Assembly: GCA_902514755.1 (NCBI GenBank)
Contig: CABXRY010000002.1
Location: 8,608 to 72,607 of the forward strand
DNA length: 64,000 nucleotides
Source: an uncultured Pelagibacteraceae bacterium
GTDB lineage: Bacteria; Pseudomonadota; Alphaproteobacteria; Pelagibacterales; Pelagibacteraceae
Direction: 5' to 3'
A program made the position numbers and the translations under genes. Position 1 is the first letter of the stretch, and each line of letters opens with the position of its first letter. The notes under the pieces were generated by a model. It was given only the letters and a program-made list of their open reading frames with translations. It was not told the origin of the DNA and did not search any database. This document shows, one piece after another, positions 1-64,000 of this stretch.

Positions 1-1527
1 GGTTGATAATCTATGGCCCGCAACATTTATAATGTCATCAGTTCTAGACATAATCCAAATATAACCATCATCATCAATATGACCTGCATCATACGTTTGA
101 TAGTAACCGTCATAATTTGCCATATAATTTTCTTTGTATCTTTGATCTGCATTCCATAATGTTGGAAAAGTTCCTGGTGGTAATGGAAGTTTAACCACAA
201 TGTCACCCATTTCATTTGGTTCTGCTAAAGTTTGATCTGGTTTAATAATTTTTACATCATAACCTGGAACTGCTTTACAAGCTGAACCATATTTAGTTTT
301 CATCATTTCAATTCCGGTACAATTAGAACTTATTGCCCAACTTGTTTCGGTTTGCCACCAGTGATCAATTACTGGAACTTTCAATAAGTTCTCTGCCCAC
401 TTAATTGTATCTGGATCTGCTCTTTCACCTGCAAGAAATAAGCTTTCAAAATTACTAAGATCATATTTTGAGAAAAACTTACCTTCAGGATCTTCTTTCT
501 TAATTGCTCTAAATGCAGTAGGGGCTGTGAAAAGAGATTTTACCTTGTAATCAGATATGATTTTCCAAAAAGCTCCAGCATCAGGTGTACCAACTGGCTT
601 TCCTTCAAATAGAACAGTTGTACATCCTTTAAACAATGGAGCATAGACAATATACGAATGTCCAACAATCCATCCAATATCACTAGCTGACCACCAAATA
701 TCATCAGTATCAATATTGTAGATATTTTTCATAGTCCATTTTAATGCAACTATGTGACCCCCAATATCTCTTACAATACCCTTGGGTGTTCCAGTTGTTC
801 CTGAGGTATAAAGAATATATGCAAATTCATTTGAATTCATCTCAACACAGTCAGCATCTTTTGCATTCGACATTGCCTCTTCCCAACTGATTTCTAATGG
901 AGCATTTAATTTAACTTCATGACCCGATCTTTGAAATAAAATCATCTTCTCAATTTTATGATTAGCTAGTTTAACAGCTTCATCTACTAGAGGTTTATAT
1001 TCAACTGTTCTTCCAGGTTCAAATCCACATGATGCAGTGACTAATAATTTTGCTTTACTATCATCAATTCTGCTAGCAAGCTCATTTGATGCAAAACCAC
1101 CAAAGACAACAGAGTGAATTGCTCCAATTCTTGCACAAGCAAGCATAGCAATTACCGCCTCTGGTATCATTGGCATATAAATAATTACTCTATCACCTTT
1201 AATTACACCTTGGTCTTTCAGTGCTCCTGCAAATTTTGAAACTTTTGATCTTAGTTCTTCGTATGTGAATTGACTTTTGTTACCAGTTATCGGGCTATCG
1301 TATATTAAAGCAGTTTTTTTACCCCTGCCTTGATCAATATGAATGTCTAAAGCGTTATAACAAGTATTAGTTACACCATCTTCAAACCATTTATAGAAAG
1401 GAGGGTTAGATTTATTTAAAATTTTAGTAGGTTTTTTAAACCAAAAGATATCATTTGATGCTTCTTGCCAAAAATTTTCAGGATTTTTTATAGATTGCTT
1501 GTAAATTTCACTAAATTTTTTAGTCAT
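1..1527 (-). CDS. prpE: Propionyl-CoA synthetase / acyl-CoA synthetase (AMP-forming), 3' end outside the window
   Basis: Not in the ORF track; hand-translated from ATG at 1527 (MTKKFSEIYKQSIKNPENFWQEAS...). Contains YILYTSGTTGTPKG, SDIGWIVGHSYIVY, DHWWQTET and RTDDIINVAGHRLST, and is open to position 1. Confidence 0.85.
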   Translation of the reverse strand, partial: MTKKFSEIYKQSIKNPENFWQEASNDIFWFKKPTKILNKSNPPFYKWFEDGVTNTCYNALDIHIDQGRGKKTALIYDSPITGNKSQFTYEELRSKVSKFAGALKDQGVIKGDRVIIYMPMIPEAVIAMLACARIGAIHSVVFGGFASNELASRIDDSKAKLLVTASCGFEPGRTVEYKPLVDEAVKLANHKIEKMILFQRSGHEVKLNAPLEISWEEAMSNAKDADCVEMNSNEFAYILYTSGTTGTPKGIVRDIGGHIVALKWTMKNIYNIDTDDIWWSASDIGWIVGHSYIVYAPLFKGCTTVLFEGKPVGTPDAGAFWKIISDYKVKSLFTAPTAFRAIKKEDPEGKFFSKYDLSNFESLFLAGERADPDTIKWAENLLKVPVIDHWWQTETSWAISSNCTGIEMMKTKYGSACKAVPGYDVKIIKPDQTLAEPNEMGDIVVKLPLPPGTFPTLWNADQRYKENYMANYDGYYQTYDAGHIDDDGYIWIMSRTDDIINVAGHRLST

Positions 1528-1671
1528 AAATTTTGATTCGATTTCGTTAAATTTGTCAGTTTTTAAATTAAAAATTGCATTTAATTTTAAAAAATAAGTA
1601 AAATCAATGTTAATTAATGACAATTAAGTCTTCTATAATCTAAAATTATTTGTTATTTAACGCACTATCTT

Positions 1672-1707
1672 GGTTTAGGGAAACCTAAGCCTAGTTTATA
1701 TAAACTA
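1672..1707 (+). promoter_or_regulatory. GNRA-capped hairpin plus 16-bp perfect palindrome in the proteorhodopsin leader
   Basis: ggtttagg-GAAA-cctaagcc (1672-1691, one G-U pair) followed by tagtttatataaacta (1692-1707), upstream of the gagggag SD-like sequence. Confidence 0.45.
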
Positions 1708-1740
1708 AAAAATAAAAACTAACTAAAGAGGGAGTTTTTT

Positions 1741-2508
1741 ATGAAAAAACTTAAATTGTTTGCGCTTACAGCTGTTGCACTATTAGGTGTTACAGGTGTT
1801 GCAAACGCAGATGTCATGTTAGCACAAGATGATTTCGTTGGAATTTCATTTTGGGTTATCTCTATGGGAATGTTAGCAGCTACTGCTTTCTTCTTCATGG
1901 AAACTGGCAACGTAGCAGCGGGCTGGAGAACTTCAGTTATCGTTGCAGGTCTAGTAACTGGTATTGCATTCATACACTACATGTACATGAGAGAAGTATG
2001 GGTGACTACTGGGGACTCGCCAACAGTATACAGATATATTGACTGGTTAATTACTGTGCCTCTACAAATGGTTGAATTCTATTTAATTCTATCTGCTGTA
2101 GGTAAAGCAAATTCTGGAATGTTCTGGAGATTGTTAATTGGTTCAGTAGTAATGCTAGTAGGTGGATACTTAGGAGAAGCTGGATACATCAACGCTACAC
2201 TTGGTTTCATAATCGGTATGGCAGGTTGGGTATACATTCTTTATGAAGTATTCTCTGGTGAAGCAGGTAAAGCTGCAGCAAAAAGTGGAAACAAGGCTCT
2301 TGTAACTGCTTTTGGTGCAATGAGAATGATCGTTACAGTAGGTTGGGCAATTTACCCATTAGGTTATGTATTTGGTTACCTAACAGGTGGTGTGGATGCA
2401 GAATCACTGAACGTTGTTTACAACTTAGCTGACTTTGTTAACAAAATTGCATTTGGTCTAGTAATTTGGGCTGCTGCAACTAGTTCAAGCGGAAAAAGAG
2501 CTAAGTAG
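1741..2508 (+). CDS. Proteorhodopsin, DTE proton pump, blue-absorbing type (Gln at the tuning position)
   Basis: RYIDWLITVPLQMVEF (D97/T101/Q105/E108 equivalents), AFIHYMYM histidine, retinal lysine in DFVNKIAFG, N-terminal signal peptide. Confidence 0.97.
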   Translation: MKKLKLFALTAVALLGVTGVANADVMLAQDDFVGISFWVISMGMLAATAFFFMETGNVAAGWRTSVIVAGLVTGIAFIHYMYMREVWVTTGDSPTVYRYIDWLITVPLQMVEFYLILSAVGKANSGMFWRLLIGSVVMLVGGYLGEAGYINATLGFIIGMAGWVYILYEVFSGEAGKAAAKSGNKALVTAFGAMRMIVTVGWAIYPLGYVFGYLTGGVDAESLNVVYNLADFVNKIAFGLVIWAAATSSSGKRAK

Positions 2509-2533
2509 TTTTACTAAGTAAAATATTTAAATT

Positions 2534-2571
2534 AGGGCGAGTATGTTTATACGTACTTGCCCTTTTTTTTT
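2534..2571 (+). terminator. Rho-independent terminator after proteorhodopsin
   Basis: agggcgagtatg / cgtacttgccct stem followed by a T-run. Confidence 0.85.
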
Positions 2572-2590
2572 AAGAGCTTATATCTAATTC

Positions 2591-2911
2591 ATGACAAAAA
2601 TAAATTACATTACTCACGATAACCAAACTCATACAATTGATGTTCAAAATGGACTTACAGTTATGGAGGGCGCAGTTCAAAATGATATCCCTGGTATTGA
2701 CGCGGATTGTGGTGGAGGAATGGCATGTGCAACTTGTCATGTTTATATTAATGAGGAATGGTTAGATAAACTTCCAACCAAAGAAGATGGTGAAGAAGAT
2801 ATGCTTGATATGGCGTTTGAGCCCAAACAAAATAGTAGATTGAGTTGTCAATTAACTGTTTCAAATGAATTGGATGGATTAGTAGTTAATATTCCATCAA
2901 AACAAGTTTAA
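2591..2911 (+). CDS. fdx: 2Fe-2S ferredoxin (adrenodoxin/putidaredoxin type)
   Basis: [12 protein letters not shown]...SRLSCQ. Confidence 0.93.
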
Positions 2912-3928
2912 ATGATTAAAAAAGATGTATTAATAATTGGAGCAGGACCTACAGGAATATTTTGTGCGCACCAATTAGGAATAATTGGTTTAAGCTGTGA
3001 AATTGTTGATAACCTTGATAAAGCAGGTGGACAATGTATTGAACTTTATCCAGATAAACCAATTTATGATATACCAGCTGTTCCGGAATGCACAGGCGAA
3101 GAGTTAACAACTAATTTGTTGCAACAAATAAAACCTTTTAACATTAAATTTCATTTAAATGAAAGAGTTGAAGAGTTAAAAAAAGTTGAAGGTAGATGGC
3201 GTGTTAAAACAAGTGGAAAACAAGAATTTGATGTAGCAAGTATTGTAATTGCTGGTGGTGTTGGCTCATTTGAGCCTAGAAAATTTCCTTTAAAGGAATG
3301 TGAAAAATTTGAGGGATCTTCAGTATTTTACTCAATTAAAGACAAAACAGTTTTTAAAGATAAGACAATTTCAATATTTGGTGGAGGAGACTCAGCACTA
3401 GATTGGGCAATTGAACTTTCAAATATATCTAAAGTAAATTTGATCCATAGAAGAGATGGTTTTAGTGGAGCAGAGGCTAGTGTTCAAAAGGTGAAAGATT
3501 TAAATGATCATGGAAAAATTAATCTTTATACAAAGTACCAAATAGACTCTGTTTTAGGAAATGGCAAAATTGATAGCGTCAAAATTAAGCATGATGATGG
3601 AGAAACTAAAGAGTTTAAAACAGATTATGTTCTTGGTTTTTTTGGGTTAATTATGCAATTAGGTCCAATATTAGATTGGGGACTAAATATTAATAAAAAA
3701 ACCATTGAAGTGAATACGGAAAATTTTGAAACCAATATTGATGGAATTTTTGCAATCGGTGACATTTGCACTTATCCAGGTAAACTAAAATTAATTTTAT
3801 CAGGTTTTCATGAGGGAGCTTTGGCAGCTAGAGGCTGTTTTAAATATGCAAAACCGGATGAAAAGCTGAGATTCGAGTTCACAACAACATCAAAAGCTGC
3901 ACAAGAAAGACTTGGCGTTAAAAAGTGA
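2912..3928 (+). CDS. Thioredoxin-reductase-like ferredoxin-NADP+ reductase
   Basis: GAGPTG FAD motif, LYPDKPIYDIP, GGGDSALDW, GDICTYPGKLKLI; no CxxC; abuts the ferredoxin gene. Confidence 0.85.
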   Translation: MIKKDVLIIGAGPTGIFCAHQLGIIGLSCEIVDNLDKAGGQCIELYPDKPIYDIPAVPECTGEELTTNLLQQIKPFNIKFHLNERVEELKKVEGRWRVKTSGKQEFDVASIVIAGGVGSFEPRKFPLKECEKFEGSSVFYSIKDKTVFKDKTISIFGGGDSALDWAIELSNISKVNLIHRRDGFSGAEASVQKVKDLNDHGKINLYTKYQIDSVLGNGKIDSVKIKHDDGETKEFKTDYVLGFFGLIMQLGPILDWGLNINKKTIEVNTENFETNIDGIFAIGDICTYPGKLKLILSGFHEGALAARGCFKYAKPDEKLRFEFTTTSKAAQERLGVKK

Positions 3929-4551
3929 TAGAACTTTTTACCGCTGATACACCAAATGGTAAAAAAATATCTATTATGCTCGAAGAAATTGGGTACGAGT
4001 ATAAAGTAACTAAAATAGATTTAAGTACTAATGATCAATTTAATGAAGAATTTATAAAAATAAGTCCTTTTAGTAAAATCCCAGTAATTACGGACCTCGA
4101 TAATAACGAGAGTATTTTTGAGTCAGGGGCAATCCTTATGTATTTGGGAGAAAAAAGTGGAAAGTTTTATGATCAATCAGATAGATTAAAAATCAACCAA
4201 TGGTTAATGGCTCAAATGGGAACAATTGGACCAATGATTGGTCAACATCATCAATTTCATCATTACAACCCTGGTAAAAGTGAATTTGGAGAAGAAAGAT
4301 ATTTTAAAATTACTAATAGAATATATCAAGAATTAGATAATAGATTAAATGTTTCAGATTTTCTTGCAGGTGAAAAATATACTATAGCCGATATTGCAAC
4401 TTGGCCCTGGATTGCTAGACATGAGTGGCATGATATAGGTCTTAAAAATTTTAAAAATTTATCAAGATGGTATTCAGATATCTCTAAAAGAGAGGCAGTA
4501 ATAAAAGGATATCAATTTATGAATAAGAAAGATTTACCTCCTCAACCATAA
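3925..4551 (+). CDS. Glutathione S-transferase (YfcG/Nu-class-like)
   Basis: TPNGKKISIMLEE, KIPVI, FESGAILMYL, YTIADIATWPW; GTG start. Confidence 0.88.
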   Translation: MIELFTADTPNGKKISIMLEEIGYEYKVTKIDLSTNDQFNEEFIKISPFSKIPVITDLDNNESIFESGAILMYLGEKSGKFYDQSDRLKINQWLMAQMGTIGPMIGQHHQFHHYNPGKSEFGEERYFKITNRIYQELDNRLNVSDFLAGEKYTIADIATWPWIARHEWHDIGLKNFKNLSRWYSDISKREAVIKGYQFMNKKDLPPQP

Positions 4552-4552
4552 T

Positions 4553-4648
4553 TTAGTTCATCAATTTAAACAGAGAAGTTAAGATACCATTACCTGATAG
4601 TTCAATGGCTAAAACAATAATGATAATTAATATTAATTTACTATTCAT
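4553..4648 (-). CDS. Putative 31-aa hydrophobic small protein
   Basis: Hand-translated MNSKLILIIIIVLAIELSGNGILTSLFKLMN*. Its ATG overlaps the upstream stop (ATGA) and it ends 1 nt from the GST stop. Confidence 0.4.
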   Translation of the reverse strand: MNSKLILIIIIVLAIELSGNGILTSLFKLMN

Positions 4649-4761
4649 CGTGTAAACACATATAACAACAGAACTATCCAAATAATAGGATAGTAAATAT
4701 AAATATATTTTTTAGCAAAAAGAAACGAAATTGAATTTTGTTTTGATTTTTTTCTTTTCAT
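4645..4761 (-). CDS. Putative 38-aa single-pass membrane small protein
   Basis: Hand-translated MKRKKSKQNSISFLFAKKYIYIYYPIIWIVLLLYVFTR*; basic N-terminus plus hydrophobic segment; starts 6 nt after the PhyH stop. Confidence 0.45.
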   Translation of the reverse strand: MKRKKSKQNSISFLFAKKYIYIYYPIIWIVLLLYVFTR

Positions 4762-4767
4762 TTTTAA

Positions 4768-5595
4768 TTATAATTGACCTTTTTTAGGAGACCCTTTATA
4801 AAAAATTTCTTGAAGATTGTCATTTTCTTTTTTTTTTAATTCAAGATCTTTTTTATTCATTAACGACTTAGATCTTCTAATTTTTTCATGAAAATTGTAA
4901 TTATCTATACCTCTTGCTAATTGAACACTATTTTTACCTAAAATCTGTCTAACATTAGTTCCAATATAACTTTGAATTACAAAACCTATTCTTCGATCAT
5001 CACTTTTATTTAACTCTGAACCATGTACGGTAGTTGGATGGTGTAAAGACATTTGACCAGCAGTTAATATTAAAGGCGTCGTCTTTTCTTTTGGTATATT
5101 GTTAATAGTTTGACCTCTAGTTAGTAAATTTCCTTCATTAAACATCTGATCATGATCTTTCAAATTGTCTTTATGTGAACCTGGCCACATTCTCATACAA
5201 CCGTTATTTTCATTAGAGTCTGTTATTGCAACCCAGGCTGTAACCCAATTATATGGCTCAAGGCCTATATATTTTGCATCTTGATGGTAGCTTACAAAAC
5301 CTTTTTCATTTGGATTTTTAATAAAAAGAGTTGTTCCACATACAAGTATATTTTCACCAATTAAACTTTGAACAGCATCTAAAATTTTAGGATGATGTGT
5401 GACCTCATCTAATAGAGGTGAAATTAAATGAGCATTATATCTTCCTGACTTATTTAATTCACTAGGCATTTCTTTTTCTATCAATTCTATTTCATCTCGA
5501 ATTTCTTTTGCCTTTTCTTTTGAAAAAATATTTATTGGAGAAACAAATCCTTCATCCTCATATTGTTTAAGTTGATTTGAAGAAAGATAAGACAT
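4768..5595 (-). CDS. PhyH-family Fe(II)/2-oxoglutarate dioxygenase
   Basis: YHQD...TAWVAITDSNENNGCMRMWPGSH...HGSELNKSDDRRIG: HxD...H triad and 2OG-binding Arg. Confidence 0.88.
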   Translation of the reverse strand: MSYLSSNQLKQYEDEGFVSPINIFSKEKAKEIRDEIELIEKEMPSELNKSGRYNAHLISPLLDEVTHHPKILDAVQSLIGENILVCGTTLFIKNPNEKGFVSYHQDAKYIGLEPYNWVTAWVAITDSNENNGCMRMWPGSHKDNLKDHDQMFNEGNLLTRGQTINNIPKEKTTPLILTAGQMSLHHPTTVHGSELNKSDDRRIGFVIQSYIGTNVRQILGKNSVQLARGIDNYNFHEKIRRSKSLMNKKDLELKKKENDNLQEIFYKGSPKKGQL

Positions 5596-5614
5596 ATTAT
5601 TTTGAAAACTTTAT

Positions 5615-6400
5615 ATGAGTGCCAATATATCTTCAATAAATTACTGTCCAGTTAAATCTGTATCATTTCAAACAATTGAAAATTGTGAAATTAAAAAAGA
5701 TATTGGAATTGTTAATGATAGAATTTTTGCATTTGCAAAAGACCTAGATCAAGAACAGGCAAAATTATTTGAAATAAGCCCTGATGATAGAAAAGGCAAG
5801 TGGAATAAAGTTTTGACATTAAAAAACTCTCCAGTATTGAATAAATATAACTTTATATTCAAAAATGAAAAACTAACGTTAACTTTAACTGATAAAGAAA
5901 TTTTAACTATTGATATAAATCAATTAGAACAACGTGAAACACTTTCAAATAAAATTTCAGAATTAGAAGATTCTTTAAAACAACCTATAGTATTAATGAA
6001 AAATCAGAAATTTCCTTTTTTTGATACCTCAATTTCCAATAAAGTAAATTTTGTAAATTCAGTTTCACTTATAAACATTCAAAGCATCAATGATTTTCGA
6101 AAAAAAATTGATAGAAACGTCGAAAGCTCAATATTTAGAGGAAATATTTATATAGACGGAATTGAACCTTGGAAAGAACGTGAATGGATTGGTAAAATTA
6201 TTAAGATTAATAACGTTTCTTTTAAAGTAGAAAAAAATATTCCAAGATGTGTTGCAATTAATTTAAAACCACAAACAGATGATAATTCATTTAATTTACT
6301 TCAATCATTAAAAAAAACTTATAATCATTTTGAAATGGGAATTTATTTAACTGCCTTAGATGATGGTAAGATAAATATTGGAGATACAATAAATATTTAG
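5615..6400 (+). CDS. MOSC-domain (mARC/YcbX-like) molybdenum-cofactor protein
   Basis: INYCPVKS, DRIFAF, FRGNIYIDG..PWKE.EW, IPRCVAIN conserved Cys. Confidence 0.85.
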   Translation: MSANISSINYCPVKSVSFQTIENCEIKKDIGIVNDRIFAFAKDLDQEQAKLFEISPDDRKGKWNKVLTLKNSPVLNKYNFIFKNEKLTLTLTDKEILTIDINQLEQRETLSNKISELEDSLKQPIVLMKNQKFPFFDTSISNKVNFVNSVSLINIQSINDFRKKIDRNVESSIFRGNIYIDGIEPWKEREWIGKIIKINNVSFKVEKNIPRCVAINLKPQTDDNSFNLLQSLKKTYNHFEMGIYLTALDDGKINIGDTINI

Positions 6401-6502
6401 CCTTAGATTCAATTACAAGTTGATCTTAAAATTCAAGTTTATTTGCATCAAATTAGAAATCTTGTTAACCTTTGTTTATTATTAAACAATGGGAGAAAGA
6501 TA

Positions 6503-7348
6503 ATGAATAAATTAATTAAATCGATTTCAGTTTTTCTTGTTATTCTTTTTAGTATTTCATCTGTTAATGCTGCAACGTTAACCGATAGATTAAAAGATGG
6601 ACACAAGTTAAGACTAGGTTTTGGTACTGCAGTGCCATGGGCTTATGCTGGTGATAACGGTGAAGCTTTAGGTTTTGTTAACATGATTGCTTTAACAGTT
6701 CTTGAAGAAATGGGAATTACTGAGCATGAAACTAAAGTATTTGAATGGTCAGGATTAATTCCAGGAATTAATGCTAATAGATCAGACATGATTACTGGTG
6801 GTATGTACATTTTAAAAAGTAGATGTGCAAACATCAACTTTTCAGACCCAATTGGAGTTTTTGGAGATGCGATGTTAGTACCTAAAGGAAATCCAAAAAA
6901 TATTAACAATTATGCTGATGTAATTAGCACAGGTGCAAAACTTGTAACTGGTGCTGGTTTCAACACAGTAGAAGCTGCTAAGAAATTTGGTGTTCCAGAT
7001 AGTCAAATGTTATTAGTTGAAGGTGAAGTTGGAATTTTAGCTGCTATGAAAGCAGGTAGAGCAGATGTTGCTGTTCAAACTTTCTTTGGTGCTAAAGAGC
7101 ATGAAGAAAAAACAGGTGGTGCATTTGAAGTAACAGATCCAAAGTTAATGCCTATGGAAACTGTAAATGTAGTTGGTATTGGTTTTAGAAAAACTGATAC
7201 TGAGTTTAGAGATAACTTTAATGCTGCTTTAGCGAAAGTTATGGCAAATCCTGCTAAGATGTTAGAAAGAGCTGGTAAATATGGCTATGATAAAGCTCAA
7301 TTACCTCCTCCAGAAATGACTACTGAGTGGGCTTGTTCAACTAAATAA
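6503..7348 (+). CDS. ehuB: Ectoine/hydroxyectoine-type ABC transporter substrate-binding protein (EhuB-like)
   Basis: Family 3 SBP: EWSGLIPG, SRCANINFSDP, VPKGNPKNI, C-terminal Cys. Start moved to ATG 6503, which follows a gggaga SD and gives a signal peptide. Confidence 0.75.
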   Translation: MNKLIKSISVFLVILFSISSVNAATLTDRLKDGHKLRLGFGTAVPWAYAGDNGEALGFVNMIALTVLEEMGITEHETKVFEWSGLIPGINANRSDMITGGMYILKSRCANINFSDPIGVFGDAMLVPKGNPKNINNYADVISTGAKLVTGAGFNTVEAAKKFGVPDSQMLLVEGEVGILAAMKAGRADVAVQTFFGAKEHEEKTGGAFEVTDPKLMPMETVNVVGIGFRKTDTEFRDNFNAALAKVMANPAKMLERAGKYGYDKAQLPPPEMTTEWACSTK

Positions 7349-7367
7349 AAATATTAATTTTTGAATT

Positions 7368-7405
7368 AATCAGGCGACCAATTCGTTGTCGCCTGATTTT
7401 TTTTT
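7368..7405 (+). terminator. Terminator/attenuating hairpin between SBP and permease genes
   Basis: aatcaggcgac / gtcgcctgatt stem followed by a T-run. Confidence 0.8.
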
Positions 7406-7423
7406 AACCAAAAAGGTTTACGG

Positions 7424-8095
7424 GTGAGCTATTTTGCATTTTTGTCCGAGCATGGTCCAACTATGTTATTTGGAACGGTTACTACTATTAAGGTATTAGT
7501 CTGCTCAACTATTCTTTACGTAATCATTTCATTAATTTTTGGATTAATGCGTTTATCAAAAAATCCACTAATTCAAGGAACAGCAACAGTTTATATAGAA
7601 TTTTTTAGAGGTACATCTTTATTAGTCCAATTATTTTGGTTTTACTATGTATTACCATTTTTTGGCTTAACATTAGAAGCATTTACTGCAGGGGTGGTTG
7701 CTATAGGAATGAATTTTGGTGCTTACGGTGCAGAGATTGTTAGAGGTGGAATTCTAGCTGTACCAAAAGGACAATGGGAAGGTGCGTTTGCACTTAACTT
7801 TACGCCTGCAAAAAGAATGAGAAAAATAATTATACCTCAAATTTTTCCAATAATATTACCACCTGCTGCAAATTTGACTGTAGAACTCTTAAAAGCAACT
7901 GCACTTGTTGCATTAGTGACAGTAGTTGACTTAACATTTGAAGCAAAACAAATAAATTCTATTACTTGGCTTTCAGCTCAATGTTTTGGAACTGCACTTT
8001 TAATTTATTATATAATTTCAAGATTTTTTCTTGTCCCATTTTTACGTTGGTTGGAAGTTTTAGCAGCAAGAAAAGTAGGAAAGGATAAAATTTAA
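7424..8095 (+). CDS. ehuC: Polar amino acid/ectoine ABC permease (EhuC-like)
   Basis: FFRGTSLLVQLFW, GAYGAEIVRGGI.AVPKGQWEG; GTG start. Confidence 0.75.
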   Translation: MSYFAFLSEHGPTMLFGTVTTIKVLVCSTILYVIISLIFGLMRLSKNPLIQGTATVYIEFFRGTSLLVQLFWFYYVLPFFGLTLEAFTAGVVAIGMNFGAYGAEIVRGGILAVPKGQWEGAFALNFTPAKRMRKIIIPQIFPIILPPAANLTVELLKATALVALVTVVDLTFEAKQINSITWLSAQCFGTALLIYYIISRFFLVPFLRWLEVLAARKVGKDKI

Positions 8096-8096
8096 T

Positions 8097-8783
8097 ATGA
8101 ATGCCGAATGGAGATGGGATTTTGCAATAGAGATATTACCACAAATGTTATTGGCAACTTTAAACACAATTTTAGCTGCTGGAATTGGTTATGCTATTGC
8201 TGCAGTAGTTGGTTTATTATTTTTATTAGGTCAAAGAACCCCAATTAAGATAGTAAATATGATAAATAGAGAGATAGTCGAATTTATCAGATCAACACCT
8301 CTACTAATCCAATTATTCTTTGTTTATTTTGTACTTCCTCAATTTGGAATTACATTATCTGCCTGGGTTTGTGGAATGATAACAATTGGTCTTCATTTTG
8401 GAACTTATTTATCAGAAGTGTATAGAGGAGCTTTAGAAGGTGTACCTAAAACGCAGTGGGAAACTTGTAGAGCCTTAAATTTTTCAACATTTTATACATA
8501 TAGAAAAATTGTTTTGCCTCAAGCATTTCCAATAGCAATACCAGGTATGGGAAATTACTTAGTTGGTATATTTAAAGATACACCACTATTATCTACTATT
8601 GGTGTTGCAGAACTATTTCATGCAGCAACTGCTGTTGGTGGATATAATTATCGTTATTTAGAACCATATACTATAGTAGGAATAATATTTTTAACTTTAT
8701 CAATTCCTGCTGCAATGTGGATTAGAAAATTAGAAAAAAATGTTAACTTAGCTCAAGGAAAAATAAAAAAAGAACAACTTTAA
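8097..8783 (+). CDS. ehuD: Polar amino acid/ectoine ABC permease (EhuD-like)
   Basis: WRWDFAIEILP N-terminus, EFIRSTPLLIQL, YRYLEPYT. Confidence 0.75.
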   Translation: MNAEWRWDFAIEILPQMLLATLNTILAAGIGYAIAAVVGLLFLLGQRTPIKIVNMINREIVEFIRSTPLLIQLFFVYFVLPQFGITLSAWVCGMITIGLHFGTYLSEVYRGALEGVPKTQWETCRALNFSTFYTYRKIVLPQAFPIAIPGMGNYLVGIFKDTPLLSTIGVAELFHAATAVGGYNYRYLEPYTIVGIIFLTLSIPAAMWIRKLEKNVNLAQGKIKKEQL

Positions 8784-8784
8784 T

Positions 8785-9573
8785 ATGAAAAAAAACTCTT
8801 CAGATATCATAGTTAATTTTTCAGATGTAACAAAACAATATGGAGATTTGGTTGTTTTAGATAAATTAAATTTGGAAATAAAAAAAAATGAAATGGTCTC
8901 CATAATTGGACCCTCTGGATCAGGAAAAACAACTGTTCTAAGAGTATTGATGACTTTAGAAAAAATAAATCAAGGTGTAATTCATTTAGATGGAGAACCT
9001 TTAACACATATGGACTCTGATGGTAAATTAGTTGAGGCCAGTGAAAAATATCTTCGAGATAGAAGATCAAAAATTGGAATGGTATTTCAACAATTTAATC
9101 TATTTCCTCATATGACAGCTTTGCAAAACTGTATTGAAGCACCTATTGAAGTTTTGGGTATGAAAAAGGATGAAGCAGAACAAAGGGCTTTAGATTTATT
9201 AGAATTGGTCGGTTTATCTGATAAAAAAAATGAACACCCAAGTAGACTATCAGGTGGTCAGCAACAACGAGTTGCAATTGCTCGAGCATTAGCTATGAGA
9301 CCTAAAGTAATGTTGTTAGATGAAATAACATCAGCTTTAGATCCTGAAGTTGTAGGAGAAGTCCTAAATGTAATAAGATCTTTAAACAAAGAACACAATT
9401 TAACAATGATTATGGTTACTCATCAAATGGGTTTTGCACGAGAAATTTCAGACAGAGTATGTTTCTTTAATGAAGGTAAAATTTTTGAGCAAGGTCCACC
9501 AGAACAACTATTTGGTGATCCACAAAATGAGCGAACTAAGCAATTTTTACATGCTGTTTTAGATGCAAATTAA
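8785..9573 (+). CDS. ehuA: ABC transporter ATP-binding protein (EhuA-like)
   Basis: GPSGSGKT, LSGGQQQRVAIARAL, LLDEITSALDPE. Confidence 0.8.
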   Translation: MKKNSSDIIVNFSDVTKQYGDLVVLDKLNLEIKKNEMVSIIGPSGSGKTTVLRVLMTLEKINQGVIHLDGEPLTHMDSDGKLVEASEKYLRDRRSKIGMVFQQFNLFPHMTALQNCIEAPIEVLGMKKDEAEQRALDLLELVGLSDKKNEHPSRLSGGQQQRVAIARALAMRPKVMLLDEITSALDPEVVGEVLNVIRSLNKEHNLTMIMVTHQMGFAREISDRVCFFNEGKIFEQGPPEQLFGDPQNERTKQFLHAVLDAN

Positions 9574-9621
9574 TTTTCAAGTTTGATTGAAGCTCAATTC
9601 TAAGACTATTTTAAATTATTA

Positions 9622-10494
9622 ATGACAAAAAAACAAAAAATAATTTCAAATATTTTATTATTATTTATTATTTTAATTACAGTCTATAGGGTAGTTGGCT
9701 ACAACCAAAAAACTGGAGATCAAATTAAAGAATATAAACCAAATATAAATATTAAAGAATTTAGAGAAAAAAGGTTTAGTGAGCTTGATAATATGTTGAT
9801 AACAAAGAGAAAAGTTGATGAAGCACTGATAAAATTAGCTATAGAAAATATTCATCCTGATGAATTATACGTTATAAATGAAAGTGATTTAACAACTCTT
9901 AAATTTAATAGTGGACAAACTCCTAAAATAGACAAAATTGTAAAAGAATATAATATTTTACTTGAAAAAGAGGGTTTACAATATGAACTACCCAGAATAA
10001 GTAAACCAAAAAAAAATCATAAAAAAGATTCCAGTGAAATAAAAAGAAATAAAAAAAATAATGATTTTATTGAAGCTAATAGGCACGCTTTTGATAGATT
10101 TGAAAACGAAGATGATAAAATATGTATTGCTAATTTTTTTTTAAATAATTTAAACGAGGATGCCTTAGATTATATGCTGATACCAGGGTATCCTAAAATG
10201 AAATATAATATTGATTATATTGTGTCGGATATTCTGGAAAATCATTATAAAAAATTAATAGATTTGGGTTATAGTCAAGCTGATATTCAGGTATTAACAA
10301 GAACACCACTCATTTTACATAGCTCTGATATTGAAAAACTTAATAAAGATTTTAATAATATATTTATAAAATATGGAAATTATGACCTAAATTTTGACTA
10401 TCAATACCAGTTAAGAGTTATACCAAAGATTAATTTATATGAAGGGTTAGCTTTTAAAGAATGTAATTTAATGACAGAACATTCTAATCAATAA
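9622..10494 (+). CDS. Hypothetical protein with N-terminal membrane anchor
   Basis: 290-aa ORF with a hydrophobic N-terminal segment and no recognised motif. Confidence 0.65.
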   Translation: MTKKQKIISNILLLFIILITVYRVVGYNQKTGDQIKEYKPNINIKEFREKRFSELDNMLITKRKVDEALIKLAIENIHPDELYVINESDLTTLKFNSGQTPKIDKIVKEYNILLEKEGLQYELPRISKPKKNHKKDSSEIKRNKKNNDFIEANRHAFDRFENEDDKICIANFFLNNLNEDALDYMLIPGYPKMKYNIDYIVSDILENHYKKLIDLGYSQADIQVLTRTPLILHSSDIEKLNKDFNNIFIKYGNYDLNFDYQYQLRVIPKINLYEGLAFKECNLMTEHSNQ

Positions 10495-10508
10495 AAATAA
10501 GTTAAAAT

Positions 10509-11093
10509 TTAATCATCTGCATGAACTTTTTCATCTTTTTCATGCTTCTCTTGTGCAACGATTGTGTATTTAGCTACGGGTCTTGCCATTAATCTTTTTA
10601 ATCCAATTGGTTCAGCCGTATCTAGACAATACCCATAAATATCTTCTCGAATTCTTGCTAACGCTTTATCGATTTCAGAAATCAATTTTATTTGTCTGTT
10701 TATAGCTTTCATTTCAACATTTTTATCAGTGTATGAACTTGCTTGATCAACAATATCAGCAGATATGCTGTTATCATCCATACTACCGTTATAAAGTGCC
10801 TCATTATTTGCTTTAACTAATTCTTTTTTCCATTCTGTAAGTTTCATTCTAAAAAATACTTTATGTTTTTCGCACATATATTTTTCAGTATCTTTTGGAA
10901 CATAAGTTTTAGAAATTTTTATAGGTGCTTTAGCAACTACTTTTGATTTACTTATAGTTTTAGCTTTTACTTTAATAACTTTAGCTTTAACTTTTGAAAC
11001 TTTAGCTTTAACTTTTGAAACTTTAGCTTTAACTTTTGAAACTTTAGTTTTTACTTTTGAAACTTTTTTTTTAACTTTAGTGGTCTTTGGCAT
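10509..11093 (-). CDS. dksA: RNA polymerase-binding transcription factor DksA with Lys-rich repetitive N-terminal tail
   Basis: DIVDQA coiled-coil tip, YGYCLDTAEPIGLKRLMARP, N-terminal KVSKVKA repeats. Confidence 0.9.
   Translation of the reverse strand: MPKTTKVKKKVSKVKTKVSKVKAKVSKVKAKVSKVKAKVIKVKAKTISKSKVVAKAPIKISKTYVPKDTEKYMCEKHKVFFRMKLTEWKKELVKANNEALYNGSMDDNSISADIVDQASSYTDKNVEMKAINRQIKLISEIDKALARIREDIYGYCLDTAEPIGLKRLMARPVAKYTIVAQEKHEKDEKVHADD
10960..11064. repeat. 21-bp tandem repeat (3 exact + 2 degenerate copies) inside dksA
   Basis: ttagctttaacttttgaaact at 10981, 11002 and 11023; degenerate copies at 10960 and 11044. Confidence 0.95.
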
Positions 11094-11171
11094 ACTTAAA
11101 ATTTGAATTTTCGGAGTATATTCGGCAAATTAAGGGTGTCAAGTAAGCTGAATTAATATTAATATTTATAA

Positions 11172-12494
11172 ATGACCAATTATAACAAGAATATAAATAA
11201 TATTTTTTACATCTTTGTTTTATCACATCTTATATTTTGGACATTAGTACCTTCTCTAACAAACCATAACTTACCACTTGATACGATTGAGGCTTTAGCT
11301 TGGGGAAGTAATTTAGATTGGGGTTTTAATAAACATCCACCAATGAGTGCTTTTTTTCCAGAAGTTTTTTTTCAAATTTTTGGCTCTCAAGATTGGGTTT
11401 ATTATTTACTTAGTCAACTTTTTGTAATTACTTCTTTTTATTATGTATTTAAGCTTTCAAAGGAAATTTTAAAAAATGATTTATTAAGTCTCATTTCGGT
11501 TTTACTTTTAGAGGGTATCTACTTTTATAATTTTACTACTCCAGAATTTAATGTAAACGTATGCCAACTTCCATTCTGGTCATTAACAGTTTATTTTTCT
11601 TGGAAAATTTATAATGGAAAAAACATTAAATTCACTGATTGTTTTTTAGTTGGACTTTTTGCAGCTTTTGGGTTTTTATCAAAATATTTATTTCTATATC
11701 TTTTAGTTTCAATTGATCTTTTATTTTTTTATTTAATTTTTATTAAGAAAATTAAAAAGTTTGATTTTAAATATTTAATATCACTTGAAGTCTTTTTAGT
11801 TGTTTTAGTCCCTCATTTAATTTGGCTAAACAATAACAATTTTATAACTTTAACTTATGGACTTGCAAGAACTGGTCTAGAACAATCAAGTTTAATTGAT
11901 CATATCAAATTTCCATTAATTTTTATTGCAAAACAAATTGGAATATTGATTCCATTTTTATTTTTAGTCATGTTGCTAGTTAAAAAAATAAAATTAAAAA
12001 TAAATTTTAATAACAAAGAACAGCTTTTTTTAATTGCAATTAATGTCATACCTATCTTTTTAATGTTTTTAACTTCAGTAATTACTGGATCAAAAATAAG
12101 AACTATGTGGATGACACCTTTTTATTTATTTTTTGGAACTTTTTTTGTTTATTTTTTAAAAACTCAAATAAATATTAAAAAGATAAAACCTTTTATTTTT
12201 GGATTTCTATTTTTATTTTTTATATCTCCAGGGACTTATTCATACATATCAATTTCAAAAGAAGATAAGAGAACAGACTATCCAGGTAAAGAAATAGCCA
12301 TTAAAACTCAATATGCTTGGGATCAGCAATTTAATTCAACTATTAATGTTGTTTATGGCAATGAATGGAATGCTGGTAATTTATCTTATCATCTAAAATC
12401 AAGACCTGTTTGGGATGGTATTGTTGAAAGGAATAAACTTGATCAATTGAAAGATTATATGTGTCTTGATAATGTTTGTGTTGGTTCTAAATAG
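11172..12494 (+). CDS. GT-C fold membrane glycosyltransferase (ArnT/Rgt/PMT_2-like)
   Basis: DTIEALAWG..WGFNKHPPM, GFLSKY, PHLIWL; many transmembrane segments. Confidence 0.8.
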   Translation: MTNYNKNINNIFYIFVLSHLIFWTLVPSLTNHNLPLDTIEALAWGSNLDWGFNKHPPMSAFFPEVFFQIFGSQDWVYYLLSQLFVITSFYYVFKLSKEILKNDLLSLISVLLLEGIYFYNFTTPEFNVNVCQLPFWSLTVYFSWKIYNGKNIKFTDCFLVGLFAAFGFLSKYLFLYLLVSIDLLFFYLIFIKKIKKFDFKYLISLEVFLVVLVPHLIWLNNNNFITLTYGLARTGLEQSSLIDHIKFPLIFIAKQIGILIPFLFLVMLLVKKIKLKINFNNKEQLFLIAINVIPIFLMFLTSVITGSKIRTMWMTPFYLFFGTFFVYFLKTQINIKKIKPFIFGFLFLFFISPGTYSYISISKEDKRTDYPGKEIAIKTQYAWDQQFNSTINVVYGNEWNAGNLSYHLKSRPVWDGIVERNKLDQLKDYMCLDNVCVGSK

Positions 12495-12496
12495 AG

Positions 12497-13369
12497 ATGA
12501 AAAAATATATAATCTTAATTCCAATATATAATGACAGAGATTCTTTAACTAAATTAATAGAAGATATTAATTTTGAATTAAAAGATCTCACATCTAAGAT
12601 ATCAATAATTGTTGTAAATGATGCCTCATCCCAACAAGTTGCAGACAATTATCCCAATACTGAAAACATAAATTCAATTGAAATAATTAATATGAAAGAA
12701 AATAGGGGTCATACAAGATGTATTGCCTCAGGATTAAAGTATATTTTTGAAAAAAAAGAATTTGATTTTGTAATTCCAATGGATGGGGATGGTGAAGATA
12801 GACCAGAAGAGATCAAAAATTTTATTCATCAAGCAAAACAATCTGATGATAAAACTATAGTTGGAGAACGAACTAAAAGATCTGAAAGTTTATTTTTTAA
12901 AATTTGTTATCAATTACATAAACTTTTAACCTTAGGTTGTACCGGACATTCAATTAAGTTTGGGAATTTTACCTGTTTATCAAAATCAACTATTGAAAAA
13001 ATGTTAAACGAAAAAGCTACCTGGAATAGCTTTTCTGGCTCATTAAAAAAAGTAGAAAAAGATTTATTATCTATACCTTCTATTAGAGGAATAAGATATT
13101 TTGGCCCATCTAAAATGAGTTTTTTTAATTTATTAAAACACTCTCTTTCAATTATAAGTGTATTTCGAAAAACAGTTTTAATTCGCTCGGCTTTATTTAT
13201 AGTTTTTTATATTTTACTGATGCAAAGCAATGCATCTATTATCACCTCAGTACCATTAGTATTGTTATTGATCATGATTTATTCAATCTCAAGTTTAGCT
13301 TTAAGAGAAAATATGGATGAGTTTGATAAGTGTTTGTTAAATATTAATGATATTGAAAAAATAAAGTAA
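12497..13369 (+). CDS. GT2 glycosyltransferase (polyprenyl-phosphate sugar synthase-like)
   Basis: LIPIYND, VVNDAS, NRGH, PMDGDGEDRPE; two C-terminal transmembrane segments. Confidence 0.82.
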   Translation: MKKYIILIPIYNDRDSLTKLIEDINFELKDLTSKISIIVVNDASSQQVADNYPNTENINSIEIINMKENRGHTRCIASGLKYIFEKKEFDFVIPMDGDGEDRPEEIKNFIHQAKQSDDKTIVGERTKRSESLFFKICYQLHKLLTLGCTGHSIKFGNFTCLSKSTIEKMLNEKATWNSFSGSLKKVEKDLLSIPSIRGIRYFGPSKMSFFNLLKHSLSIISVFRKTVLIRSALFIVFYILLMQSNASIITSVPLVLLLIMIYSISSLALRENMDEFDKCLLNINDIEKIK

Positions 13370-13377
13370 TGAAAAAT

Positions 13378-14658
13378 TTAAATAGCTCTAATTGTTGGTA
13401 GAGAATAAAAGTCAGCCGTATCTATCTTAGAAGAATACTCTCTTTTCATGTTCCACCTCTTTTGAACACCAGCACTTGCAACACTTAAAGTGGATCTTCC
13501 ATATCGATGATTAGTGTTATCTATAGACCTCATTAAACTGCTTATTTTCTCATCTTTTTCAGATGAAAATAGGTTTGTTTTTTCATTGGCGTTAGACAAT
13601 CCTGTAAGCATTACACCTGCTTTTTGATATTGGTAACCATTTTTAAATATACTCTCTAATATTGTAACTGCAGTTTTAACTACTTCGATACTGTTGTTTG
13701 TTGCAATTGGAAAATCAATGGTCTTTGTATTTGAATAATATCCATAGTTTCTTTGAAATGGACTAGTTCTAACAAATACAGTGATTGCTTTTGCAACTAA
13801 AGACTCTGATCTAATTTTTTCAGATGCATTTAAACAATAGTTTGCAACTGCTTCTTTTAATTCTTGAAATCTTTCAACTCGTTTCCCAAATGATCTTGAA
13901 ACAACACAACTTTTTCTTTTTGTTGTAGTAGTTTCTAAATTAATACAAGGGATACCTTTAAGCTCCATTGCGGTTCTAGAACTTAAAACATTAGAAGATT
14001 TTTTAATCCAACTGTTAGATTTGTTCTTAAGCTGTTTTGCATTATAAATGCCATTCTTTTGGTAAAATTTTGTTAACTGTCTACCAACACCCCACACATC
14101 ATTAATTTCTACTTTTTCAAGAACAGGATCCAAGTTATCAATTCCAACTAAACTAGTAACTCCTGATTGCTTTTTCTTTGCTATATGGTTTGCAATTTTA
14201 CTTAGAGTTTTTGTCTTAGCAATTCCAATACTAGTTGGAATACCAGTCCACTGTAAAACTGTTTCTCTAATTTCTTTTCCAACTTTTTCTACATCTTGAT
14301 CTGGAAAGTTTGATAAATCTAAAAATGCTTCATCAATGGAATAAACTTCTATATCAGAATTAAATCTTTTAAGAGTTCGCATTACTCTTCTAGATAAATC
14401 ACCATATAGAGAATAATTAGATGAAAAAACTTCTACTTTATTTTTAATAATAATATCTTTTGCTTTAAAGTAAGGCTCACCCATTTTAATTCCTAAGGAT
14501 TTTGCTTCATTAGATCTTGAAATAATACAACCGTCATTATTAGATAAAACAACAACAGGCTTTCTTCTTATTTTAGGATTGAATAATCTTTCGCAAGAAA
14601 CATAAAAAGAATTACAATCAACTAATGCTATTTTTTTAGTACGTAGAATGGATGACAT
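13378..14658 (-). CDS. umuC: DNA polymerase V catalytic subunit (Y family)
   Basis: LVDCNSFYVSCER, VVVLSNNDGCIISRS, YSIDEAFLD, C-terminal WNMKRE. Confidence 0.93.
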   Translation of the reverse strand: MSSILRTKKIALVDCNSFYVSCERLFNPKIRRKPVVVLSNNDGCIISRSNEAKSLGIKMGEPYFKAKDIIIKNKVEVFSSNYSLYGDLSRRVMRTLKRFNSDIEVYSIDEAFLDLSNFPDQDVEKVGKEIRETVLQWTGIPTSIGIAKTKTLSKIANHIAKKKQSGVTSLVGIDNLDPVLEKVEINDVWGVGRQLTKFYQKNGIYNAKQLKNKSNSWIKKSSNVLSSRTAMELKGIPCINLETTTTKRKSCVVSRSFGKRVERFQELKEAVANYCLNASEKIRSESLVAKAITVFVRTSPFQRNYGYYSNTKTIDFPIATNNSIEVVKTAVTILESIFKNGYQYQKAGVMLTGLSNANEKTNLFSSEKDEKISSLMRSIDNTNHRYGRSTLSVASAGVQKRWNMKREYSSKIDTADFYSLPTIRAI

Positions 14659-15031
14659 AAGTTACAACTCCCCAAATAAAAATATCTTGTTCTTCATTAA
14701 TTAAAATTCTGTCAGTAAATTCTTTAGATCCTGACGTTAAAAACTTTTTATCTCTTTCTTGAACCAAACTTTTAACCACAAGTTCATCATGAACATTTGC
14801 AATCACTGTTGAAAAGTTTTTTGGCTTTATACTTTTATCGACAACCAGTAAATCTCCATCGTTAATTCCAACATCTACCATTGATTTACCTTGCACTCTG
14901 ATGATGAAGGTGGCTGGAACATTTCTTATTAAATGCATATTAAGATCAATATCTTCCTCGATATAATCAGTTGCAGGAGATGGAAAACCAGCGCCTGCTT
15001 TATGTAGATAATAAGGGATTGTTAGTTTCAT
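14636..15031 (-). CDS. umuD: DNA polymerase V accessory subunit (S24 autopeptidase)
   Basis: AGFPSPATDY cleavage site, GKSM serine, VVK lysine, IWGVV. Confidence 0.93.
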   Translation of the reverse strand: MKLTIPYYLHKAGAGFPSPATDYIEEDIDLNMHLIRNVPATFIIRVQGKSMVDVGINDGDLLVVDKSIKPKNFSTVIANVHDELVVKSLVQERDKKFLTSGSKEFTDRILINEEQDIFIWGVVTYVIHSTY

Positions 15032-15046
15032 GTTCTTGTTTTGTTC
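15032..15046 (-). promoter_or_regulatory. Alphaproteobacterial LexA (SOS) box abutting the umuD start codon
   Basis: GTTC-ttgtttt-GTTC, a perfect GTTC-N7-GTTC. Confidence 0.85.
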
Positions 15047-15153
15047 TTATTTATAGACTAGTTATGCAATGCACGCAAGAGGTTGTATTTTGAGTCTGTA
15101 ACTGAATCAAAAGTGAATCAAAAGGTGAACATTGGAACTACATTTTGTGTACT

Positions 15154-15162
15154 TGTGGATAA
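15154..15162 (-). promoter_or_regulatory. Perfect DnaA box
   Basis: tgtggataa reads TTATCCACA on the minus strand, in the umuD/GFA divergent spacer. Confidence 0.4.
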
Positions 15163-15212
15163 CTTTGACCAGAGATAGTTTAAATTAAATATTAAATAGA
15201 TAAAAAAGACAA

Positions 15213-15581
15213 ATGAAAACACTAACGTGTCATTGTGGTGCAGTGGAAATCCAAGTTAATCTTAAGGAAGAGATAGATAAATTAATGAGATGCAATTGCT
15301 CGATGTGCAAAAGAAAAGGGATCGCGGTTGCAACAATAAATAAAAAGGATTTAAAAATTGTTAAAGGAGAAGATAAAATAAAAATTTATCAGTTTAATAC
15401 AAAAGTAGCTAAACATCATTTTTGTTCAGAGTGTGGAGTTCAAACGCATAATTTAAGAAGAAGTGATCCAAATACTTATGGTATCAATGTGGGCTGTATA
15501 GATGAAATAAAAACAAGTGAGCTATTTAAACTAAAGACCTTTATAAATGATGGTCAAAACCATATAAAAGACAGGAAATAA
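15213..15581 (+). CDS. GFA family (glutathione-dependent formaldehyde-activating/CENP-V) zinc protein, copy 1
   Basis: CHCG...CNCSMC...HFCSECG. Confidence 0.9.
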   Translation: MKTLTCHCGAVEIQVNLKEEIDKLMRCNCSMCKRKGIAVATINKKDLKIVKGEDKIKIYQFNTKVAKHHFCSECGVQTHNLRRSDPNTYGINVGCIDEIKTSELFKLKTFINDGQNHIKDRK

Positions 15582-15582
15582 G

Positions 15583-15957
15583 ATGAAAAAATTAACATGT
15601 CATTGTGGAGAAGTTGAAGCAGAAATCAATTTAGATGGAGATTTAGCAAAAGTGATAAAATGTAATTGTTCTATTTGTAAAAGAAGGGGAGCAATAATGT
15701 CTATGGTTAAAAATGAAGATTTTAAAATAGTGAAAGGAGAAGATAAATTAAAACTTTATCAATTTCATACAAAGGTAGCCAAACATTATTTTTGTTCAAT
15801 TTGTGGAATTTATACTCATCACAATCCAAGAATTAATCCAGCAATGACAGGTTTTAATGTTGGATGTATTGATGAAATAAATACTTTTGCTTTAAAAGAT
15901 GTTGCAGTAAACGATGGTCAAAATCATCCATTAGACCAAAAAAAAATTAACCACTAA
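15583..15957 (+). CDS. GFA family zinc protein, copy 2 (tandem paralog)
   Basis: CHCG...CNCSIC...YFCSICG; shares KIVKGEDK, YQF.TKVAKH, NVGCIDEI and NDGQNH with copy 1. Confidence 0.9.
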   Translation: MKKLTCHCGEVEAEINLDGDLAKVIKCNCSICKRRGAIMSMVKNEDFKIVKGEDKLKLYQFHTKVAKHYFCSICGIYTHHNPRINPAMTGFNVGCIDEINTFALKDVAVNDGQNHPLDQKKINH

Positions 15958-16886
15958 TGAATAAGATAGATATTTGTTTTAATAAAGTAAAAAAAGATTG
16001 TTTTAAGTTTATTAAATTACAAGAAATTAAAACAGAAAAGTTTAGCAACAAAGATAAAATGCTAAAGTCTTTTTTAATTCCAATGTGTTTTTGGATTGCA
16101 AATAAAAATATTAATAAAAAACCCTACTTTGTTGGTTTGGCTGGAGGACAAGGTGTAGGTAAAACAACTATAAGCTCGATTGTTAAAATTATATTAGAAA
16201 AGTATTTTAAACTAAACGTATTTAAAATCTCTATTGACGATTTTTATAAAACTAGAAAAGAGAGATTAAACTTATCAAAAAAAATACATCCCATGCTGAT
16301 GACAAGAGGTGTGCCAGGCACTCATGATATACAAATGATGCTTAATTTTTTTAAAAAAGTAAAAAGTAAAAATTTAAAAAAAATTGAATTACCAGATTTC
16401 AATAAAGCTATCGACGATAGGTCTCCTAAAAAATATTGGTATAAACTTAAGGAAAAACCTGATGTAGTAATATTTGAGGGTTGGTGTGTTGGCGCAAAAG
16501 CTGAATTAAATAAGACACTAAAAAAATCAATAAATTCACTTGAAAAAACTAACGACCAAAAGCTCCTATGGAGAAACTATGTAAATAAACAACTAAAAAC
16601 TAAATATAAAAAATTGTATTCTCAACTTAATTGTATGATTTATTTAAAAGCGCAAAACTTTAGTTTGCTTCAAAAATGGAGATTAAAACAAGAACTTAAG
16701 TTATGGTTGAAGAGTAAAAAATCTTCTAGCCACAAGATAATGAACAAGAATGATGTATTTAAATTTATGCAAACGTATCAAAGAATTACAGAAAACATGT
16801 TCAAAAAAATGCCTAAATATGCTTCTATAGTTTTAAATTTAAATAGTAACCATCAGATTAAATCTGCAGTATATAAGAAAAAATGA
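15957..16886 (+). CDS. P-loop kinase resembling plant-type D-glycerate 3-kinase (GLYK/Tda10-like)
   Basis: GGQGVGKTT, SIDDFY, TRGVPGTHD, FNKAIDDR, FEGWCVG, WRLKQE. Confidence 0.7.
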   Translation: MNKIDICFNKVKKDCFKFIKLQEIKTEKFSNKDKMLKSFLIPMCFWIANKNINKKPYFVGLAGGQGVGKTTISSIVKIILEKYFKLNVFKISIDDFYKTRKERLNLSKKIHPMLMTRGVPGTHDIQMMLNFFKKVKSKNLKKIELPDFNKAIDDRSPKKYWYKLKEKPDVVIFEGWCVGAKAELNKTLKKSINSLEKTNDQKLLWRNYVNKQLKTKYKKLYSQLNCMIYLKAQNFSLLQKWRLKQELKLWLKSKKSSSHKIMNKNDVFKFMQTYQRITENMFKKMPKYASIVLNLNSNHQIKSAVYKKK

Positions 16887-18175
16887 AAAAAATATTAATA
16901 CTAATCAGTTTAACATTATTTTATTTTAGTAATGTATTAGCGGTAACTTTGTATGATGCTTTAAATCAAACCTATCAAAATAATATTCAGTTAAATGCAG
17001 AAAGAGAAAATATTAAAGCATCAGAAGAAGATATTAATATTTCAAAAGCAGATTACAAACCAACTTTAACTTTAAGTGGTTCAAAGAGTATAGAAAATAC
17101 AAATAAACTTACAAATCAAAGTGGAGGAGATGCTTCAAGTAGTGATGCTGATCCATTGACAACATCTATTAAATTAGAACAAACAATTCTTGATTATGGA
17201 AGAGATTTATCATTTGAGAAAAATTTAATTGGATTAGATTTAGCAAAAGCAAAGTTGATTAAAAAAGAACAAGATGTTTTGTATAGTGCAATTGATGTTT
17301 TTACAAATTTAATATTAGCTAGAGAAAAATTATCTATTAATAGAAAGAATTTAAATTTGTTAAATAGGCAACTTGAAAATGATAAAATAAGATTAGATAG
17401 AGGTCAAATTACAATTGCCGATTTAGCACAAACTGAATCTTCGCTTGCAGGCGCTCAAGCTCAATTTACTCAAGCAAAAAGCGATTTAACAATCAGTAAA
17501 TTAAATTATGAAAATATTATTGGAAAAATTAATAATCCAAAATCTCTCAAAAAAAACTCAAACTCAATTGTTAGTATTCCAAAAAGTTTAGATGAAGCGA
17601 TAAATCTTTCTAAACAAAATAACCCAGATATTAAAATAGCAAATTTTGATGTAGTCCAATCAGAAAAAGATTTAGCAATAGCAGAGACAGATTTAAAACC
17701 CACGGCATCATTATCATTAGAGAAATCTTTCGCTGATGACTTGAGTTCAACTATTGATAGAAAAGATAAAGATATTTTAAAAGCTACTGTGAGTTGGCCA
17801 TTTTACTCAGGAGGTAAAAATAAATCTAAAATTAATAAAAATACAAATTTAACTGTTAGAAAAAGATTATTATTAGATGATGTGATTAGAACAAATGATA
17901 CTAATGTAGCTAGTGCCTGGTCAAGTTTAGCTTCATCAAAAAGTTTTTTAAACTCTGTAAAAGTACAAGTAAGAGCAGCAAAAATTGCTAATGAAGGAAT
18001 TGTTGCAGAGTACGAACGAGGTTCTAGAACGACACTTGATGTAATCCAATCAAATTCTTTATTGCTCTCTGCTCAAATTTCTTTAGCAAATTCTGAAAGA
18101 AATTACCTTATGGCCCAATATAATTTGTTAAAAACAGTTGGGTTATTAAATAGCCAATATCTAAAACTTAAGTAA
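16883..18175 (+). CDS. TolC-family outer membrane channel
   Basis: Signal peptide, ADYKPTL, SWPFYSGG, YERGSRTTLDV. Confidence 0.88.
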   Translation: MKKILILISLTLFYFSNVLAVTLYDALNQTYQNNIQLNAERENIKASEEDINISKADYKPTLTLSGSKSIENTNKLTNQSGGDASSSDADPLTTSIKLEQTILDYGRDLSFEKNLIGLDLAKAKLIKKEQDVLYSAIDVFTNLILAREKLSINRKNLNLLNRQLENDKIRLDRGQITIADLAQTESSLAGAQAQFTQAKSDLTISKLNYENIIGKINNPKSLKKNSNSIVSIPKSLDEAINLSKQNNPDIKIANFDVVQSEKDLAIAETDLKPTASLSLEKSFADDLSSTIDRKDKDILKATVSWPFYSGGKNKSKINKNTNLTVRKRLLLDDVIRTNDTNVASAWSSLASSKSFLNSVKVQVRAAKIANEGIVAEYERGSRTTLDVIQSNSLLLSAQISLANSERNYLMAQYNLLKTVGLLNSQYLKLK

Positions 18176-18217
18176 TTATTTGATTTTTTGAGTAAAAAAT
18201 AAATATATTGCTAATGA

Positions 18218-18232
18218 GAACAAAATGTGTAC
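18218..18232 (+). promoter_or_regulatory. LexA (SOS) box upstream of recA
   Basis: GAAC-aaaatgt-GTAC (GAAC-N7-GWAC), 50 nt before the recA start. Confidence 0.75.
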
Positions 18233-18282
18233 ATTTAATTTCATGATTCGAGTGTTAAAAAAATTAAAAAAAGAGGCTAAAA

Positions 18283-19431
18283 ATGACGAAAAGTAACCTA
18301 AAAGTAGTTAAATCTACTAAAGATCAAGAAATGGATATTAAAGAAAAAAATAAAGCATTAGATGCAGCAATAGCTCAAATTACGGACAACTTTGGAAAAG
18401 GTTCCGTGATGAAGCTTGGCCAAAGAAGAGCAATGGATATTGAGTCTGTGTCAACAGGATCTTTAAGTCTTGATTTAGCTCTTGGAATAGGCGGATTACC
18501 AAAAGGAAGAATTGTTGAAGTATATGGACCAGAGTCTTCTGGAAAAACAACATTAGCATTACAAGTTGTTGCTGAAGCTCAAAAAGCTGGTGGAATTTGT
18601 GCATTTGTTGATGCAGAGCATGCATTAGATCCAGTTTATGCAAAAAAATTAGGTGTTAACACAGAAGAACTTTTAATTTCACAACCAGATGCTGGTGAAC
18701 AAGCGTTAGAAATAGCTGATACTCTTGTTAAATCAGGATCTATTTCAGTTATAGTAATTGACTCAGTTGCAGCTTTAACACCAAGAGCTGAAATTGAAGG
18801 CGAAATGGGAGATCATCATGTCGGTCTTCAATCAAGATTAATGAGTCAGGCTTTAAGAAAACTTACTAGCTCAATTTCAAATACAAATACAATGATGATT
18901 TTCATTAATCAAATTAGAATGAAAATTGGAGTTATGTTTGGAAGTCCAGAAACAACATCAGGTGGTAATGCATTAAAATTCTATTCTTCAGTAAGAATGG
19001 ATATTAGAAGAATTGGTGCAATTAAAGATAAAGATGAAATTATTGGAAACTCAACAAGAGTTAAGGTAGTTAAAAATAAAGTAGCGCCACCATTTAAAGT
19101 TGTTGAGTTTGACTTAATGTATGGAAAAGGGATCAGTAAAATGGGAGAACTCGTTGATCTAGGTTCTAAAGCAGACATTATTGAAAAATCAGGAGCTTGG
19201 TATGCTTATAAAGGTGAAAAAATAGGTCAGGGTAGAGAAAATGCTAAAACCTATCTTGCTCAAAATCCTAAAGTAGCTGCTGAAATTGAACTGTTAATAA
19301 GAGAAAAAGCAGGTGTAATTCAAAAAAAAATTGAGGGAAACCCGCTAGATCCTGAAAAAGCTGCAAAAGATCAAATAGAAGATCCAAAAGTAGAAAAGAA
19401 AGAGGAAGTAGTTCCTACTAAAAAAAATTAG
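18283..19431 (+). CDS. recA: Recombinase A
   Basis: [44 protein letters not shown]. Confidence 0.99.
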
Positions 19432-19452
19432 TTAAAGTCATCTTTAATTATT

Positions 19453-19481
19453 AAAAGGCGCTTAAATTAAGCGCCTTTTTT
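19453..19481 (+). terminator. Rho-independent terminator after recA
   Basis: aaaaggcgcttaa / ttaagcgccttttt. Confidence 0.85.
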
Positions 19482-19529
19482 CCCTTACTGTTATCTAGAC
19501 ATAAAATAAAAAAGCTGTATTTTAAAAAT

Positions 19530-22196
19530 ATGGCAGACAAATCATTAAATGAAATAAGAGATACATTCTTAAAATATTTTGAAAAGAATGATCATAGAAT
19601 TGTAGAGTCTAGTAACTTAGTCCCCAATAATGATCCTACCTTAATGTTTGCTAACTCAGGAATGGTTCAGTTTAAAAATGTATTTACTGGTCTTGAGAAA
19701 AGAGATTATAAAAGAGCTACTACATCACAAAAGTGTGTAAGAGCAGGTGGAAAACATAATGATTTAGAAAATGTTGGCTACACACCAAGGCATCATACAT
19801 TTTTTGAAATGTTGGGAAATTTTTCATTTGGAGATTATTTTAAAGAGCAAGCAATCCACTATGCATGGGATTTAATTACTAGAGATTTTGGAATAGATAA
19901 AAATCGTCTATATGTAACAGTTTATCATGAGGATGATGAAGCCTTCAATTTTTGGAAGAAAATAGCTGGTTTTAGCGATGATAGGATTATTAGAATTGCA
20001 ACATCTGATAATTTTTGGTCAATGGGTGAGACAGGTCCGTGTGGACCATGCTCAGAAATTTTCTATGATCATGGTGATCATTTAGCTGGAGGGCTTCCAG
20101 GTACAAAAGATGAAGATGGAGATCGATTTATAGAAATATGGAACTTAGTCTTCATGCAATTTGAGCAAATTTCTAAAGAAAAAAGAATTGATCTACCAAA
20201 ACCATCAGTTGATACAGGGATGGGCCTTGAAAGAATTGCTGCATTATTGCAGGGAACTCATGATAATTATGAAACAGATCATTTTAAAAAGATAATTAAT
20301 TCAGCCTCTGAAATACTAAAAGTTAAATCTGATAATTATAATCTTTCAAGCTTTAGAGTTATTGCAGATCATTTAAGAGCGAGTTCATTTTTAATTGCAG
20401 AGGGTGTATTACCTTCTAATGAAGGTAGAGGTTATGTACTTAGAAGAATTATGAGAAGAGGAATGAGACACTCTCATTTATTAGGATCTAAAGAACCAGT
20501 TTTTTTTAATTTATTTGAAACTTTAAGAGATGAGATGAAAGGAAACTATCCAGAATTAGTTAGAGCTGAATCTTTAATTAAAGAAACATTAAAGATGGAA
20601 GAAGAAAAATTTTTAGTCCTATTAGACAGAGGAATTAAAATTTTAAATGAAGAGATTTCTAAAATAGATAAAGTTTTACCTGGAGAAGTAGCTTTTAAAT
20701 TGTATGACACTTATGGATTTCCACTAGATTTAACTGAAGATATTTTAAGAAACAAATCTATGTCAATTGACTCAGAAAAATTTCAATTATTAATGAAAGA
20801 AAGTAGAGAACTTGCTAAGAAAAATTGGAAAGGTTCAGGTGATGCAGCTGTAGAAGATGTTTGGTTTGGTATAAAAGATAAATTAGGAGCAACTGAATTT
20901 CTTGGTTATGAGACTAATCAAGCTGAAGGCGAAGTACTTTCTTTATTAAAAAATAACAAAGAAGTAGAAAAATTAAATAATGGCGAAGAGGGAATAATTA
21001 TTGTTAATCAAACTCCTTTTTATGGTGAGTCTGGAGGCCAAGTAGGTGACACTGGAGAAATTATAGGAAATGATTTTGAATTTATAGTAACTGATGTTCA
21101 AAAAAAATTAGGTGATTTATTCGTTCATTATGGAAAAGTAATTAATGGATCAATTAAATTAAAAGATAACGTTGAATTAAAAATCAATGTAGAAAAACGA
21201 GATGATACTAGAGCATATCACTCTGCAACACATTTATTGCACGAGTCATTGAGAAGAGTTTTGGGTAAACATGTAACACAAAAAGGATCTTTAGTAGAGC
21301 CAAGCCGATTAAGGTTTGATTTTAGCCATATGAAACCAATACAAACAGAAGAAATCGATAAAATAGAAGGTTTCGTAAACAATATGGTTTCAAAAAAATC
21401 AGATGTAAAAACACGATTAATGACACCTGATGAGGCAGTTGAAAACGGAGCATTAGCACTTTTTGGTGAAAAATATGGAGAGGAAGTAAGAGTTCTTTCA
21501 ATGGGAGATGATGATGGTAGTTATTTTTCAACTGAATTATGTGGTGGAACCCATGTTAGAAATACTGGGGATATTGGTAAATTTAAGATTGTTAGCCAAT
21601 CGTCAATTGCTGCAGGAGTTAGAAGAATAGAAGCACTAAGAGATAAACAATTAGAGGATTACCTTAATAATAAAGAGAAATTATCAAATATTTCTTCAGA
21701 AAAAAATGATCAAATTATCAATAATTTATCTGAGCAAATAACAGAGCTAGGTGGAAAACCGTCTTTAGAGAAAATTGATCAAAAAATTTTAATTAAAAAT
21801 TTAACAAAACAACTAGAAACTATTTCAGTAAATTCAATATTAGAAGATAAGACAAAAAATATAATTAAAGATGAAGAAATTGATGGAATTAAAATACGAT
21901 TTCAAAATGTAGATGGTTTACCTCCTAAAGAGTTAAGAAAACTTGTGGACAAAGGAAAAAAAGAATTAAGTGAAGGTATAATAATTGTATTTGCAGCTAA
22001 AGACGATAAAGTTGGGATTGCAGTAGGTGTAACTGATACATTAATTAATAAATTTGATGCTGTTAAATTTGTTAAAACTGGTTCTGAAATTATTGGTGGA
22101 CAGGGTGGAGGTGGAAGAAAAGACTTCGCGCAAGCAGGTGGTCAGGATAAATCTAAAATTGACGAAGCTTTTGAAAAGCTTAAAACTTTAATTTAA
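19530..22196 (+). CDS. alaS: Alanine-tRNA ligase
   Basis: [34 protein letters not shown] and ELCGGTH editing motifs. Confidence 0.99.
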
Positions 22197-23402
22197 TTTC
22201 TTTTTAAGATTACCATCAATTTCATCTAAAAATTGATTGGTAGTTAAATATTTGCTAGATGGACCCACGAGTATAGCCAGATCTTTTGTCATTGAACCAT
22301 TTTCAACACATTCAATACAAACTTTTTCAATAGTTTGAGCAAATTTAATTAAATCGTCATTGTTATCTAGCTTTCCTCTATGAGCTAATCCTCTAGTCCA
22401 TGCAAAAATAGATGCAATAGGATTTGTAGAAGTTTCTTTACCCTGTTGGTGCATTCTATAATGTCTGGTAACTGTCCCATGGGCAGCTTCTGCCTCCATT
22501 ACTTTTCCATCTGGAGTTAATAAAGTACTGGTCATTAAACCTAAAGAACCATAACCTTGGGCCATGGTATCTGATTGAACATCACCATCATAATTTTTAC
22601 ATGCCCAAATATATTTACCACTCCACTTCATTGCACATGCAACCATGTCATCAATTAATCGATGTTCATATGTTAAATTATTTTTTTCAAAATCTTCTTT
22701 ATATTCGTTGTCAAAAATTTCCTGAAATATGTCTTTAAATCTGCCATCATATTGTTTGAGAATTGTATTTTTTGTAGACAAATAAACTGGCCATTTTTTT
22801 ATCAACCCATAGCTAAAACAAGATCGTGCGAAGTCACTTATGGATTTATCTAAATTGTACATTGAAAGAGCCACACCAGGGCCAGTAAAATTAAATACCT
22901 CATATTTTATCTCATCTTTTCCATCTTCAGATGTCCATTTTACTTCCATTTTACCTTTGCCAGGTACCTTAAAGTCAGTTGCTCTATATTGATCACCAAA
23001 AGCATGTCTTCCAATCACCACCGGATCTGTCCATGATGGCACAAGTTTTGGAATATTTTTGCAAATAATAGGCTCTCTAAAAACAGTACCACCGATAATA
23101 TTTCTTATTGTTCCATTTGGGGATTTCCACATTTTCTTTAAGTCAAATTCTTCAACTCTAGCTTCATCAGGAGTTATTGTTGCACATTTGATACCTACAC
23201 CCACTTTTTTTATTGCATTAGCTGATTCAATTGTGATCTGATCGTCAGTGTTATCACGACTTTTCATTCCTAAATCGTAGTATTCAATTCCTAAATCAAG
23301 ATATGGAAGAATGAGTTTGTTTTTTATAAAGTCCCATATAATTCGAGTCATTTCGTCACCATCTAACTCTACAACTGGGTTATTTACCTTGATTTTACTC
23401 AT
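22188..23402 (-). CDS. icd: NADP-dependent isocitrate dehydrogenase (subfamily II)
   Basis: [47 protein letters not shown]. Confidence 0.97.
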
Positions 23403-23478
23403 TAAAATAATTTTATCTTATTAATTGAATTTGATTGGTTTATATACATATTAATCAAAAATTAGCAATTAGAAGAAT

Positions 23479-24126
23479 ATGTTTAGCAAGATATTTCCAC
23501 CAATACATGCAGAAGGTTATAAGTTTTTAATAATTTCTGTAATTGTTACTTTAGTTCTTTTAGCCTTTAGTGGTTTTTTAGGAACCATAGGAATTCTTTT
23601 AACGATCTGGGTGTATTATTTTTTTAGAGATCCAGAAAGAACTATAATTGAAGACGATAACTATTTGGTAAGTCCAGCAGATGGTGAAGTGATTAAAGTT
23701 GAAGAAGTAGATGGACCTAAAGAAGTTGGTTTAGAAAATCGAAAGTTTAAAAAGATAAGTATATTTATGAATGTATTTGATTGCCATGTAAATAGAACAC
23801 CATGCTCTGGAACTGTTGAAGAAATTTTATATAAACCTGGAAAATTTCTAAATGCATCATTTGATAAAGCTAGCGAAGATAATGAGAGAAATTATTATAA
23901 GATCAAAGATAATGCAGGAAATAATATTATTGTTGTTCAAATAGCAGGCTTAATTGCAAGACGAATAGTTTGTGAAACAAATAATGGGCAAATACTAAGT
24001 CAAGGAGAAAGAATTGGCATGATTAGGTTTGGAAGTCGTGCAGATGTTTACTACGAAAACTATGATCCAATAGTAAAAGTTGGCCAAAAAACAATTTCAG
24101 GTGAAACTTTATTGGCTAAAAATTAA
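23479..24126 (+). CDS. psd: Phosphatidylserine decarboxylase proenzyme
   Basis: FFRDPER, SPADG, HVNRTP, IRFGSR self-cleavage site. Confidence 0.95.
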   Translation: MFSKIFPPIHAEGYKFLIISVIVTLVLLAFSGFLGTIGILLTIWVYYFFRDPERTIIEDDNYLVSPADGEVIKVEEVDGPKEVGLENRKFKKISIFMNVFDCHVNRTPCSGTVEEILYKPGKFLNASFDKASEDNERNYYKIKDNAGNNIIVVQIAGLIARRIVCETNNGQILSQGERIGMIRFGSRADVYYENYDPIVKVGQKTISGETLLAKN

Positions 24127-24128
24127 TT

Positions 24129-24932
24129 ATGGAACAGCCCAAAAATAATCTCAAGGTAATTTCTGAGAAGAAAAATGTAAGAATGATCTTACCAAACATG
24201 TTAACTTTAATAGGGGTTTGTATAGGGCTTACATCAATTAGATTTTCTTTTAATGGACAGTTTGATCTTGCTATAATAGCAATTATTTTTGCAGCATTAA
24301 TTGATGGATTAGATGGAAGGATTGCAAGACTAATCAAAGGGACATCAAAAGTTGGAAAAGAACTAGACTCTTTAACTGATATGATAAGTTTTGGAGTAGC
24401 ACCAGCATTTATTATGTATTTTTGGACTTTAAGTTCACTTGGAAGATTAGGTTGGTTGATATGTTTGATTTATGTGATTTGTGTAGCTTTAAGATTAGCA
24501 AGATTTAATATTAATTCGAATCAGGAACCATCTTGGAGAGATAATTTTTTTGAAGGTGTTCCATCTCCAGCTGGAGGAATTTTAGTTTTAACCCCATTAG
24601 TTATTAGTATGACAAATTTTGATTTGATCAAAATTGACAATAATATTATTGCTTCAATTTTTTTTATTGTTACATCTTTATTATTGATAAGCAAATTTCC
24701 AACATACTCATTTAAAAAAATAGTTATTCAGAGACAAACAACGATTTTTTTATTGTTCGGGATTGTATTATTTTTTGGATTTATACTTATCTATCCTTTT
24801 GTAGCAATTTCAATAAGCGCTATTCTTTATTTGCTAATGTTTCCAATAAGTTATTTTCATTATAATAAATTAAAAAAACAAGATGCTGATAAAACCAGCA
24901 TAGAAGATGATGATTTTGAAGACATTTTATAA
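24129..24932 (+). CDS. pssA: CDP-diacylglycerol-serine O-phosphatidyltransferase
   Basis: DGLDGRIAR...GKELDSLTD, RLARFN; follows psd. Confidence 0.93.
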   Translation: MEQPKNNLKVISEKKNVRMILPNMLTLIGVCIGLTSIRFSFNGQFDLAIIAIIFAALIDGLDGRIARLIKGTSKVGKELDSLTDMISFGVAPAFIMYFWTLSSLGRLGWLICLIYVICVALRLARFNINSNQEPSWRDNFFEGVPSPAGGILVLTPLVISMTNFDLIKIDNNIIASIFFIVTSLLLISKFPTYSFKKIVIQRQTTIFLLFGIVLFFGFILIYPFVAISISAILYLLMFPISYFHYNKLKKQDADKTSIEDDDFEDIL

Positions 24933-25831
24933 TGAAAGAAAATGTTATTATATCTCTGGCAGACTCAAATTACTTTGAGTTGTTAAATGAATTAGTAGAC
25001 TCAGTAAAACGGTTCAAAGAGTGCGAAAATACTGCAATTTGTATTATGGATGCAGGGCTAACTAATGAACAAAAATCAATTTTGTCATCAAAAGTTGATG
25101 AAATAAAACCAGCAGATTGGGACATTGAAGTTCCAGACTTTAAAGTTAAAGGAAGAGAATGGTTAAAAAGCCAAGTGTCTAGAGCTTTTTTACCAAAGTA
25201 TTTTCCTAATTATAAAAAATATTTATGGATTGATGCAGACGCTTGGGTTAATTCCTGGGAAGCAATAGAGTTGTACTTTAAAGGTTGTGAAAATCAAAAA
25301 TTATCAATCTCAACATCAGCTGATAGAGCCTATGGTAGAGTTTTAAGGGCAGAATGGTTAATTGGAAGTTTAGCAAAAATAAAATCTCAAAATTATAAAC
25401 ATGCAAAATCTTCTGGGTTTTCAGAAAAAATTGCAAGACAAGTTGCTCTTAAACCACATTTGAATATTGGTGTTTTTGCATTAGAAGAAAATGCTCCTCA
25501 TTGGGAAGTTTGGCAAAAAAATTTAAAAACTGCTTTGAAGGAAGGCAAAATTTGGGGATCAGAACAAATTGCAATGAATATTACAATTTATACAGATAAC
25601 TTACAGGTAGAAATATTACCTGCTTATTGTAATTGGACTCATATTGATGGAATTAAGTTTGATGAAAACAGAAATACTTTAGTAGAACCTTATTTACCAA
25701 ATCATCAAATTGGTATTGTTCATTTTGCTGGCAAAAATAATGATGCAATAAGAAATAATAAAGATCATATTTCCAAGGTAGAAACTGTTGATGGAAAAAT
25801 AATAGATAAGAAATTAAGATTTAGAAACTAG
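24932..25831 (+). CDS. GT-A fold glycosyltransferase (GT8-like)
   Basis: LADSNYF, SRAFLPKYFP, LWIDADAW (DxD), NIGVF, SEQIAMN, IVHFAG. Confidence 0.7.
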   Translation: MKENVIISLADSNYFELLNELVDSVKRFKECENTAICIMDAGLTNEQKSILSSKVDEIKPADWDIEVPDFKVKGREWLKSQVSRAFLPKYFPNYKKYLWIDADAWVNSWEAIELYFKGCENQKLSISTSADRAYGRVLRAEWLIGSLAKIKSQNYKHAKSSGFSEKIARQVALKPHLNIGVFALEENAPHWEVWQKNLKTALKEGKIWGSEQIAMNITIYTDNLQVEILPAYCNWTHIDGIKFDENRNTLVEPYLPNHQIGIVHFAGKNNDAIRNNKDHISKVETVDGKIIDKKLRFRN

Positions 25832-26443
25832 TTGAAAAAAAATAAAATTTCAAAAAATTGGGTTAATAAACAAAGAAGGGATACTTACGTTAAACAATCT
25901 AAAGTCGATGGATATAGAGCAAGATCAGTTTATAAGTTAATTGAAATTGATGATAAATTTAAAATATTCAAAGGTGGTATTACAGTAATAGATATTGGAG
26001 CAGCTCCTGGAAGCTGGTCTCAATATGCTGAAAAGGTCACAAAAAGTAGAAGATTGATATCCATCGATTTAAAGAAAATGGAACCAATTGGAAATACCGT
26101 TCAAATTCAAGGAGATTTTACAGAGCAAATAATTCAAGAAGAAATAAAAAAACATACAACTACTAAAGTAGATGTTGTTATGTCAGATATGGCAGTAAAT
26201 ACGACCGGAATTAAAAATATAGACTCGATTCAAACTGGAGAATTATGCAAGGAAGCTATGTTCTTTGCTAAAAATTTATTAAAAAAGAATGGTTTTTTTA
26301 TTTCAAAGATTTTTATGGGAGGTACTTTTAACGAAATAGTCGCAGATGGAAAAAAATATTTTAAAGAAGTTAAGGTTTTCAAACCAAAATCCAGCAGAAA
26401 AAACTCTAAAGAGAGTTTTGTAATATGTAGAAATCTTAGATAG
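25832..26443 (+). CDS. rlmE: 23S rRNA Um2552 methyltransferase
   Basis: YRARSVYKL, DIGAAPGSWSQ, SDMA, KPKSSR..SKE; TTG start. Confidence 0.93.
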   Translation: MKKNKISKNWVNKQRRDTYVKQSKVDGYRARSVYKLIEIDDKFKIFKGGITVIDIGAAPGSWSQYAEKVTKSRRLISIDLKKMEPIGNTVQIQGDFTEQIIQEEIKKHTTTKVDVVMSDMAVNTTGIKNIDSIQTGELCKEAMFFAKNLLKKNGFFISKIFMGGTFNEIVADGKKYFKEVKVFKPKSSRKNSKESFVICRNLR

Positions 26444-26474
26444 AGACTTTAAATTTAAAAGGAATCGTATATAA

Positions 26475-27557
26475 ATGATCATGGTTCCTATAAAAGAAGC
26501 ACTTACCTTTGATGACGTTACTCTAGCGCCCAAATACTCAGAAATTTTACCTTCAGAAGTAAATACTGGCGTAGAATTAACAAAATATCTCAAATTAAAA
26601 ATACCTTTACTATCATCAGCTATGGATACTGTAACAGAGAGTAAAATGGCAATTGCAATAGCAAAAGAGGGAGGAATTGGGGTAATTCATAGAAATTTAA
26701 ATGTTAAAGAACAAATTATTGAAATTAAAAAAGTAAAAAAGAAAAAATTATTAGTAGGAGCAGCAGTTGGTGCTGGACCAAATGAATTTAAAAGAGCAAA
26801 AGCCTTAGTTAATGAAGGTGTAGATTTAATAGTTGTTGATACAGCACATGGTCACACAAAAAAAGTTGCTGAAATTATCAAATTTATCAAAAAGATTAAA
26901 AATAAAAAAATTGCATTATGTGGAGGTAACATTGCAACTCCAGAGGCTGCAAAATTTTTAATTAAACTAGGAGTTGATATAATTAAAATTGGGATAGGAC
27001 CAGGCTCTATTTGCACTACAAGATTAGTTGCTGGTATTGGTGTGCCACAATTGAGCGCAATATTATCTGTTAGAAATAGGATTAAAAATAAAAATATAAA
27101 AATCATTTCTGATGGTGGAATTAAATATTCAGGAGATTTGGCAAAAGCATTTGCAGCAGGAGCCGATGCAGTGATGATAGGTTCATTGTTTGCAGGTACT
27201 GATGAAGCGCCAGGAAAATTAATAAAAAAAAATGGAAAATTGTTTAAAAGTTTTAGAGGAATGGGATCTGTTGGTGCAATGAACAAAGGATCAGCAGACA
27301 GGTATTTTCAAAGCAAGCAAAACGACACGTCAAAATATGTGCCCGAAGGAGTTGAAGGATTTGCAAAGTATAAAGGTGATGTTGGTAGAATAATATATAA
27401 ATTAATAGGAGGACTTAAATCTTCTATGGGTTATCTTGGATCTAAAGACATTTTAAAACTTAGAAATAAACCTAATTTTGTGAAAATTACTAAAGCGGGT
27501 TTTTATGAGAGCATGGTACATAACGTTGATGTAATTAAAAACGATAGTAAATATTAA
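26475..27557 (+). CDS. guaB: IMP dehydrogenase lacking the CBS subdomain
   Basis: LTFDDV, SSAMDTVTE, GIGPGSICTTR, FRGMGS; only 360 aa. Confidence 0.95.
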   Translation: MIMVPIKEALTFDDVTLAPKYSEILPSEVNTGVELTKYLKLKIPLLSSAMDTVTESKMAIAIAKEGGIGVIHRNLNVKEQIIEIKKVKKKKLLVGAAVGAGPNEFKRAKALVNEGVDLIVVDTAHGHTKKVAEIIKFIKKIKNKKIALCGGNIATPEAAKFLIKLGVDIIKIGIGPGSICTTRLVAGIGVPQLSAILSVRNRIKNKNIKIISDGGIKYSGDLAKAFAAGADAVMIGSLFAGTDEAPGKLIKKNGKLFKSFRGMGSVGAMNKGSADRYFQSKQNDTSKYVPEGVEGFAKYKGDVGRIIYKLIGGLKSSMGYLGSKDILKLRNKPNFVKITKAGFYESMVHNVDVIKNDSKY

Positions 27558-27994
27558 TGCACAAAATTTTAAAAGTATTATTTTCAATTATTATAGTCAT
27601 TACAAGTTCAACTGTTGTTTTTAGTAAAGAAAATTTTTTTGATGAAGGATTAAAAAAATATCAAGATAAAAAATATGAAGAAGCAAAATTTATTTTCGAG
27701 CGAAATATAGTTTATAATCCAAAAGATGCTAAAACTTATTTGTACTTAGCTAAAATTTATAATCATCAAGATGATCAAAGAAAAGAAGAAAATAATTTAG
27801 AGACTGCATTATTAATTGACCCAAGTAATGAAGAAGCATTATTGATGTCAATGAAAATTGCCTTAAAAAAATCAAATTATTCAAAAGTAAAAACTTTATC
27901 TGAAACTTTTGTAAAAGTTTGTAATAAGTTATGTGATGAAAATGATCAAATTCAAGAGACTTTAAAAAATATAGAACCAAAAAATGAGTCTTGA
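27557..27994 (+). CDS. Exported TPR-repeat protein
   Basis: Signal peptide; TPR-like [16 protein letters not shown] and [12 protein letters not shown]. Confidence 0.75.
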
Positions 27995-29546
27995 TCAAAA
28001 TCTTGGCAAAATTCTAATTGTTGATTTTGGTTCACAATTTACTCAATTAATAGCAAGGAGAGTAAGAGAAATAGGAGTTTTTTCTGAGATTGTAAGTCAT
28101 AAAAAAATTAAATTAAAAGATATAGATCAGACTATTAAAGGAATAATTTTGTCTGGAGGCCCGCTAAACGTTTATCAAATAAATAAATATTCATTTGATA
28201 AAAAAATTTTACAATTGAAGGTACCAGTTCTAGGTATTTGTTTTGGACATCAAATACTTTCTAAACTTAATGGCGGCAGAGTAAAACAATCAAAACACCG
28301 TGAATTTGGTTTAGCAAATATTTATAAAAAAAATAACAGTCAATTAACCACTAATTTTTTTAAAACGAGTAATACAAAAAAAGTTTGGATGAGTCATGCA
28401 GATCAAGTTTCAAGAATTCCAAAAAATTTTAGAGTAGTTGCATCAAGTACAAATTCTAAATTTGCTATTGTTGAAGATCAAATTAAAAAATTTTATGGAG
28501 TTCAGTTTCATCCTGAGGTTACACATACTGAAAATGGAAAAAAACTAATTAGTAATTTCGTTTTTCTAATATGTAAAATTAAAAAAAATTGGTCACCTAA
28601 AGATCAAAAATTACAATTAATTAAAGATGTAAGAAATCAAGTAGGATCAAATAAAGTGATTTGCGCTCTATCAGGCGGTGTTGATAGTAGTGTAGTTGCC
28701 CAACTTCTTAACAAAGCTATAGGTAAAAAATTATATTGTATTTTTGTTAACACCGGTCTTTTAAGAAAAAATGAAGAAATTCAAGTTATTCAAATTTTTA
28801 AGAAACGTTTAAAAATGAATCTAATATACGTGAATGCTGAAAAAGAATTTTTAAAAAAATTAACTAATGTTTCTGATCCAGAAAAAAAGAGAAAAATTAT
28901 TGGTAATCTATTTATTAAAATATTTGAACGTTATGCTAAGAAGATTAAAAATGTAAAATTTTTAGCTCAAGGGACTCTTTATCCAGATCTAATTGAAAGT
29001 AAATCTGTTACTGGAAGTCAAACTTCAAAAATAAAGTCTCATCATAATGTGGGAGGTTTACCCAAAAGAATGAAATTGAAGCTTGTTGAGCCGTTAAAGT
29101 TTTTATTTAAAGATGAAGTAAGAAAGCTTGGTTTAGAATTAAATCTAAGTAATGAAATTATATCAAGACATCCTTTTCCTGGTCCTGGTCTTGCAATTAG
29201 AATGCCTGGTGTAATTACAAATGAAAAAATAAAAATTTTAAAAGAAGCAGATTATTATTTTATTCAAGCATTAAGAGATCATGGACTTTATCACAAAATA
29301 TGGCAAGCTTATGCAGCTCTACTACCTGTCAAAACAGTAGGTGTTATGGGAGATAATAGAACTTATGAATATTTATGCTTGTTAAGAGCAATCACTTCCG
29401 AGGATGGTATGACGGCTGATTTTTATGAATTTAAAAAATCATTTATGCAAACTATCTCAAATCAAATTGTTAATAGCATTAGAGGTATTAATAGAGTGGT
29501 TTATGACGTTACTTCCAAGCCACCAAGCACTATTGAATTAGAATAA
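27984..29546 (+). CDS. guaA: GMP synthase (glutamine-hydrolysing)
   Basis: [41 protein letters not shown]. Confidence 0.98.
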
Positions 29547-29597
29547 TTTTATAATTATAAACTATTTTAATTAAGTATTTTAAATCAATTTTAAAAA

Positions 29598-30371
29598 ATG
29601 AATAAAAAAATTTTAAATTTTATAAAAAAAAAAAATAAATCAAAGATAGTGAGTTTAACAGCTTACTCTAAAAATATTGCTTCAATTTTAGATAATTTTT
29701 GTGATTTAATTTTAGTAGGTGATTCACTTGGATCAGTTTTATATAATTATAAATCTACAAGAGAGGTCACATTGAATATGATGATTGAACATTCTAAGAG
29801 CGTGAGAATGGGAGTTAAAAAAAACTTAATGGTCGTTGATATGCCCTACAACACGTACAGAAATTCTAGAGAAGCATTAATAAATGCCAAAAAAATCATG
29901 AAAAAAACTAAATGTGATGCAGTTAAATTAGAAGGTGGAAAGAAAATCTTTAAAATTGTTAAATTGTTAGTAAAAAATAATATTCCTGTTATGGGACATC
30001 TAGGTGTACTACCTCAATCAGCAAAAAATTTTAAATTTAAGGGAAAAAAAATTTCAGAACGTAAAAAAATGTTAAATGAAGCAAAATTATTAGAGTCTGC
30101 TGGAGCATTTTCAATGGTTTTAGAATGTGTAGAAAGTAGCTTGTCTAAAATTATAACTAAAAATGTTAACATTCCAACAATTGGTATTGGAGCATCAGCA
30201 AACTGCGATGGTCAAGTCTTAGTAACTGATGATCTTCTAAGTCTTAACCCAATCGATGTTAGATTTGTTAAAAAATACTCCAATATTAGAAAAGAAATTG
30301 TTAAAGCTGTTTCAAATTATTCAAAAGAAGTAAGAAAGAAAACATTTCCTTTAAAAAAACACTCTTATTAA
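29598..30371 (+). CDS. panB: 3-methyl-2-oxobutanoate hydroxymethyltransferase
   Basis: LVGDSLG, VKLEGG, MGHLGVLPQ, GIGAS..CDGQVLV. Confidence 0.95.
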   Translation: MNKKILNFIKKKNKSKIVSLTAYSKNIASILDNFCDLILVGDSLGSVLYNYKSTREVTLNMMIEHSKSVRMGVKKNLMVVDMPYNTYRNSREALINAKKIMKKTKCDAVKLEGGKKIFKIVKLLVKNNIPVMGHLGVLPQSAKNFKFKGKKISERKKMLNEAKLLESAGAFSMVLECVESSLSKIITKNVNIPTIGIGASANCDGQVLVTDDLLSLNPIDVRFVKKYSNIRKEIVKAVSNYSKEVRKKTFPLKKHSY

Positions 30372-30986
30372 TTAAAAATATTTAATAAAGTCCTCATTGA
30401 TTTTAAGTATTTCTAGGTCAACTAAACCACCAATAATTAATTGAAGTCCAACAATTAAAATAAATACCAAACCAACATAAGCAATCCACATATTTTTTTG
30501 AATATATTTCGCCATAATTGTTGCTAATGCTCCAGTTAAAACAACTGATAAAATAAGCCCAAAGATCATGAAACCAAAATACCCTTTGGCTGCACCAACT
30601 ACTCCGATCACATTATCAAAACTAATCGTAATGTCTGCAAATAATACTTTGTAAACACTGTGTATATAAGATGGTGCTTTAGATTTTTTTGCTGGAGTTT
30701 TAATTTTATTTTTCATCTCAATTAAATCTTTTCTGAGATCATTAACAATCCAAATTAAAAGCAAACCTCCTAAAATTTTAATGAAATAAAATTTAAAAAG
30801 ATAAGTTGCAAATATTGCAAAAACGACTTTAAACACGAGAGCACCAGCGACTCCCCATAAAATGATTTGTTTTCTATATTTTGGAACAAAATTAGCTGCT
30901 ATTAGACCAATAATTATGGCGTTATCAGCTGCTAAAATTATATCTATAAAGATAATTTGGAGTAATATTATGGCTTCTTCGATCAA
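30372..30986 (-). CDS. TerC/YjbE-family membrane protein
   Basis: DIILAADNAIII and ADITISFDNVIGV; the predicted start codon is TTG. Confidence 0.85.
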   Translation of the reverse strand: MIEEAIILLQIIFIDIILAADNAIIIGLIAANFVPKYRKQIILWGVAGALVFKVVFAIFATYLFKFYFIKILGGLLLIWIVNDLRKDLIEMKNKIKTPAKKSKAPSYIHSVYKVLFADITISFDNVIGVVGAAKGYFGFMIFGLILSVVLTGALATIMAKYIQKNMWIAYVGLVFILIVGLQLIIGGLVDLEILKINEDFIKYF

Positions 30987-31066
30987 AGTATTTTGATAAT
31001 ATTAAAAAATTATAGGAAAGCAATATATTATAACTAACTAATGAAATTTTTAAAATATTAATCTAA

Positions 31067-31558
31067 TTAGTATTTAGATTTTTTCTTTCCTTCGATTATT
31101 TCTTTAAGTTCATCGTATTCTTCACAATTACAAGTTTTTTAAAATAGCAAGACGTTCTCTAGCTAAATTCATTCGATTAGTTACCACATAAAGCTCACCT
31201 AAATATTCGTTAATGCCAACGTGGTTTGGTTCAATCTGTAAACCTTGCAAATAATACATTTCACCACCTTTGTAATCCCCAAGTTTTCTAGTTGTGAAAC
31301 CAAGATAATTTAGTGTATCTGCTTTATTAGGTTTTTTGCTATTAGATGCTAGTAATAGTTTTTGAGCTTCTTCGTATCTTTTCTTTGCTTTTTCTTTTTA
31401 TCTTTCTTTTCATATTTTTTTGCTGACTTAATAAGTTTAACTGCCTTATCATAATCAGATTTAACTTTAGTAGAACTATCACTACTAGTCCCTGCTGAAT
31501 ATGAACTTACACCTAGCAAAGTAAGTATCGAAAAAGTTAATAAAATTTTTTTAATCAT
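31067..31558 (-). pseudogene. Exported TPR protein interrupted by two opposite homopolymer frameshifts (real or sequencing artefact)
   Basis: Adding one A near 31395-31399 continues the frame as EKAKKRYEEAQKLL..ADTLNYLGFTTRKLGDY..GLQIEPNHVGINEYLGELY. Removing one A at 31135-31140 gives ...LKTCNCEEYDELKEIIEGKKKSKY*. The total span is 492 nt (164 codons). Confidence 0.8.
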
Positions 31559-32331
31559 TACAAAAATTTCTCCATTAAATTTAAAGGTTTTAAAATAAGT
31601 CCATTCTCTACTAAGTTTTTTCTTATTGATTTTGCAGTAGCAAGTGAACTTTCATTATCTCCATGTATACATACAGAGTCTATTTCACAAGGTATCTGCT
31701 TTCCACTGTGACAATTAAGTGCCTGATTTTTTACCATATTTAAAACATGTTTTTTAGCCTGTTCTGGATCTGTTATTAGTGCGTGAGATTTTTTTCTAGA
31801 AACTAAGTTTCCATCATCCTCATAGTTTCTGTCAGCAAAAATTTCACAGGCTATTTTCATATTTAATTTTTTTGCTGCTTCCTCCATTTTTGATCCTGTG
31901 GGTACTAAATAAATCATATCATTACTAATATCATTAATAGCTTTAGCCAAAGTAGTTGCTAGTTCGAAATCTTCGCATGCCATATTATTTAATGCACCGT
32001 GTGGTTTAATATGTGTAACTTTTTCCCCATGATTATCAGATATTTTTTGTAAAATATCGTATTGATCGATAATTAATCTTTGTATTTCACTATGAGATAA
32101 ACTCATTCTCTGTCTTCCAAAATTTTCAGGATCGTTAAATGATGGATGGGCTCCAATACTAACACCATTTTTTTTTGAAATTTTTACTACCTGATTCATT
32201 GACTCATTATCACCTGCATGAAAACCACAGGCGACATTAGCTGAATTTACTATTTCAAGTAAATCAGGATCATTCTTATTAGAATGATGTTTAGATTTTT
32301 CACCTAAATCACAATTTATATTAATTTCCAT
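31558..32331 (-). CDS. pxpA: 5-oxoprolinase subunit A (LamB/YcsF family)
   Basis: ININCDLGE, ANVACGFHAGD, HIKPHGALNN, CIHGD. Start moved to ATG 32331 because the longer ORF would overlap pxpB. Confidence 0.9.
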   Translation of the reverse strand: MEININCDLGEKSKHHSNKNDPDLLEIVNSANVACGFHAGDNESMNQVVKISKKNGVSIGAHPSFNDPENFGRQRMSLSHSEIQRLIIDQYDILQKISDNHGEKVTHIKPHGALNNMACEDFELATTLAKAINDISNDMIYLVPTGSKMEEAAKKLNMKIACEIFADRNYEDDGNLVSRKKSHALITDPEQAKKHVLNMVKNQALNCHSGKQIPCEIDSVCIHGDNESSLATAKSIRKNLVENGLILKPLNLMEKFL

Positions 32332-32359
32332 AGTCCAGAATGTTGAAGTATAACATGAC

Positions 32360-33037
32360 ATGATAAAAAATATATCAAATCTTGGTGACGCAGCTTTATA
32401 CTGTGATTTTGGCAAAGAGGTTAATAAAGATATCAATTCTAAAGTAATTAAACTTTTTGAAACCATTAGAGAGAAAAATATAGAAGGGATAAATAACCTC
32501 ACACCTTCTTATAATAAGTTAATTATTTCTTTCGATCTTAAAATAACAAATTTTAAAAAAATTAAAGAAATAGTTGAGAATACTGAAATTAAGGAAACTC
32601 AAAAGTTAAATAGTAAAAAATTAGAAATTCCTGTTTGTTGTGATTCATCATTTTCTTTAGATATTGAAAGGTTAGAAAAAAAATTAAATTTAGATAGAGA
32701 GCAAATTTTAGAAGTTTTTTTTAATAAAGAATTTTTTTGTTATATGACTGGATTTATTGCTGGTATGCCTTTTTTAGGAGATTTAGAGGAAAAAATGAGG
32801 GCACAACGTTTAGAAACTCCTAGAGTAAAAGTACCAAAAGGATCAATAGGACTTACAGAACAATTTGCAAATATCTATACATTTGAAAGTCCTGGTGGCT
32901 GGAACATCATTGGTAATACTCCGTTTAGTGTATTTGATGTTACAAACGAAATAGAACCAAATCTTATTAATCCTGGAGATGAAGTAAAATTTAAAAGAAT
33001 ATCAATGGAAGAGTATAAAGATTTTGATGGAAAATAA
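32360..33037 (+). CDS. pxpB: 5-oxoprolinase subunit B (KipI-like)
   Basis: LGDAAL, GFIAGMPFLG, PRVKVPKGSIG, SPGGWNIIG. Confidence 0.9.
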   Translation: MIKNISNLGDAALYCDFGKEVNKDINSKVIKLFETIREKNIEGINNLTPSYNKLIISFDLKITNFKKIKEIVENTEIKETQKLNSKKLEIPVCCDSSFSLDIERLEKKLNLDREQILEVFFNKEFFCYMTGFIAGMPFLGDLEEKMRAQRLETPRVKVPKGSIGLTEQFANIYTFESPGGWNIIGNTPFSVFDVTNEIEPNLINPGDEVKFKRISMEEYKDFDGK

Positions 33038-33971
33038 TTATTTTGAGATAAAAAGGGCAGGTATTAATACCACTTTTCAAGACAAGGGAAGGAATAATTT
33101 ATACCACATAGGAATTCCTTTTAGTGGAGCTATGGACAATAGAAATTTTCTTTTAGCAAATAAATTAGTTGGGAATAAAGTGGACTCACCAGTTATAGAA
33201 TTTGCATACCAGGGACCTTTATTAAAATTTAATGGTGGCAAGATAACAATTACTGTTACTGGAGATGTTATTTTTAGACTAAATAAAAAGAATAAAGAAA
33301 TAGAAGGAAGATGTTATGAAACCTATCAATTAGAAAAAGGTGATGAAATTGATATTTTATCAACTAATAAATCTGTATATGGTTATTTAGCAATTAGTGG
33401 AGAGTTTGATTTAAAATTTCAATGGGGAAGCTGTTCTATAAATACCAAGGCTAATATTGGTTCAAATGATGGAAAAAAACTTACCGATGGACAAAAAATA
33501 AATATCAATCAAATAAGTTCTATTAAAACAAATAAGAAAATTAATTATTTAAATTCTAAAATAGAAAATATTAGAGTTATTAAAGGCACTAATTTTGATT
33601 ATTTTTCAGAGGAAGGAAAAAAAGTCTTTTTTGAAAAACAATTCATAGTATCTAAATTATCTGACAGAATGGGTATGAGATTAGAAGGTCCAAAAATTGA
33701 AAATATAGTTAACACAAACATTAAATCGGAAGGTTTATTAAGAGGAGTTATACAGGTTCCTCCTGATGGAAATCCAATTATTATGCTGTCAGACCACGGT
33801 ACAATTGGTGGATATCCAAAAATTGGAGTTGTTGCCAGTGTTGATTATGACAGATTGGTTCAAATTTCACCTGGATCAAAAATAAAGTTTAAAGAAATAG
33901 ATTTATCTGATGCAGAAACTTTATTTAAGTTGTATGAGATGGAAACTCAAAATTTAATCTCACAAATTTAA
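33027..33971 (+). CDS. pxpC: 5-oxoprolinase subunit C (KipA-like)
   Basis: TTFQDKGR, SGAMD, SDRMGMRL, QVPPDGNPII, TIGGYPKI. Confidence 0.9.
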   Translation: MENNYFEIKRAGINTTFQDKGRNNLYHIGIPFSGAMDNRNFLLANKLVGNKVDSPVIEFAYQGPLLKFNGGKITITVTGDVIFRLNKKNKEIEGRCYETYQLEKGDEIDILSTNKSVYGYLAISGEFDLKFQWGSCSINTKANIGSNDGKKLTDGQKININQISSIKTNKKINYLNSKIENIRVIKGTNFDYFSEEGKKVFFEKQFIVSKLSDRMGMRLEGPKIENIVNTNIKSEGLLRGVIQVPPDGNPIIMLSDHGTIGGYPKIGVVASVDYDRLVQISPGSKIKFKEIDLSDAETLFKLYEMETQNLISQI

Positions 33972-34849
33972 TGAATTTAATATCAAAATTACCAGGACCT
34001 TTTTTAATTTTTTTAGGTGCTTTTAGTCTAAGTTTTGGTGGGTTAATTGTTAAATCATTTGAAGGCGCAACTTTATGGCAAATATTATTTTGGAGATCTT
34101 TATTTTTCTCATTTACAGTTCTAACTTTTCTTTTAATTAGTTATAAAAAAAAAACATTTAAAGCATTTAAAGACTCTGGTTTTCCAGGATTTTTTGGAGG
34201 TATTATTTTATCTTTAGGTTTCTGTGGATACGTGTTTGCTATGTATAATACTACTGTTGCTAACACAAATTTTATTATTTCACTTCAAATTTTATTTCTT
34301 GCGATATTTGGATATTTTTTTTTAAAAGAGAAGATTTCAGCTATCACATTAACATCAATTATTTTAGCAATGACAGGTGTTTTGCTTATGGTTGGAAATT
34401 CATTAACACCAGGTGAATTATCAGGAAATTTGGCAGCTTTTACAATGCCAATTACTTTTGCGGTTTTAATTATGATAGTAAGGAAATTTCCAACAGTAGA
34501 TATGGTACCTGCTCAATTTGTTGCAGGTATTTGTTCTTGCTTAATTGGTTATTTGCTTTCATCAAAGATAATGATTTCACCTCATGATATTTTTTTAGGT
34601 TTTTTAGCTGGTTGTTTTCAAGTCGGCCTTGGATTTATATTTATAACAACTGGAGCTAGAACAACTCCCTCAGCAATGGTTGGTATAATTATGTTATCAG
34701 AGTCAGTATTAGGACCTATTTGGGCATTTCTATTTGTTAGTGAAAGACCCTCATTATTTGGATTAATTGGAGGAGTAATAATTTTGTTCGCTGTATTTAT
34801 ACAATTTTATTCACTTTTAGCCAAAAGTAAGAAAAGTATTTCAAATTAA
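33971..34849 (+). CDS. DMT/EamA-family transporter
   Basis: About 10 transmembrane segments, FFLKEKI, ESVLGPIWAFLFVSERP. Confidence 0.85.
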   Translation: MNLISKLPGPFLIFLGAFSLSFGGLIVKSFEGATLWQILFWRSLFFSFTVLTFLLISYKKKTFKAFKDSGFPGFFGGIILSLGFCGYVFAMYNTTVANTNFIISLQILFLAIFGYFFLKEKISAITLTSIILAMTGVLLMVGNSLTPGELSGNLAAFTMPITFAVLIMIVRKFPTVDMVPAQFVAGICSCLIGYLLSSKIMISPHDIFLGFLAGCFQVGLGFIFITTGARTTPSAMVGIIMLSESVLGPIWAFLFVSERPSLFGLIGGVIILFAVFIQFYSLLAKSKKSISN

Positions 34850-34970
34850 AATCTATTGATAATTAATATATCCAATTTTTAATTAGTTATCCCAAAATAG
34901 ACATCCATTTTCTTTGACTCCTCATTACTAATCTAGTTTAATTAATTTTAAAATAACTAAAGGGATAATA

Positions 34971-36020
34971 ATGAAAATAATTAAAACTAAACAAATTTGT
35001 AGAACACTTCTCAAAGTGTTTGCAATTGCTTTCTTTGCCCAAGCAGCTTATGCAGAGGTAACTCTTAAGCTTGGGACTACTGGTAGATTGGGAATGCCAA
35101 TCGGTGATGCAATAGATCAAGCATTGATACCGGCTTTGGCAAAAGCATCTGGAGGTAAGATGAAAATCGAACCACATTATCAAAAAAGCTTATGTGCTGA
35201 ACAGAAATGTGGTGAACAAGCCAACCAAGGTCTTATAGCTTTATGGACAAGTTCTACTGCAAACTATGGTAATTTTGGTCCAGAATTAGCAATTTTCGAT
35301 TTACCTTTCATTTTCAAATCACTAGAAGATGCAAAAAGAATATCAGATGAATGGTTAGCAGAAAGGCAGTGTAAACTAGCCCTTGAAAATGCTGGTCATA
35401 TTTGTCTTTCTGTATATTCAAGTGGTGGATTTAGACAACTTGGAAATGCAACCAAACCAGTTCATGTTCCTAATGATATGAAGGGACTGAAATGGCGTAC
35501 TACAAAGAGTCCGGTTGAGTTCATGTTAGTTAAAAATTGGGGTGCAACTCCAACACCTTATGACTGGAGCCAGTTATACTCAGGCCTACAGTCAGGCGTA
35601 GTTGAAGGTCAGTATGTTGCTAGTCCATGGCAACACGTAGCAAAACTTCATGAAGTCGCAAAGTATTTTACTGAAATTGGTGGCATGTGGTCTGGAAATA
35701 TTTTAGCGATGGATGCAAAGCAGTATAATGCATTGTCTGATCAACAGAGAAAATGGTTACACAAGGCAGCTGATGCATATGGAGAAAAAGTAAATGAGTT
35801 GGATAACGCTTGGATTAAGAATGGTGAAGATGCAATTAAAGCTTCTGCTAAAGAGTGGTATGTACCAACTGAAGCGGAAATGTCTAAGTGGAGAGCAGGT
35901 GCAATTGGTGCTTGGTTAGACGCTAAAGGTACTTTTGAACCAGAGGTAGCTAAAAGAGTTCTTCTAGAACAAGGAATGGATGGATTTGTGGCTCAGTTAG
36001 AGAAAGCTGGGGCTCTGTAA
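34971..36020 (+). CDS. TRAP transporter substrate-binding protein (DctP family)
   Basis: FDLPFIF, GFRQL, MKGLKWR, WGATPTP, LYSGLQSGVVEGQ; signal peptide. Confidence 0.9.
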   Translation: MKIIKTKQICRTLLKVFAIAFFAQAAYAEVTLKLGTTGRLGMPIGDAIDQALIPALAKASGGKMKIEPHYQKSLCAEQKCGEQANQGLIALWTSSTANYGNFGPELAIFDLPFIFKSLEDAKRISDEWLAERQCKLALENAGHICLSVYSSGGFRQLGNATKPVHVPNDMKGLKWRTTKSPVEFMLVKNWGATPTPYDWSQLYSGLQSGVVEGQYVASPWQHVAKLHEVAKYFTEIGGMWSGNILAMDAKQYNALSDQQRKWLHKAADAYGEKVNELDNAWIKNGEDAIKASAKEWYVPTEAEMSKWRAGAIGAWLDAKGTFEPEVAKRVLLEQGMDGFVAQLEKAGAL

Positions 36021-36039
36021 ATCGTTCGAAGAAAACTGT

Positions 36040-36082
36040 GTAAAGATCATTTAGCTCGATTTAAGAGTTAGATGATCTTTAC
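36040..36082 (+). other. 18-bp stem-loop after the TRAP SBP gene (likely mRNA-stabilising hairpin, no U-tract)
   Basis: gtaaagatcatttagctc / gagttagatgatctttac. Confidence 0.7.
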
Positions 36083-36111
36083 CTTAAACAATTCATAACA
36101 TATAAGTATCT

Positions 36112-37395
36112 ATGGAAAGCATCATTTTACTCGTAGTACTCCTTTTTCTAATCTTATTAGGTGCTCCCATTGGCTTCATATTAATTCTTATACCATTTGT
36201 TTATATTTTATTTACCGACGCTGTACCGCTTGTTTTGATCCCTAGTCAAATGTTTAACGCTATCGACTCGGTGCCATTAACTGCAATAGCATTCTTTATG
36301 TTAACGGGTGAGTTAATGACAAGCGCAACAATTACAGACCGTTTAGTAGCTTTGAGTAGGGCATTAATCGGACGTATACGAGGAGGGTTGGCCCAAGTTA
36401 ATGTTCTTGTGAGTATGTTTTTTGCAGGGATGAATGGTTCTGTGGTAGCAGATACAGCAACAGTTGGAGCATTAGTTTTACCAGCTATGAAAAAAGCTGG
36501 TTATCCTGCTGCGTTCTCGGCTGCAGTTACAGGTGTAAGTTCAACTATAGGAGGGATAATTCCCCCTAGTATCATGATGATTGTTCTTGCTAACTCAACT
36601 GAGATTTCAATTGCAGCATTATTCGCTGCTGGGATTATTCCTGGTGTGTTGATAGGTGTTGTAATCATGATAATCAATCATTACTTCGCAATTAAATATA
36701 ACTTCGAGCGTAGTGACGAACCATTTTCTATACGTCGAGCTGGTAAAGAATTATATCGATCGTCTTTTGCCCTTCTAATACCTTTAGTTTTAGTGGGTTC
36801 AGTAATGGGTGGCGTTGCATCAGTTGTTGAGGCTGGCGCTATCACAGCAATGGTTGCTTTATTAACAGGTGTATTCGTTTATCGAACTATTAAATGGAAA
36901 GAATGCACGGGTGCTTTTCGTCGGGCGTTCCGTAATTCAGCAATGGTTTTTATTATCATAGCTGCTTCTGGACCCTTCAGTTGGTTACTTACCTCTTTAG
37001 GTGCAATAGGTGATCTTGAAAGCTGGCTTCTAAGCCTTACGGATTCACCTATTATTTTTATTTTAGCTGTGATTTTATTCATTTTTCTTCTTGGAACAGT
37101 AATGGACTCAGCGGTAAACATTATTATAGTTGGCCCAGTACTAGTTAACGTTATGGCTCAAGCTGGCTTTCCTGAGGTACAAGCAGCTATCGTTGTCATA
37201 GTTGGCTTTTTAATAGGATCAGTGACACCACCTGTTGGTGTTGCGTATTTTACTGCTGCTACGATTGCTCAAGTACGTCTCGAAAAGGTAGCAGTTGCAT
37301 TAATTCCTTATCTTGTTGGGCTGTTTTTACTTTTATTTTTTATTCTTGTTATTCCTGAATTAACCATGTTTCTTCCAAACCTAATGAGTAATTAG
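36112..37395 (+). CDS. TRAP transporter large permease (DctM family)
   Basis: GGLAQVNV..SMFFAGMNGS, IIPPSI, LFAAGIIPG, TPPVG. Confidence 0.92.
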   Translation: MESIILLVVLLFLILLGAPIGFILILIPFVYILFTDAVPLVLIPSQMFNAIDSVPLTAIAFFMLTGELMTSATITDRLVALSRALIGRIRGGLAQVNVLVSMFFAGMNGSVVADTATVGALVLPAMKKAGYPAAFSAAVTGVSSTIGGIIPPSIMMIVLANSTEISIAALFAAGIIPGVLIGVVIMIINHYFAIKYNFERSDEPFSIRRAGKELYRSSFALLIPLVLVGSVMGGVASVVEAGAITAMVALLTGVFVYRTIKWKECTGAFRRAFRNSAMVFIIIAASGPFSWLLTSLGAIGDLESWLLSLTDSPIIFILAVILFIFLLGTVMDSAVNIIIVGPVLVNVMAQAGFPEVQAAIVVIVGFLIGSVTPPVGVAYFTAATIAQVRLEKVAVALIPYLVGLFLLLFFILVIPELTMFLPNLMSN

Positions 37396-37399
37396 TGAT

Positions 37400-37909
37400 A
37401 TGTTAAAATTTTTAAATAACATTGATCGTTCTATCCATCGTATATTGGAAGCTATGTGCTCACTATTTTTGGCTGCGATGGTTGGTTTCACTATTTATAA
37501 CGTTACCATGCGATATGTTTTTAATAACCCTCCCGTTTGGGGTGATCTGCTAACAGTATTAAGTAATATTTGGTTGATGTTTATAGCACTTTCTCTGACA
37601 GCAAGAGATAATGAACATATAGCTTTAAATTTAATTTATGAAAAATTACCAAATAGACTTTCACTATATATACGCCAGTTCTGGAAAGTTATGATTATGG
37701 TAATTGGTATAGTCTTGATGATTTATGGAGTTGAACTAGTAGAGGGTATGCGAGGTAAATACTGGGAAATGTGGTATTTTGAAATTAGTTTCCAAGGTAT
37801 TGAGTTCAAAGAAAATTATATGCCAAAAAAATATGCAGTTGCAATCTTGCCGTTAGCAGGATTTTTGACGACTATTGGTGCATTAATTTCTTTTGTGAAA
37901 AAGGTCTAG
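37400..37909 (+). CDS. TRAP transporter small permease (DctQ family)
   Basis: Four transmembrane segments, NVTMRYVFNNPPVWGD, HIALNL. Confidence 0.88.
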   Translation: MLKFLNNIDRSIHRILEAMCSLFLAAMVGFTIYNVTMRYVFNNPPVWGDLLTVLSNIWLMFIALSLTARDNEHIALNLIYEKLPNRLSLYIRQFWKVMIMVIGIVLMIYGVELVEGMRGKYWEMWYFEISFQGIEFKENYMPKKYAVAILPLAGFLTTIGALISFVKKV

Positions 37910-38020
37910 TTTAGCATTTATTCTTATTTATCATCTTGATTTACCCAGGTGTTCTTTAGGGTGTACAAATAGTACAAATTTTGATAGTTTAATTATGTTA
38001 GCAAATTGTTTATCAATTTA

Positions 38021-38192
38021 TGCTGATGTAGACGGGAGACAAAATAGAGCCTTTTTTTTAAGGAAAATCATTTGGCCGAAGGAGCAACCACCCAGGAAAC
38101 TCTCAGGCAAAAAGGACCGTAACATATTAACTCTGGAAAGAGATTTAATTCTCGCCGAAGGAGCAAAACTCTCAGGCAAATATACAGATGGG
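38021..38192 (+). ncRNA. Tandem glycine riboswitch
   Basis: Two aptamers, each with GGA(G/A)A...CCGAAGGAGCAA...ACTCTCAGGCAAA, directly upstream of gcvT; boundaries approximate. Confidence 0.95.
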
Positions 38193-38206
38193 TAAAACGA
38201 GTTAAT

Positions 38207-39310
38207 ATGGAAATAAAAAAAACGTCATTAAATAATCTACACAAAGACAATCAAGCTAAATTTGTAGAGTTTGCAGGTTATGAAATGCCAATACAATACA
38301 GCAATGGTATTATCGAAGAACATAAATTTACAAGACTTCATTCTGGAATATTTGATGTATCTCACATGGGTCAATTGTTCATATATGGCGATGAAAGCTT
38401 AACAGAAGAATTAGAAAAAATTTTTCCTTTAGATTTAAAAAATCTTAAACAAAACAGCTCTAAGTATAGTTTTTTAATGAATGACGATGCTGGAATTTAT
38501 GATGATCTAATTATTACTAAAATTGAGGATGGATATTTAATTATACTAAATGCTGCATGCAAAGAAAAAGATTTTGAGATTTTATTCAATTTACTAGGTA
38601 CGAAATTTAAAATGAATTTAGACAACAATAGATCATTAATAGCAATACAGGGACCAAAGTCTGTTGAAATCTTAAACTCAATTATAAACGGGGTCGACCA
38701 ATTACATTTTATGTCGGGAAATTGGTTTAATTCAGATAATCAGAAATTATTTGTAACCAGATCGGGTTACACAGGGGAGGATGGATTTGAAGTATCAATT
38801 TCTAACGATAAAGCTGAAAAGTTTGTGCAAAATTTAATTAAAAAAGGAGCACAACTTATAGGACTTGGGGCAAGAGATACCTTGAGATTGGAAGCTGGTT
38901 TATGTTTATATGGCCACGAATTAGATATTAATAAAACACCAATTGAAGCAAACCTTAAATGGGCAATCTCAAAATCAAGATTGTCAAATGGAGGTTTTAT
39001 TGGATCAGAAAAAATTATAAACCAAATACAAGATGGAGCAAACCAAGTAAGAGTTGGAATAAAACCTGAGGGTAGATTGATTGCTAGAGAAAAAACAAAA
39101 ATATTTAATGATATAGAGTCACAAATTGGCGAGATAACAAGTGGAACGTATGGGCCAAGTGTAAATGGTCCTATAGCGATGGGTTATGTTGATAAAGAGT
39201 TTTCAAAAGTTGATACTAAGATTTTGCTTGAGGTTAGAGGAAAAAAATATCCAGCAAATATTTGTGCATTACCATTTTATAAAAAAAATTATGTGAAAGG
39301 AGTGAATTAA
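38207..39310 (+). CDS. gcvT: Glycine cleavage system aminomethyltransferase T
   Basis: [46 protein letters not shown]. Confidence 0.97.
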
Positions 39311-39690
39311 TGAGTGAAGTAAAATTTTCGAAAGAACATGAGTGGATTACTTTAGAGGGAGATATAGCTACAATAGGAATTACAAAGCATGCAACAGAAA
39401 TGCTTGGAGATATAGTTTTTGCAGAACTTCCTGAAAAAGGATCTAACGTTGAAAAAGACGGAACTGCAGGAGTGGTAGAGTCTACAAAAGCTGCTAGTGA
39501 TGTTTATACTCCAGTTAGCGGTGAAGTGTTAGACACTAATCAGTCTATAGTAGATGACCCTGCCAAAATTAATGAGGACCCCGAAGGTGGTGCATGGTTT
39601 TTTAAACTGAAAATTAAAGACTCATCAGAGCTAGATACTTTAATGAACAAAGAAGAATATGATAAATTTGCAAAGGAGACATCAAACTAA
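39310..39690 (+). CDS. gcvH: Glycine cleavage system H protein
   Basis: [12 protein letters not shown] lipoyl lysine. Confidence 0.97.
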
Positions 39691-42560
39691 TGCTACATAA
39701 TTCACAAAAAGATTTTATTAGAAGACACATAGGTCCATCAGAAAAAGACCAAGAAAAAATGCTTAAAGATCTAAACTTTAAGTCATTAGATGAATTTATT
39801 AACAGTACCATACCAGAAAAAATTCAGTTTAAAGGTGAATTAAATATCGGAGAACCAAATTCAGAATATGAAGCTTTGAGAAAATTAAAAGCAATTTCAA
39901 AAAAAAACCAAATTTATTCAAATTTTATAGGCATGGGCTATTATGGAACCTACACACCATATGTAATTTTAAGAAATATATTAGAAAATCCAGGTTGGTA
40001 TACATCGTATACACCTTATCAGCCTGAAGTAGCTCAAGGTAGATTAGAGATGCTATTAAACTTTCAACAAATGATTGTTGATTTTACAGGAATGGATATA
40101 GCAAACGCGTCTTTACTTGATGAAGGAACAGCAGCTGCCGAAGCTATGGGTTTAAGTCACAGGCTTAATAAAAGTGATAGCAATTTAGTTTTTGTTTCAG
40201 AGAATTGTCATCCACAAACAATTGATGTTATTCAAACTAGAGCAGAACCAATGGGTCTTAAAGTCCTTGTTGGAAACGAGGATAAAGTTCTAGAGCAATT
40301 AAAAGAAGATATTGTTTGTGGAGTTTTACAATATCCAGGAACTTTAGGAGATATTAAAGACCCTAGCGAGGCTATAAGTAAAATTCATAAAAAAAATGGA
40401 AAAGCAATTTTAGTTTGCGACCTCCTCGCGCTTTCTATGCTAAAAACACCAAGAGAGCTTGGAGCTGATATTGCAGTCGGTAGCTCCCAAAGGTTTGGTA
40501 TTCCTATGGGTTATGGAGGGCCTCATGCAGCCTTTTTTGCAACAAAAGATGAATATAAACGATCTATGCCAGGTAGGATTGTTGGGGTTTCAGTGGATAG
40601 GCATGGAAACAAGGCTTATAGATTGTCTTTACAAACTAGAGAACAACACATTAGAAGAGACAAAGCTACAAGTAATATTTGTACTGCTCAAGCTTTACTG
40701 GCGATTGTTTCAGCAGCATATGTTATCTATCACGGTCCAGATGGAATTAAGAGTATATCTGAAAGAGTATCTCAACTAGCTAAAAATTTTGCTGATAAAA
40801 TTAAGCAATCTGGATACGAATTATACTCAGATTATTTTTTTGATACAGTAACCATTATTACTAAAGAAAAGACTGATCAGATTTTCAAAAATGCTCTAGA
40901 TCAAAAAGTAAATATTAGAAAAGTAAATTCAGAAATGTTGTCTGTTTCTTTTGACGAAAGAAAAAATGTTTATAGAGTAAATCAACTATTGAAAATCTTT
41001 AATGCTGCGGAGTCAATTAAAAAAGAGGATCCTACTGTAAGTTTACCAAATTTACCTAAGAATTTATTAAGAACTTCAAAATATTTAGAACATCCTGTTT
41101 TCAATTCATATCACTCAGAGACCGAGATGCTTAGATATCTTAAAAAATTAGAAGATAAAGATATAGCTCTTAACAGAACAATGATTGCTCTAGGTTCATG
41201 TACTATGAAATTAAATGCTACAGCAGAAATGATACCTATTTCGTGGAGAGAATTGGCAGAGCCCCATCCATTTGTACCTGTTGAACAGATGGAGGGATAT
41301 AGAGAAATGTTCACAGATCTTAAAAATTGGTTAAGATCTATCACTGGTTTTTCTGGTGTTTCACTTCAGCCAAATGCAGGAGCCCAAGGTGAGTATGCAG
41401 GGTTAATGGTAATAAGAAAATATCATTTAGATAGAGGGGATGAAAATAGAAAAATATGTTTAATACCAAGCTCAGCACATGGAACTAACCCGGCAAGTGC
41501 ACAGATGGTTGGAATGAAAGTTGTAGTTGTTGATTGTGATAAAGAGGGAAATGTTGACTTTGAAGATTTAAAGAAAAAAGCAGAATTGCATTCAGATAAT
41601 CTTGGTGCATTAATGGTAACATACCCGTCAACACATGGAGTATTTGAAGAAAAAATTAAAGATATATGTGAAGTAATTCATCAGCATGGTGGTCAAGTTT
41701 ATATGGATGGAGCTAACTTAAATGCACTTGTTGGTGTGGCAAAACCAGGAAATTTTGGTCCTGATGTTTGTCATATAAACTTGCATAAAACATTTTGTAT
41801 CCCACATGGTGGAGGAGGACCTGGAATGGGACCTATAGCATGTAAAAGACATTTACAAGTTTATCTACCTAATCATCCAGTTGTGAAAGATTGTGGACCC
41901 GCAAGTGGAATAGGTGCTGTTTCAGCAGCTCCTTGGGGAAGTTCAAGTATTTTATCAATTTCTTGGATGTATATTAAGATGATGGGATCCGAGGGAGTAA
42001 AACTTGCAACACATATTGCAATACTAAATGCAAACTATATAGCAAATAGATTGAAAGACCATTTTCCAATTCTTTATAAAGGCTCAAATGGAAATGTGGC
42101 TCATGAATGTATAATTGATATACGATCTATTAAAAGTGAAATAGGGATTACTGAAGAAGATATAGCTAAAAGATTGATAGATTATGGATTTCACGCACCA
42201 ACAATGTCATGGCCAGTTGCTGGCACAATGATGATCGAACCAACAGAAAGTGAGAGCTTATCCGAACTAGATAGATTTTGTGATACTTTAATTAAAATTA
42301 AATCTGAAATAGATATGATCAAGTCAGGCAAATTTGACAAAGTTGATAATCCAATTAAAAATGCACCACATACTGATATTGAATTAGCTTCAGATGAATG
42401 GAACCATAAATATTCAAGAGAGCAAGCTGCATATCCAGCAAAATTCTTAAAAGCAAATAAATTTTGGCCTCCAGTTGCAAGAGTGGATAATGTATATGGA
42501 GATAAAAATATTTTTTGTACTTGTCCAAGTATGGATGAATTTAAAGAAGATGCAGCATAA
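39690..42560 (+). CDS. gcvP: Glycine dehydrogenase (decarboxylating), P protein
   Basis: YTPYQPEVAQGRLE, HINLHKTFCIPHGGGGPG PLP lysine. Confidence 0.98.
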   Translation: MLHNSQKDFIRRHIGPSEKDQEKMLKDLNFKSLDEFINSTIPEKIQFKGELNIGEPNSEYEALRKLKAISKKNQIYSNFIGMGYYGTYTPYVILRNILENPGWYTSYTPYQPEVAQGRLEMLLNFQQMIVDFTGMDIANASLLDEGTAAAEAMGLSHRLNKSDSNLVFVSENCHPQTIDVIQTRAEPMGLKVLVGNEDKVLEQLKEDIVCGVLQYPGTLGDIKDPSEAISKIHKKNGKAILVCDLLALSMLKTPRELGADIAVGSSQRFGIPMGYGGPHAAFFATKDEYKRSMPGRIVGVSVDRHGNKAYRLSLQTREQHIRRDKATSNICTAQALLAIVSAAYVIYHGPDGIKSISERVSQLAKNFADKIKQSGYELYSDYFFDTVTIITKEKTDQIFKNALDQKVNIRKVNSEMLSVSFDERKNVYRVNQLLKIFNAAESIKKEDPTVSLPNLPKNLLRTSKYLEHPVFNSYHSETEMLRYLKKLEDKDIALNRTMIALGSCTMKLNATAEMIPISWRELAEPHPFVPVEQMEGYREMFTDLKNWLRSITGFSGVSLQPNAGAQGEYAGLMVIRKYHLDRGDENRKICLIPSSAHGTNPASAQMVGMKVVVVDCDKEGNVDFEDLKKKAELHSDNLGALMVTYPSTHGVFEEKIKDICEVIHQHGGQVYMDGANLNALVGVAKPGNFGPDVCHINLHKTFCIPHGGGGPGMGPIACKRHLQVYLPNHPVVKDCGPASGIGAVSAAPWGSSSILSISWMYIKMMGSEGVKLATHIAILNANYIANRLKDHFPILYKGSNGNVAHECIIDIRSIKSEIGITEEDIAKRLIDYGFHAPTMSWPVAGTMMIEPTESESLSELDRFCDTLIKIKSEIDMIKSGKFDKVDNPIKNAPHTDIELASDEWNHKYSREQAAYPAKFLKANKFWPPVARVDNVYGDKNIFCTCPSMDEFKEDAA

Positions 42561-42566
42561 TAATTA

Positions 42567-43814
42567 ATGAAAATTGCTGTTATTGGTTCAGGTATATCAG
42601 GATTAAGTTCAGCCTATTATTTATCAAAAAAACATAAAGTCGATCTGTTTGAAAAACAAGATCGATTTGGAGGACATTCCTATACTCTTGATATTGCTTA
42701 TGGTGATAAGGAAAAAGTTGCAGTTGATATTGGTTTTATGGTTTTTAATAAAATCACATATCCAAATTTAATAAATTTTTTTGATGAGAATGCTGTAAAA
42801 ATTGAAAAAAGCGACATGTCATTTTCAGTTACAGTCAAAGATAGTAACATTGAATATTGTGGTAAGGGTTTAAATGGTATTTTTTCTAATCGACAAAATT
42901 TGTTTAATTTAAGATTTATCAAAATGTTTTTTGAAATTATAAATTTTTATAAAAAATGTGAAAATTTAGATATCAATAATCTAGATAAACAAATTACTCT
43001 TGGGGAATATTTAAAAAAGATAAAAAAATCAGAATTTTTTATTAACTATCATATAATTCCAATGGTTTCAGCAATATGGTCAATGCCTCCTTATGAGGCT
43101 TCTCAAATGCCAATGGTTTTTTTTCTTAATTTTTTTAAAAATCATGGATTATTCAAACTTAAAAATCGTCCACAATGGTACACAGTTTCTAATAGAAGCA
43201 AAACATATGTGAATAAAATTCTATCAAGCATAAGTGGGGAATATTTCAAGAATTATGAAATAATTAAAGTTATAAGAGAAAACAATCTGGTAAAAGTTTA
43301 TTATGGATCTGAAAATGAATTTTTTACTTATGATAAAGTAGTGCTAGCATCTCATGCAGACGAAACTATGAATATTATTTCAGATTTAAACTCTCAAGAG
43401 AGAGAAGTTTTAAGTAATTTCAAATATAGAAAAAATAAAGCAGTTATTCATTCAGATGAAACTGTTATGCCAAAAAATAGAAAAGCTTGGTGTTCATGGA
43501 ATTCATCATTAAATCCAACTAATAATCAACAATCTTCAGTTACTTATTGGCTAAATCAATTGCAAAACCTTAAAATAAACAAGAATATTTTTTTAACTAT
43601 AAATCCATTTTTCAATATCAATCCTGCTCTGATTTATAATACGATAGATTTTACGCACCCTTATTATGATGAAAAAGCTCTAAAAAATCAGTCAAAATTA
43701 AGTTCAATTCAAAATATTAACAATACTTTGTACGCGGGTAGTTATTTTGGTTACGGATTTCATGAAGATGGAATAAAATCTTCAATCGAAATGCTTAAAA
43801 CCTTAAATGATTAA
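42567..43814 (+). CDS. FAD-dependent oxidoreductase, UfaD-like fatty acyl desaturase candidate
   Basis: GSGISG, GGHSYT, VDIGFMVFNKITYPNL, KSDMSFS, WCSWN, GFHEDG. Confidence 0.75.
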   Translation: MKIAVIGSGISGLSSAYYLSKKHKVDLFEKQDRFGGHSYTLDIAYGDKEKVAVDIGFMVFNKITYPNLINFFDENAVKIEKSDMSFSVTVKDSNIEYCGKGLNGIFSNRQNLFNLRFIKMFFEIINFYKKCENLDINNLDKQITLGEYLKKIKKSEFFINYHIIPMVSAIWSMPPYEASQMPMVFFLNFFKNHGLFKLKNRPQWYTVSNRSKTYVNKILSSISGEYFKNYEIIKVIRENNLVKVYYGSENEFFTYDKVVLASHADETMNIISDLNSQEREVLSNFKYRKNKAVIHSDETVMPKNRKAWCSWNSSLNPTNNQQSSVTYWLNQLQNLKINKNIFLTINPFFNINPALIYNTIDFTHPYYDEKALKNQSKLSSIQNINNTLYAGSYFGYGFHEDGIKSSIEMLKTLND

Positions 43815-44571
43815 CTCTTCAATTTATAGTGGTCAGGTTGTTCATAAAAGATTTAAACCAAAAGTTCATTATTTTAAATATAATGTTTTTTCACTACTCA
43901 TAGAACTATCCGAATTAAATCAATTAGATAAAAAAGTTAATCTATTTTCTTATAATAAATTTAATCTAGTAAGTTTTTACGACAAGGATCATGGTGCTAG
44001 AGATGGAACTCCTTTAATTGATTGGGTAAATAAAAATTTAAAAGAAAATAAAATTTCTACAAAAAATATAAGGATTAAATTATTATGTTATCCTAGAATT
44101 CTTGGATTTGTTTTCAATCCTTTGAGTGTATTTTATGTGTATGATCAAAGTGAACAGCTTATTGCAATACTGTATGAAGTGAAAAATACATTTGGTGAAC
44201 AACATACTTATATATTTAGAGTTGAGAAAGATAATAATTTAATTCAAAATAATTGTTCAAAAAAATTCCATGTATCTCCTTTCATTGAAATGAAATGCAA
44301 TTATTTTTTTAGAATATTAAAACCAGGAAATAAAATATCAGTTATTATTGATCAATATGACAGCGAAGGTAAGATTTTATTTGCTTCTCAAGATGGTGTA
44401 AGAACTGATTTAAACTCAAAGTATTTGCTTAAGTCATACATAAAACATCCAATAATGACCTTTAAAATTATATTAGCGATACATTATGAGGCGTTTAAAT
44501 TATGGACAAAAGGAATTAAATTCATCAAAAAAAATATAAAAATTAAAAACAATATTACAATTGAGAATTGA
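43807..44571 (+). CDS. DUF1365 protein (UfaO-like)
   Basis: HKRFKP..HYFKY, PRILGFVFNPLS, YEVKNTFGEQH, KKFHVSPF, IHYEAFKLW. Confidence 0.85.
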   Translation: MINSSIYSGQVVHKRFKPKVHYFKYNVFSLLIELSELNQLDKKVNLFSYNKFNLVSFYDKDHGARDGTPLIDWVNKNLKENKISTKNIRIKLLCYPRILGFVFNPLSVFYVYDQSEQLIAILYEVKNTFGEQHTYIFRVEKDNNLIQNNCSKKFHVSPFIEMKCNYFFRILKPGNKISVIIDQYDSEGKILFASQDGVRTDLNSKYLLKSYIKHPIMTFKIILAIHYEAFKLWTKGIKFIKKNIKIKNNITIEN

Positions 44572-45749
44572 TGATTTTATATACTATAGCAGATAAAATA
44601 GTTTTTAGTATTCTCAATAAAGTTATTTATGGTTACTTAGAAATAACAACTTTTTCTGGTCAACTTTTAAAGTTTGGTAATCCAGATCAAAAATTAAAAG
44701 TCACTTTAAAAATTAAAAATCCAGCATTAAATTTTAACTTAATAAAAGGAGGGAGTGTAGGATTTGCTGAAAGTTATATGCGAGATGAATTTGAAACTGA
44801 TAATTTATCAAACTTAATCGAATTTACAGCTAGGAATATAAACATAGTACATAAATTTGCCGGAATATTAGATCTTAAATTCCTTAACTTTATTAAAAAT
44901 AAATTTGTGAAAAATACAAAAAGTAGAAGTAAAGAAAATATCGCAAAACATTATGATCTCGGTAATGATTTTTTTTCTTTATGGTTAGACGAAACACTCA
45001 CTTATTCTAGTGCCATATTTGATGAACAAACTAAAAATCTGTCTGAGGCACAAAATAATAAATATCAAAAACTAATTAATCTAATTCAACCTAATATTGG
45101 AGATCGTGTTTTGGAGATTGGTTGTGGATGGGGTGGTTTCGCAGAATATTGTGGTAAAAATTACGATATTAAATTGGATTGTATAACAATTTCAAAAAAG
45201 CAATTTGAGTATGCTAAAGAGCGAATTCATAATTGTGGGTTAAATGAAAAAGTAAACATTGAAATTAAAGATTATCGAGACTTAAAAGGTAAATATAATT
45301 CAATCGCATCGATTGAGATGATAGAGGCGGTTGGACAAAATTACTTAGAAAGTTATTTTCAAACATTGAAAAATAATTTAGCTGATGGAGGCAACGCAGG
45401 CATTCAAGCTATTACAATAGATGATAGTTTATTTGATCGATACAAAAATAAACAAGATTTTATTCAAAAATATATCTTTCCCGGGGGTTTTTTGCCTAAT
45501 AAAAATACTATTAATAAATTAGTTTCTAAAAACGGATTAACTGTTAACTCATATATTTCATATGCTGACCATTATGCAGATACACTTGCGATTTGGAAAA
45601 AAGAATTTAATAAAAAATGGGATATGATTAAAAATCAAGGTTTTGATTTAACATTTAAGAGAATGTGGGAATTTTATCTCTCATATTGTGAGGCTGGATT
45701 TAAATCAAAAAATATTGATTTAATCCAATTTTCAGTTCAAAACAAATAA
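44571..45749 (+). CDS. Cyclopropane-fatty-acyl-phospholipid synthase family methyltransferase (UfaM-like)
   Basis: NIAKHYDLGNDFF, LEIGCGWG, SIEMIEAVG, FIQKYIFPGG, WEFYLSYCEAGF; TGATG overlap with the upstream gene. Confidence 0.88.
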   Translation: MILYTIADKIVFSILNKVIYGYLEITTFSGQLLKFGNPDQKLKVTLKIKNPALNFNLIKGGSVGFAESYMRDEFETDNLSNLIEFTARNINIVHKFAGILDLKFLNFIKNKFVKNTKSRSKENIAKHYDLGNDFFSLWLDETLTYSSAIFDEQTKNLSEAQNNKYQKLINLIQPNIGDRVLEIGCGWGGFAEYCGKNYDIKLDCITISKKQFEYAKERIHNCGLNEKVNIEIKDYRDLKGKYNSIASIEMIEAVGQNYLESYFQTLKNNLADGGNAGIQAITIDDSLFDRYKNKQDFIQKYIFPGGFLPNKNTINKLVSKNGLTVNSYISYADHYADTLAIWKKEFNKKWDMIKNQGFDLTFKRMWEFYLSYCEAGFKSKNIDLIQFSVQNK

Positions 45750-45768
45750 CGGATATATTGGAGTTTTG

Positions 45769-46317
45769 ATGCGTCATATAAAAATTGTTAACTCTATTTT
45801 ATTGATAATATTACTGTTCTTAATTACAAGTTGTTCAAATAACAGCACAATGAAACCGGAAGATTTTAAAAACAAAGAACCAAGACTTATAATAGAGGAG
45901 TATTTAACAGGAAATGTTAAGGCTTGGGGTGTTTTACAAAATCGTTCAGGAAAAGTTATCAGACAATTTTCAGCAGATTTGGATGGATCGTGGGATGGTA
46001 AACAATTAATTTTAAAAGAAAAATTTAATTGGGATGATGGAGAGGTTCAAAATAGAGAATGGACTATCACCAAAATTGATGAAAATAATTATGAAGGTAC
46101 AGCTGGAGATGTTGTTGGTAAAGCGATTGGATATTCTTATGGACCAGCATTTAAATTTGAGTATGTATTGTTGGTTCCAGTTAAAGGCAAAGAAATGAAA
46201 ATTTCTTTTGATGATTGGATTTTTAAACAAGATGAAAGAGTTGCTATTAATCGAGCAACAATGACAAAGTTTGGATTTAAAGTTGCAGAACTAACAGTAG
46301 TTTTTGTTAAAGATTAA
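45769..46317 (+). CDS. DUF3833-like lipoprotein
   Basis: Lipobox LITSC, GNVKAWG, YEGTAGDVVG, FDDWIF, KFGFKV. Confidence 0.75.
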   Translation: MRHIKIVNSILLIILLFLITSCSNNSTMKPEDFKNKEPRLIIEEYLTGNVKAWGVLQNRSGKVIRQFSADLDGSWDGKQLILKEKFNWDDGEVQNREWTITKIDENNYEGTAGDVVGKAIGYSYGPAFKFEYVLLVPVKGKEMKISFDDWIFKQDERVAINRATMTKFGFKVAELTVVFVKD

Positions 46318-47079
46318 TTAGTAATTTATTTTTTTCATTCCTTTAGAAACTAGTTTAAAATATATACTGCTTGGAAGTATCTGTAAAAATTTAAGGAAAT
46401 AAGTAAAAGCTTTTGGAAAATGTATTTCAAATGATTTTTTTTTAGTTAGACCTGTAAATATTTCATTTGCAGCAAATTCAGGTGATTTGATCATTGGCAT
46501 AGGAAAATCATTCTGATCTGTCATTGGAGTCTTTATAAAACCAGGGCTTATAAGTGAAACTTTTACATTTTTCATTTGCATATCAAAATTCAAACTTTCT
46601 GCATAGCTTGTAAGTGCTGCTTTTGAAGCACAATATGCACCAGCTGCTGGTAATCCTCTATATCCTGCTACAGAAGAAATTATAGAAATTTGACCATTTT
46701 TCTTTTCAGAAAAGTATTCATATATCGAATTTATTGAGTTCATTGTTCCAAAATAATTAACCTCCATTATTTCTCTAATTTTATTTAGATTAAATCTTTT
46801 TTCTGATTTTGGATCATGCATACCCGTACCAAATACACAGATATCTATACCCCCAAATTTTTCAATTATTTTATTTGCAACTAATTTACAATTTTCAATC
46901 TCTGTAACATCTAATGGAAAAGAATAAATATTTTGGTTAAATTTGTTAAGGTCTTCTAATAGACCTTCACGTCTAGCAGAAGCCGCAACTGTCCATCCTT
47001 TTTCAGCAAATTTAATTGCAAGTGCTTTTCCAATTCCACTACTAGCACCCGTAATCCAAATAATTTTTTTTTCTTTCAT
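46318..47079 (-). CDS. Short-chain dehydrogenase/reductase
   Basis: TGASSGIG, YCASK, PGFIKTPMT. Confidence 0.9.
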   Translation of the reverse strand: MKEKKIIWITGASSGIGKALAIKFAEKGWTVAASARREGLLEDLNKFNQNIYSFPLDVTEIENCKLVANKIIEKFGGIDICVFGTGMHDPKSEKRFNLNKIREIMEVNYFGTMNSINSIYEYFSEKKNGQISIISSVAGYRGLPAAGAYCASKAALTSYAESLNFDMQMKNVKVSLISPGFIKTPMTDQNDFPMPMIKSPEFAANEIFTGLTKKKSFEIHFPKAFTYFLKFLQILPSSIYFKLVSKGMKKINY

Positions 47080-47100
47080 AATTTATTGTATAATAGATAA

Positions 47101-47568
47101 GTGTTAAAAAACAAATTCTTATCCTTTACTTTATTTATATTAATTACCTATTCAGCATCTGCTATAGGAGGTTTTGCTACTATCAGTTTCAAGGAACCTT
47201 GGTATTCTCAATTAATTAAACCATCGTTTAATCCACCTGATTGGATTTTTGCACCTGTTTGGACAACACTGTATTTAATGATGACAATAGCAATTTGGTT
47301 TTTTTGGCATTCAAAAAACAGAAATATGAATACTGTTTATATTTATTTTATTCATTTAATCTTTAATACAACTTGGAGTATAATATTTTTTGTATTCCAC
47401 AATATTCTCTTAGCGCTAATAGTATTAATTATATTAATCATATTAATAATAACTCTCATTATAAGGTTTAAACGTGTCAATCTGCTTAGCGCTTATTTAA
47501 TGATTCCATATTTACTTTGGTGTTGCTTTGCATTAATTCTCAATGGGAGTTTATTAATATTAAATTAA
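47101..47568 (+). CDS. tspO: TspO/MBR tryptophan-rich sensory protein
   Basis: WYSQLIKPSFNPPDWIFAPVWTTLY, LMIPYLLW..FALILN; GTG start. Confidence 0.92.
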   Translation: MLKNKFLSFTLFILITYSASAIGGFATISFKEPWYSQLIKPSFNPPDWIFAPVWTTLYLMMTIAIWFFWHSKNRNMNTVYIYFIHLIFNTTWSIIFFVFHNILLALIVLIILIILIITLIIRFKRVNLLSAYLMIPYLLWCCFALILNGSLLILN

Positions 47569-47570
47569 TT

Positions 47571-48674
47571 ATGGATGATGTAGTAATTATTGGTGGTGGA
47601 ATAATCGGTACAGCAACTGCTTACTTTTTATCAAAAGAAGGAAGAAAAGTTAAAGTAATAGAAAGAGATCCCACATATAAAACTGCTTCTTTCCCGTTAT
47701 CATTAGGTGGATTTAGAAGACAATTTTTTCAAAAAGAAAATATTCTTTTAGGTAAATTTGCTAGAGATTTTATCTTTAAAATTCCTGAAGTTTTAAAAAC
47801 AGAAAAAAATCCTAATCCTACTGCTAGCATGGTAACTAATGGCTATTTATTAATGTTTGGTCCAGAGCATGCAGAAGAACAATACAGAGCTCTTGAAAAT
47901 CATAAAGAGTGCGATGCAGGTACAAAAAATATTAAAGGTTCTGAGTTATCAAATGTTTTTTCATATATTAACAGTGATGGAATTGAGACAGCTACTTATA
48001 CAGACAATCAAAGTGAAGGTTGGATTGATCCATTCATGTTTCATGGAGCATTAAAAAGTAAAGCTATAGAGTTAGGAGCTGAATTTATTAAAGGAGAAGT
48101 TAAAAGTATCTCAGAAATCAAAGCTAATACCATAATATCTGCCGCTGGATGTTGGACTAAAAAGTTGCTCGATGATATTCCTGTTGTACCCCAAAAACAT
48201 ACTGTTTTTAGAGTTAAGTGCCCAAAATATATAAAAGAAATGCCTTTAACTGGTGATTTAACCACTGGAGTTTATTGGAGACCGGAAGGAGGAGAGTATC
48301 TTGCAGGATCACCACATTCAGTATTTGATGCAGAAGATTTAGAACCAGCTTGGAATGATTTTGAGGAATTAGTTTGGCCAGCATTGGCTAACAGAATACC
48401 AGCATTTGAAGAATTAAAATTAACTGGTGGTTGGGCAGGTTATTATGACTGCAATATACTAGATAATAATGCAGTCGTAGGTAAACATCCTAAATATGAC
48501 AATGTATATATGGCTTCAGGTTTCACAGGAAGAGGTTTAATGCAAGCACCTGGAATTGGAAGAGCTTTAACAGAATTAATAACTACTGGCTCATATCAAA
48601 CAATTGATATAAGCGATTTTGCAGTTGAAAGAGTGCTTGGTAACAGCGCTAGACCCGAACCTTACGTTTTATAG
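47571..48674 (+). CDS. FAD-dependent amine oxidoreductase (DAO/sarcosine oxidase beta-like)
   Basis: DVVIIGGGIIG, SLGGFRRQF, EGWIDP, WAGYYD, GFTGRGLMQAP. Start moved to ATG 47571. Confidence 0.82.
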   Translation: MDDVVIIGGGIIGTATAYFLSKEGRKVKVIERDPTYKTASFPLSLGGFRRQFFQKENILLGKFARDFIFKIPEVLKTEKNPNPTASMVTNGYLLMFGPEHAEEQYRALENHKECDAGTKNIKGSELSNVFSYINSDGIETATYTDNQSEGWIDPFMFHGALKSKAIELGAEFIKGEVKSISEIKANTIISAAGCWTKKLLDDIPVVPQKHTVFRVKCPKYIKEMPLTGDLTTGVYWRPEGGEYLAGSPHSVFDAEDLEPAWNDFEELVWPALANRIPAFEELKLTGGWAGYYDCNILDNNAVVGKHPKYDNVYMASGFTGRGLMQAPGIGRALTELITTGSYQTIDISDFAVERVLGNSARPEPYVL

Positions 48675-48676
48675 AA

Positions 48677-50146
48677 TTAAGTCCCACAATAAGTTTGATA
48701 ATTATTATTCGAAGATGGAGATTGGAATTCATTAATATTTTGTAGATTATCGTATGGATTTTTTAAAATGGATATTAAGTTATTCAAATTATCTAAATTA
48801 TTTTCATTTGCAGCTAATAGTGCTTCTTCAACTTTATGATTTCTTGGAATTACAATTGGATTAGTATTTTTCATTAGTTTTAAAGATTTTTCAATAGAGC
48901 CATTATTAATCAAAACTCTATTTTTCCAATTTTTAATCCATGTTAAAAATTCTTGATCTTTATAGATTTCATTATTTATAAAATCATTGTCCATTAAGTA
49001 ACAAAAGGTATTTGTATAGTCTGCTTTATTTTGTTTCATCCAATTAAGCAAATCTTCAATGATTTTTTTATCACTTTTATCTTCTCCAAAAAAACCAAGC
49101 TTGTCTCTCATCATGTTTAACCATTTCTCTTCATAAATATTTTGAAAATTATTAATAGTTTCGCTTGCTATTTTAATTGCTGTGTCTTCATTTTTATCGA
49201 TTAGTGGTATGAGACATTCAGCAAATCTAGCTAGATTCCATTTAGTTATTGGTGGTTGGTTTGAGAATGAATATCTTCCAAATCTATCTATTGAACTAAA
49301 TACTGTTTTTGGATCATAATGATCCATAAATGCACAAGGACCATAATCAATAGTCTCTCCTGAGATAGTCATATTATCTGTATTCATTACACCATGAATA
49401 AAACCTACTCGCATCCAGTTAACAACTAGCTGACATTGTTTTTCCATTACAAGATTTAAAAGATCTAATGCTTTATTATTAGAAGTTTGAATTTCTGGGT
49501 AATGTCTTTGAATTGTATAATCAACTAAAGTATTCAAATCATCTATATTTTGCTTTGCAGCTATATATTGAAAAGTACCAACACGAATATGACTTGAAGC
49601 AACCCGTGTTAATATCGCCCCAGGTAATAAATCTTCTCTAACAACTTTTTCTCCAGTACTAATTACAGCTAAACTTCTTGTGGTTGGAATATTTAATGCA
49701 TGTATAGCCTCACTAATAATATATTCTCTAAGCATTGGTCCTAATACGGCACGTCCATCACCACTTCTAGAGAATGATGTTTTTCCAGACCCTTTAAATT
49801 GGATATCAAAACGTTTGTTTTTATTGACCAAATGCTCACCTAACAGGACGGCTCTTCCATCCCCCAGCATAGTAAAATGTCCAAATTGATGACCTGCATA
49901 AGCTTGAGCTATTGTGTGAGCACCTTTAGGTAATAAATTACCAGAAAAAAGTTTCGCTAATTCTTTTTTATCTGTTTTTGAAAAATCCAATTTTAGATTT
50001 TTGGCTAATTCTTCATTTATTATTACTAACTCAGGATCATTAACTGGTGTTGGTTTAATATCTTCTTTAAATGTATTAGATAATTTTGAATAGGTATTAT
50101 CAAAGCACCATTTAATTTTACTTTTATTTAAACTAAGTTTATCCAT
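48677..50146 (-). CDS. selO: Protein adenylyltransferase SelO (YdiU family)
   Basis: AQAYAGHQFG...LGDGRA, KGSGKT.FSR.GDGRA, HGVMNTDN, DYGP, C-terminal TYCGT. Confidence 0.92.
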   Translation of the reverse strand: MDKLSLNKSKIKWCFDNTYSKLSNTFKEDIKPTPVNDPELVIINEELAKNLKLDFSKTDKKELAKLFSGNLLPKGAHTIAQAYAGHQFGHFTMLGDGRAVLLGEHLVNKNKRFDIQFKGSGKTSFSRSGDGRAVLGPMLREYIISEAIHALNIPTTRSLAVISTGEKVVREDLLPGAILTRVASSHIRVGTFQYIAAKQNIDDLNTLVDYTIQRHYPEIQTSNNKALDLLNLVMEKQCQLVVNWMRVGFIHGVMNTDNMTISGETIDYGPCAFMDHYDPKTVFSSIDRFGRYSFSNQPPITKWNLARFAECLIPLIDKNEDTAIKIASETINNFQNIYEEKWLNMMRDKLGFFGEDKSDKKIIEDLLNWMKQNKADYTNTFCYLMDNDFINNEIYKDQEFLTWIKNWKNRVLINNGSIEKSLKLMKNTNPIVIPRNHKVEEALLAANENNLDNLNNLISILKNPYDNLQNINEFQSPSSNNNYQTYCGT

Positions 50147-50185
50147 AAAAAAAAGCAGCTTATATATTTATAAACTGCTTTTTTT
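50147..50185 (-). terminator. Terminator after formate dehydrogenase (symmetric A/T tracts)
   Basis: aaaaaaaagcag...ctgcttttttt. Confidence 0.7.
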
Positions 50186-50195
50186 AATTTAAGTA

Positions 50196-51392
50196 TTATT
50201 TTTTGTATTTTGCAGCTTCTTCAGAACCTCCAGTTGCTGTTCCTTTACTGTATGAATGAGCACCCATGCCTGCTAGTTCTCCATTTTGTACAATTAAGTA
50301 TTGATTTCGAATCTCTTTTTTTTCAAAAAAACACTCTAGAATTTCTCTTACACCATCAGCATATCTTGTTTGAGCTGAAAGTGAAGTTCCTGAGGTGTGA
50401 GGAGTCATTCCATGATTGGGCATTGATCTCCAAACATGATCATTAGGAGCTGGTTGAGGAAACCATACATCGCCCGCATAACCACTTAGTTGTCCTGATT
50501 TGAGAGCTGCTGCAATTGCTTCTCTATTACAAATCTTACCTCTTGCAGTATTAACAATGTAAGCTCCTTTTTTCATCTTATTAATCATTGTCTCATCAAA
50601 AAGATTTTCAGTTTCAGGGTGTAATGGGCAGTTAATAGTTACTACGTCACAAACTTTAACCATAGACTCTACAGTTTCATGAAAAGTTAAGTTCAATTCT
50701 TTTTCTACAGCTTCAGGTAATCTATGTCTATCAAAGTAGTGAAGATGAACATCAAATGGTTTCATTTTTCTTAAAGCATCTAAACCTATTCTACCAGCTG
50801 CCACAGTTCCAATGTGCATACCCTCAACATCATATGATCTTTGTACTGCATCTGCAATATTCCATCCACCAGAATTAACTATAGCATGTTGAGTGTGATA
50901 GTCTCTTACCATTGATACAATCATCATTACTATATGTTCAGCTACAGATCTTGAATTACAGTAAGTTACCTCAACAACATCTACTTTTTTATCCATTGCT
51001 GCTTGTAAATCAACATGGTCTGAACCTATACCAGCTGTAATTGCCATTTTTAAGTTTGGAGCTGTATCCATTTTTTCTTTTGTTAAATAATATGGAAAGA
51101 ATGGTTGAGATATAACTATATCAGCATCCACTAATTCCTTATCTGCAGTACATCCATCTCCATCTTTATCTGAAGTGACAACCAACTCATGTCCATTGCT
51201 TTCCAAAAATTTTCTCAAACCTAATTCACCTGATACACAACCCAATAAGTCTCCAGGATTAAAATCTCTACCTTTAGGTGATGGCAAACTCATCCCATCA
51301 GGATATTTTTCCAATTTAGGAAGCTCAGATAGCGGGTAAGATCTAGGCATCCCACTTTTTGGATCATCATATAACACACATAATATTTTCAT
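50196..51392 (-). CDS. NAD-dependent, metal-independent formate dehydrogenase
   Basis: LLGCVSGELGLR, AITAGIGSDHVDL, AAGRIG, YFDRH (NAD-type Asp), GDVWFPQPAP, TPHTSG. Confidence 0.95.
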   Translation of the reverse strand: MKILCVLYDDPKSGMPRSYPLSELPKLEKYPDGMSLPSPKGRDFNPGDLLGCVSGELGLRKFLESNGHELVVTSDKDGDGCTADKELVDADIVISQPFFPYYLTKEKMDTAPNLKMAITAGIGSDHVDLQAAMDKKVDVVEVTYCNSRSVAEHIVMMIVSMVRDYHTQHAIVNSGGWNIADAVQRSYDVEGMHIGTVAAGRIGLDALRKMKPFDVHLHYFDRHRLPEAVEKELNLTFHETVESMVKVCDVVTINCPLHPETENLFDETMINKMKKGAYIVNTARGKICNREAIAAALKSGQLSGYAGDVWFPQPAPNDHVWRSMPNHGMTPHTSGTSLSAQTRYADGVREILECFFEKKEIRNQYLIVQNGELAGMGAHSYSKGTATGGSEEAAKYKK

Positions 51393-51476
51393 TATTTCTC
51401 CAATTTAATAATTTTATTAATTTTTTTGGCTATCTAACACACTAATTGAGTTGCAAGCAAACGATTATTCTTAATT

Positions 51477-51929
51477 TTAAGTATTTTTTTTAAGTATTAT
51501 TCGATTAATTATTAGACCAAAAATTATAATTATTATCGATCCAAACATGACTGGAGTAAATAAATAGTCATAAGAAACACTTCCAATTATAACAATTATA
51601 GGATTACCACCTGCAGGTGGATGCGTAACGTTAAATAAAATCATTAACCCAACTCCAAATCCAACAGCTAAAGGAATTATAATATATAATGGCAAGGGAA
51701 CAAAATTTAAAAATATGATTCCAACTAAAGATGTTATTAAATGTCCAAAAAAAATATTTTTAGGTTGAGCAAATGGACTTTCTGGATAACCAAATATTAA
51801 AACCATAGAAGATCCGAAAGAGGCTATTAAAAAAACTCCATACTCAGTTTTGTAAGTTAAAATAGTTAGTACACTTATGGTAATCATTGAAAATAAAGCA
51901 GCAATAAGTGATTGTTTTATATTTCTCAT
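51477..51929 (-). CDS. HPP-family membrane protein
   Basis: ASFGSSMVLIFG.PESPFAQP, THPPAG. Confidence 0.9.
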   Translation of the reverse strand: MRNIKQSLIAALFSMITISVLTILTYKTEYGVFLIASFGSSMVLIFGYPESPFAQPKNIFFGHLITSLVGIIFLNFVPLPLYIIIPLAVGFGVGLMILFNVTHPPAGGNPIIVIIGSVSYDYLFTPVMFGSIIIIIFGLIINRIILKKNT

Positions 51930-51933
51930 AATT

Positions 51934-52332
51934 TTAACTTTTTAATAATTTTTTTAATGCTTTAAAAGGTAACAATATACATTCTTTACGCTGAAAATGA
52001 TTTTTATTAAATAATTTTTTTATAAAATTATATTTTTGTTCTCTAATTATCTCATTTCCTTCAAAGAACAAATTTGCATGATCACATAGTTTATTAATTT
52101 TGTTTTTACTTTTGTTAGTTGATATCTTCGAAAGTAAGCTTGCAGATGCTTGGCAATAAATACAAGATCTTTCCTGATATCCAAAATTTACTATTTTGTC
52201 TTTTTTAATAACTAATTTTATTTGAATTTCATCTCCACATAAAGGATTTTTTAATCTAGAAAAATGAGTATGATTTTCAATATTTTTATTATTTTTAGTG
52301 TCTGAAGCTATTTTAAGTATTTCTAAATCCAT
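51934..52332 (-). CDS. IscU/SufU (NifU N-terminal)-like protein
   Basis: NPLCGDEI, SCIYCQASAS, RKECILLP. Confidence 0.75.
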   Translation of the reverse strand: MDLEILKIASDTKNNKNIENHTHFSRLKNPLCGDEIQIKLVIKKDKIVNFGYQERSCIYCQASASLLSKISTNKSKNKINKLCDHANLFFEGNEIIREQKYNFIKKLFNKNHFQRKECILLPFKALKKLLKS

Positions 52333-52375
52333 TATATTTCTTTAATTCAAATCTGAATGTTTTATATTTTGATGC

Positions 52376-52984
52376 ATGAACCATAGCAATATTTTAGGCG
52401 TTGTACTAGCAGGCGGAAAGTCTCAAAGGTTTGGTGAAGACAAATGCCAGGTTAAATTAGGGGATAAATTGTTAATAAATTATATTTTATCAGAAATTAT
52501 TGATGAATTTAAAGATATATTATTAATCTCAAATAATAAAATTAAATATAATCATTCAAATAAAATATCATTAGTTAAAGATTTAAAGAAGGGACTTGGT
52601 CCTTTAGGAGGTATTTTAACTGCCATGAAATGGATTAAGAAAAACAATGAAAGTTATAAATGGATTTTAACTTTTCCATCAGACACACCTTTTTTTAAAA
52701 AACAACATTTAAATAATTTTCTAGAAGAAATTAGAAGTTATGAAGGTCAACTTTTTTTTATAAATTCTAATGATACTAGACATAATATATTTGGACTTTG
52801 GTCTATTGATTTACTAGATAGATTAGAAAAAGATTTAGATAATGGTGAAAGAAAAGTTGAAATGTGGGCCAATAAAATTGGTGGAAAGTCAATTAATATG
52901 AAGTTTGAAAATAAAGATCCTTTTTTCAATATTAATACTAAAGAAGATTTAATAAAAGCTGAAGAATATTTAGAGAATGATTAG
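52376..52984 (+). CDS. mobA: Molybdenum cofactor guanylyltransferase
   Basis: LAGGKSQRFGEDK, GPLGGI, SDTPF, FFNINT.EDL. Confidence 0.9.
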   Translation: MNHSNILGVVLAGGKSQRFGEDKCQVKLGDKLLINYILSEIIDEFKDILLISNNKIKYNHSNKISLVKDLKKGLGPLGGILTAMKWIKKNNESYKWILTFPSDTPFFKKQHLNNFLEEIRSYEGQLFFINSNDTRHNIFGLWSIDLLDRLEKDLDNGERKVEMWANKIGGKSINMKFENKDPFFNINTKEDLIKAEEYLEND

Positions 52985-54230
52985 TTATCAAAATTCAAAA
53001 AAAATTTTATCTAATGCAATTATTAGAATTCAAGATGAAAATATTAAAAGCATGAATTCTTTAAATAGAGTTTTATCTGAAAATATTTACTCGAAAATGA
53101 ATTATCCATCAGCAAATAATGCAGCTTTTGATGGTTACGCAATAAATTCTAAAGACATTAAGCAAATTAAAAAAAGATTCCCCCAGCATTTCAAAATTAT
53201 TGGTTCTCTTTCAGCTGGTGCCAAGCCATTTAAAAAAAAAATAGATAAATTTAATGCTGTTGAGATCATGACAGGAGGAATTATTCCAAAAGGCTTTGAT
53301 GCTATTATTCCAATTGAACAGATTAAGTTTTATCCAAACAAAAACAAAAAAAAATATATAATAATAGATAAAAAAGTTAAGAAAAATGATCATGTTAGAT
53401 TTGCAGGATCTGATTATAAAAAGAATGAATTAGTAATAAAAAAAAATACCATAATTCAACCAAATCACATACTTGCTTTTAAAACTTTGGGTATTAAGAA
53501 CATCAAAGTTAAAAAAAAGATAAATATATTATTTTTTTCAACAGGAAATGAAATTTCTAATAAAGATAATATCCCTGATTGGAAAGTGAGAAGTTCAAAT
53601 AGTCAATATATTAGAAATTTAGATAAAAACTTTTTATTTAATTTTATAGATGGTGGGATTTTAAAGGATCACCACCAAAAACTATATAAATCCAAAATCA
53701 ATAGAATGTTAAATTCTAATATTAATATTATTATTACTTCAGGAGCTGTTTCAGCGGGTAAATTTGATTATATACCAAGTGTAGTAAGGTCTTTTCAGTT
53801 ATCTAATTATTTTAAAAGTGTTGCTATACGTCCTGGCAAACCAATTTTGTTTGCAAAGATAAAAAATAAGCAAAAAGCAATTTTTGGATTACCAGGTAAT
53901 CCGATGTCATCAGCTGCTTGCTTTAGATTTTTTGTATATCCTTATTTTGAAAAAATTTTAGGACTCAGTGCAGAGAAGCCGATTAAGGCTATTTTAAAAA
54001 ATACATTTAATAAAAAGAAGAATTTTGTACGTTTTGCTAAAAGTAAATTAAACACAACTAAAAATGGAAGAATAGAAGTTGAAATCTTGAGAGGGCAGGA
54101 GTCTTTTAGAATTAAATCTTTTGTAAAATCAAATATTTGGGCATTATTACCAGCTGGTAAATCTAAATTTAAAAAAGGTGAGATTATAGATTGCTTTTTA
54201 CCCAATCATTCTAATCAATCTTTATTATAA
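52977..54230 (+). CDS. moeA: Molybdopterin molybdotransferase
   Basis: AAFDGYA, IMTGG, STGNEI, TSGAVSAG.FDY, IRPGKP, GLPGNP. Confidence 0.92.
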   Translation: MISYQNSKKILSNAIIRIQDENIKSMNSLNRVLSENIYSKMNYPSANNAAFDGYAINSKDIKQIKKRFPQHFKIIGSLSAGAKPFKKKIDKFNAVEIMTGGIIPKGFDAIIPIEQIKFYPNKNKKKYIIIDKKVKKNDHVRFAGSDYKKNELVIKKNTIIQPNHILAFKTLGIKNIKVKKKINILFFSTGNEISNKDNIPDWKVRSSNSQYIRNLDKNFLFNFIDGGILKDHHQKLYKSKINRMLNSNINIIITSGAVSAGKFDYIPSVVRSFQLSNYFKSVAIRPGKPILFAKIKNKQKAIFGLPGNPMSSAACFRFFVYPYFEKILGLSAEKPIKAILKNTFNKKKNFVRFAKSKLNTTKNGRIEVEILRGQESFRIKSFVKSNIWALLPAGKSKFKKGEIIDCFLPNHSNQSLL

Positions 54231-54281
54231 CAAATGTCATTTTTGTTGTAGTTAAATCTAATTACAATTAAATAACAGCTT

Positions 54282-55187
54282 ATGCTGATACTAAAAAAAA
54301 CAAAAATTGCTGTACCGGTAGTTTTGTTTGCGGGTCTAATTTGGTCTTTTGGAGTATTAGTAGTTAGATATATGGATGATCCTCAGTTAATTCCATGGCA
54401 ATATATTTTTGGAAGAGGTTTAACAATTTTTATTTTATTAAATCTATATTTATATTTTGAGGAAGGAAAAGATTTTTACAAAAATTATTTTAAGATGGGT
54501 ACTTCTGGTTTAGTTGGGGGATCGGGGTTAGCTGTGGCCATGATTTGTTTTATGTTTTCTATCACTAACACCAGTGCCGCAATTACTCTTTTATGTTTGG
54601 CAGCAATGCCTTTTTTTGCTGCATTATTAGCTTTTTTATTTTTAAAAGAAAAAATTTCTTTAAATGTATGGATTTCAATTATTATTGCAACAATTGGAAT
54701 AGTTATAATGGCAATTGGTAATAATTCAGATACTTCTTTAATTGGATTTATTTTTGGTATCACTTCATCTGTAGGTTTCTCTGTATTTTCAGTTTCATTA
54801 AGATGGCGTAAAGAAACACCAAAGTTTACTACAACAGCTTTCGCTGGTTTTTTATGTGTTATTTTTGCCTCGATAATGATTTTGAGTAATGATTTGGTTT
54901 TCTTTTCATCAAGTTATAATAGTTCCTTAATTTCTTTACATGGAACTTTAGTTTGTCTTGGATTAATTTTATATTCAATTGGATCAAAAGCAATTCCAGC
55001 TGCTGAATTAACTCTGCTTTCTCTAACAGAAGTCATTGGTGGAATATTCTGGGTGTGGTTACCTTTGTTTGGTATCAATGAAATTCCAGCAACTAATACT
55101 ATTATTGGTGGTTTTTTCTTATTTATATCTCTTACTTATTACAGTTTAGTTATGAGATGGAATAAAAGATATATCGGATTAAATTAA
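54282..55187 (+). CDS. DMT/EamA-family transporter
   Basis: About 10 transmembrane segments, FLKEKI; same family as 33971-34849. Confidence 0.85.
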   Translation: MLILKKTKIAVPVVLFAGLIWSFGVLVVRYMDDPQLIPWQYIFGRGLTIFILLNLYLYFEEGKDFYKNYFKMGTSGLVGGSGLAVAMICFMFSITNTSAAITLLCLAAMPFFAALLAFLFLKEKISLNVWISIIIATIGIVIMAIGNNSDTSLIGFIFGITSSVGFSVFSVSLRWRKETPKFTTTAFAGFLCVIFASIMILSNDLVFFSSSYNSSLISLHGTLVCLGLILYSIGSKAIPAAELTLLSLTEVIGGIFWVWLPLFGINEIPATNTIIGGFFLFISLTYYSLVMRWNKRYIGLN

Positions 55188-55191
55188 TCTT

Positions 55192-55277
55192 ATGGAACGA
55201 CCTGATTTTTTTACATTAAAAATGGTGAAAAAGTTAAACTTCCTTTTGGGCCTGAACATAATATTATAAAAAATTAA
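55192..55277 (+). pseudogene. Internally deleted remnant of a creatinase-like (M24) gene
   Basis: Reads MERPDFFTLK, then after a 1-nt shift NGEKVKLPF|GPEHNIIKN*. These match my recollection of creatinase N-termini (NG.KV..F) and C-termini (FP[FY]GPEHNII). Confidence 0.75.
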
Positions 55278-55281
55278 AATT

Positions 55282-56397
55282 ATGAGTGATAACAACACTA
55301 TTGTTAATAGTTGGAATGAATGGGATCCGTTAAGACATGTAATTGTTGGTAAAGCTGATGGAACATGTATTCCAGCACCTGAGCCGGCTTTGGATGCAAA
55401 AGTTCCAGAGAACAGTGATATGAGAGGTCAGTTTGGCCTTAGAACAAAAGACACTGTTGATAAAGCAAATCAACTTTTAGATAATTTTGCAAGCTTGCTT
55501 GAGAAAAAAGGAATTAAAGTAGATCGCCCAACCCCAATAGATTTTAATCAAAAAACATCTACTCCAGATTGGGAAGCAGAAACTATGTTTGGATGTATGC
55601 CTCCAAGAGATGTTTTGCTTACTGTTGGAAATGAAATTTTAGAAGCAACAATGAGTTATCGATGTAGATGGTTTGAATATCTATGTTACCGACCTTTGTT
55701 AAAAGATTATTATAATTCCGATCCTAATATGAGACATGAGTCAGCTCCAAAACCAAGATTGACAGATGCTGATTATCGAAAAGATTATTTATCTGACAAG
55801 ATCGGTATTCAAAAAAGATTACAATGGACTGAAGATAAGTTTTTTGTAACAACTGAAGAAGAACCATTATTTGATGCTGCAGATGTTTTAAGATTTGGTA
55901 AAGACTTGGTCGTTCAACATGGATTTACAACTAATTTAAAAGGTATTGATTGGTTAAAAAGACATTACAAAGATCATAGAGTTCATGCAGTTAACTTTCC
56001 AGGTGACCCTTATCCAATACATATTGATGCAACTTTTACTCCAATCAAAGAGGGATTAATTATTAATAATCCTCAAAGAAGACTACCAAAAGATCAGAGA
56101 AAATTATTTGAGGATAATGGTTGGGAAATTATTAATAGTGCTCAACCTGCACATAATGAACCCCCTCCTTTATGTTATTCATCTACATGGTTGTCAATGA
56201 ATGTATTAGTTCTTGATCCAAAAACAGTTTGTGTTGAAAAAAGTGAAGTTTATCAAGCAGAACAACTAGACAAATTAGGTATGGAAGTAATACCAGTTGA
56301 GCTTCGAGATGCTTATGCATTTGGAGGTGGACTTCATTGTTGTACTGCAGATGTTTATCGAGAAGGTGATCTTAAAGATTATTTTCCAAAGCAATAG
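55282..56397 (+). CDS. Arginine amidinotransferase (AGAT/StrB1 family)
   Basis: SWNEWDPLRHVIVG, CMPPRD, FDAAD (Asp), HID (His), GGGLHCCT (Cys). Confidence 0.9.
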   Translation: MSDNNTIVNSWNEWDPLRHVIVGKADGTCIPAPEPALDAKVPENSDMRGQFGLRTKDTVDKANQLLDNFASLLEKKGIKVDRPTPIDFNQKTSTPDWEAETMFGCMPPRDVLLTVGNEILEATMSYRCRWFEYLCYRPLLKDYYNSDPNMRHESAPKPRLTDADYRKDYLSDKIGIQKRLQWTEDKFFVTTEEEPLFDAADVLRFGKDLVVQHGFTTNLKGIDWLKRHYKDHRVHAVNFPGDPYPIHIDATFTPIKEGLIINNPQRRLPKDQRKLFEDNGWEIINSAQPAHNEPPPLCYSSTWLSMNVLVLDPKTVCVEKSEVYQAEQLDKLGMEVIPVELRDAYAFGGGLHCCTADVYREGDLKDYFPKQ

Positions 56398-56399
56398 AT

Positions 56400-57452
56400 A
56401 TGGCAAAAATTAAAATAAAAAGAGAAAGAGTTAAATTTGCATCAGATAATGTTGCAGGTGCTTGTCCAGAAGTATTAGATGCAATTATTAAAGCTAATGA
56501 AGGAGACAGCACTCCTTATGGAAATGATCAAATTTCAACTGAACTTCAAGATAAATTTTCTGAAATTTTTGAAAGAGAGGTTATAGTTTTTCCAACAGCT
56601 TCAGGAACGGCTGCTAATGCTTTAGCTTTATCAACAATGACACCATCATTTGGTAATATTTATTGTCATAAGATGTCCCATATAAACACTGATGAATGTG
56701 GTGCTCCAGAATTCTACACTGGTGGCGGAAAACTTGTTACTCTTCAGGGTGTTAAAGGAAAAATAACTGCTGAAGAACTAGATGAAGCGATTACTGGAAA
56801 AGGAATTGTACACCATACTCAACCCTCATCTGTTAGCATTACACAAGTTTGTGAAACAGGAGAAGTTTATCAATTAGATGAAATTAAAAAAATATCAGAT
56901 GTTGCTCATAATCATAATTTAAACATGCATATGGATGGTGCTAGATTTGCCAATGCATTAGTGTCACTTGATGTAACACCAGCTGAGATGACTTGGAAGT
57001 CAGGTATTGATGTATTATCATTTGGAGCAACCAAAAATGGTTGCTTAGCTGCAGAAGCTATAATTTTTTTTAAAAAAGATTTAGTAGGTAATGTTGCTTT
57101 TTTAATGAAAAGAGCAGGGCATTTATTATCTAAAATGCGTTTTGTCTCTGCTCAGTTAGATGCTTATATCTCAAATGATGTGTGGCTTAAAAATGCAAGA
57201 CATGCAAATAAAATGGGAAAAAAATTAAGTGAAGGATTAAATAATCATTCCGATATAAATCTATCTTATCCAACTGAAGCCAATGAGATTTTTGCTACAT
57301 TTCCTAGAAATAAAATTGATCATTTAAATTCTGAAGGTTATACAATTAATGAAGATGAATGGGATGGTAAAGCTGTAAGATTAGTTACTGCTTGGAATAC
57401 TAAAGATAATGATGTTGATGAATTTTTAAGTATACTTAATAAGACTAACTAG
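56400..57452 (+). CDS. ltaE: Low-specificity L-threonine aldolase
   Basis: FASDN, SGTAAN, HINTDECGAPEF, HMDGARFANA, SFGATKNG PLP lysine, SKMRF. Confidence 0.88.
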   Translation: MAKIKIKRERVKFASDNVAGACPEVLDAIIKANEGDSTPYGNDQISTELQDKFSEIFEREVIVFPTASGTAANALALSTMTPSFGNIYCHKMSHINTDECGAPEFYTGGGKLVTLQGVKGKITAEELDEAITGKGIVHHTQPSSVSITQVCETGEVYQLDEIKKISDVAHNHNLNMHMDGARFANALVSLDVTPAEMTWKSGIDVLSFGATKNGCLAAEAIIFFKKDLVGNVAFLMKRAGHLLSKMRFVSAQLDAYISNDVWLKNARHANKMGKKLSEGLNNHSDINLSYPTEANEIFATFPRNKIDHLNSEGYTINEDEWDGKAVRLVTAWNTKDNDVDEFLSILNKTN

Positions 57453-57672
57453 GGTTCTTTTTTAGATATTCAATATAATCTACCACATCATTAAATTTTT
57501 CATCAGGAATATCTTTGTAACTTGCATTAAAGTTATCTTTCACGCATATAGCAACATGAGCATAGGGGTTTCTTCCTTTGGGGTGATTTGGATGTTCTGG
57601 TAGTTGTCCCCCCAAATAATTGCCAGCTTCCTGAATAATTTTCCAGAGTTTACTTGCGTTATCTTTATTCAT
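57445..57672 (-). CDS. Small hypothetical protein; apparent integration target of the adjacent element
   Basis: 75-aa ORF (HPNHPKGRNPYAH); its first 20 codons recur at 63528-63588. Confidence 0.8.
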   Translation of the reverse strand: MNKDNASKLWKIIQEAGNYLGGQLPEHPNHPKGRNPYAHVAICVKDNFNASYKDIPDEKFNDVVDYIEYLKKNPS

Positions 57673-57685
57673 ACAACCTAAATTC

Positions 57686-57722
57686 TTGTTTTATCTAAAT
57701 CTGGCATAGTCTGTGGCATAGT
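57686..57722. repeat. 37-bp arm repeat, left copy (contains tandem TGGCATAGT with 12-bp period)
   Basis: ttgttttatctaaatctggcatagtctgtggcatagt; 33/37 identical to 63375-63411. Confidence 0.9.
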
Positions 57723-57839
57723 ATTTTTTAAAATCCTATTAATAATCACCAGACCATGTAAAGACATCTGTATCAAGTTTTATATTATTGAATTCAAGGT
57801 CTTGGCCTAAATGGTTACTTGATCTAGAATAGATTAAAA

Positions 57840-58562
57840 ATGACACTTAAAGTTAAAGGCACTAATGAGGGGTTTAAAACAGAGTCTTTAATTGAGGAAT
57901 ATCTTAATAATAAAAAGATTGTTGATCTTAAAACATCTAATCTAAAAAAATTTATTTATTTCATATGCATAGAAAATCATATTGAAATTAATAAAGAAAC
58001 TACAATTAAAGTTAAAAATTTTGATAAAAAAAATTTAAAAATAATAGGATTACCTAAAACTGATAAAGTATTTAAAATATCAAATAAAGAATTTAGAATT
58101 AGTATCAAAACAGGCAAAGGTGGTGCTTTTCATCAAGAGCCTGAAGAGACATTTATTAAGTTTTTAAAGGCCAAGACAAATATAGATGAAAATAAAATCT
58201 CATTTCTTAGTAAGTTTCTTAGAAGTGATGAAATTAAAATAAAAAATAGTAATCTTGCAAAATTCTTTGATAAGAATAGATCAATTCTGATTAATAGAGT
58301 TTTTTCTGGTAGATTTAACGAACCTGATGTTCATTATTATTTTTTTTGTCCTTTAATTAATAAATATGACACAAAGGAAATAAGAATAAAGAAAATTGAA
58401 AAAGGAAAATATATAAATAAAATTTCATTAATTGAGTTTATAAATAACAATAAATCTAACGGTGAATGTCCAGTCGGTCGCTTAACTTTTCAAGCTTATG
58501 GAAGATTAAGGGGCACAAGCGTTCAATTTAAGTGGGGTACGTGTTATAATGACATCAAATAG
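57840..58562 (+). CDS. Putative PD-(D/E)xK restriction endonuclease, MspI/HinP1I-like (1)
   Basis: GFKTE, PKTD, ISIK, KNRSILINRVFSGR, GRLTFQ...VQFKW parallel recalled HinP1I motifs; convergent with the C5 methyltransferases. Confidence 0.65.
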   Translation: MTLKVKGTNEGFKTESLIEEYLNNKKIVDLKTSNLKKFIYFICIENHIEINKETTIKVKNFDKKNLKIIGLPKTDKVFKISNKEFRISIKTGKGGAFHQEPEETFIKFLKAKTNIDENKISFLSKFLRSDEIKIKNSNLAKFFDKNRSILINRVFSGRFNEPDVHYYFFCPLINKYDTKEIRIKKIEKGKYINKISLIEFINNNKSNGECPVGRLTFQAYGRLRGTSVQFKWGTCYNDIK

Positions 58563-59331
58563 AGCCTTAGATGGTTTTAAAAATGAAGATGAATTTGTAA
58601 TAAAACTTAATTCAAATAAAGAACATCCATTTTGGAAAACAATTAATTTAACGGATAATAAAAAAATATATTTTGTAAGAGTAGTAGGAAGCAAACTTTC
58701 AAAACTTACTAATAAAAAAATACCATGTAAAGCAGATGTTTTTGTAAGTGAAATTGATTTAGATATAAATGAATTAAAGAGTAATAAATATCTTATTAAA
58801 GAAAATCAAAAATTAAAATTTATCAATAAATTACCTCAAACTGGTATCTCTATAAAAATGAATAAAACTAATTATCAAATTGATAAGTGTTCTATGGATA
58901 AATTTGTGAAACGTTTTGATGATAAATATTTATTTGTTGGTGCTACAACCTACAACAAAAACATAAATGAATTAAAATATAATCATACTGTTTTAGAGCG
59001 CACAGAAACAACATGGAAAGAGTTTGGAAATTATTTTAAAAGTGAGATTTTAAAAAAAGTAAACATAGATACCGATTTTAATGAAGAACACGCAAATATT
59101 TTGCAAAAAATTAAAACAGAATCAAATAAAAAAATAAAATCCATGGCATTAGATAGTCCAAAAATATTAGACTCTTTATATAAAGGCTCAGATGAATTTA
59201 ATGATCCTTATTGTGCAACGTGGTTATTAATAGATAACAAACTAACTAAAGAAATACCAAAAGATTTAAAAGTAACAAAAGGAAGTAGTAATAAAGGACG
59301 GAATCCTCAGGTTGAGTTTAAACCTGCTTAA
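58549..59331 (+). CDS. Putative PD-(D/E)xK restriction endonuclease, MspI/HinP1I-like (2)
   Basis: ALDGFKNE, KADV, ISIK, YQIDK, QVEFK (HinP1I as recalled: AKDGFKNE, KSD, QVK, NQIDK, LQFK). Confidence 0.65.
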   Translation: MTSNRALDGFKNEDEFVIKLNSNKEHPFWKTINLTDNKKIYFVRVVGSKLSKLTNKKIPCKADVFVSEIDLDINELKSNKYLIKENQKLKFINKLPQTGISIKMNKTNYQIDKCSMDKFVKRFDDKYLFVGATTYNKNINELKYNHTVLERTETTWKEFGNYFKSEILKKVNIDTDFNEEHANILQKIKTESNKKIKSMALDSPKILDSLYKGSDEFNDPYCATWLLIDNKLTKEIPKDLKVTKGSSNKGRNPQVEFKPA

Positions 59332-60298
59332 TTTTTTTTTTTATTTGTTGAACTAAGGAGTTAATTACGGGCACACTAACAGAATTCCCAATTTGTTTTA
59401 AAGCTTCAGTATAATTATTTGTAAGTTTAAAACTTTTAGGAAATCCTTGGATTAAAAGACATTCTTCTAAAGTATAAAATCTATTTTGATTCACTAGATA
59501 AGGAACATTATTTCCACCTGTTCCCATTTTAGTAGTCAAACAAGGACTTATGTTGTCAAATCTAAAATGACATCTAGATTTTCTAACTTCATTAGCAACT
59601 AGATAATTAAGATTTTTTATTTTATTGTAACTTTGGTGTTTTCTTAAGTGTTTATTTATATAACCTTTGGATAATTTTGAAATTCTTCTAATTTTTTTTG
59701 GTTTAATTTTAATGATATCGTTCAACGTTTTTTTAAGCTTCTGATTTGTAGGAAATTTGAAATTAATGCTTTGATCTCTAAAACCAATTATAAATACTCT
59801 TTCCCTATTTTGAGGTACATTAAAATTAGTTGAGTTTAAAATTTTCCAAAAGACATTATATCCTAAATTTTCTCTTCTTGATTTAATTATTTTACCATTT
59901 AATTTTTTTGATAAAATTTCTAAAATTTTTTTAAAAGTTTCCCCTTTATCGTGATTAACCAAACCTTTTACATTTTCTAAAATAAAAATTTTCGGTTTTT
60001 TTTCCTTTAAAATTCTAACAATATCAAAGAATAAAGTTCCTCTTGTATCATCAAAACCTCTTCTCTTTCCCGCAATACTAAACGGTTGGCATGGAAATCC
60101 AGCACAAAGAATATCATGATTTGGTATTTTTTTTGGAGATAGTTTTTTTATATCTACAAGTGGATATTCTTTAAAATTTTTATAATAAGTCTCACATGCA
60201 TATTGGTTATTATCCGCACTAAATACACATTTATAGTTAAATTTTTCAAATGCTAATCTAAACCCACCTATACCAGAGAATAAATCTATAAATTTCAA
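59318..60298 (-). CDS. DNA (cytosine-5) methyltransferase, classical RM type
   Basis: DLFSGIGG, GFPCQPFS, ENVKGL, PQNRERVF, KQIGNSVSV; TTG start overlapping the upstream stop. Confidence 0.95.
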   Translation of the reverse strand: MKFIDLFSGIGGFRLAFEKFNYKCVFSADNNQYACETYYKNFKEYPLVDIKKLSPKKIPNHDILCAGFPCQPFSIAGKRRGFDDTRGTLFFDIVRILKEKKPKIFILENVKGLVNHDKGETFKKILEILSKKLNGKIIKSRRENLGYNVFWKILNSTNFNVPQNRERVFIIGFRDQSINFKFPTNQKLKKTLNDIIKIKPKKIRRISKLSKGYINKHLRKHQSYNKIKNLNYLVANEVRKSRCHFRFDNISPCLTTKMGTGGNNVPYLVNQNRFYTLEECLLIQGFPKSFKLTNNYTEALKQIGNSVSVPVINSLVQQIKKKIKQV

Positions 60299-61227
60299 TT
60301 GAATAATTCTAACTGTTTTTTAATGTTTGTTTTTTTTCCAATAAAACTAATTATATATTTAATTACTTGAACGGTAAAACCATTCCCTATCATTTTATAT
60401 CTTGTTGTATTGCTAAAATCAGCTGTATAATTATCTGGCAAACCTTGAAGCCTTTCACATTCTAAAGGTGTTAATTTTCTTATTTTGTTATTTATGTATA
60501 TTTTGGGTGTATCAGATCTAGCTAATAATGTAGGAGACTTTCCTCTAATATCATATACTCTTCTCTGTCTTTCGTTATCTTTTAGTAATTCTCTGGGAAT
60601 TAAGTAAATCTTATTTATTCCATGTTTTAATTTATTAGAATTTTTTAATTTTTTTATTTTATTTGGATTTAAATCAAAAAAAAATTTCTCATCAGGTTTT
60701 TTTTCTAAATAGTCTTTAATATTTCTATTGTACTTATCTAAATTTACATTTTCAAAATCTATATTTGACCAATATACTCTTGGCCTATATTGACCTGAAA
60801 AATACATTGAATTTAATTCAATTCCCTTAACACCAATTTCTCTATCCATTAAATTAGACCATTTATTCTTAACATTTTCTAGAAGAAAATATTTTGGCTT
60901 TAATTTTTTCTTTATCTTAACAAACTGAAAAAATAAGGAAGATCTAACTCCTTTAATACCATCACCTCTGTAAGCATTACTTAAATCCTGACAAGGGCTT
61001 CCACCAATAAGTAAATCAATTCTAGGAAGTTTATTTAAATTTATATTTTCAACAGAACCCAAATTTATGTCTTTTGGGTATTTCTTACTAAGTAATCTTA
61101 AGCAATTTTTATCTATTTCAGAGTAAAAATATCTATTAATTTCGATATTTTTACTTTTTTTTAATGCTAATTTTGCACAACCTATACCATCAAATAAGCT
61201 TAAAACATTTAATTTTATTTTTTTCAT
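60295..61227 (-). CDS. DNA (cytosine-5) methyltransferase of a second, distinct subtype
   Basis: SLFDGIG, SEID, GGSPCQDLS, LENV, QYRPRVYWSNI, RKLTPLECERLQG, KMIGNG. Confidence 0.93.
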   Translation of the reverse strand: MKKIKLNVLSLFDGIGCAKLALKKSKNIEINRYFYSEIDKNCLRLLSKKYPKDINLGSVENINLNKLPRIDLLIGGSPCQDLSNAYRGDGIKGVRSSLFFQFVKIKKKLKPKYFLLENVKNKWSNLMDREIGVKGIELNSMYFSGQYRPRVYWSNIDFENVNLDKYNRNIKDYLEKKPDEKFFFDLNPNKIKKLKNSNKLKHGINKIYLIPRELLKDNERQRRVYDIRGKSPTLLARSDTPKIYINNKIRKLTPLECERLQGLPDNYTADFSNTTRYKMIGNGFTVQVIKYIISFIGKKTNIKKQLELFN

Positions 61228-61257
61228 TTTGAGTCTATATAATATATATCAGAAACA

Positions 61258-61716
61258 ATGCGAGATTTCATTGAGTCAAACTATCTTATTTTTATTTCTT
61301 CAGATGGAAGAAGAGAGGGTTATGAAATTTTTAAAGAAAGAATTAATAATAATTTATGGCCAATATACAAAAAAACTCCACAATTAATTAATATTGAAAA
61401 AGATAAAAAAATTCTTTTTTATATAGCTGGCACAAATACATTATGTCAAAATTTTGTGGCAAGCACTTCTATAAAAGAAATAATTGATTTAAAATCTACT
61501 TCATCTGATCCAAATCAAGAATTTAGGCAAGTTTTATTTAATGTTAGATTTAATGAAATTAATTATTTTCAAAAACCAGTAAATATTAAAAATCATATAA
61601 ACAACCTGAGTTTCATTGAAGAAGAAAAAAGAAAGTATTATGGCCTTTATTTGCAAGGTGGTGTTTGTAAAATTAATGAACAAACATATGAATATATAAT
61701 AAACAAATCCTCATAA
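61258..61716 (+). CDS. Stand-alone EVE (PUA-like) domain protein
   Basis: WPIYKKTPQLINIEKDKKILFYIAG...FVAS...KPVNIK...LSFI...YGLYLQGGVCKINEQTYEYI matches the EVE/UPF0310 pattern as I recall it. Confidence 0.7.
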   Translation: MRDFIESNYLIFISSDGRREGYEIFKERINNNLWPIYKKTPQLINIEKDKKILFYIAGTNTLCQNFVASTSIKEIIDLKSTSSDPNQEFRQVLFNVRFNEINYFQKPVNIKNHINNLSFIEEEKRKYYGLYLQGGVCKINEQTYEYIINKSS

Positions 61717-61807
61717 GTTAAAAATTATTTGTTGAGATATTAATATCAACATAATTAAAACAATTTTGTAGCAAATTTTAAACAAACACATTTGATTTAT
61801 TAGAAAA

Positions 61808-62098
61808 ATGAAAAACCCAGAGATTGTTGAGATTTCAAACAAAATGTCTCCAGACATAAAATTTTCATCAGATTCAGTAAGATTGTTAGCTCCAAAATTA
61901 CTAAATTACGCGGAAAATAAGAGAGATTTTCTTTTATTATTTGAATTATCTAAGTTTCAAGCAACAAGAAATCAGATTGTATCAATTATTAAAAAAGACA
62001 CTAATATTCATAAAAAATTAAAAGAACTAATCAAAAGAAAAACAAATAAATCAATTATCAAAAAAATTAAAGATTTAGAAGAAAGAATAAATGGTTAA
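61808..62098 (+). CDS. Hypothetical protein
   Basis: 96-aa basic ORF that overlaps the next gene. Confidence 0.55.
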   Translation: MKNPEIVEISNKMSPDIKFSSDSVRLLAPKLLNYAENKRDFLLLFELSKFQATRNQIVSIIKKDTNIHKKLKELIKRKTNKSIIKKIKDLEERING

Positions 62099-62282
62099 TT
62101 ACTTATTCTATTTGTGCGTTGATATTTTGGTGTGGATTGCAGAATTAACTGGGACCACATATGAACTAGTTAACATTGTAATTTTTGTAATTGGTTATCC
62201 TTTATTTGTGATTTTATTACTATTTGTAATTTATTTTCAGAATAAAAAAATTAATAGATTAGAAAATAAATTTGATTTATGA
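62091..62282 (+). CDS. Small membrane protein
   Basis: CVDILVWIAELTGTTYELVNIVIFVIGYPL plus a hydrophobic segment. Confidence 0.6.
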   Translation: MVNYLFYLCVDILVWIAELTGTTYELVNIVIFVIGYPLFVILLLFVIYFQNKKINRLENKFDL

Positions 62283-62442
62283 ATTCTTAATTGTAATTTT
62301 AATTAAAAAGTTTCTTGGCTTTATAAATTTAATTTTAGAAATTTTTCTTTTAGGTTATTTGCCACTTTGGTTTTATAAAAAAATAAATCATTTTAAAAAC
62401 ATAATTAAGTCAAAAATTAAACATCAAAGGATGTTTAATTAA
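62272..62442 (+). CDS. Putative 56-aa small membrane protein (TTG start)
   Basis: Hand-translated MIYEFLIVILIKKFLGFINLILEIFLLGYLPLWFYKKINHFKNIIKSKIKHQRMFN*; overlaps the upstream stop. Confidence 0.35.
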   Translation: MIYEFLIVILIKKFLGFINLILEIFLLGYLPLWFYKKINHFKNIIKSKIKHQRMFN

Positions 62443-62598
62443 TTTAATGCATTGGATTTCAATCCTTTTCTATCGTATTTCGCTGTTTTTATTATCTCCC
62501 TTGTTGCGTAGTTCGAGTAAGCAGAAAAGGATTGAGTCTATTACCAACTATAAGCTTTTAACCCTCAAAAAATCAATCAACAATAGGAGTTCCAATAT

Positions 62599-62784
62599 AT
62601 GGAAATAGGCCATGTCTGTAAGTACTGTCACGTGAGTGCTTACGTTGCGTATGATAACTGCGATCCCGTTTATAAACAAACTTTCAAATTCGAAATATTA
62701 CCAGGTGAACATAACAGTTTAGTCTGGGATAAAATCATAAAAATATTTAAGAAAAATGGATACAAAGTTGAGCTCAAATCATGA
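62599..62784 (+). CDS. Small hypothetical protein with CxxC
   Basis: 61 aa, CKYCH, strong aggag SD, ATGA coupling to the next gene. Confidence 0.6.
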   Translation: MEIGHVCKYCHVSAYVAYDNCDPVYKQTFKFEILPGEHNSLVWDKIIKIFKKNGYKVELKS

Positions 62785-63356
62785 AAAGAGTTTTACTAAT
62801 TATTTTATTACATCTATCTCTTTTTTTTCTTGTATTCGCGTACCAAGCACAAGCCGAAGAAGAAAATGAATGGCACGTAAATGACTTTGGTAACTTCGTA
62901 GTTGCTGCAGTATCAGGTGAAGTTATTCATGGTGATAAACTAAGGTTTTTTATAAAAAAAGAAGATTGTTCTAAAGTTGCAATGATGTTTTCATTTTCGA
63001 CTAGTTTAAAAAGAAATGACATTAAAGAACTACAAGATAAAAAATTACCAATACGCATTAATGATTGGGATATAATAAGAGGAGCAAGAGTAGTATATGT
63101 TCATCCTTTTGAATTTATGACAATCGTGATGATGCAAACTCAAGGATTTCATGAAATTAAAGAGTTTATTGGTTCTTTAAGTTCAATGTATACATTTGAA
63201 AAAATGTTTAGTATCCAATTAGTTAAACAACCTCATTATGATCCTGAAGATCACTTTGACATTTTGCGTAATCATTGGAAATTAGATCGTATAGAAGAGA
63301 ATATAGAAAAAGCACAAGCTATGTGTCTTGGACCAATCGAGATAGAAACAACTTAA
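62781..63356 (+). CDS. Exported hypothetical protein
   Basis: Signal peptide ending AQA; two cysteines. Confidence 0.7.
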   Translation: MKRVLLIILLHLSLFFLVFAYQAQAEEENEWHVNDFGNFVVAAVSGEVIHGDKLRFFIKKEDCSKVAMMFSFSTSLKRNDIKELQDKKLPIRINDWDIIRGARVVYVHPFEFMTIVMMQTQGFHEIKEFIGSLSSMYTFEKMFSIQLVKQPHYDPEDHFDILRNHWKLDRIEENIEKAQAMCLGPIEIETT

Positions 63357-63374
63357 TTGAAGAAATATCAAAAT

Positions 63375-63411
63375 TTGATTTATCTAAATTTGGCATAGTC
63401 TATGGCCTAGT
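63375..63411. repeat. 37-bp arm repeat, right copy
   Basis: ttgatttatctaaatttggcatagtctatggcctagt, same orientation as 57686-57722. Confidence 0.9.
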
Positions 63412-63477
63412 TTATTGCTTGAATTGATGAGTCTTAATGCGAATTATTTTCAATCAAATTTTAATTATCTGCATAAC

Positions 63478-63510
63478 TAGTGCGAAGTAGTGTGAGGTAG
63501 TGTGAAGTAG
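63478..63510. repeat. Three tandem 10-bp repeats (tagtgygarg)
   Basis: tagtgcgaag tagtgtgagg tagtgtgaag tag, ending 17 nt before the junction. Confidence 0.9.
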
Positions 63511-63527
63511 GTTGTCTCACTAGCACT

Positions 63528-63588
63528 CCAAATAATCGCCAGCTTCCTGTATAATTTGCCACAGTTTACTTGCATTTTCTTTATTCAT
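63528..63588 (-). pseudogene. Displaced 5' fragment of the 57445-57672 gene
   Basis: Reads MNKENASKLWQIIQEAGDYL then EC*; the intact copy reads MNKDNASKLWKIIQEAGNYL. Confidence 0.88.
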
Positions 63589-63622
63589 AATTTTAAAAAT
63601 TTTGTATATTTGATTAATAAAT

Positions 63623-63988
63623 ATGAGAAAAATATTATCTTCAATAATTATTTTTTTAAGTATTAATACAGTTACATTAGGTAAGGGAACTACTTTTACA
63701 AATGAGATATTTAAAAAATCTCAAGAAGATGGAAAAACAGTAGTTATACACTCATGGAACAAAACTTGTGTAACTTGCGCAGAGCAAGTAAAGATTTTAA
63801 ACCAAGCCAAAAAGGACTTTAAAGATACGATATTCTTGAGTTTTGAACAATCTAAAGATAAAAAAATTGCAAAATTTTTGAGCATTGATTATTGGACAAC
63901 AATAGTTGTCTATAAGAATAACAAAGAAATATCACGCACTATTGGTCAGACGAATAAAGAAGAGATTTATTCTCAAATTAAACCTTAA
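63623..63988 (+). CDS. Exported thioredoxin-fold protein
   Basis: Signal peptide, CVTC, TIVVYKNNKEISR. Confidence 0.8.
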   Translation: MRKILSSIIIFLSINTVTLGKGTTFTNEIFKKSQEDGKTVVIHSWNKTCVTCAEQVKILNQAKKDFKDTIFLSFEQSKDKKIAKFLSIDYWTTIVVYKNNKEISRTIGQTNKEEIYSQIKP

Positions 63989-64000
63989 TAAGATTTAAAA

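Follow-up and report, generated by a model that had tools for sequence, protein, structure and literature searches.

No bacterium is more abundant in the surface ocean than SAR11, whose tiny genomes gain and exchange genes in ways that are still being worked out. Among the closest described systems, the tyrosine-integrase elements e14 and phage 21 sit in a protein gene, icd, and replace its displaced end, and the CIMEs of Streptococcus are flanked by ICE att sites, are without recombination genes, occur in tandem and are potentially excised by the integrase of an ICE. The tycheposons of Prochlorococcus are tyrosine-integrase elements with primase or helicase modules, accompanied by island remnants (10.1101/2020.12.28.424599), and the dusA-associated integrases (PMC4482086) insert into a protein gene, make use of its 5' end and bring a replacement gene end. 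In Pelagibacter itself, the available text of the papers on VEIMEs (PMC9618062) and on the Pelagibacter mobilome (PMC11876622) describes small integrated elements with a tyrosine integrase and a primase-helicase, so that the premise of an earlier reading of the DNA studied here (the original prediction), namely that mobile elements are almost absent from this lineage, is outdated.

Here we analysed a 64-kb stretch of DNA from an uncultured Pelagibacteraceae bacterium (the window), in which the interval 57612-63588 is most probably a non-autonomous cassette of a Pelagibacteraceae family of tyrosine-integrase elements, cognate to integrase-bearing elements of about 9 kb. The locus is of a kind already known, combining tycheposon- or satellite-like elements, CIME-like derivatives and a dusA-type targeting of a 5' end. 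It shares with tycheposons a streamlined ocean host, tandem insertions parted by partial target copies, a replication module in complete members and integrase-less cargo remnants that include defence genes (10.1101/2020.12.28.424599); the partial copies there, however, are of tRNA genes, whereas here a protein gene is copied at its 5' end (a sister array has copies of the 5' half of tRNA-Leu instead), and the host is SAR11. Like CIMEs, the cassettes are att-flanked, lack recombination genes and accrete in tandem, and both att sites of the window match the attP of an autonomous relative (L150); unlike CIMEs, whose helpers are conjugative, they have as presumed helper a 9-kb replicative element, and their mobilization is something that we infer. 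The locus differs from e14, phage 21 and the dusA-associated elements in its target gene and in its integrase, which is much larger and has an attP arm as its own first codons. The likeness to VEIMEs lies in small size, a tyrosine integrase and a primase-helicase, and two autonomous relatives are IMG/VR contigs of about 9 kb; VEIMEs are encapsidated in virions as concatemers and have packaging or capsid-interaction genes (PMC9618062). Neither an attachment site in a 75-aa gene nor integrase-less cassettes are described in the available text of the VEIME and mobilome papers (PMC9618062, PMC11876622), and we found no description of the hotspot in a literature search of partial coverage. The target gene and the integrase clade appear to be new.

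The locus offers a fully dissected example, with a landing site defined to the nucleotide, arm and core sub-sites, a matching integrase and a pool of cassettes that share these sites; the pool numbers several dozen at the least, and restriction-modification (R-M) systems are the cargo of many. It makes the mobilization of SAR11 defence genes by an integrase acting in trans directly testable, and its sub-site patterns can be used to search metagenomes for such cassettes.

Anatomy of the duplicated gene start and its flanking modules

The target is a conserved minus-strand gene (57445-57672 in the ORF list) that encodes 75 aa and is intact in the window. Homologues are present in 46 of 61 relatives; the gene matched no family in Pfam, NCBIfam or PHROG, and comparison with the Atlas gave a weak ORF6C-like lead (score 0.91). 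Its start forms a 62-nt direct repeat (57612-57673 and 63528-63589, 56 of 62 positions identical, spacing 5,916 bp), in close agreement with the 61 nt, 55/61 and 5916 bp first claimed. The right copy, MNKENASKLWQIIQEAGDYLEC, is followed by two stop codons and is the displaced original 5' end of the gene, now a 22-codon stub (63528-63589, minus strand). As the original prediction had it, this copy ends at about 20 codons and faces the thioredoxin gene: the stub is divergent to a thioredoxin-like gene (63623-63988), and between the two, on the upstream side of the stub, lies the native intergenic region.

Within the repeat lies a 22-bp common core (CAGGAAGCTGGCnATTATTTGG on the gene strand), found at 57612-57633 (minus strand), inside the intact target gene, and at 63528-63549, inside the stub. 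The motif ccaaataat, originally proposed as the shared breakpoint, is indeed common to both copies but is not the whole extent of the core. The core occurs exactly twice in the window (none expected from shuffles), is the sole stretch common to all attP forms (L084, L116 and L150) and all chromosomal copies, and is likely the region of crossover. The first 20 codons of the target gene and its upstream region fall within the left end of the element; of these, the first 13 codons and a leader of about 17 nt (57634-57689, minus strand), together with the arm module next to them, take the place of the gene's own start, which was displaced. That module, the P' arm (57690-57722, minus strand), consists of two ACTATGCCA repeats 12 nt apart and TTTAGATAAA, and the P arm near the other end (63379-63411, minus strand) of ACTAGGCCA and ACTATGCCA with TTTAGATAAA. 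Both are versions of one 33-nt module (two ACTA(T/G)GCCA units and TTTAGATAAA), which occurs exactly twice in the window, with none expected, and corresponds to the inner direct repeat that had been noted near each end. At the right junction, the tandem 10-mers and their linker to the core (63476-63527, minus strand) include the reported 10-bp repeats, in 3.3 copies with a period of 10 (63478-63510). The 10-mers may bind the integrase or else a directionality factor, and both they and the arm repeats are probably protein-binding sites. Between the P arm and the 10-mers lies a cassette-specific block (63412-63477, minus strand), in the place that autonomous elements give to the promoter and start of their integrase gene. 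Rfam gave no match up to an E value of 1 across 57300-64000, and a search inside the cassette for a vestigial att site, as in a fusion of two cassettes, returned low-complexity sequence as its best local alignment.

From this anatomy we propose that family members would integrate by site-specific recombination at the core, which covers codons 14-21 of the 75-aa gene. The presumed free form carries an attP of about 270 bp. Along the sense of the gene, two 9-nt arm repeats are followed there by a promoter-like GAGATAAAACAAG motif and by a copy of the gene's first 20 codons with its start codon; then come the core, three or four 10-nt repeats and another group of arm repeats, which in autonomous elements doubles as the first codons of a 560-580-aa integrase. 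Recombination sets the element's gene-start copy and promoter ahead of the gene body and leaves the old gene start as a stub ending at a TAG just past the core, and repeated insertion stacks cassettes. The element in the window has retained both att sites with all their sub-sites and is without integrase or replication genes, and we infer that a matching integrase supplied in trans could still move it.

In keeping with the claim that the interval encodes no integrase, Pfam searches revealed no recombinase within 57612-63588, and neither PF00589 nor an element-type integrase was matched anywhere in the 974-kb assembly of the window's genome (70% complete). This assembly is fragmented (47 contigs), as might be expected if the duplicated ends had arisen from mis-joining at a repeat in a single-cell assembly. 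We are nevertheless practically certain that they did not: the cargo is covered by Logan contigs of at least 99% identity that stem from four independent metagenome studies, one Logan contig aligns to 57693-57956 with no differences and covers the left inner junction, and complete (closed) genomes show the same architecture.

Variable occupancy of the site among Pelagibacteraceae

When the site was compared across Pelagibacteraceae genomes and metagenome contigs, it was found empty, or holding a 227-bp insert devoid of cargo, or holding one to three tandem cassettes with unrelated cargo. Empty alleles, which the original prediction had called for, do exist, since in at least 13 of 26 relatives, among them the complete genome G013, the region upstream of the gene is the native one, and the different cargoes that it had expected between the same repeats were found in 28 complete cassettes of 227-4,028 bp, in arrays of up to three. 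G026 (three), G033, nBUS_29 (two), nBUS_30, SAG-MED17 (three) and many others have N-terminal remnants of the target gene, all of them cut off at one and the same nucleotide, and every remnant is followed by the same class of 10-nt repeats. The window's arm type recurs at the hotspot in approximately 35 metagenome contigs whose cargo is highly varied, the integrase being present in two. In four of five cassettes the arm repeats are alike at both ends; the exception, G033, has unlike repeats at its two ends and counts against our reading. The cassette-specific block is kept among integrase-less cassettes of unrelated cargo: its pattern, AATAAATCGCnnnnAGACTCATCA, from which the window's copy departs by one base, recurs in about 24 genome assemblies (27 stretches; every label but one is Pelagibacterales or Alphaproteobacteria), and wherever the locus takes in the flank in question, a remnant precedes the pattern by about 80 nt.

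The same comparison bears on whether the cassette is instead a fixed relic, that is, an integrase-inserted but now immobile scar whose cargo spreads only by vertical descent or through homologous recombination in the conserved flanks and whose att sub-sites persist since the event is recent. We give this account a substantial chance, though we think it rather improbable. A helper integrase was not found in the 70%-complete assembly, few genomes have an autonomous element (3 of the 401 in the family encode a close integrase homologue), and identical arrays across contigs (L124 and L154; L122, L149 and L151) look vertically inherited; moreover, no circular cassette or clean excision joint was present among metagenome contigs, the short unitigs being unable to show rare forms, and the cassette-specific block had no match in IMG/VR. 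Relic status is harder to reconcile with arm pairs that are intact and matched at both ends, with the conservation of the block (some 65-190 nt, absent from autonomous elements) across unrelated cargo in about 24 genomes, and with the finding in G350 of homologous, 79%-identical R-M cargo within a cassette that shares this design but occupies another attachment site, tRNA-Leu.

A circular DNA carrying the gene start might also enter without any integrase, by Campbell-type, RecA-dependent recombination over the 62-nt homology, and be lost likewise. Recombination is frequent in SAR11, the differences between the 62-nt copies are spread along the repeat, and the 227-bp cargo-less form (L129) is a deletion between the inner 33-nt repeats (joint 57722 to 63373). 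In addition, the 13 codons supplied by the window's cassette are of the chromosomal type and not the L150 type, which counts against site-specific integration as we propose it and points to later homologous exchange within the repeat. We consider Campbell-type entry very unlikely, however, because all remnants stop at one nucleotide and then continue into the same conserved non-chromosomal modules, because the shared identity shrinks to the 22-bp core in L116, and because a dedicated integrase, with whose variants the arm repeats co-vary, adjoins the same site.

Finally, the cassettes stack in arrays, are short and for the most part share the orientation of the stub, and a conserved tyrosine recombinase of about 325 aa, encoded by a single gene in almost all genomes of the genus, might insert and excise them in the manner of an integron. 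That the host enzyme does so seems to us extremely improbable: no recombinase gene adjoins any array, the host gene lies far from the array and is present in genomes with an empty site too, the junctions consist of directly repeated gene starts instead of attC hairpins (an attC-like inverted repeat is absent), and the att sub-sites are those of elements with a 570-aa integrase of their own.

Integrase-bearing relatives and replacement of the gene start

Site-specific integration by a cognate integrase is supported by contigs in which attP and integrase gene are contiguous. These comprise L084 (9,070 bp) and L116 (9,003 bp), both from IMG/VR, the metagenome contig L150, and L099, an 8,864-bp contig of genome G292 that represents the same element as L150. 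Read from the contig sequences, the replication genes are followed in all four by the P' arm, the core, the 10-mers and the integrase; the attP, in which arm pair, mini-ORF, core, 10-mers and integrase are contiguous, adjoins a primase-helicase. The replication module of the autonomous relatives is an AEP primase with DUF5906, and no terminase or capsid genes were recognised in them. The attP of L150 matches the two ends of the window joined, and beside its identical ACTATGCCA pair lies the gene for a 570-aa tyrosine recombinase, providing the linkage of integrase and arm repeats that had been sought. With the recombinase missing from the interval, this match upholds the original description of a non-autonomous or integrase-deleted element. 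The P' arm pair and adjoining motif are identical over 35 nt between the window and L150/L099, and the run from just past the core through the 10-mers differs from that of L150 at about three positions (about four with the core included). At the P-arm position, which in autonomous elements forms the first codons of the integrase gene, L150 has ACTAGGCCA and ACTAGACCA, within MTEKLGHELDQVKIKQ.

Tyrosine recombinases are encoded in L084, L116, L150, L117, G289 and G295. Residues R386, K413, R509, H533 and Y543 are invariant in 11 sequences, and the integrase matches the phrog_1 integrase (E 8e-23). Matches of its sequence profile to the PDB were marginal (E 0.02-0.04), and the assignment was settled by fold comparison, in which the top PDB matches of an AlphaFold model (pLDDT 76) were solely tyrosine recombinases (XerA, XerH, Tn1549 Int, IntI and lambda Int; probability 1.0). 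The arm repeats vary with the integrase variant, being ACTCGAA in L084, G289 and G295, ACTATATC in L116, ACTATGCC or ACTAGGCC in L150, and ACTAGAAC in L117.

Replacement of the gene end by the element, as originally predicted, was seen directly in G295. A 21-kb element has both its bounds there: at one lies a stub of the chromosomal type (LNKENASK...), at the other an intact gene whose product starts MSPENSRK, which is the N-terminus type of the L084 mini-ORF. The presence in G295 of a target gene with an element-type N-terminus demonstrates that the element supplies the start of the gene. The right end of the element in G289 is non-canonical, and no intact target gene was found there.

Two sets of candidate matches were set aside. 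A 565-aa relative of the integrase in nBUS_29 lies 650 kb from the hotspot and therefore belongs to another element, and ten IMG/VR matches to the window's arm pair alone were all coding repeats in unrelated phages, and thus due to chance. Separately, we observed that the autonomous elements share a conserved 94-aa protein with the look of an excisionase or AlpA-type HTH protein, whose profile matched nothing among PDB sequences, Pfam, NCBIfam or PHROGs.

Cargo of the cassettes

Family matches identify the window's cargo as a putative type II R-M system (two methylases and two nuclease subunits) together with an EVE-like gene and small genes. Two overlapping plus-strand ORFs of 240 and 260 aa (57840-59331) match a single type II restriction-enzyme model, one its N-terminal and the other its C-terminal part (PADLOC PDLC03402; E 1e-13 and 8e-16), a two-ORF layout that is also present in G350. 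They are followed by two minus-strand genes for C5 cytosine DNA methyltransferases of 326 and 310 aa (59318-61227; PF00145, E 4e-93 and 4e-46; PADLOC MTase_II) and by a plus-strand gene for an EVE-like 152-aa protein (61258-61716; PF01878, E 3e-4, below the family cut-off, and a weak NCBIfam match). The description of the cargo as defence genes thus holds for the window and often, but not always, for cassettes across the family.

A bolder proposal, which we put forward tentatively and think unlikely, is that integrase-less cassettes are self-standing miniature mobile units and not decay products. Such units would have a conserved arm module of some 190 nt to themselves, would outnumber integrase-bearing helpers by about 20 to 1 and would be mobilized in trans, with two or more landing sites to move between (the target gene and tRNA-Leu); the stub promoter that remains after each insertion would drive co-oriented cargo, and the array would serve as an integron-like platform for capture and expression, with its recombinase coming from transient satellites.

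The remainder of the window's cargo (61808-63356, plus strand) consists of small ORFs of 96, 63, 56 and 61 aa and a gene for a 191-aa protein whose N-terminus is hydrophobic and signal-like; none of these matched a family in Pfam, NCBIfam or PADLOC. This 1.6-kb small-ORF part is found alone in many genomes, as DNA matches of 70-89% without the R-M part.

Architecture and recurrence of the landing site

The region 57612–63589 has the features first described for it, namely a duplicated gene start, inner repeats at both ends and tandem 10-mers. The duplication is a 62-nt direct repeat (57612–57673 and 63528–63589; 56/62 identical, copies 5,916 bp apart), and an intact minus-strand gene of 75 aa (57445–57672; the target gene) begins with the left copy. 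The right copy runs for 22 codons, ends in two stops and faces a thioredoxin-like gene at 63623–63988. Within the repeat lies a 22-bp core that occurs exactly twice in the 64-kb window and not at all in shuffled sequences. Just inside each end is a 33-nt module (57690–57722 and 63379–63411; two occurrences against none expected) that comprises two ACTA(T/G)GCCA units 12 nt apart and TTTAGATAAA, and 3.3 copies of a 10-nt tandem unit (63478–63510) adjoin the right copy of the core. The G+C content of the interior (0.20–0.26) is below that of the flanks (about 0.30–0.35). We found no recombinase in the interval, in agreement with the reported absence of an integrase ORF, and neither PF00589 nor the integrase of the related elements discussed below had a match in the assembly (974 kb in 47 contigs, 70% complete).

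The target gene is conserved in 46 of the 61 relatives searched, several of which also hold N-terminal remnants of it: three in tandem in genome G026, three in SAG-MED17, one in genome G033, and two and one, respectively, in the closed genomes nBUS_29 and nBUS_30. All of these remnants stop at one identical nucleotide, just after ...GATTATTTGG. Downstream of each, in the sense of the gene, come a short linker that contains a TAG stop, 10-mers in three or four copies, a conserved block, two short direct repeats (the arm pair) and a GAGATAAA motif, and another repeat pair with the GAGATAAA motif stands ahead of the 5' end that follows each cassette. A strict pattern made from the block matched 27 stretches, which come from about 24 genome assemblies and are all, with one exception, labelled Pelagibacterales or Alphaproteobacteria; the block sits about 80 nt past a remnant in each case where the flank was on the locus. 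Genome loci and metagenome contigs together yielded 28 cassettes that could be delimited in full (227 to 4,028 bp); their cargo is unrelated, and all are shorter than the cassette of the window (5.9 kb). Among the 26 relatives with an intact target gene on the fetched locus, the region upstream of that gene is of the element type in 11 and native, that is, an empty site, in at least 13. Thus the empty alleles and the alleles with different cargo that the original prediction had anticipated both exist, and the interval is not a colinear stretch conserved throughout the relatives. The target gene itself could not be placed in any Pfam, NCBIfam or PHROG family; in a protein atlas it lies near 75-aa hypothetical proteins, one cluster of which is half viral, and the sole named lead there is an ORF6C domain (score 0.91). 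One further remnant, in genome G040 (L034:316–375, contig C8), has an element-type upstream region and lies at a contig edge, on the opposite strand and 70 kb from the intact gene; its homology ends earlier than that of the others, at ...GAAGCAGGC, and it may reflect a rearrangement or an illegitimate junction.

Integrase-bearing relatives and replacement of the gene start

One IMG/VR contig, L084 (9,070 bp), contains the core sequence. It has, in succession, an arm pair, a mini-ORF with the core at its end, the 10-mers and an ORF of 568–581 aa, according to which start codon is used; elsewhere L084 carries a RusA-like gene and encodes an AEP-type primase bearing a DUF5906 helicase-like domain. 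L116 (9,003 bp), likewise from IMG/VR, is organised in the same way; its integrase is 62% identical to that of L084, and the contig shares only the 22-bp core with the chromosome. A metagenome scan for the arm type of the window returned 42 contigs, about 35 of which are att modules at the target-gene hotspot and differ widely in cargo. The integrase is encoded on two of these, which provides the link between arm repeats and integrase that had been sought. One of these, L150, is the same element as an 8,864-bp contig of genome G292, and its attP aligns with the two junctions of the window joined together: the P' arm, at the target-gene end, is identical, and on the integrase side the stretch from the 22-bp core through the 10-mers shows about four differences. 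The P-arm repeats (ACTAGGCCA...) fall in the first codons of the L150 integrase; in the window's cassette, the block occupies the place that the integrase promoter and start have in the autonomous elements.

Sequence and modeled fold together identify the 570-aa protein of the L084/L150 family as a tyrosine recombinase. R386, K413, R509 (in a KxxR motif), H533 and Y543 are invariant in 11 family members, and the L084 protein matches PF00589 just under the cut-off and the phrog_1 integrase with an E value of 8e-23. The best PDB matches of an AlphaFold model (mean pLDDT 76) are tyrosine recombinases only (XerA, XerH, Tn1549 Int, IntI and lambda Int; probability 1.0), and the secondary structure of the modeled N-terminal part (strands at 42–93 and a helix after them) would fit a putative arm-binding domain. 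Close homologues (66–78% identity) are present in 3 of 401 family genomes and distant ones (26–35%) in nine others, in elements at other sites. A conserved 94-aa gene beside the integrase could not be assigned to a family. Separately, a single tyrosine recombinase of some 325 aa that scores weakly against PF00589 (E about 1e-20) is present in genomes of the window's genus (among relatives G001–G060), and sister-family genomes have two Xer-like genes (E about 1e-45); the genus may use a single-recombinase Xer system.

Genome G295 contains a fully bounded 21-kb element (L098:14024 to L104:1487; G295:C1:469023–490486). One end is a stub that has the chromosomal-type start (LNKENASK...), beside which lie in turn the integrase, some 19 kb of cargo and a replication module. 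At the far end, a ACTCGAAAC arm pair precedes an intact target gene whose N-terminus, MSPENSRK, is of the type found in the free element L084 (MSPEKSQK); the threonine-aldolase side of the locus comes next. This shows directly that the element has replaced the start of the gene, as had been proposed for the displaced gene end. The termini place the crossover between codon 8 and the position at which the remnants diverge; taken with the core-only identity of L116, these bounds narrow its probable position to the 22-bp core. Among the cargo of the G295 element are ORFs for putative cytochrome bd oxidase subunits, and its stub has a further cassette, with ACTAGATAC-type arms, on the upstream side. 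An integrated autonomous element in genome G289 (L097:14353 to L102:3600, contig C1) starts with the canonical stub and integrase; its other end lies past the primase and a 195-aa gene, and there we found neither an arm pair nor an intact target gene.

We conclude that the structure in the window arose by site-specific integration, catalysed by a tyrosine integrase of this SAR11 element family; the element itself is an integrase-less family member with complete docking sites. The kind of element is already known, CIMEs being one example. Others are tycheposons with their remnants (10.1101/2020.12.28.424599), VEIMEs in Pelagibacter (PMC9618062, PMC11876622), and dusA-type 5'-end integration (PMC4482086). 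Within the incomplete coverage of the literature searched, we found no description of the target-gene landing site, of the size of the cassette pool or of a large integrase with an attP arm in its first codons.

Arm repeats, a second landing site and possible mobility

The arm pairs at the two cassette ends match in four of the five cassettes examined. The repeat is ACTCGAA in L084, G289 and G295, ACTATATC in L116, ACTATGCC / ACTAGGCC in L150 and ACTAGAAC in L117. The arm repeats thus appear to behave like specificity determinants, as expected of the arm-type sites of a heterobivalent integrase, and the 10-mers may be sites for the integrase or for a directionality factor.

A restriction-modification (R-M) block 79% identical to that of the window is carried by genome G350 in a cassette of the same design at tRNA-Leu(UAA) (L160:1300–6100 and L169:2768–2853 of G350:C1). 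The array there contains two tRNA-Leu(UAA) 5' halves, cut in the anticodon loop and each followed by 10-mers, a block, a ACTAGAAGC arm pair and GAGATAAA, with the intact tRNA at the array end. Here the element supplies the 5' half and the promoter of the tRNA, which is unusual among tRNA-targeting integrases. Homologous cargo at two landing sites, together with intact, matched arms and the conservation of a block specific to integrase-less cassettes, speaks for the window's cassette possibly still being mobile and against its being a fixed relic, a reading for which room is left by the missing helper integrase (the assembly being 70% complete) and by missing excision products (the metagenome contigs being short).

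Cargo of the cassette pool and of the window

Among 71 cargo ORFs, many without a family, are components of type I, II, III and IV restriction-modification systems, and also a PLD-type nuclease domain, DUF4379, dehydrogenases, a trypsin-like peptidase, HIT and DUF1330. Defence cargo is thus frequent among the cassettes, though not the only kind. Recombinase matches on the cargo side are limited to the two integrase contigs. Most cargo ORFs are co-oriented with the stub, which would, speculatively, allow read-through from its promoter. A cargo-less 227-bp insert in L129 (2631–2918) and in genome G007 (L003) has nothing but the stub, 10-mers, block and an arm pair, and the intact gene adjoins it directly. 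A Logan contig that joins 57722 to 63373 corresponds to this form, though it is weak evidence because the short side of the joint covers just 26 nt; the cargo-less form probably arose by deletion between two 33-nt arm modules. The same DUF1330 gene adjoins the arm block in three cassettes with different second genes (L031, L052 and L068; 814, 1,256 and 1,697 bp), which suggests that cassettes gain or lose genes or fuse.

The window's cassette encodes two C5 cytosine methyltransferases and two ORFs, overlapping by 14 nt, of which one matches the N-terminal and the other the C-terminal part of a single type II restriction endonuclease model of PADLOC (527 positions). Because the two-ORF layout is also kept in G350, the pair is not a frameshift, and the four genes (57840–61227) look like a two-subunit enzyme for an asymmetric site. 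An EVE-like gene is a weak match, and several small ORFs had no family. The R-M part occurs in just one other of 400 family genomes, G350, and the right-hand 1.6 kb (61750–63370; small ORFs and a 191-aa protein with a hydrophobic, signal-like N-terminus) is present alone in many Pelagibacter genomes (70–89% identity), so the cassette looks composite. No internal att vestige was found within it, nor an att module near the stand-alone part on the loci fetched. Several genomes with the right-hand part lack 61800–62447. Cargo nearly identical to that of the window was found in Logan contigs from runs of at least four studies.

Follow-up and report, generated by a model that had tools for sequence, protein, structure and literature searches.

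A predicted two-subunit Type II restriction-modification system of AciI-like architecture in an uncultured Pelagibacteraceae bacterium

HinP1I (G^CGC; PDB 2FKC and 1YNM) and MspI (C^CGG; PDB 1SA3) are monomeric Type IIP restriction endonucleases of a nickase-like kind, which make asymmetric contact with their 4-bp site and nick a single strand. Since a single such monomer binds a non-palindromic site in one orientation only, two diverged monomers would be needed for cleavage of a site of this type, one per strand. BbvCI and Bpu10I are heterodimeric Type IIT enzymes with 7-bp sites and two methyltransferases (MTases) each, and knocking out a single subunit turns them into nicking enzymes. The AciI system of Arthrobacter citreus, which is directed against CCGC, consists of R.AciI, M1~M2.AciI and C.AciI (PMC4081073; PMC8112702). 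R.AciI is a single chain that contains two distinct catalytic domains and is accompanied by the composite M1~M2 MTase (PMC4081073), which places 5-methylcytosine (m5C) on both strands of CCGC/GCGG (PMC8112702).

How does the locus analyzed here compare with these systems? The window, a stretch of 64,000 nucleotides of DNA from an uncultured Pelagibacteraceae bacterium, contains four genes, R1, R2, M1 and M2 (Table 1), which in our estimation encode, with a probability of roughly 0.8, one Type II (subtype IIT) restriction-modification (RM) system with a two-subunit nuclease, each subunit acting on one strand, and two MTases, the recognition site most likely being CCGC. An earlier note on this DNA had described two overlapping plus-strand ORFs that lie tail-to-tail with two coupled C5 MTase genes, and the ORF map confirms this layout: R1 and R2 overlap by 14 nt, R2 and the 3' end of M1 overlap tail-to-tail, likewise by 14 nt, and M1 and M2 overlap by 4 nt, M2 being translationally coupled to M1. 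M2 and a gene for an EVE-like protein are divergent and separated by a spacer of 30 bp. Between 57400 and 61900 a single terminator-like site was found where 0.9 would be expected by chance, and of this hairpin it is only the location at the convergent R2/M1 junction that is suggestive. A promoter scan returned sites no more commonly than expected by chance.

Table 1. Features of the locus, numbered from the first nucleotide of the window.
Feature	Position	Strand	Description
R1	57840-58562	+	240 aa; nuclease subunit with HinP1I/MspI fold (predicted)
R2	58549-59331	+	260 aa; putative second nuclease subunit
M1	59318-60298	-	326 aa, TTG start; C5 cytosine DNA methyltransferase
M2	60295-61227	-	310 aa; second C5 cytosine DNA methyltransferase
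EVE-like protein	61258-61716	+	152 aa; EVE-like (PUA-like) stand-alone protein
Cassette	57838-61728		five-gene transferable cassette of 3.9 kb, on the margin of a variable region
Hairpin	59308-59326	+	terminator-like; convergent R2/M1 junction

At the level of sequence the two nuclease candidates are not covered by the common family collections. Scans against Pfam and NCBIfam gave no family match for R1 or R2, neither protein has a match at E ≤ 1 to PF11463 (R-HINP1I) or PF09208 (Endonuc-MspI), and none of 37 scanned R1-family or fused proteins matches either of these two models. Searches of the PDB with both sequences and with their family profiles found no chain of HinP1I or MspI. The AlphaFold2 (AF2) model of R1 (pLDDT 91.6) was compared with the PDB using Foldseek and matched HinP1I (2fkc_A, E = 2.9e-9, TM 0.62/0.60; 1ynm, E = 1.1e-7) and MspI (1sa3_A, E = 5.6e-7, TM 0.59/0.55), the next match having an E-value of 0.1, and the predicted fold of R1 is of the HinP1I/MspI type over its full length. 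The likeness to HinP1I and MspI, which the earlier note had proposed for both proteins, thus holds for R1 as a structural match; for R2 it extends to the motif pattern and to weak leads.

The motifs that the earlier note listed for the two ORFs are present in both proteins (GFKTE at residues 11-15, KTD at 73-75, ISIK at 87-90 and QFK at 229-231 of R1; GFKNE at 9-13, KAD at 61-63, ISIK at 100-103 and EFK at 256-258 of R2) and are conserved across deep family alignments. In the alignment of the R1 family G11, E15, K73, D75, S88, K90, Q229 and K231 are invariant or nearly so, as are E13, D63, S101, K103 and K258 in that of the R2 family, the first four of the latter being invariant across 67 sequences with identities down to 20-30%. 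Because these residues are so constant within their families, the motif matches are, as judged from the alignments, not a product of chance. The putative active site of R1 would consist of E15 in helix 1 and D75-X12-S88-I-K90, followed by the C-terminal Q229-F-K231, and that of R2 of E13 in helix 1 and D63-X37-S101-I-K103, followed by the C-terminal K258. Both conform to a variant active-site pattern, in which a D is followed after a spacer by (Q/N/S/E)-x-K on core strands; for HhaI the variant active site SD-X11-EAK has been described (PMC7026639). The conserved E, D, SxK and C-terminal K are located in equivalent secondary-structure elements of the R1 and R2 models. A direct comparison of R1 and R2 by BLAST gave no significant similarity, and hhalign yielded a best E-value of 2.6e-5 (global alignment, 49% probability) and of 0.0013 in local mode, suggesting that any kinship behind the common motifs is very remote.

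Does R2 cut DNA at all? It could be imagined that R2 is a subunit of the same system that confers specificity or activates, and that the cutting is left to R1, which might for instance rebind or dimerise. In line with such a role, the AF2 model of R2, despite a pLDDT of 95.2, matched no structure, and hence no known nuclease, in the PDB or in BFVD by Foldseek, and the similarity to R1 is marginal. However, the invariant E13, D63, S101 and K103 of R2 occupy helix 1, the beginning of a strand and a position inside a strand, precisely the placement of E15, D75, S88 and K90 in R1, which speaks against a non-catalytic subunit. In addition, two of 67 R2 relatives match Endonuc-MspI weakly (E = 0.0024), and a protein-atlas query with a 71%-identical homologue, standing in for the R2 of the window, returned look-alikes in clusters that carry R-HINP1I or Endonuc-MspI, which is itself a weak lead. 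A non-catalytic R2 is therefore considered improbable, and R2 is treated here as a putative nuclease, its fold and catalysis being proposed from the motifs and these leads.

What indicates that R1 and R2 belong to one enzyme? An exhaustive search with the R2 profile returned 173 relatives, either as stand-alone proteins or as C-terminal domain of proteins of ~520 and ~780 aa, whose N-halves are hit by the R1 profile (1e-9 to 1e-20); R1 itself can be aligned to the N-terminal half of the fused relatives of ~520 aa. The loci compared, 79 in all, come from named genomes of archaea and of numerous bacterial phyla, with none from Arthrobacter. Among them R1-like and R2-like domains always occur together, fused, in adjacent ORFs or tripled, and, contig ends excepted, there is no locus with one nuclease type and without the other. 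In about 30 of these loci the nucleases are covalently fused, and always in the same N-then-C order. The layout of the window, separate N and C proteins with two MTases, is the commonest form (31 loci); a fused N~C nuclease is accompanied by two MTases in 15 loci and by a fused MTase in 4, and tripled forms are found besides. Almost without exception the pairs stand beside two C5 MTases, either separate or fused. Moreover, a single REBASE-derived PADLOC model for Type II endonucleases, PDLC03402 (527 positions), covers R1 by its N-half (positions 4-147) and R2 by its C-half (positions 269-526). Two nuclease modules that act as one enzyme, as in AciI-type systems, are therefore what co-occurrence, fusion and the common model argue for. 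Across this widespread enzyme family, which lacks coverage in Pfam and NCBIfam, the split four-gene layout is the most frequent one.

The same data decide between the two readings that the earlier note had left side by side, a four-gene system for an asymmetric site or two nested RM systems. In the latter, both nucleases would be monomeric enzymes that cut palindromes, each of them paired with a C5 MTase of its own. HinP1I and MspI do act alone on palindromes (PMC7026639), and the presence of two nucleases, which are not detectably alike, together with two MTases would fit. But independent systems would hardly explain why neither nuclease type occurs without the other, why they are fused in a constant order, in some loci with fusion of the MTases as well, and why one model spans both. 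Nested independent systems are therefore highly improbable, and we rejected this reading as effectively excluded, whereas the four-gene reading gains support from the inseparability and frequent fusion of the nuclease types and from the two C5 MTases that accompany them.

M1 (PF00145, E = 3.6e-93, with an additional match to TIGR00675) and M2 (PF00145, E = 3.8e-46) are by their domain content full, intact C5 MTases. The PADLOC double-MTase model PDLC03217 (703 positions) contains M1 as its C-half (positions 386-701) and M2 in the region of its N-half, so that two m5C MTase modules, the second hallmark of an AciI-type system, are present as well. Fused MTase forms of ~670-706 aa adjoin some of the nuclease relatives. 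The closest solved structure to M1 is M.HhaI (2.4e-60), with a poorly aligning TRD, and an attempt to read the specificity of M1 off M.HhaI failed, as the TRD keeps R240 and not Q237. Relatives of M1 at 1e-90 to 1e-120 were found in more than 70 loci, and practically all loci of the family have retained this MTase. M2-type partners (~1e-95) are confined to some loci (L028, L060, L065, L070, L073 and L078), and since the partner MTases fall into at least two or three types among the loci, the family may not have one common specificity.

Which site might be recognized? The word CCGC was chosen before the analysis, from the description of AciI, and its frequency in the two SAR11 genomes that carry the cassette was contrasted with that in five cassette-free congeners over all 136 classes of four-letter words. 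CCGC/GCGG exhibits the largest shift between hosts and non-hosts (rank 1 of 136), with a difference of -0.27 compared to -0.12 for the next word, log2 O/E being 0.09 and 0.03 in the hosts and 0.29-0.39 in the five congeners. Seven of the eight one-base extensions of CCGC are depleted, no longer word containing CCGC explains the depletion, and the hosts stand no nearer to each other than to the controls. The depletion corresponds to a z of about -3.1 with sampling error included and for two hosts only, and in arbitrary genome pairs, too, one or another CG-rich word of low count shifts by -0.2 to -0.4. The depletion points to the recognition site in a suggestive, not a conclusive, manner.

Use of the same two-subunit mechanism on another asymmetric site is a real, though less likely, possibility. 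The avoidance signal, drawn from only two hosts, is modest; in a Macrococcus genome with the fused form CCGC ranks 31 of 136 and gives no signal, albeit in a small sample (280 kb versus 120 kb) with one control. Furthermore, the partner MTases vary in type across the family, and the comparison with AciI is one by description. What speaks against a different site is that CCGC, specified in advance, headed the 136 words when hosts were contrasted with non-hosts and that its depletion is not accounted for by a longer word containing it. CCGC/GCGG, the specificity of AciI, is most likely the recognition site.

The genes do not travel alone. With a second carrier genome (G287, locus L005, positions 9928-6022) the window shares nucleotide homology solely in the 3.9-kb cassette itself, which is 79% identical in the two genomes and lies between unrelated flanks, and synteny of the window with three cassette-free congeners ends at about 57700. 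Thus, the transferable unit is the five-gene cassette, and it is found in two of 301 genomes of the family. Relative to the G287 copy dN/dS is 0.31 for R1, 0.21 for R2, 0.10 for M1, 0.10 for M2 and 0.12 for the EVE-like gene, indicating, as far as the comparison of the two copies goes, that all five genes are under purifying selection.

The fifth gene encodes a small protein that matches almost the full PF01878 (EVE) model with E = 3.1e-4 and 21.2 bits, short of the 23-bit cutoff, and NCBIfam PRK00809 (1.3e-6). It is inside the block common to the window and G287; at other loci it is present (L237, L241), located on the opposite side of the cassette (L244, L245) or absent (L236, L249). The EVE-like gene hence belongs to the conserved cassette and not to the core four-gene system, and its recurrence as a neighbour is a context absent from the survey of EVE proteins (PMC7641849). 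A gene for a controller (C) protein was not found in the cassette, and the neighbouring small ORFs are without family match. One could speculate that the EVE-like protein is a working fifth component, an m5C reader, that either adds modification-dependent discrimination or takes the place of the controller, in which case it would sense the methylation state produced by M1 and M2 and time nuclease expression accordingly; we consider this rather unlikely.

Taken as one two-subunit system, the locus could work as follows. R1 and R2 would each bear one variant PD-(D/E)XK active site composed of the helix-1 acid, the D and the S-x-K; one strand would be nicked by R1 and the opposite one by R2, so that the two nicks add up to a double-strand cut, and M1 and M2 would each methylate a cytosine on one strand of the common site, thereby protecting the host. 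Catalysis by R2, the assignment of one strand to each subunit, the association of the subunits and the recognition sequence are the proposed elements of this scheme. The locus would represent a functional-looking Type IIT system in a streamlined SAR11-type genome, a setting in which systems of this kind are rare (two of 301 genomes). As the subunits are naturally separate, they might provide strand-specific nickases for a 4-bp site without engineering; that each subunit alone is already such a natural nickase is a separate and equally unlikely proposition. The current understanding of restriction enzymes remains unchanged by this locus.

How close is the locus, finally, to the described systems? 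Similar to BbvCI and Bpu10I it would have two subunits, one per strand, and two strand-specific MTases. This likeness is a functional analogy only, and membership of the Bpu10I/BbvCI family was rejected, since R1 has a HinP1I/MspI-type fold and both subunits are predicted modules of the HinP1I/MspI type, which many relatives carry in one chain; the comparison with Bpu10I made in the earlier note stands as analogy and falls as kinship. With HinP1I and MspI the locus has in common the full-length fold of R1 (TM about 0.6), the helix-1 acid, D, (S/Q/N)-x-K and C-terminal x-K of R1 and R2, and one active site per module, presumably cutting one strand at a time. Unlike these enzymes, to whose Pfam models and PDB sequences there is no significant sequence similarity, R1 and R2 form an obligate pair of diverged modules for a presumably non-palindromic site, and R2 deviates further in that a spacer of 37 residues separates D from SxK, that it contains a large helical insert and that it lacks a structural match. 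AciI is the closest known system by architecture (PMC4081073). Like AciI, the locus combines two distinct nuclease modules, presumably directed at an asymmetric site, with a pair of m5C MTase modules that would modify both strands; the fused relatives, of ~520 aa for R1+R2 and ~670-706 aa for M2+M1, agree, compared by description, with the published architecture of AciI, and CCGC is the most depleted word in the carrier genomes. In contrast to AciI, nuclease and MTase are both split into separate overlapping genes, and the EVE-like gene travels with the cassette instead of a gene for a C protein. The system is the common split-gene form of an AciI-like enzyme type that is on record as a single chain, and not a new type.

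Each of the two putative nuclease subunits, R1 and R2, contains the four motifs named in an earlier note (G-F-K-x-E, K-x-D, I-S-I-K and a C-terminal Q/E-F-K), and the motif residues are invariant or nearly so in family alignments down to 20-30% identity. The ORF map, the motif positions and this family-wide invariance bear out the description of R1 and R2 as overlapping ORFs with shared motifs (14-nt overlap). The pair also converges, as described, on two coupled C5 methyltransferase genes, M1 and M2, with R2 overlapping the 3' end of M1 by 14 nt and M1 overlapping M2 by 4 nt. Each of M1 and M2 is a complete C5 cytosine methyltransferase (PF00145 at E 3.6e-93 for M1 and 3.8e-46 for M2; TIGR00675), and both match the PADLOC double-methyltransferase model PDLC03217 (703 positions). 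The best solved relative of M1 is M.HhaI (E 2.4e-60), which says nothing on the specificity of M1 since the target-recognition region aligns poorly.

Features of the cassette, its surroundings and related loci (positions in the window or in the named locus)
Feature	Location	Positions	Strand	Length	Remarks
Last ORF before loss of synteny	window	57445-57672		75 aa	
Homology with G287	window	57838-61728			79% nucleotide identity
R1	window	57840-58562	+	240 aa	
R2	window	58549-59331	+	260 aa	
M1	window	59318-60298	-	326 aa	
CCGC sites	window	60070, 60214	+		both within M1
M2	window	60295-61227	-	310 aa	
EVE-like gene	window	61258-61716			PF01878 E 3.1e-4, just under cutoff; dN/dS 0.12
EVE-like gene	L005 (G287)	6029-6493			
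EVE-like gene	L237	3560-4024			
EVE-like gene	L241	3532-3996			
EVE-like gene	L244	1077-1529			
EVE-like gene	L245	1-292			
Three-module chain	L029	6007-8373			
Three-module chain	L030	2979-5357			
Fused enzyme, first copy	L021	71-1147			N-domain truncated
Fused enzyme, second copy	L021	1248-2849			

Do these genes form one restriction-modification system or two nested ones? A scan of species-representative genomes, with domains mapped on every ORF, yielded 79 loci from Bacillota, Bacteroidota, Campylobacterota, Spirochaetota, Saccharibacteria, Methanobrevibacter, DPANN archaea and others. The R1-like (N) and R2-like (C) domains lie on separate ORFs beside two separate methyltransferases, the layout of the window, in 31 loci. 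They are fused in one chain in 15 loci with two separate methyltransferases, in 4 with one fused double methyltransferase and in 6 with no methyltransferase found nearby; an additional N accompanies the fused chain in 4 loci and is itself fused into an N-N-C chain in 3, each with two separate methyltransferases, and the other 16 loci show these modules in twelve less frequent arrangements. Neither nuclease type was found alone in any of the 79 loci, contig-end cases apart; this obligate co-occurrence effectively excludes two nested systems. The one-system reading thus holds, on co-occurrence and fusion with methyltransferases alongside, and the domain layouts show what is predicted to be a single enzyme made from two different nuclease modules, paired with two methyltransferase modules. 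The M1-type methyltransferase is kept everywhere across the loci (1e-90 to 1e-120), and its partner is of at least two or three types.

Searched exhaustively with HMMER, the R2 profile gave 173 relatives of three architectures: the R2-like domain is a protein of its own (~255-265 aa), the C-terminal half of a protein of ~500-540 aa, or the C-terminal third of one of ~780 aa. In the longer proteins the N-terminal half matches the R1 profile, and the ~780-aa proteins carry two R1-like domains followed by the R2-like domain. Such three-module chains also occur in L040, L041, L043 and L047, and an extra R1-like ORF precedes the fused form in L007, L011, L025 and L082; some of these three-module versions have a third C5 methyltransferase nearby. 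On an Erysipelotrichaceae contig (L021) the fused enzyme is present twice in tandem.

By sequence, R1 and R2 match no Pfam or NCBIfam family, HinP1I and MspI models included, and neither they nor their family profiles found a PDB chain. Both match the PADLOC Type II REase model PDLC03402 (527 positions), R1 at 4-147 (E 9.7e-14) and R2 at 269-526 (E 8.4e-16). AlphaFold models built from deeper family alignments reached pLDDT 91.6 for R1 and 95.2 for R2. The R1 model matches over its full length HinP1I (2fkc, E 2.9e-9, TM 0.62; also 1ynm) and MspI (1sa3, E 5.6e-7, TM 0.59), with nothing else below E 0.1 in Foldseek. The proposed likeness to HinP1I and MspI thus stands directly for R1; the R2 model found no Foldseek match in PDB or BFVD. 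Three weak leads exist for R2: 2 of 67 family members weakly match Pfam Endonuc-MspI, clusters with R-HINP1I or Endonuc-MspI are among the atlas look-alikes of a 71%-identical homologue, and similarity to the R1 domain is marginal when profiles are compared. More telling is the shared placement of invariant residues, as E13 in helix 1, D63 at a strand start, S101-x-K103 within a strand and K258 in the last strand of R2 have counterparts in the same secondary-structure elements of R1 (E15, D75, S88-x-K90 and K231). HhaI, HinP1I and MspI are described as forming one structural group of monomeric enzymes that act on one strand at a time with PD-(D/E)XK-type sites (PMC7026639). R2 is probably a diverged member of this group.

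R1 and R2 are carried by 2 of 301 Pelagibacteraceae genomes, and since homology between the window and the second carrier, G287, is confined to exactly 57838-61728 with unrelated flanks, the transferable unit is a 3.9-kb cassette. All five of its genes, including an EVE-like gene, are under purifying selection (dN/dS 0.10-0.31). Among copies from marine metagenomes, the EVE-like gene adjoins M2 (L237, L241) or lies divergently upstream of R1 (L244, L245); it is absent from copies L236 and L249 and was not found adjoining the 79 relatives in other phyla. It is a recurrent yet dispensable partner of the SAR11-type cassette. Stand-alone EVE proteins were reported with Type I and helicase-nuclease systems, and the same survey holds no report of them with Type II C5-methyltransferase systems (PMC7641849). 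Synteny with congeners without the cassette (G213, G277, G312) stops at ~57700 and nothing from there to the window end (64000) matches within their next 10 kb, which puts the cassette on the border of a more extensive variable region made up of small, unassigned ORFs. Four metagenomic proteins (P0023, P0024, P0025, P0041) join R1 fragments (residues 1-76, 1-56, 56-114 and 182-240) in frame to unrelated genes (an EVE C-terminus, ribosomal protein S9, a P-loop kinase plus sugar dehydratase, and a SurA-like protein); they resemble scars left by deletions where cassettes decayed elsewhere in genomes.

CCGC was chosen as candidate recognition site before word usage (maximal-order Markov O/E) was compared between the two carriers and five same-genus genomes without the cassette. 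The log2 O/E of CCGC/GCGG is 0.09 and 0.03 in carriers versus 0.29-0.39 (sd 0.04) in non-carriers, and this shift of -0.27 is the largest of 136 word classes (next -0.12), with z about -3.1 once sampling error is included; in arbitrary pairs of genomes, too, some low-count CG-rich word is shifted by -0.2 to -0.4. Depletion is seen in 7 of 8 one-base extensions, so it is the 4-mer itself that carries the signal; at 77.2% identity to the window's genome, G287 is not nearer to it than the controls (76.4-77.8%). A small replicate, a Macrococcus genome with the fused form, gave no CCGC avoidance signal. We put CCGC as the site at slightly better than even odds. The plus strand of the cassette holds two CCGC and no GCGG, at 24% GC not clearly below expectation.

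Monomers of the HinP1I/MspI type sit asymmetrically on a 4-bp site and nick a single strand, and a non-palindromic site calls for two diverged monomers; a two-module enzyme on such a site makes mechanistic sense. Possible natural nickases and the EVE association are the only parts of the system with upside. AciI carries two distinct catalytic domains on a single chain and comes with a controller protein and M1~M2.AciI, a composite double methyltransferase (PMC4081073), and its sites carry m5C on both strands, CCGC/GCGG (PMC8112702). The locus is a real, intact, two-subunit restriction-modification cassette of putative AciI type, an already known type of system. The published architecture of AciI is exactly matched by the fused relatives.
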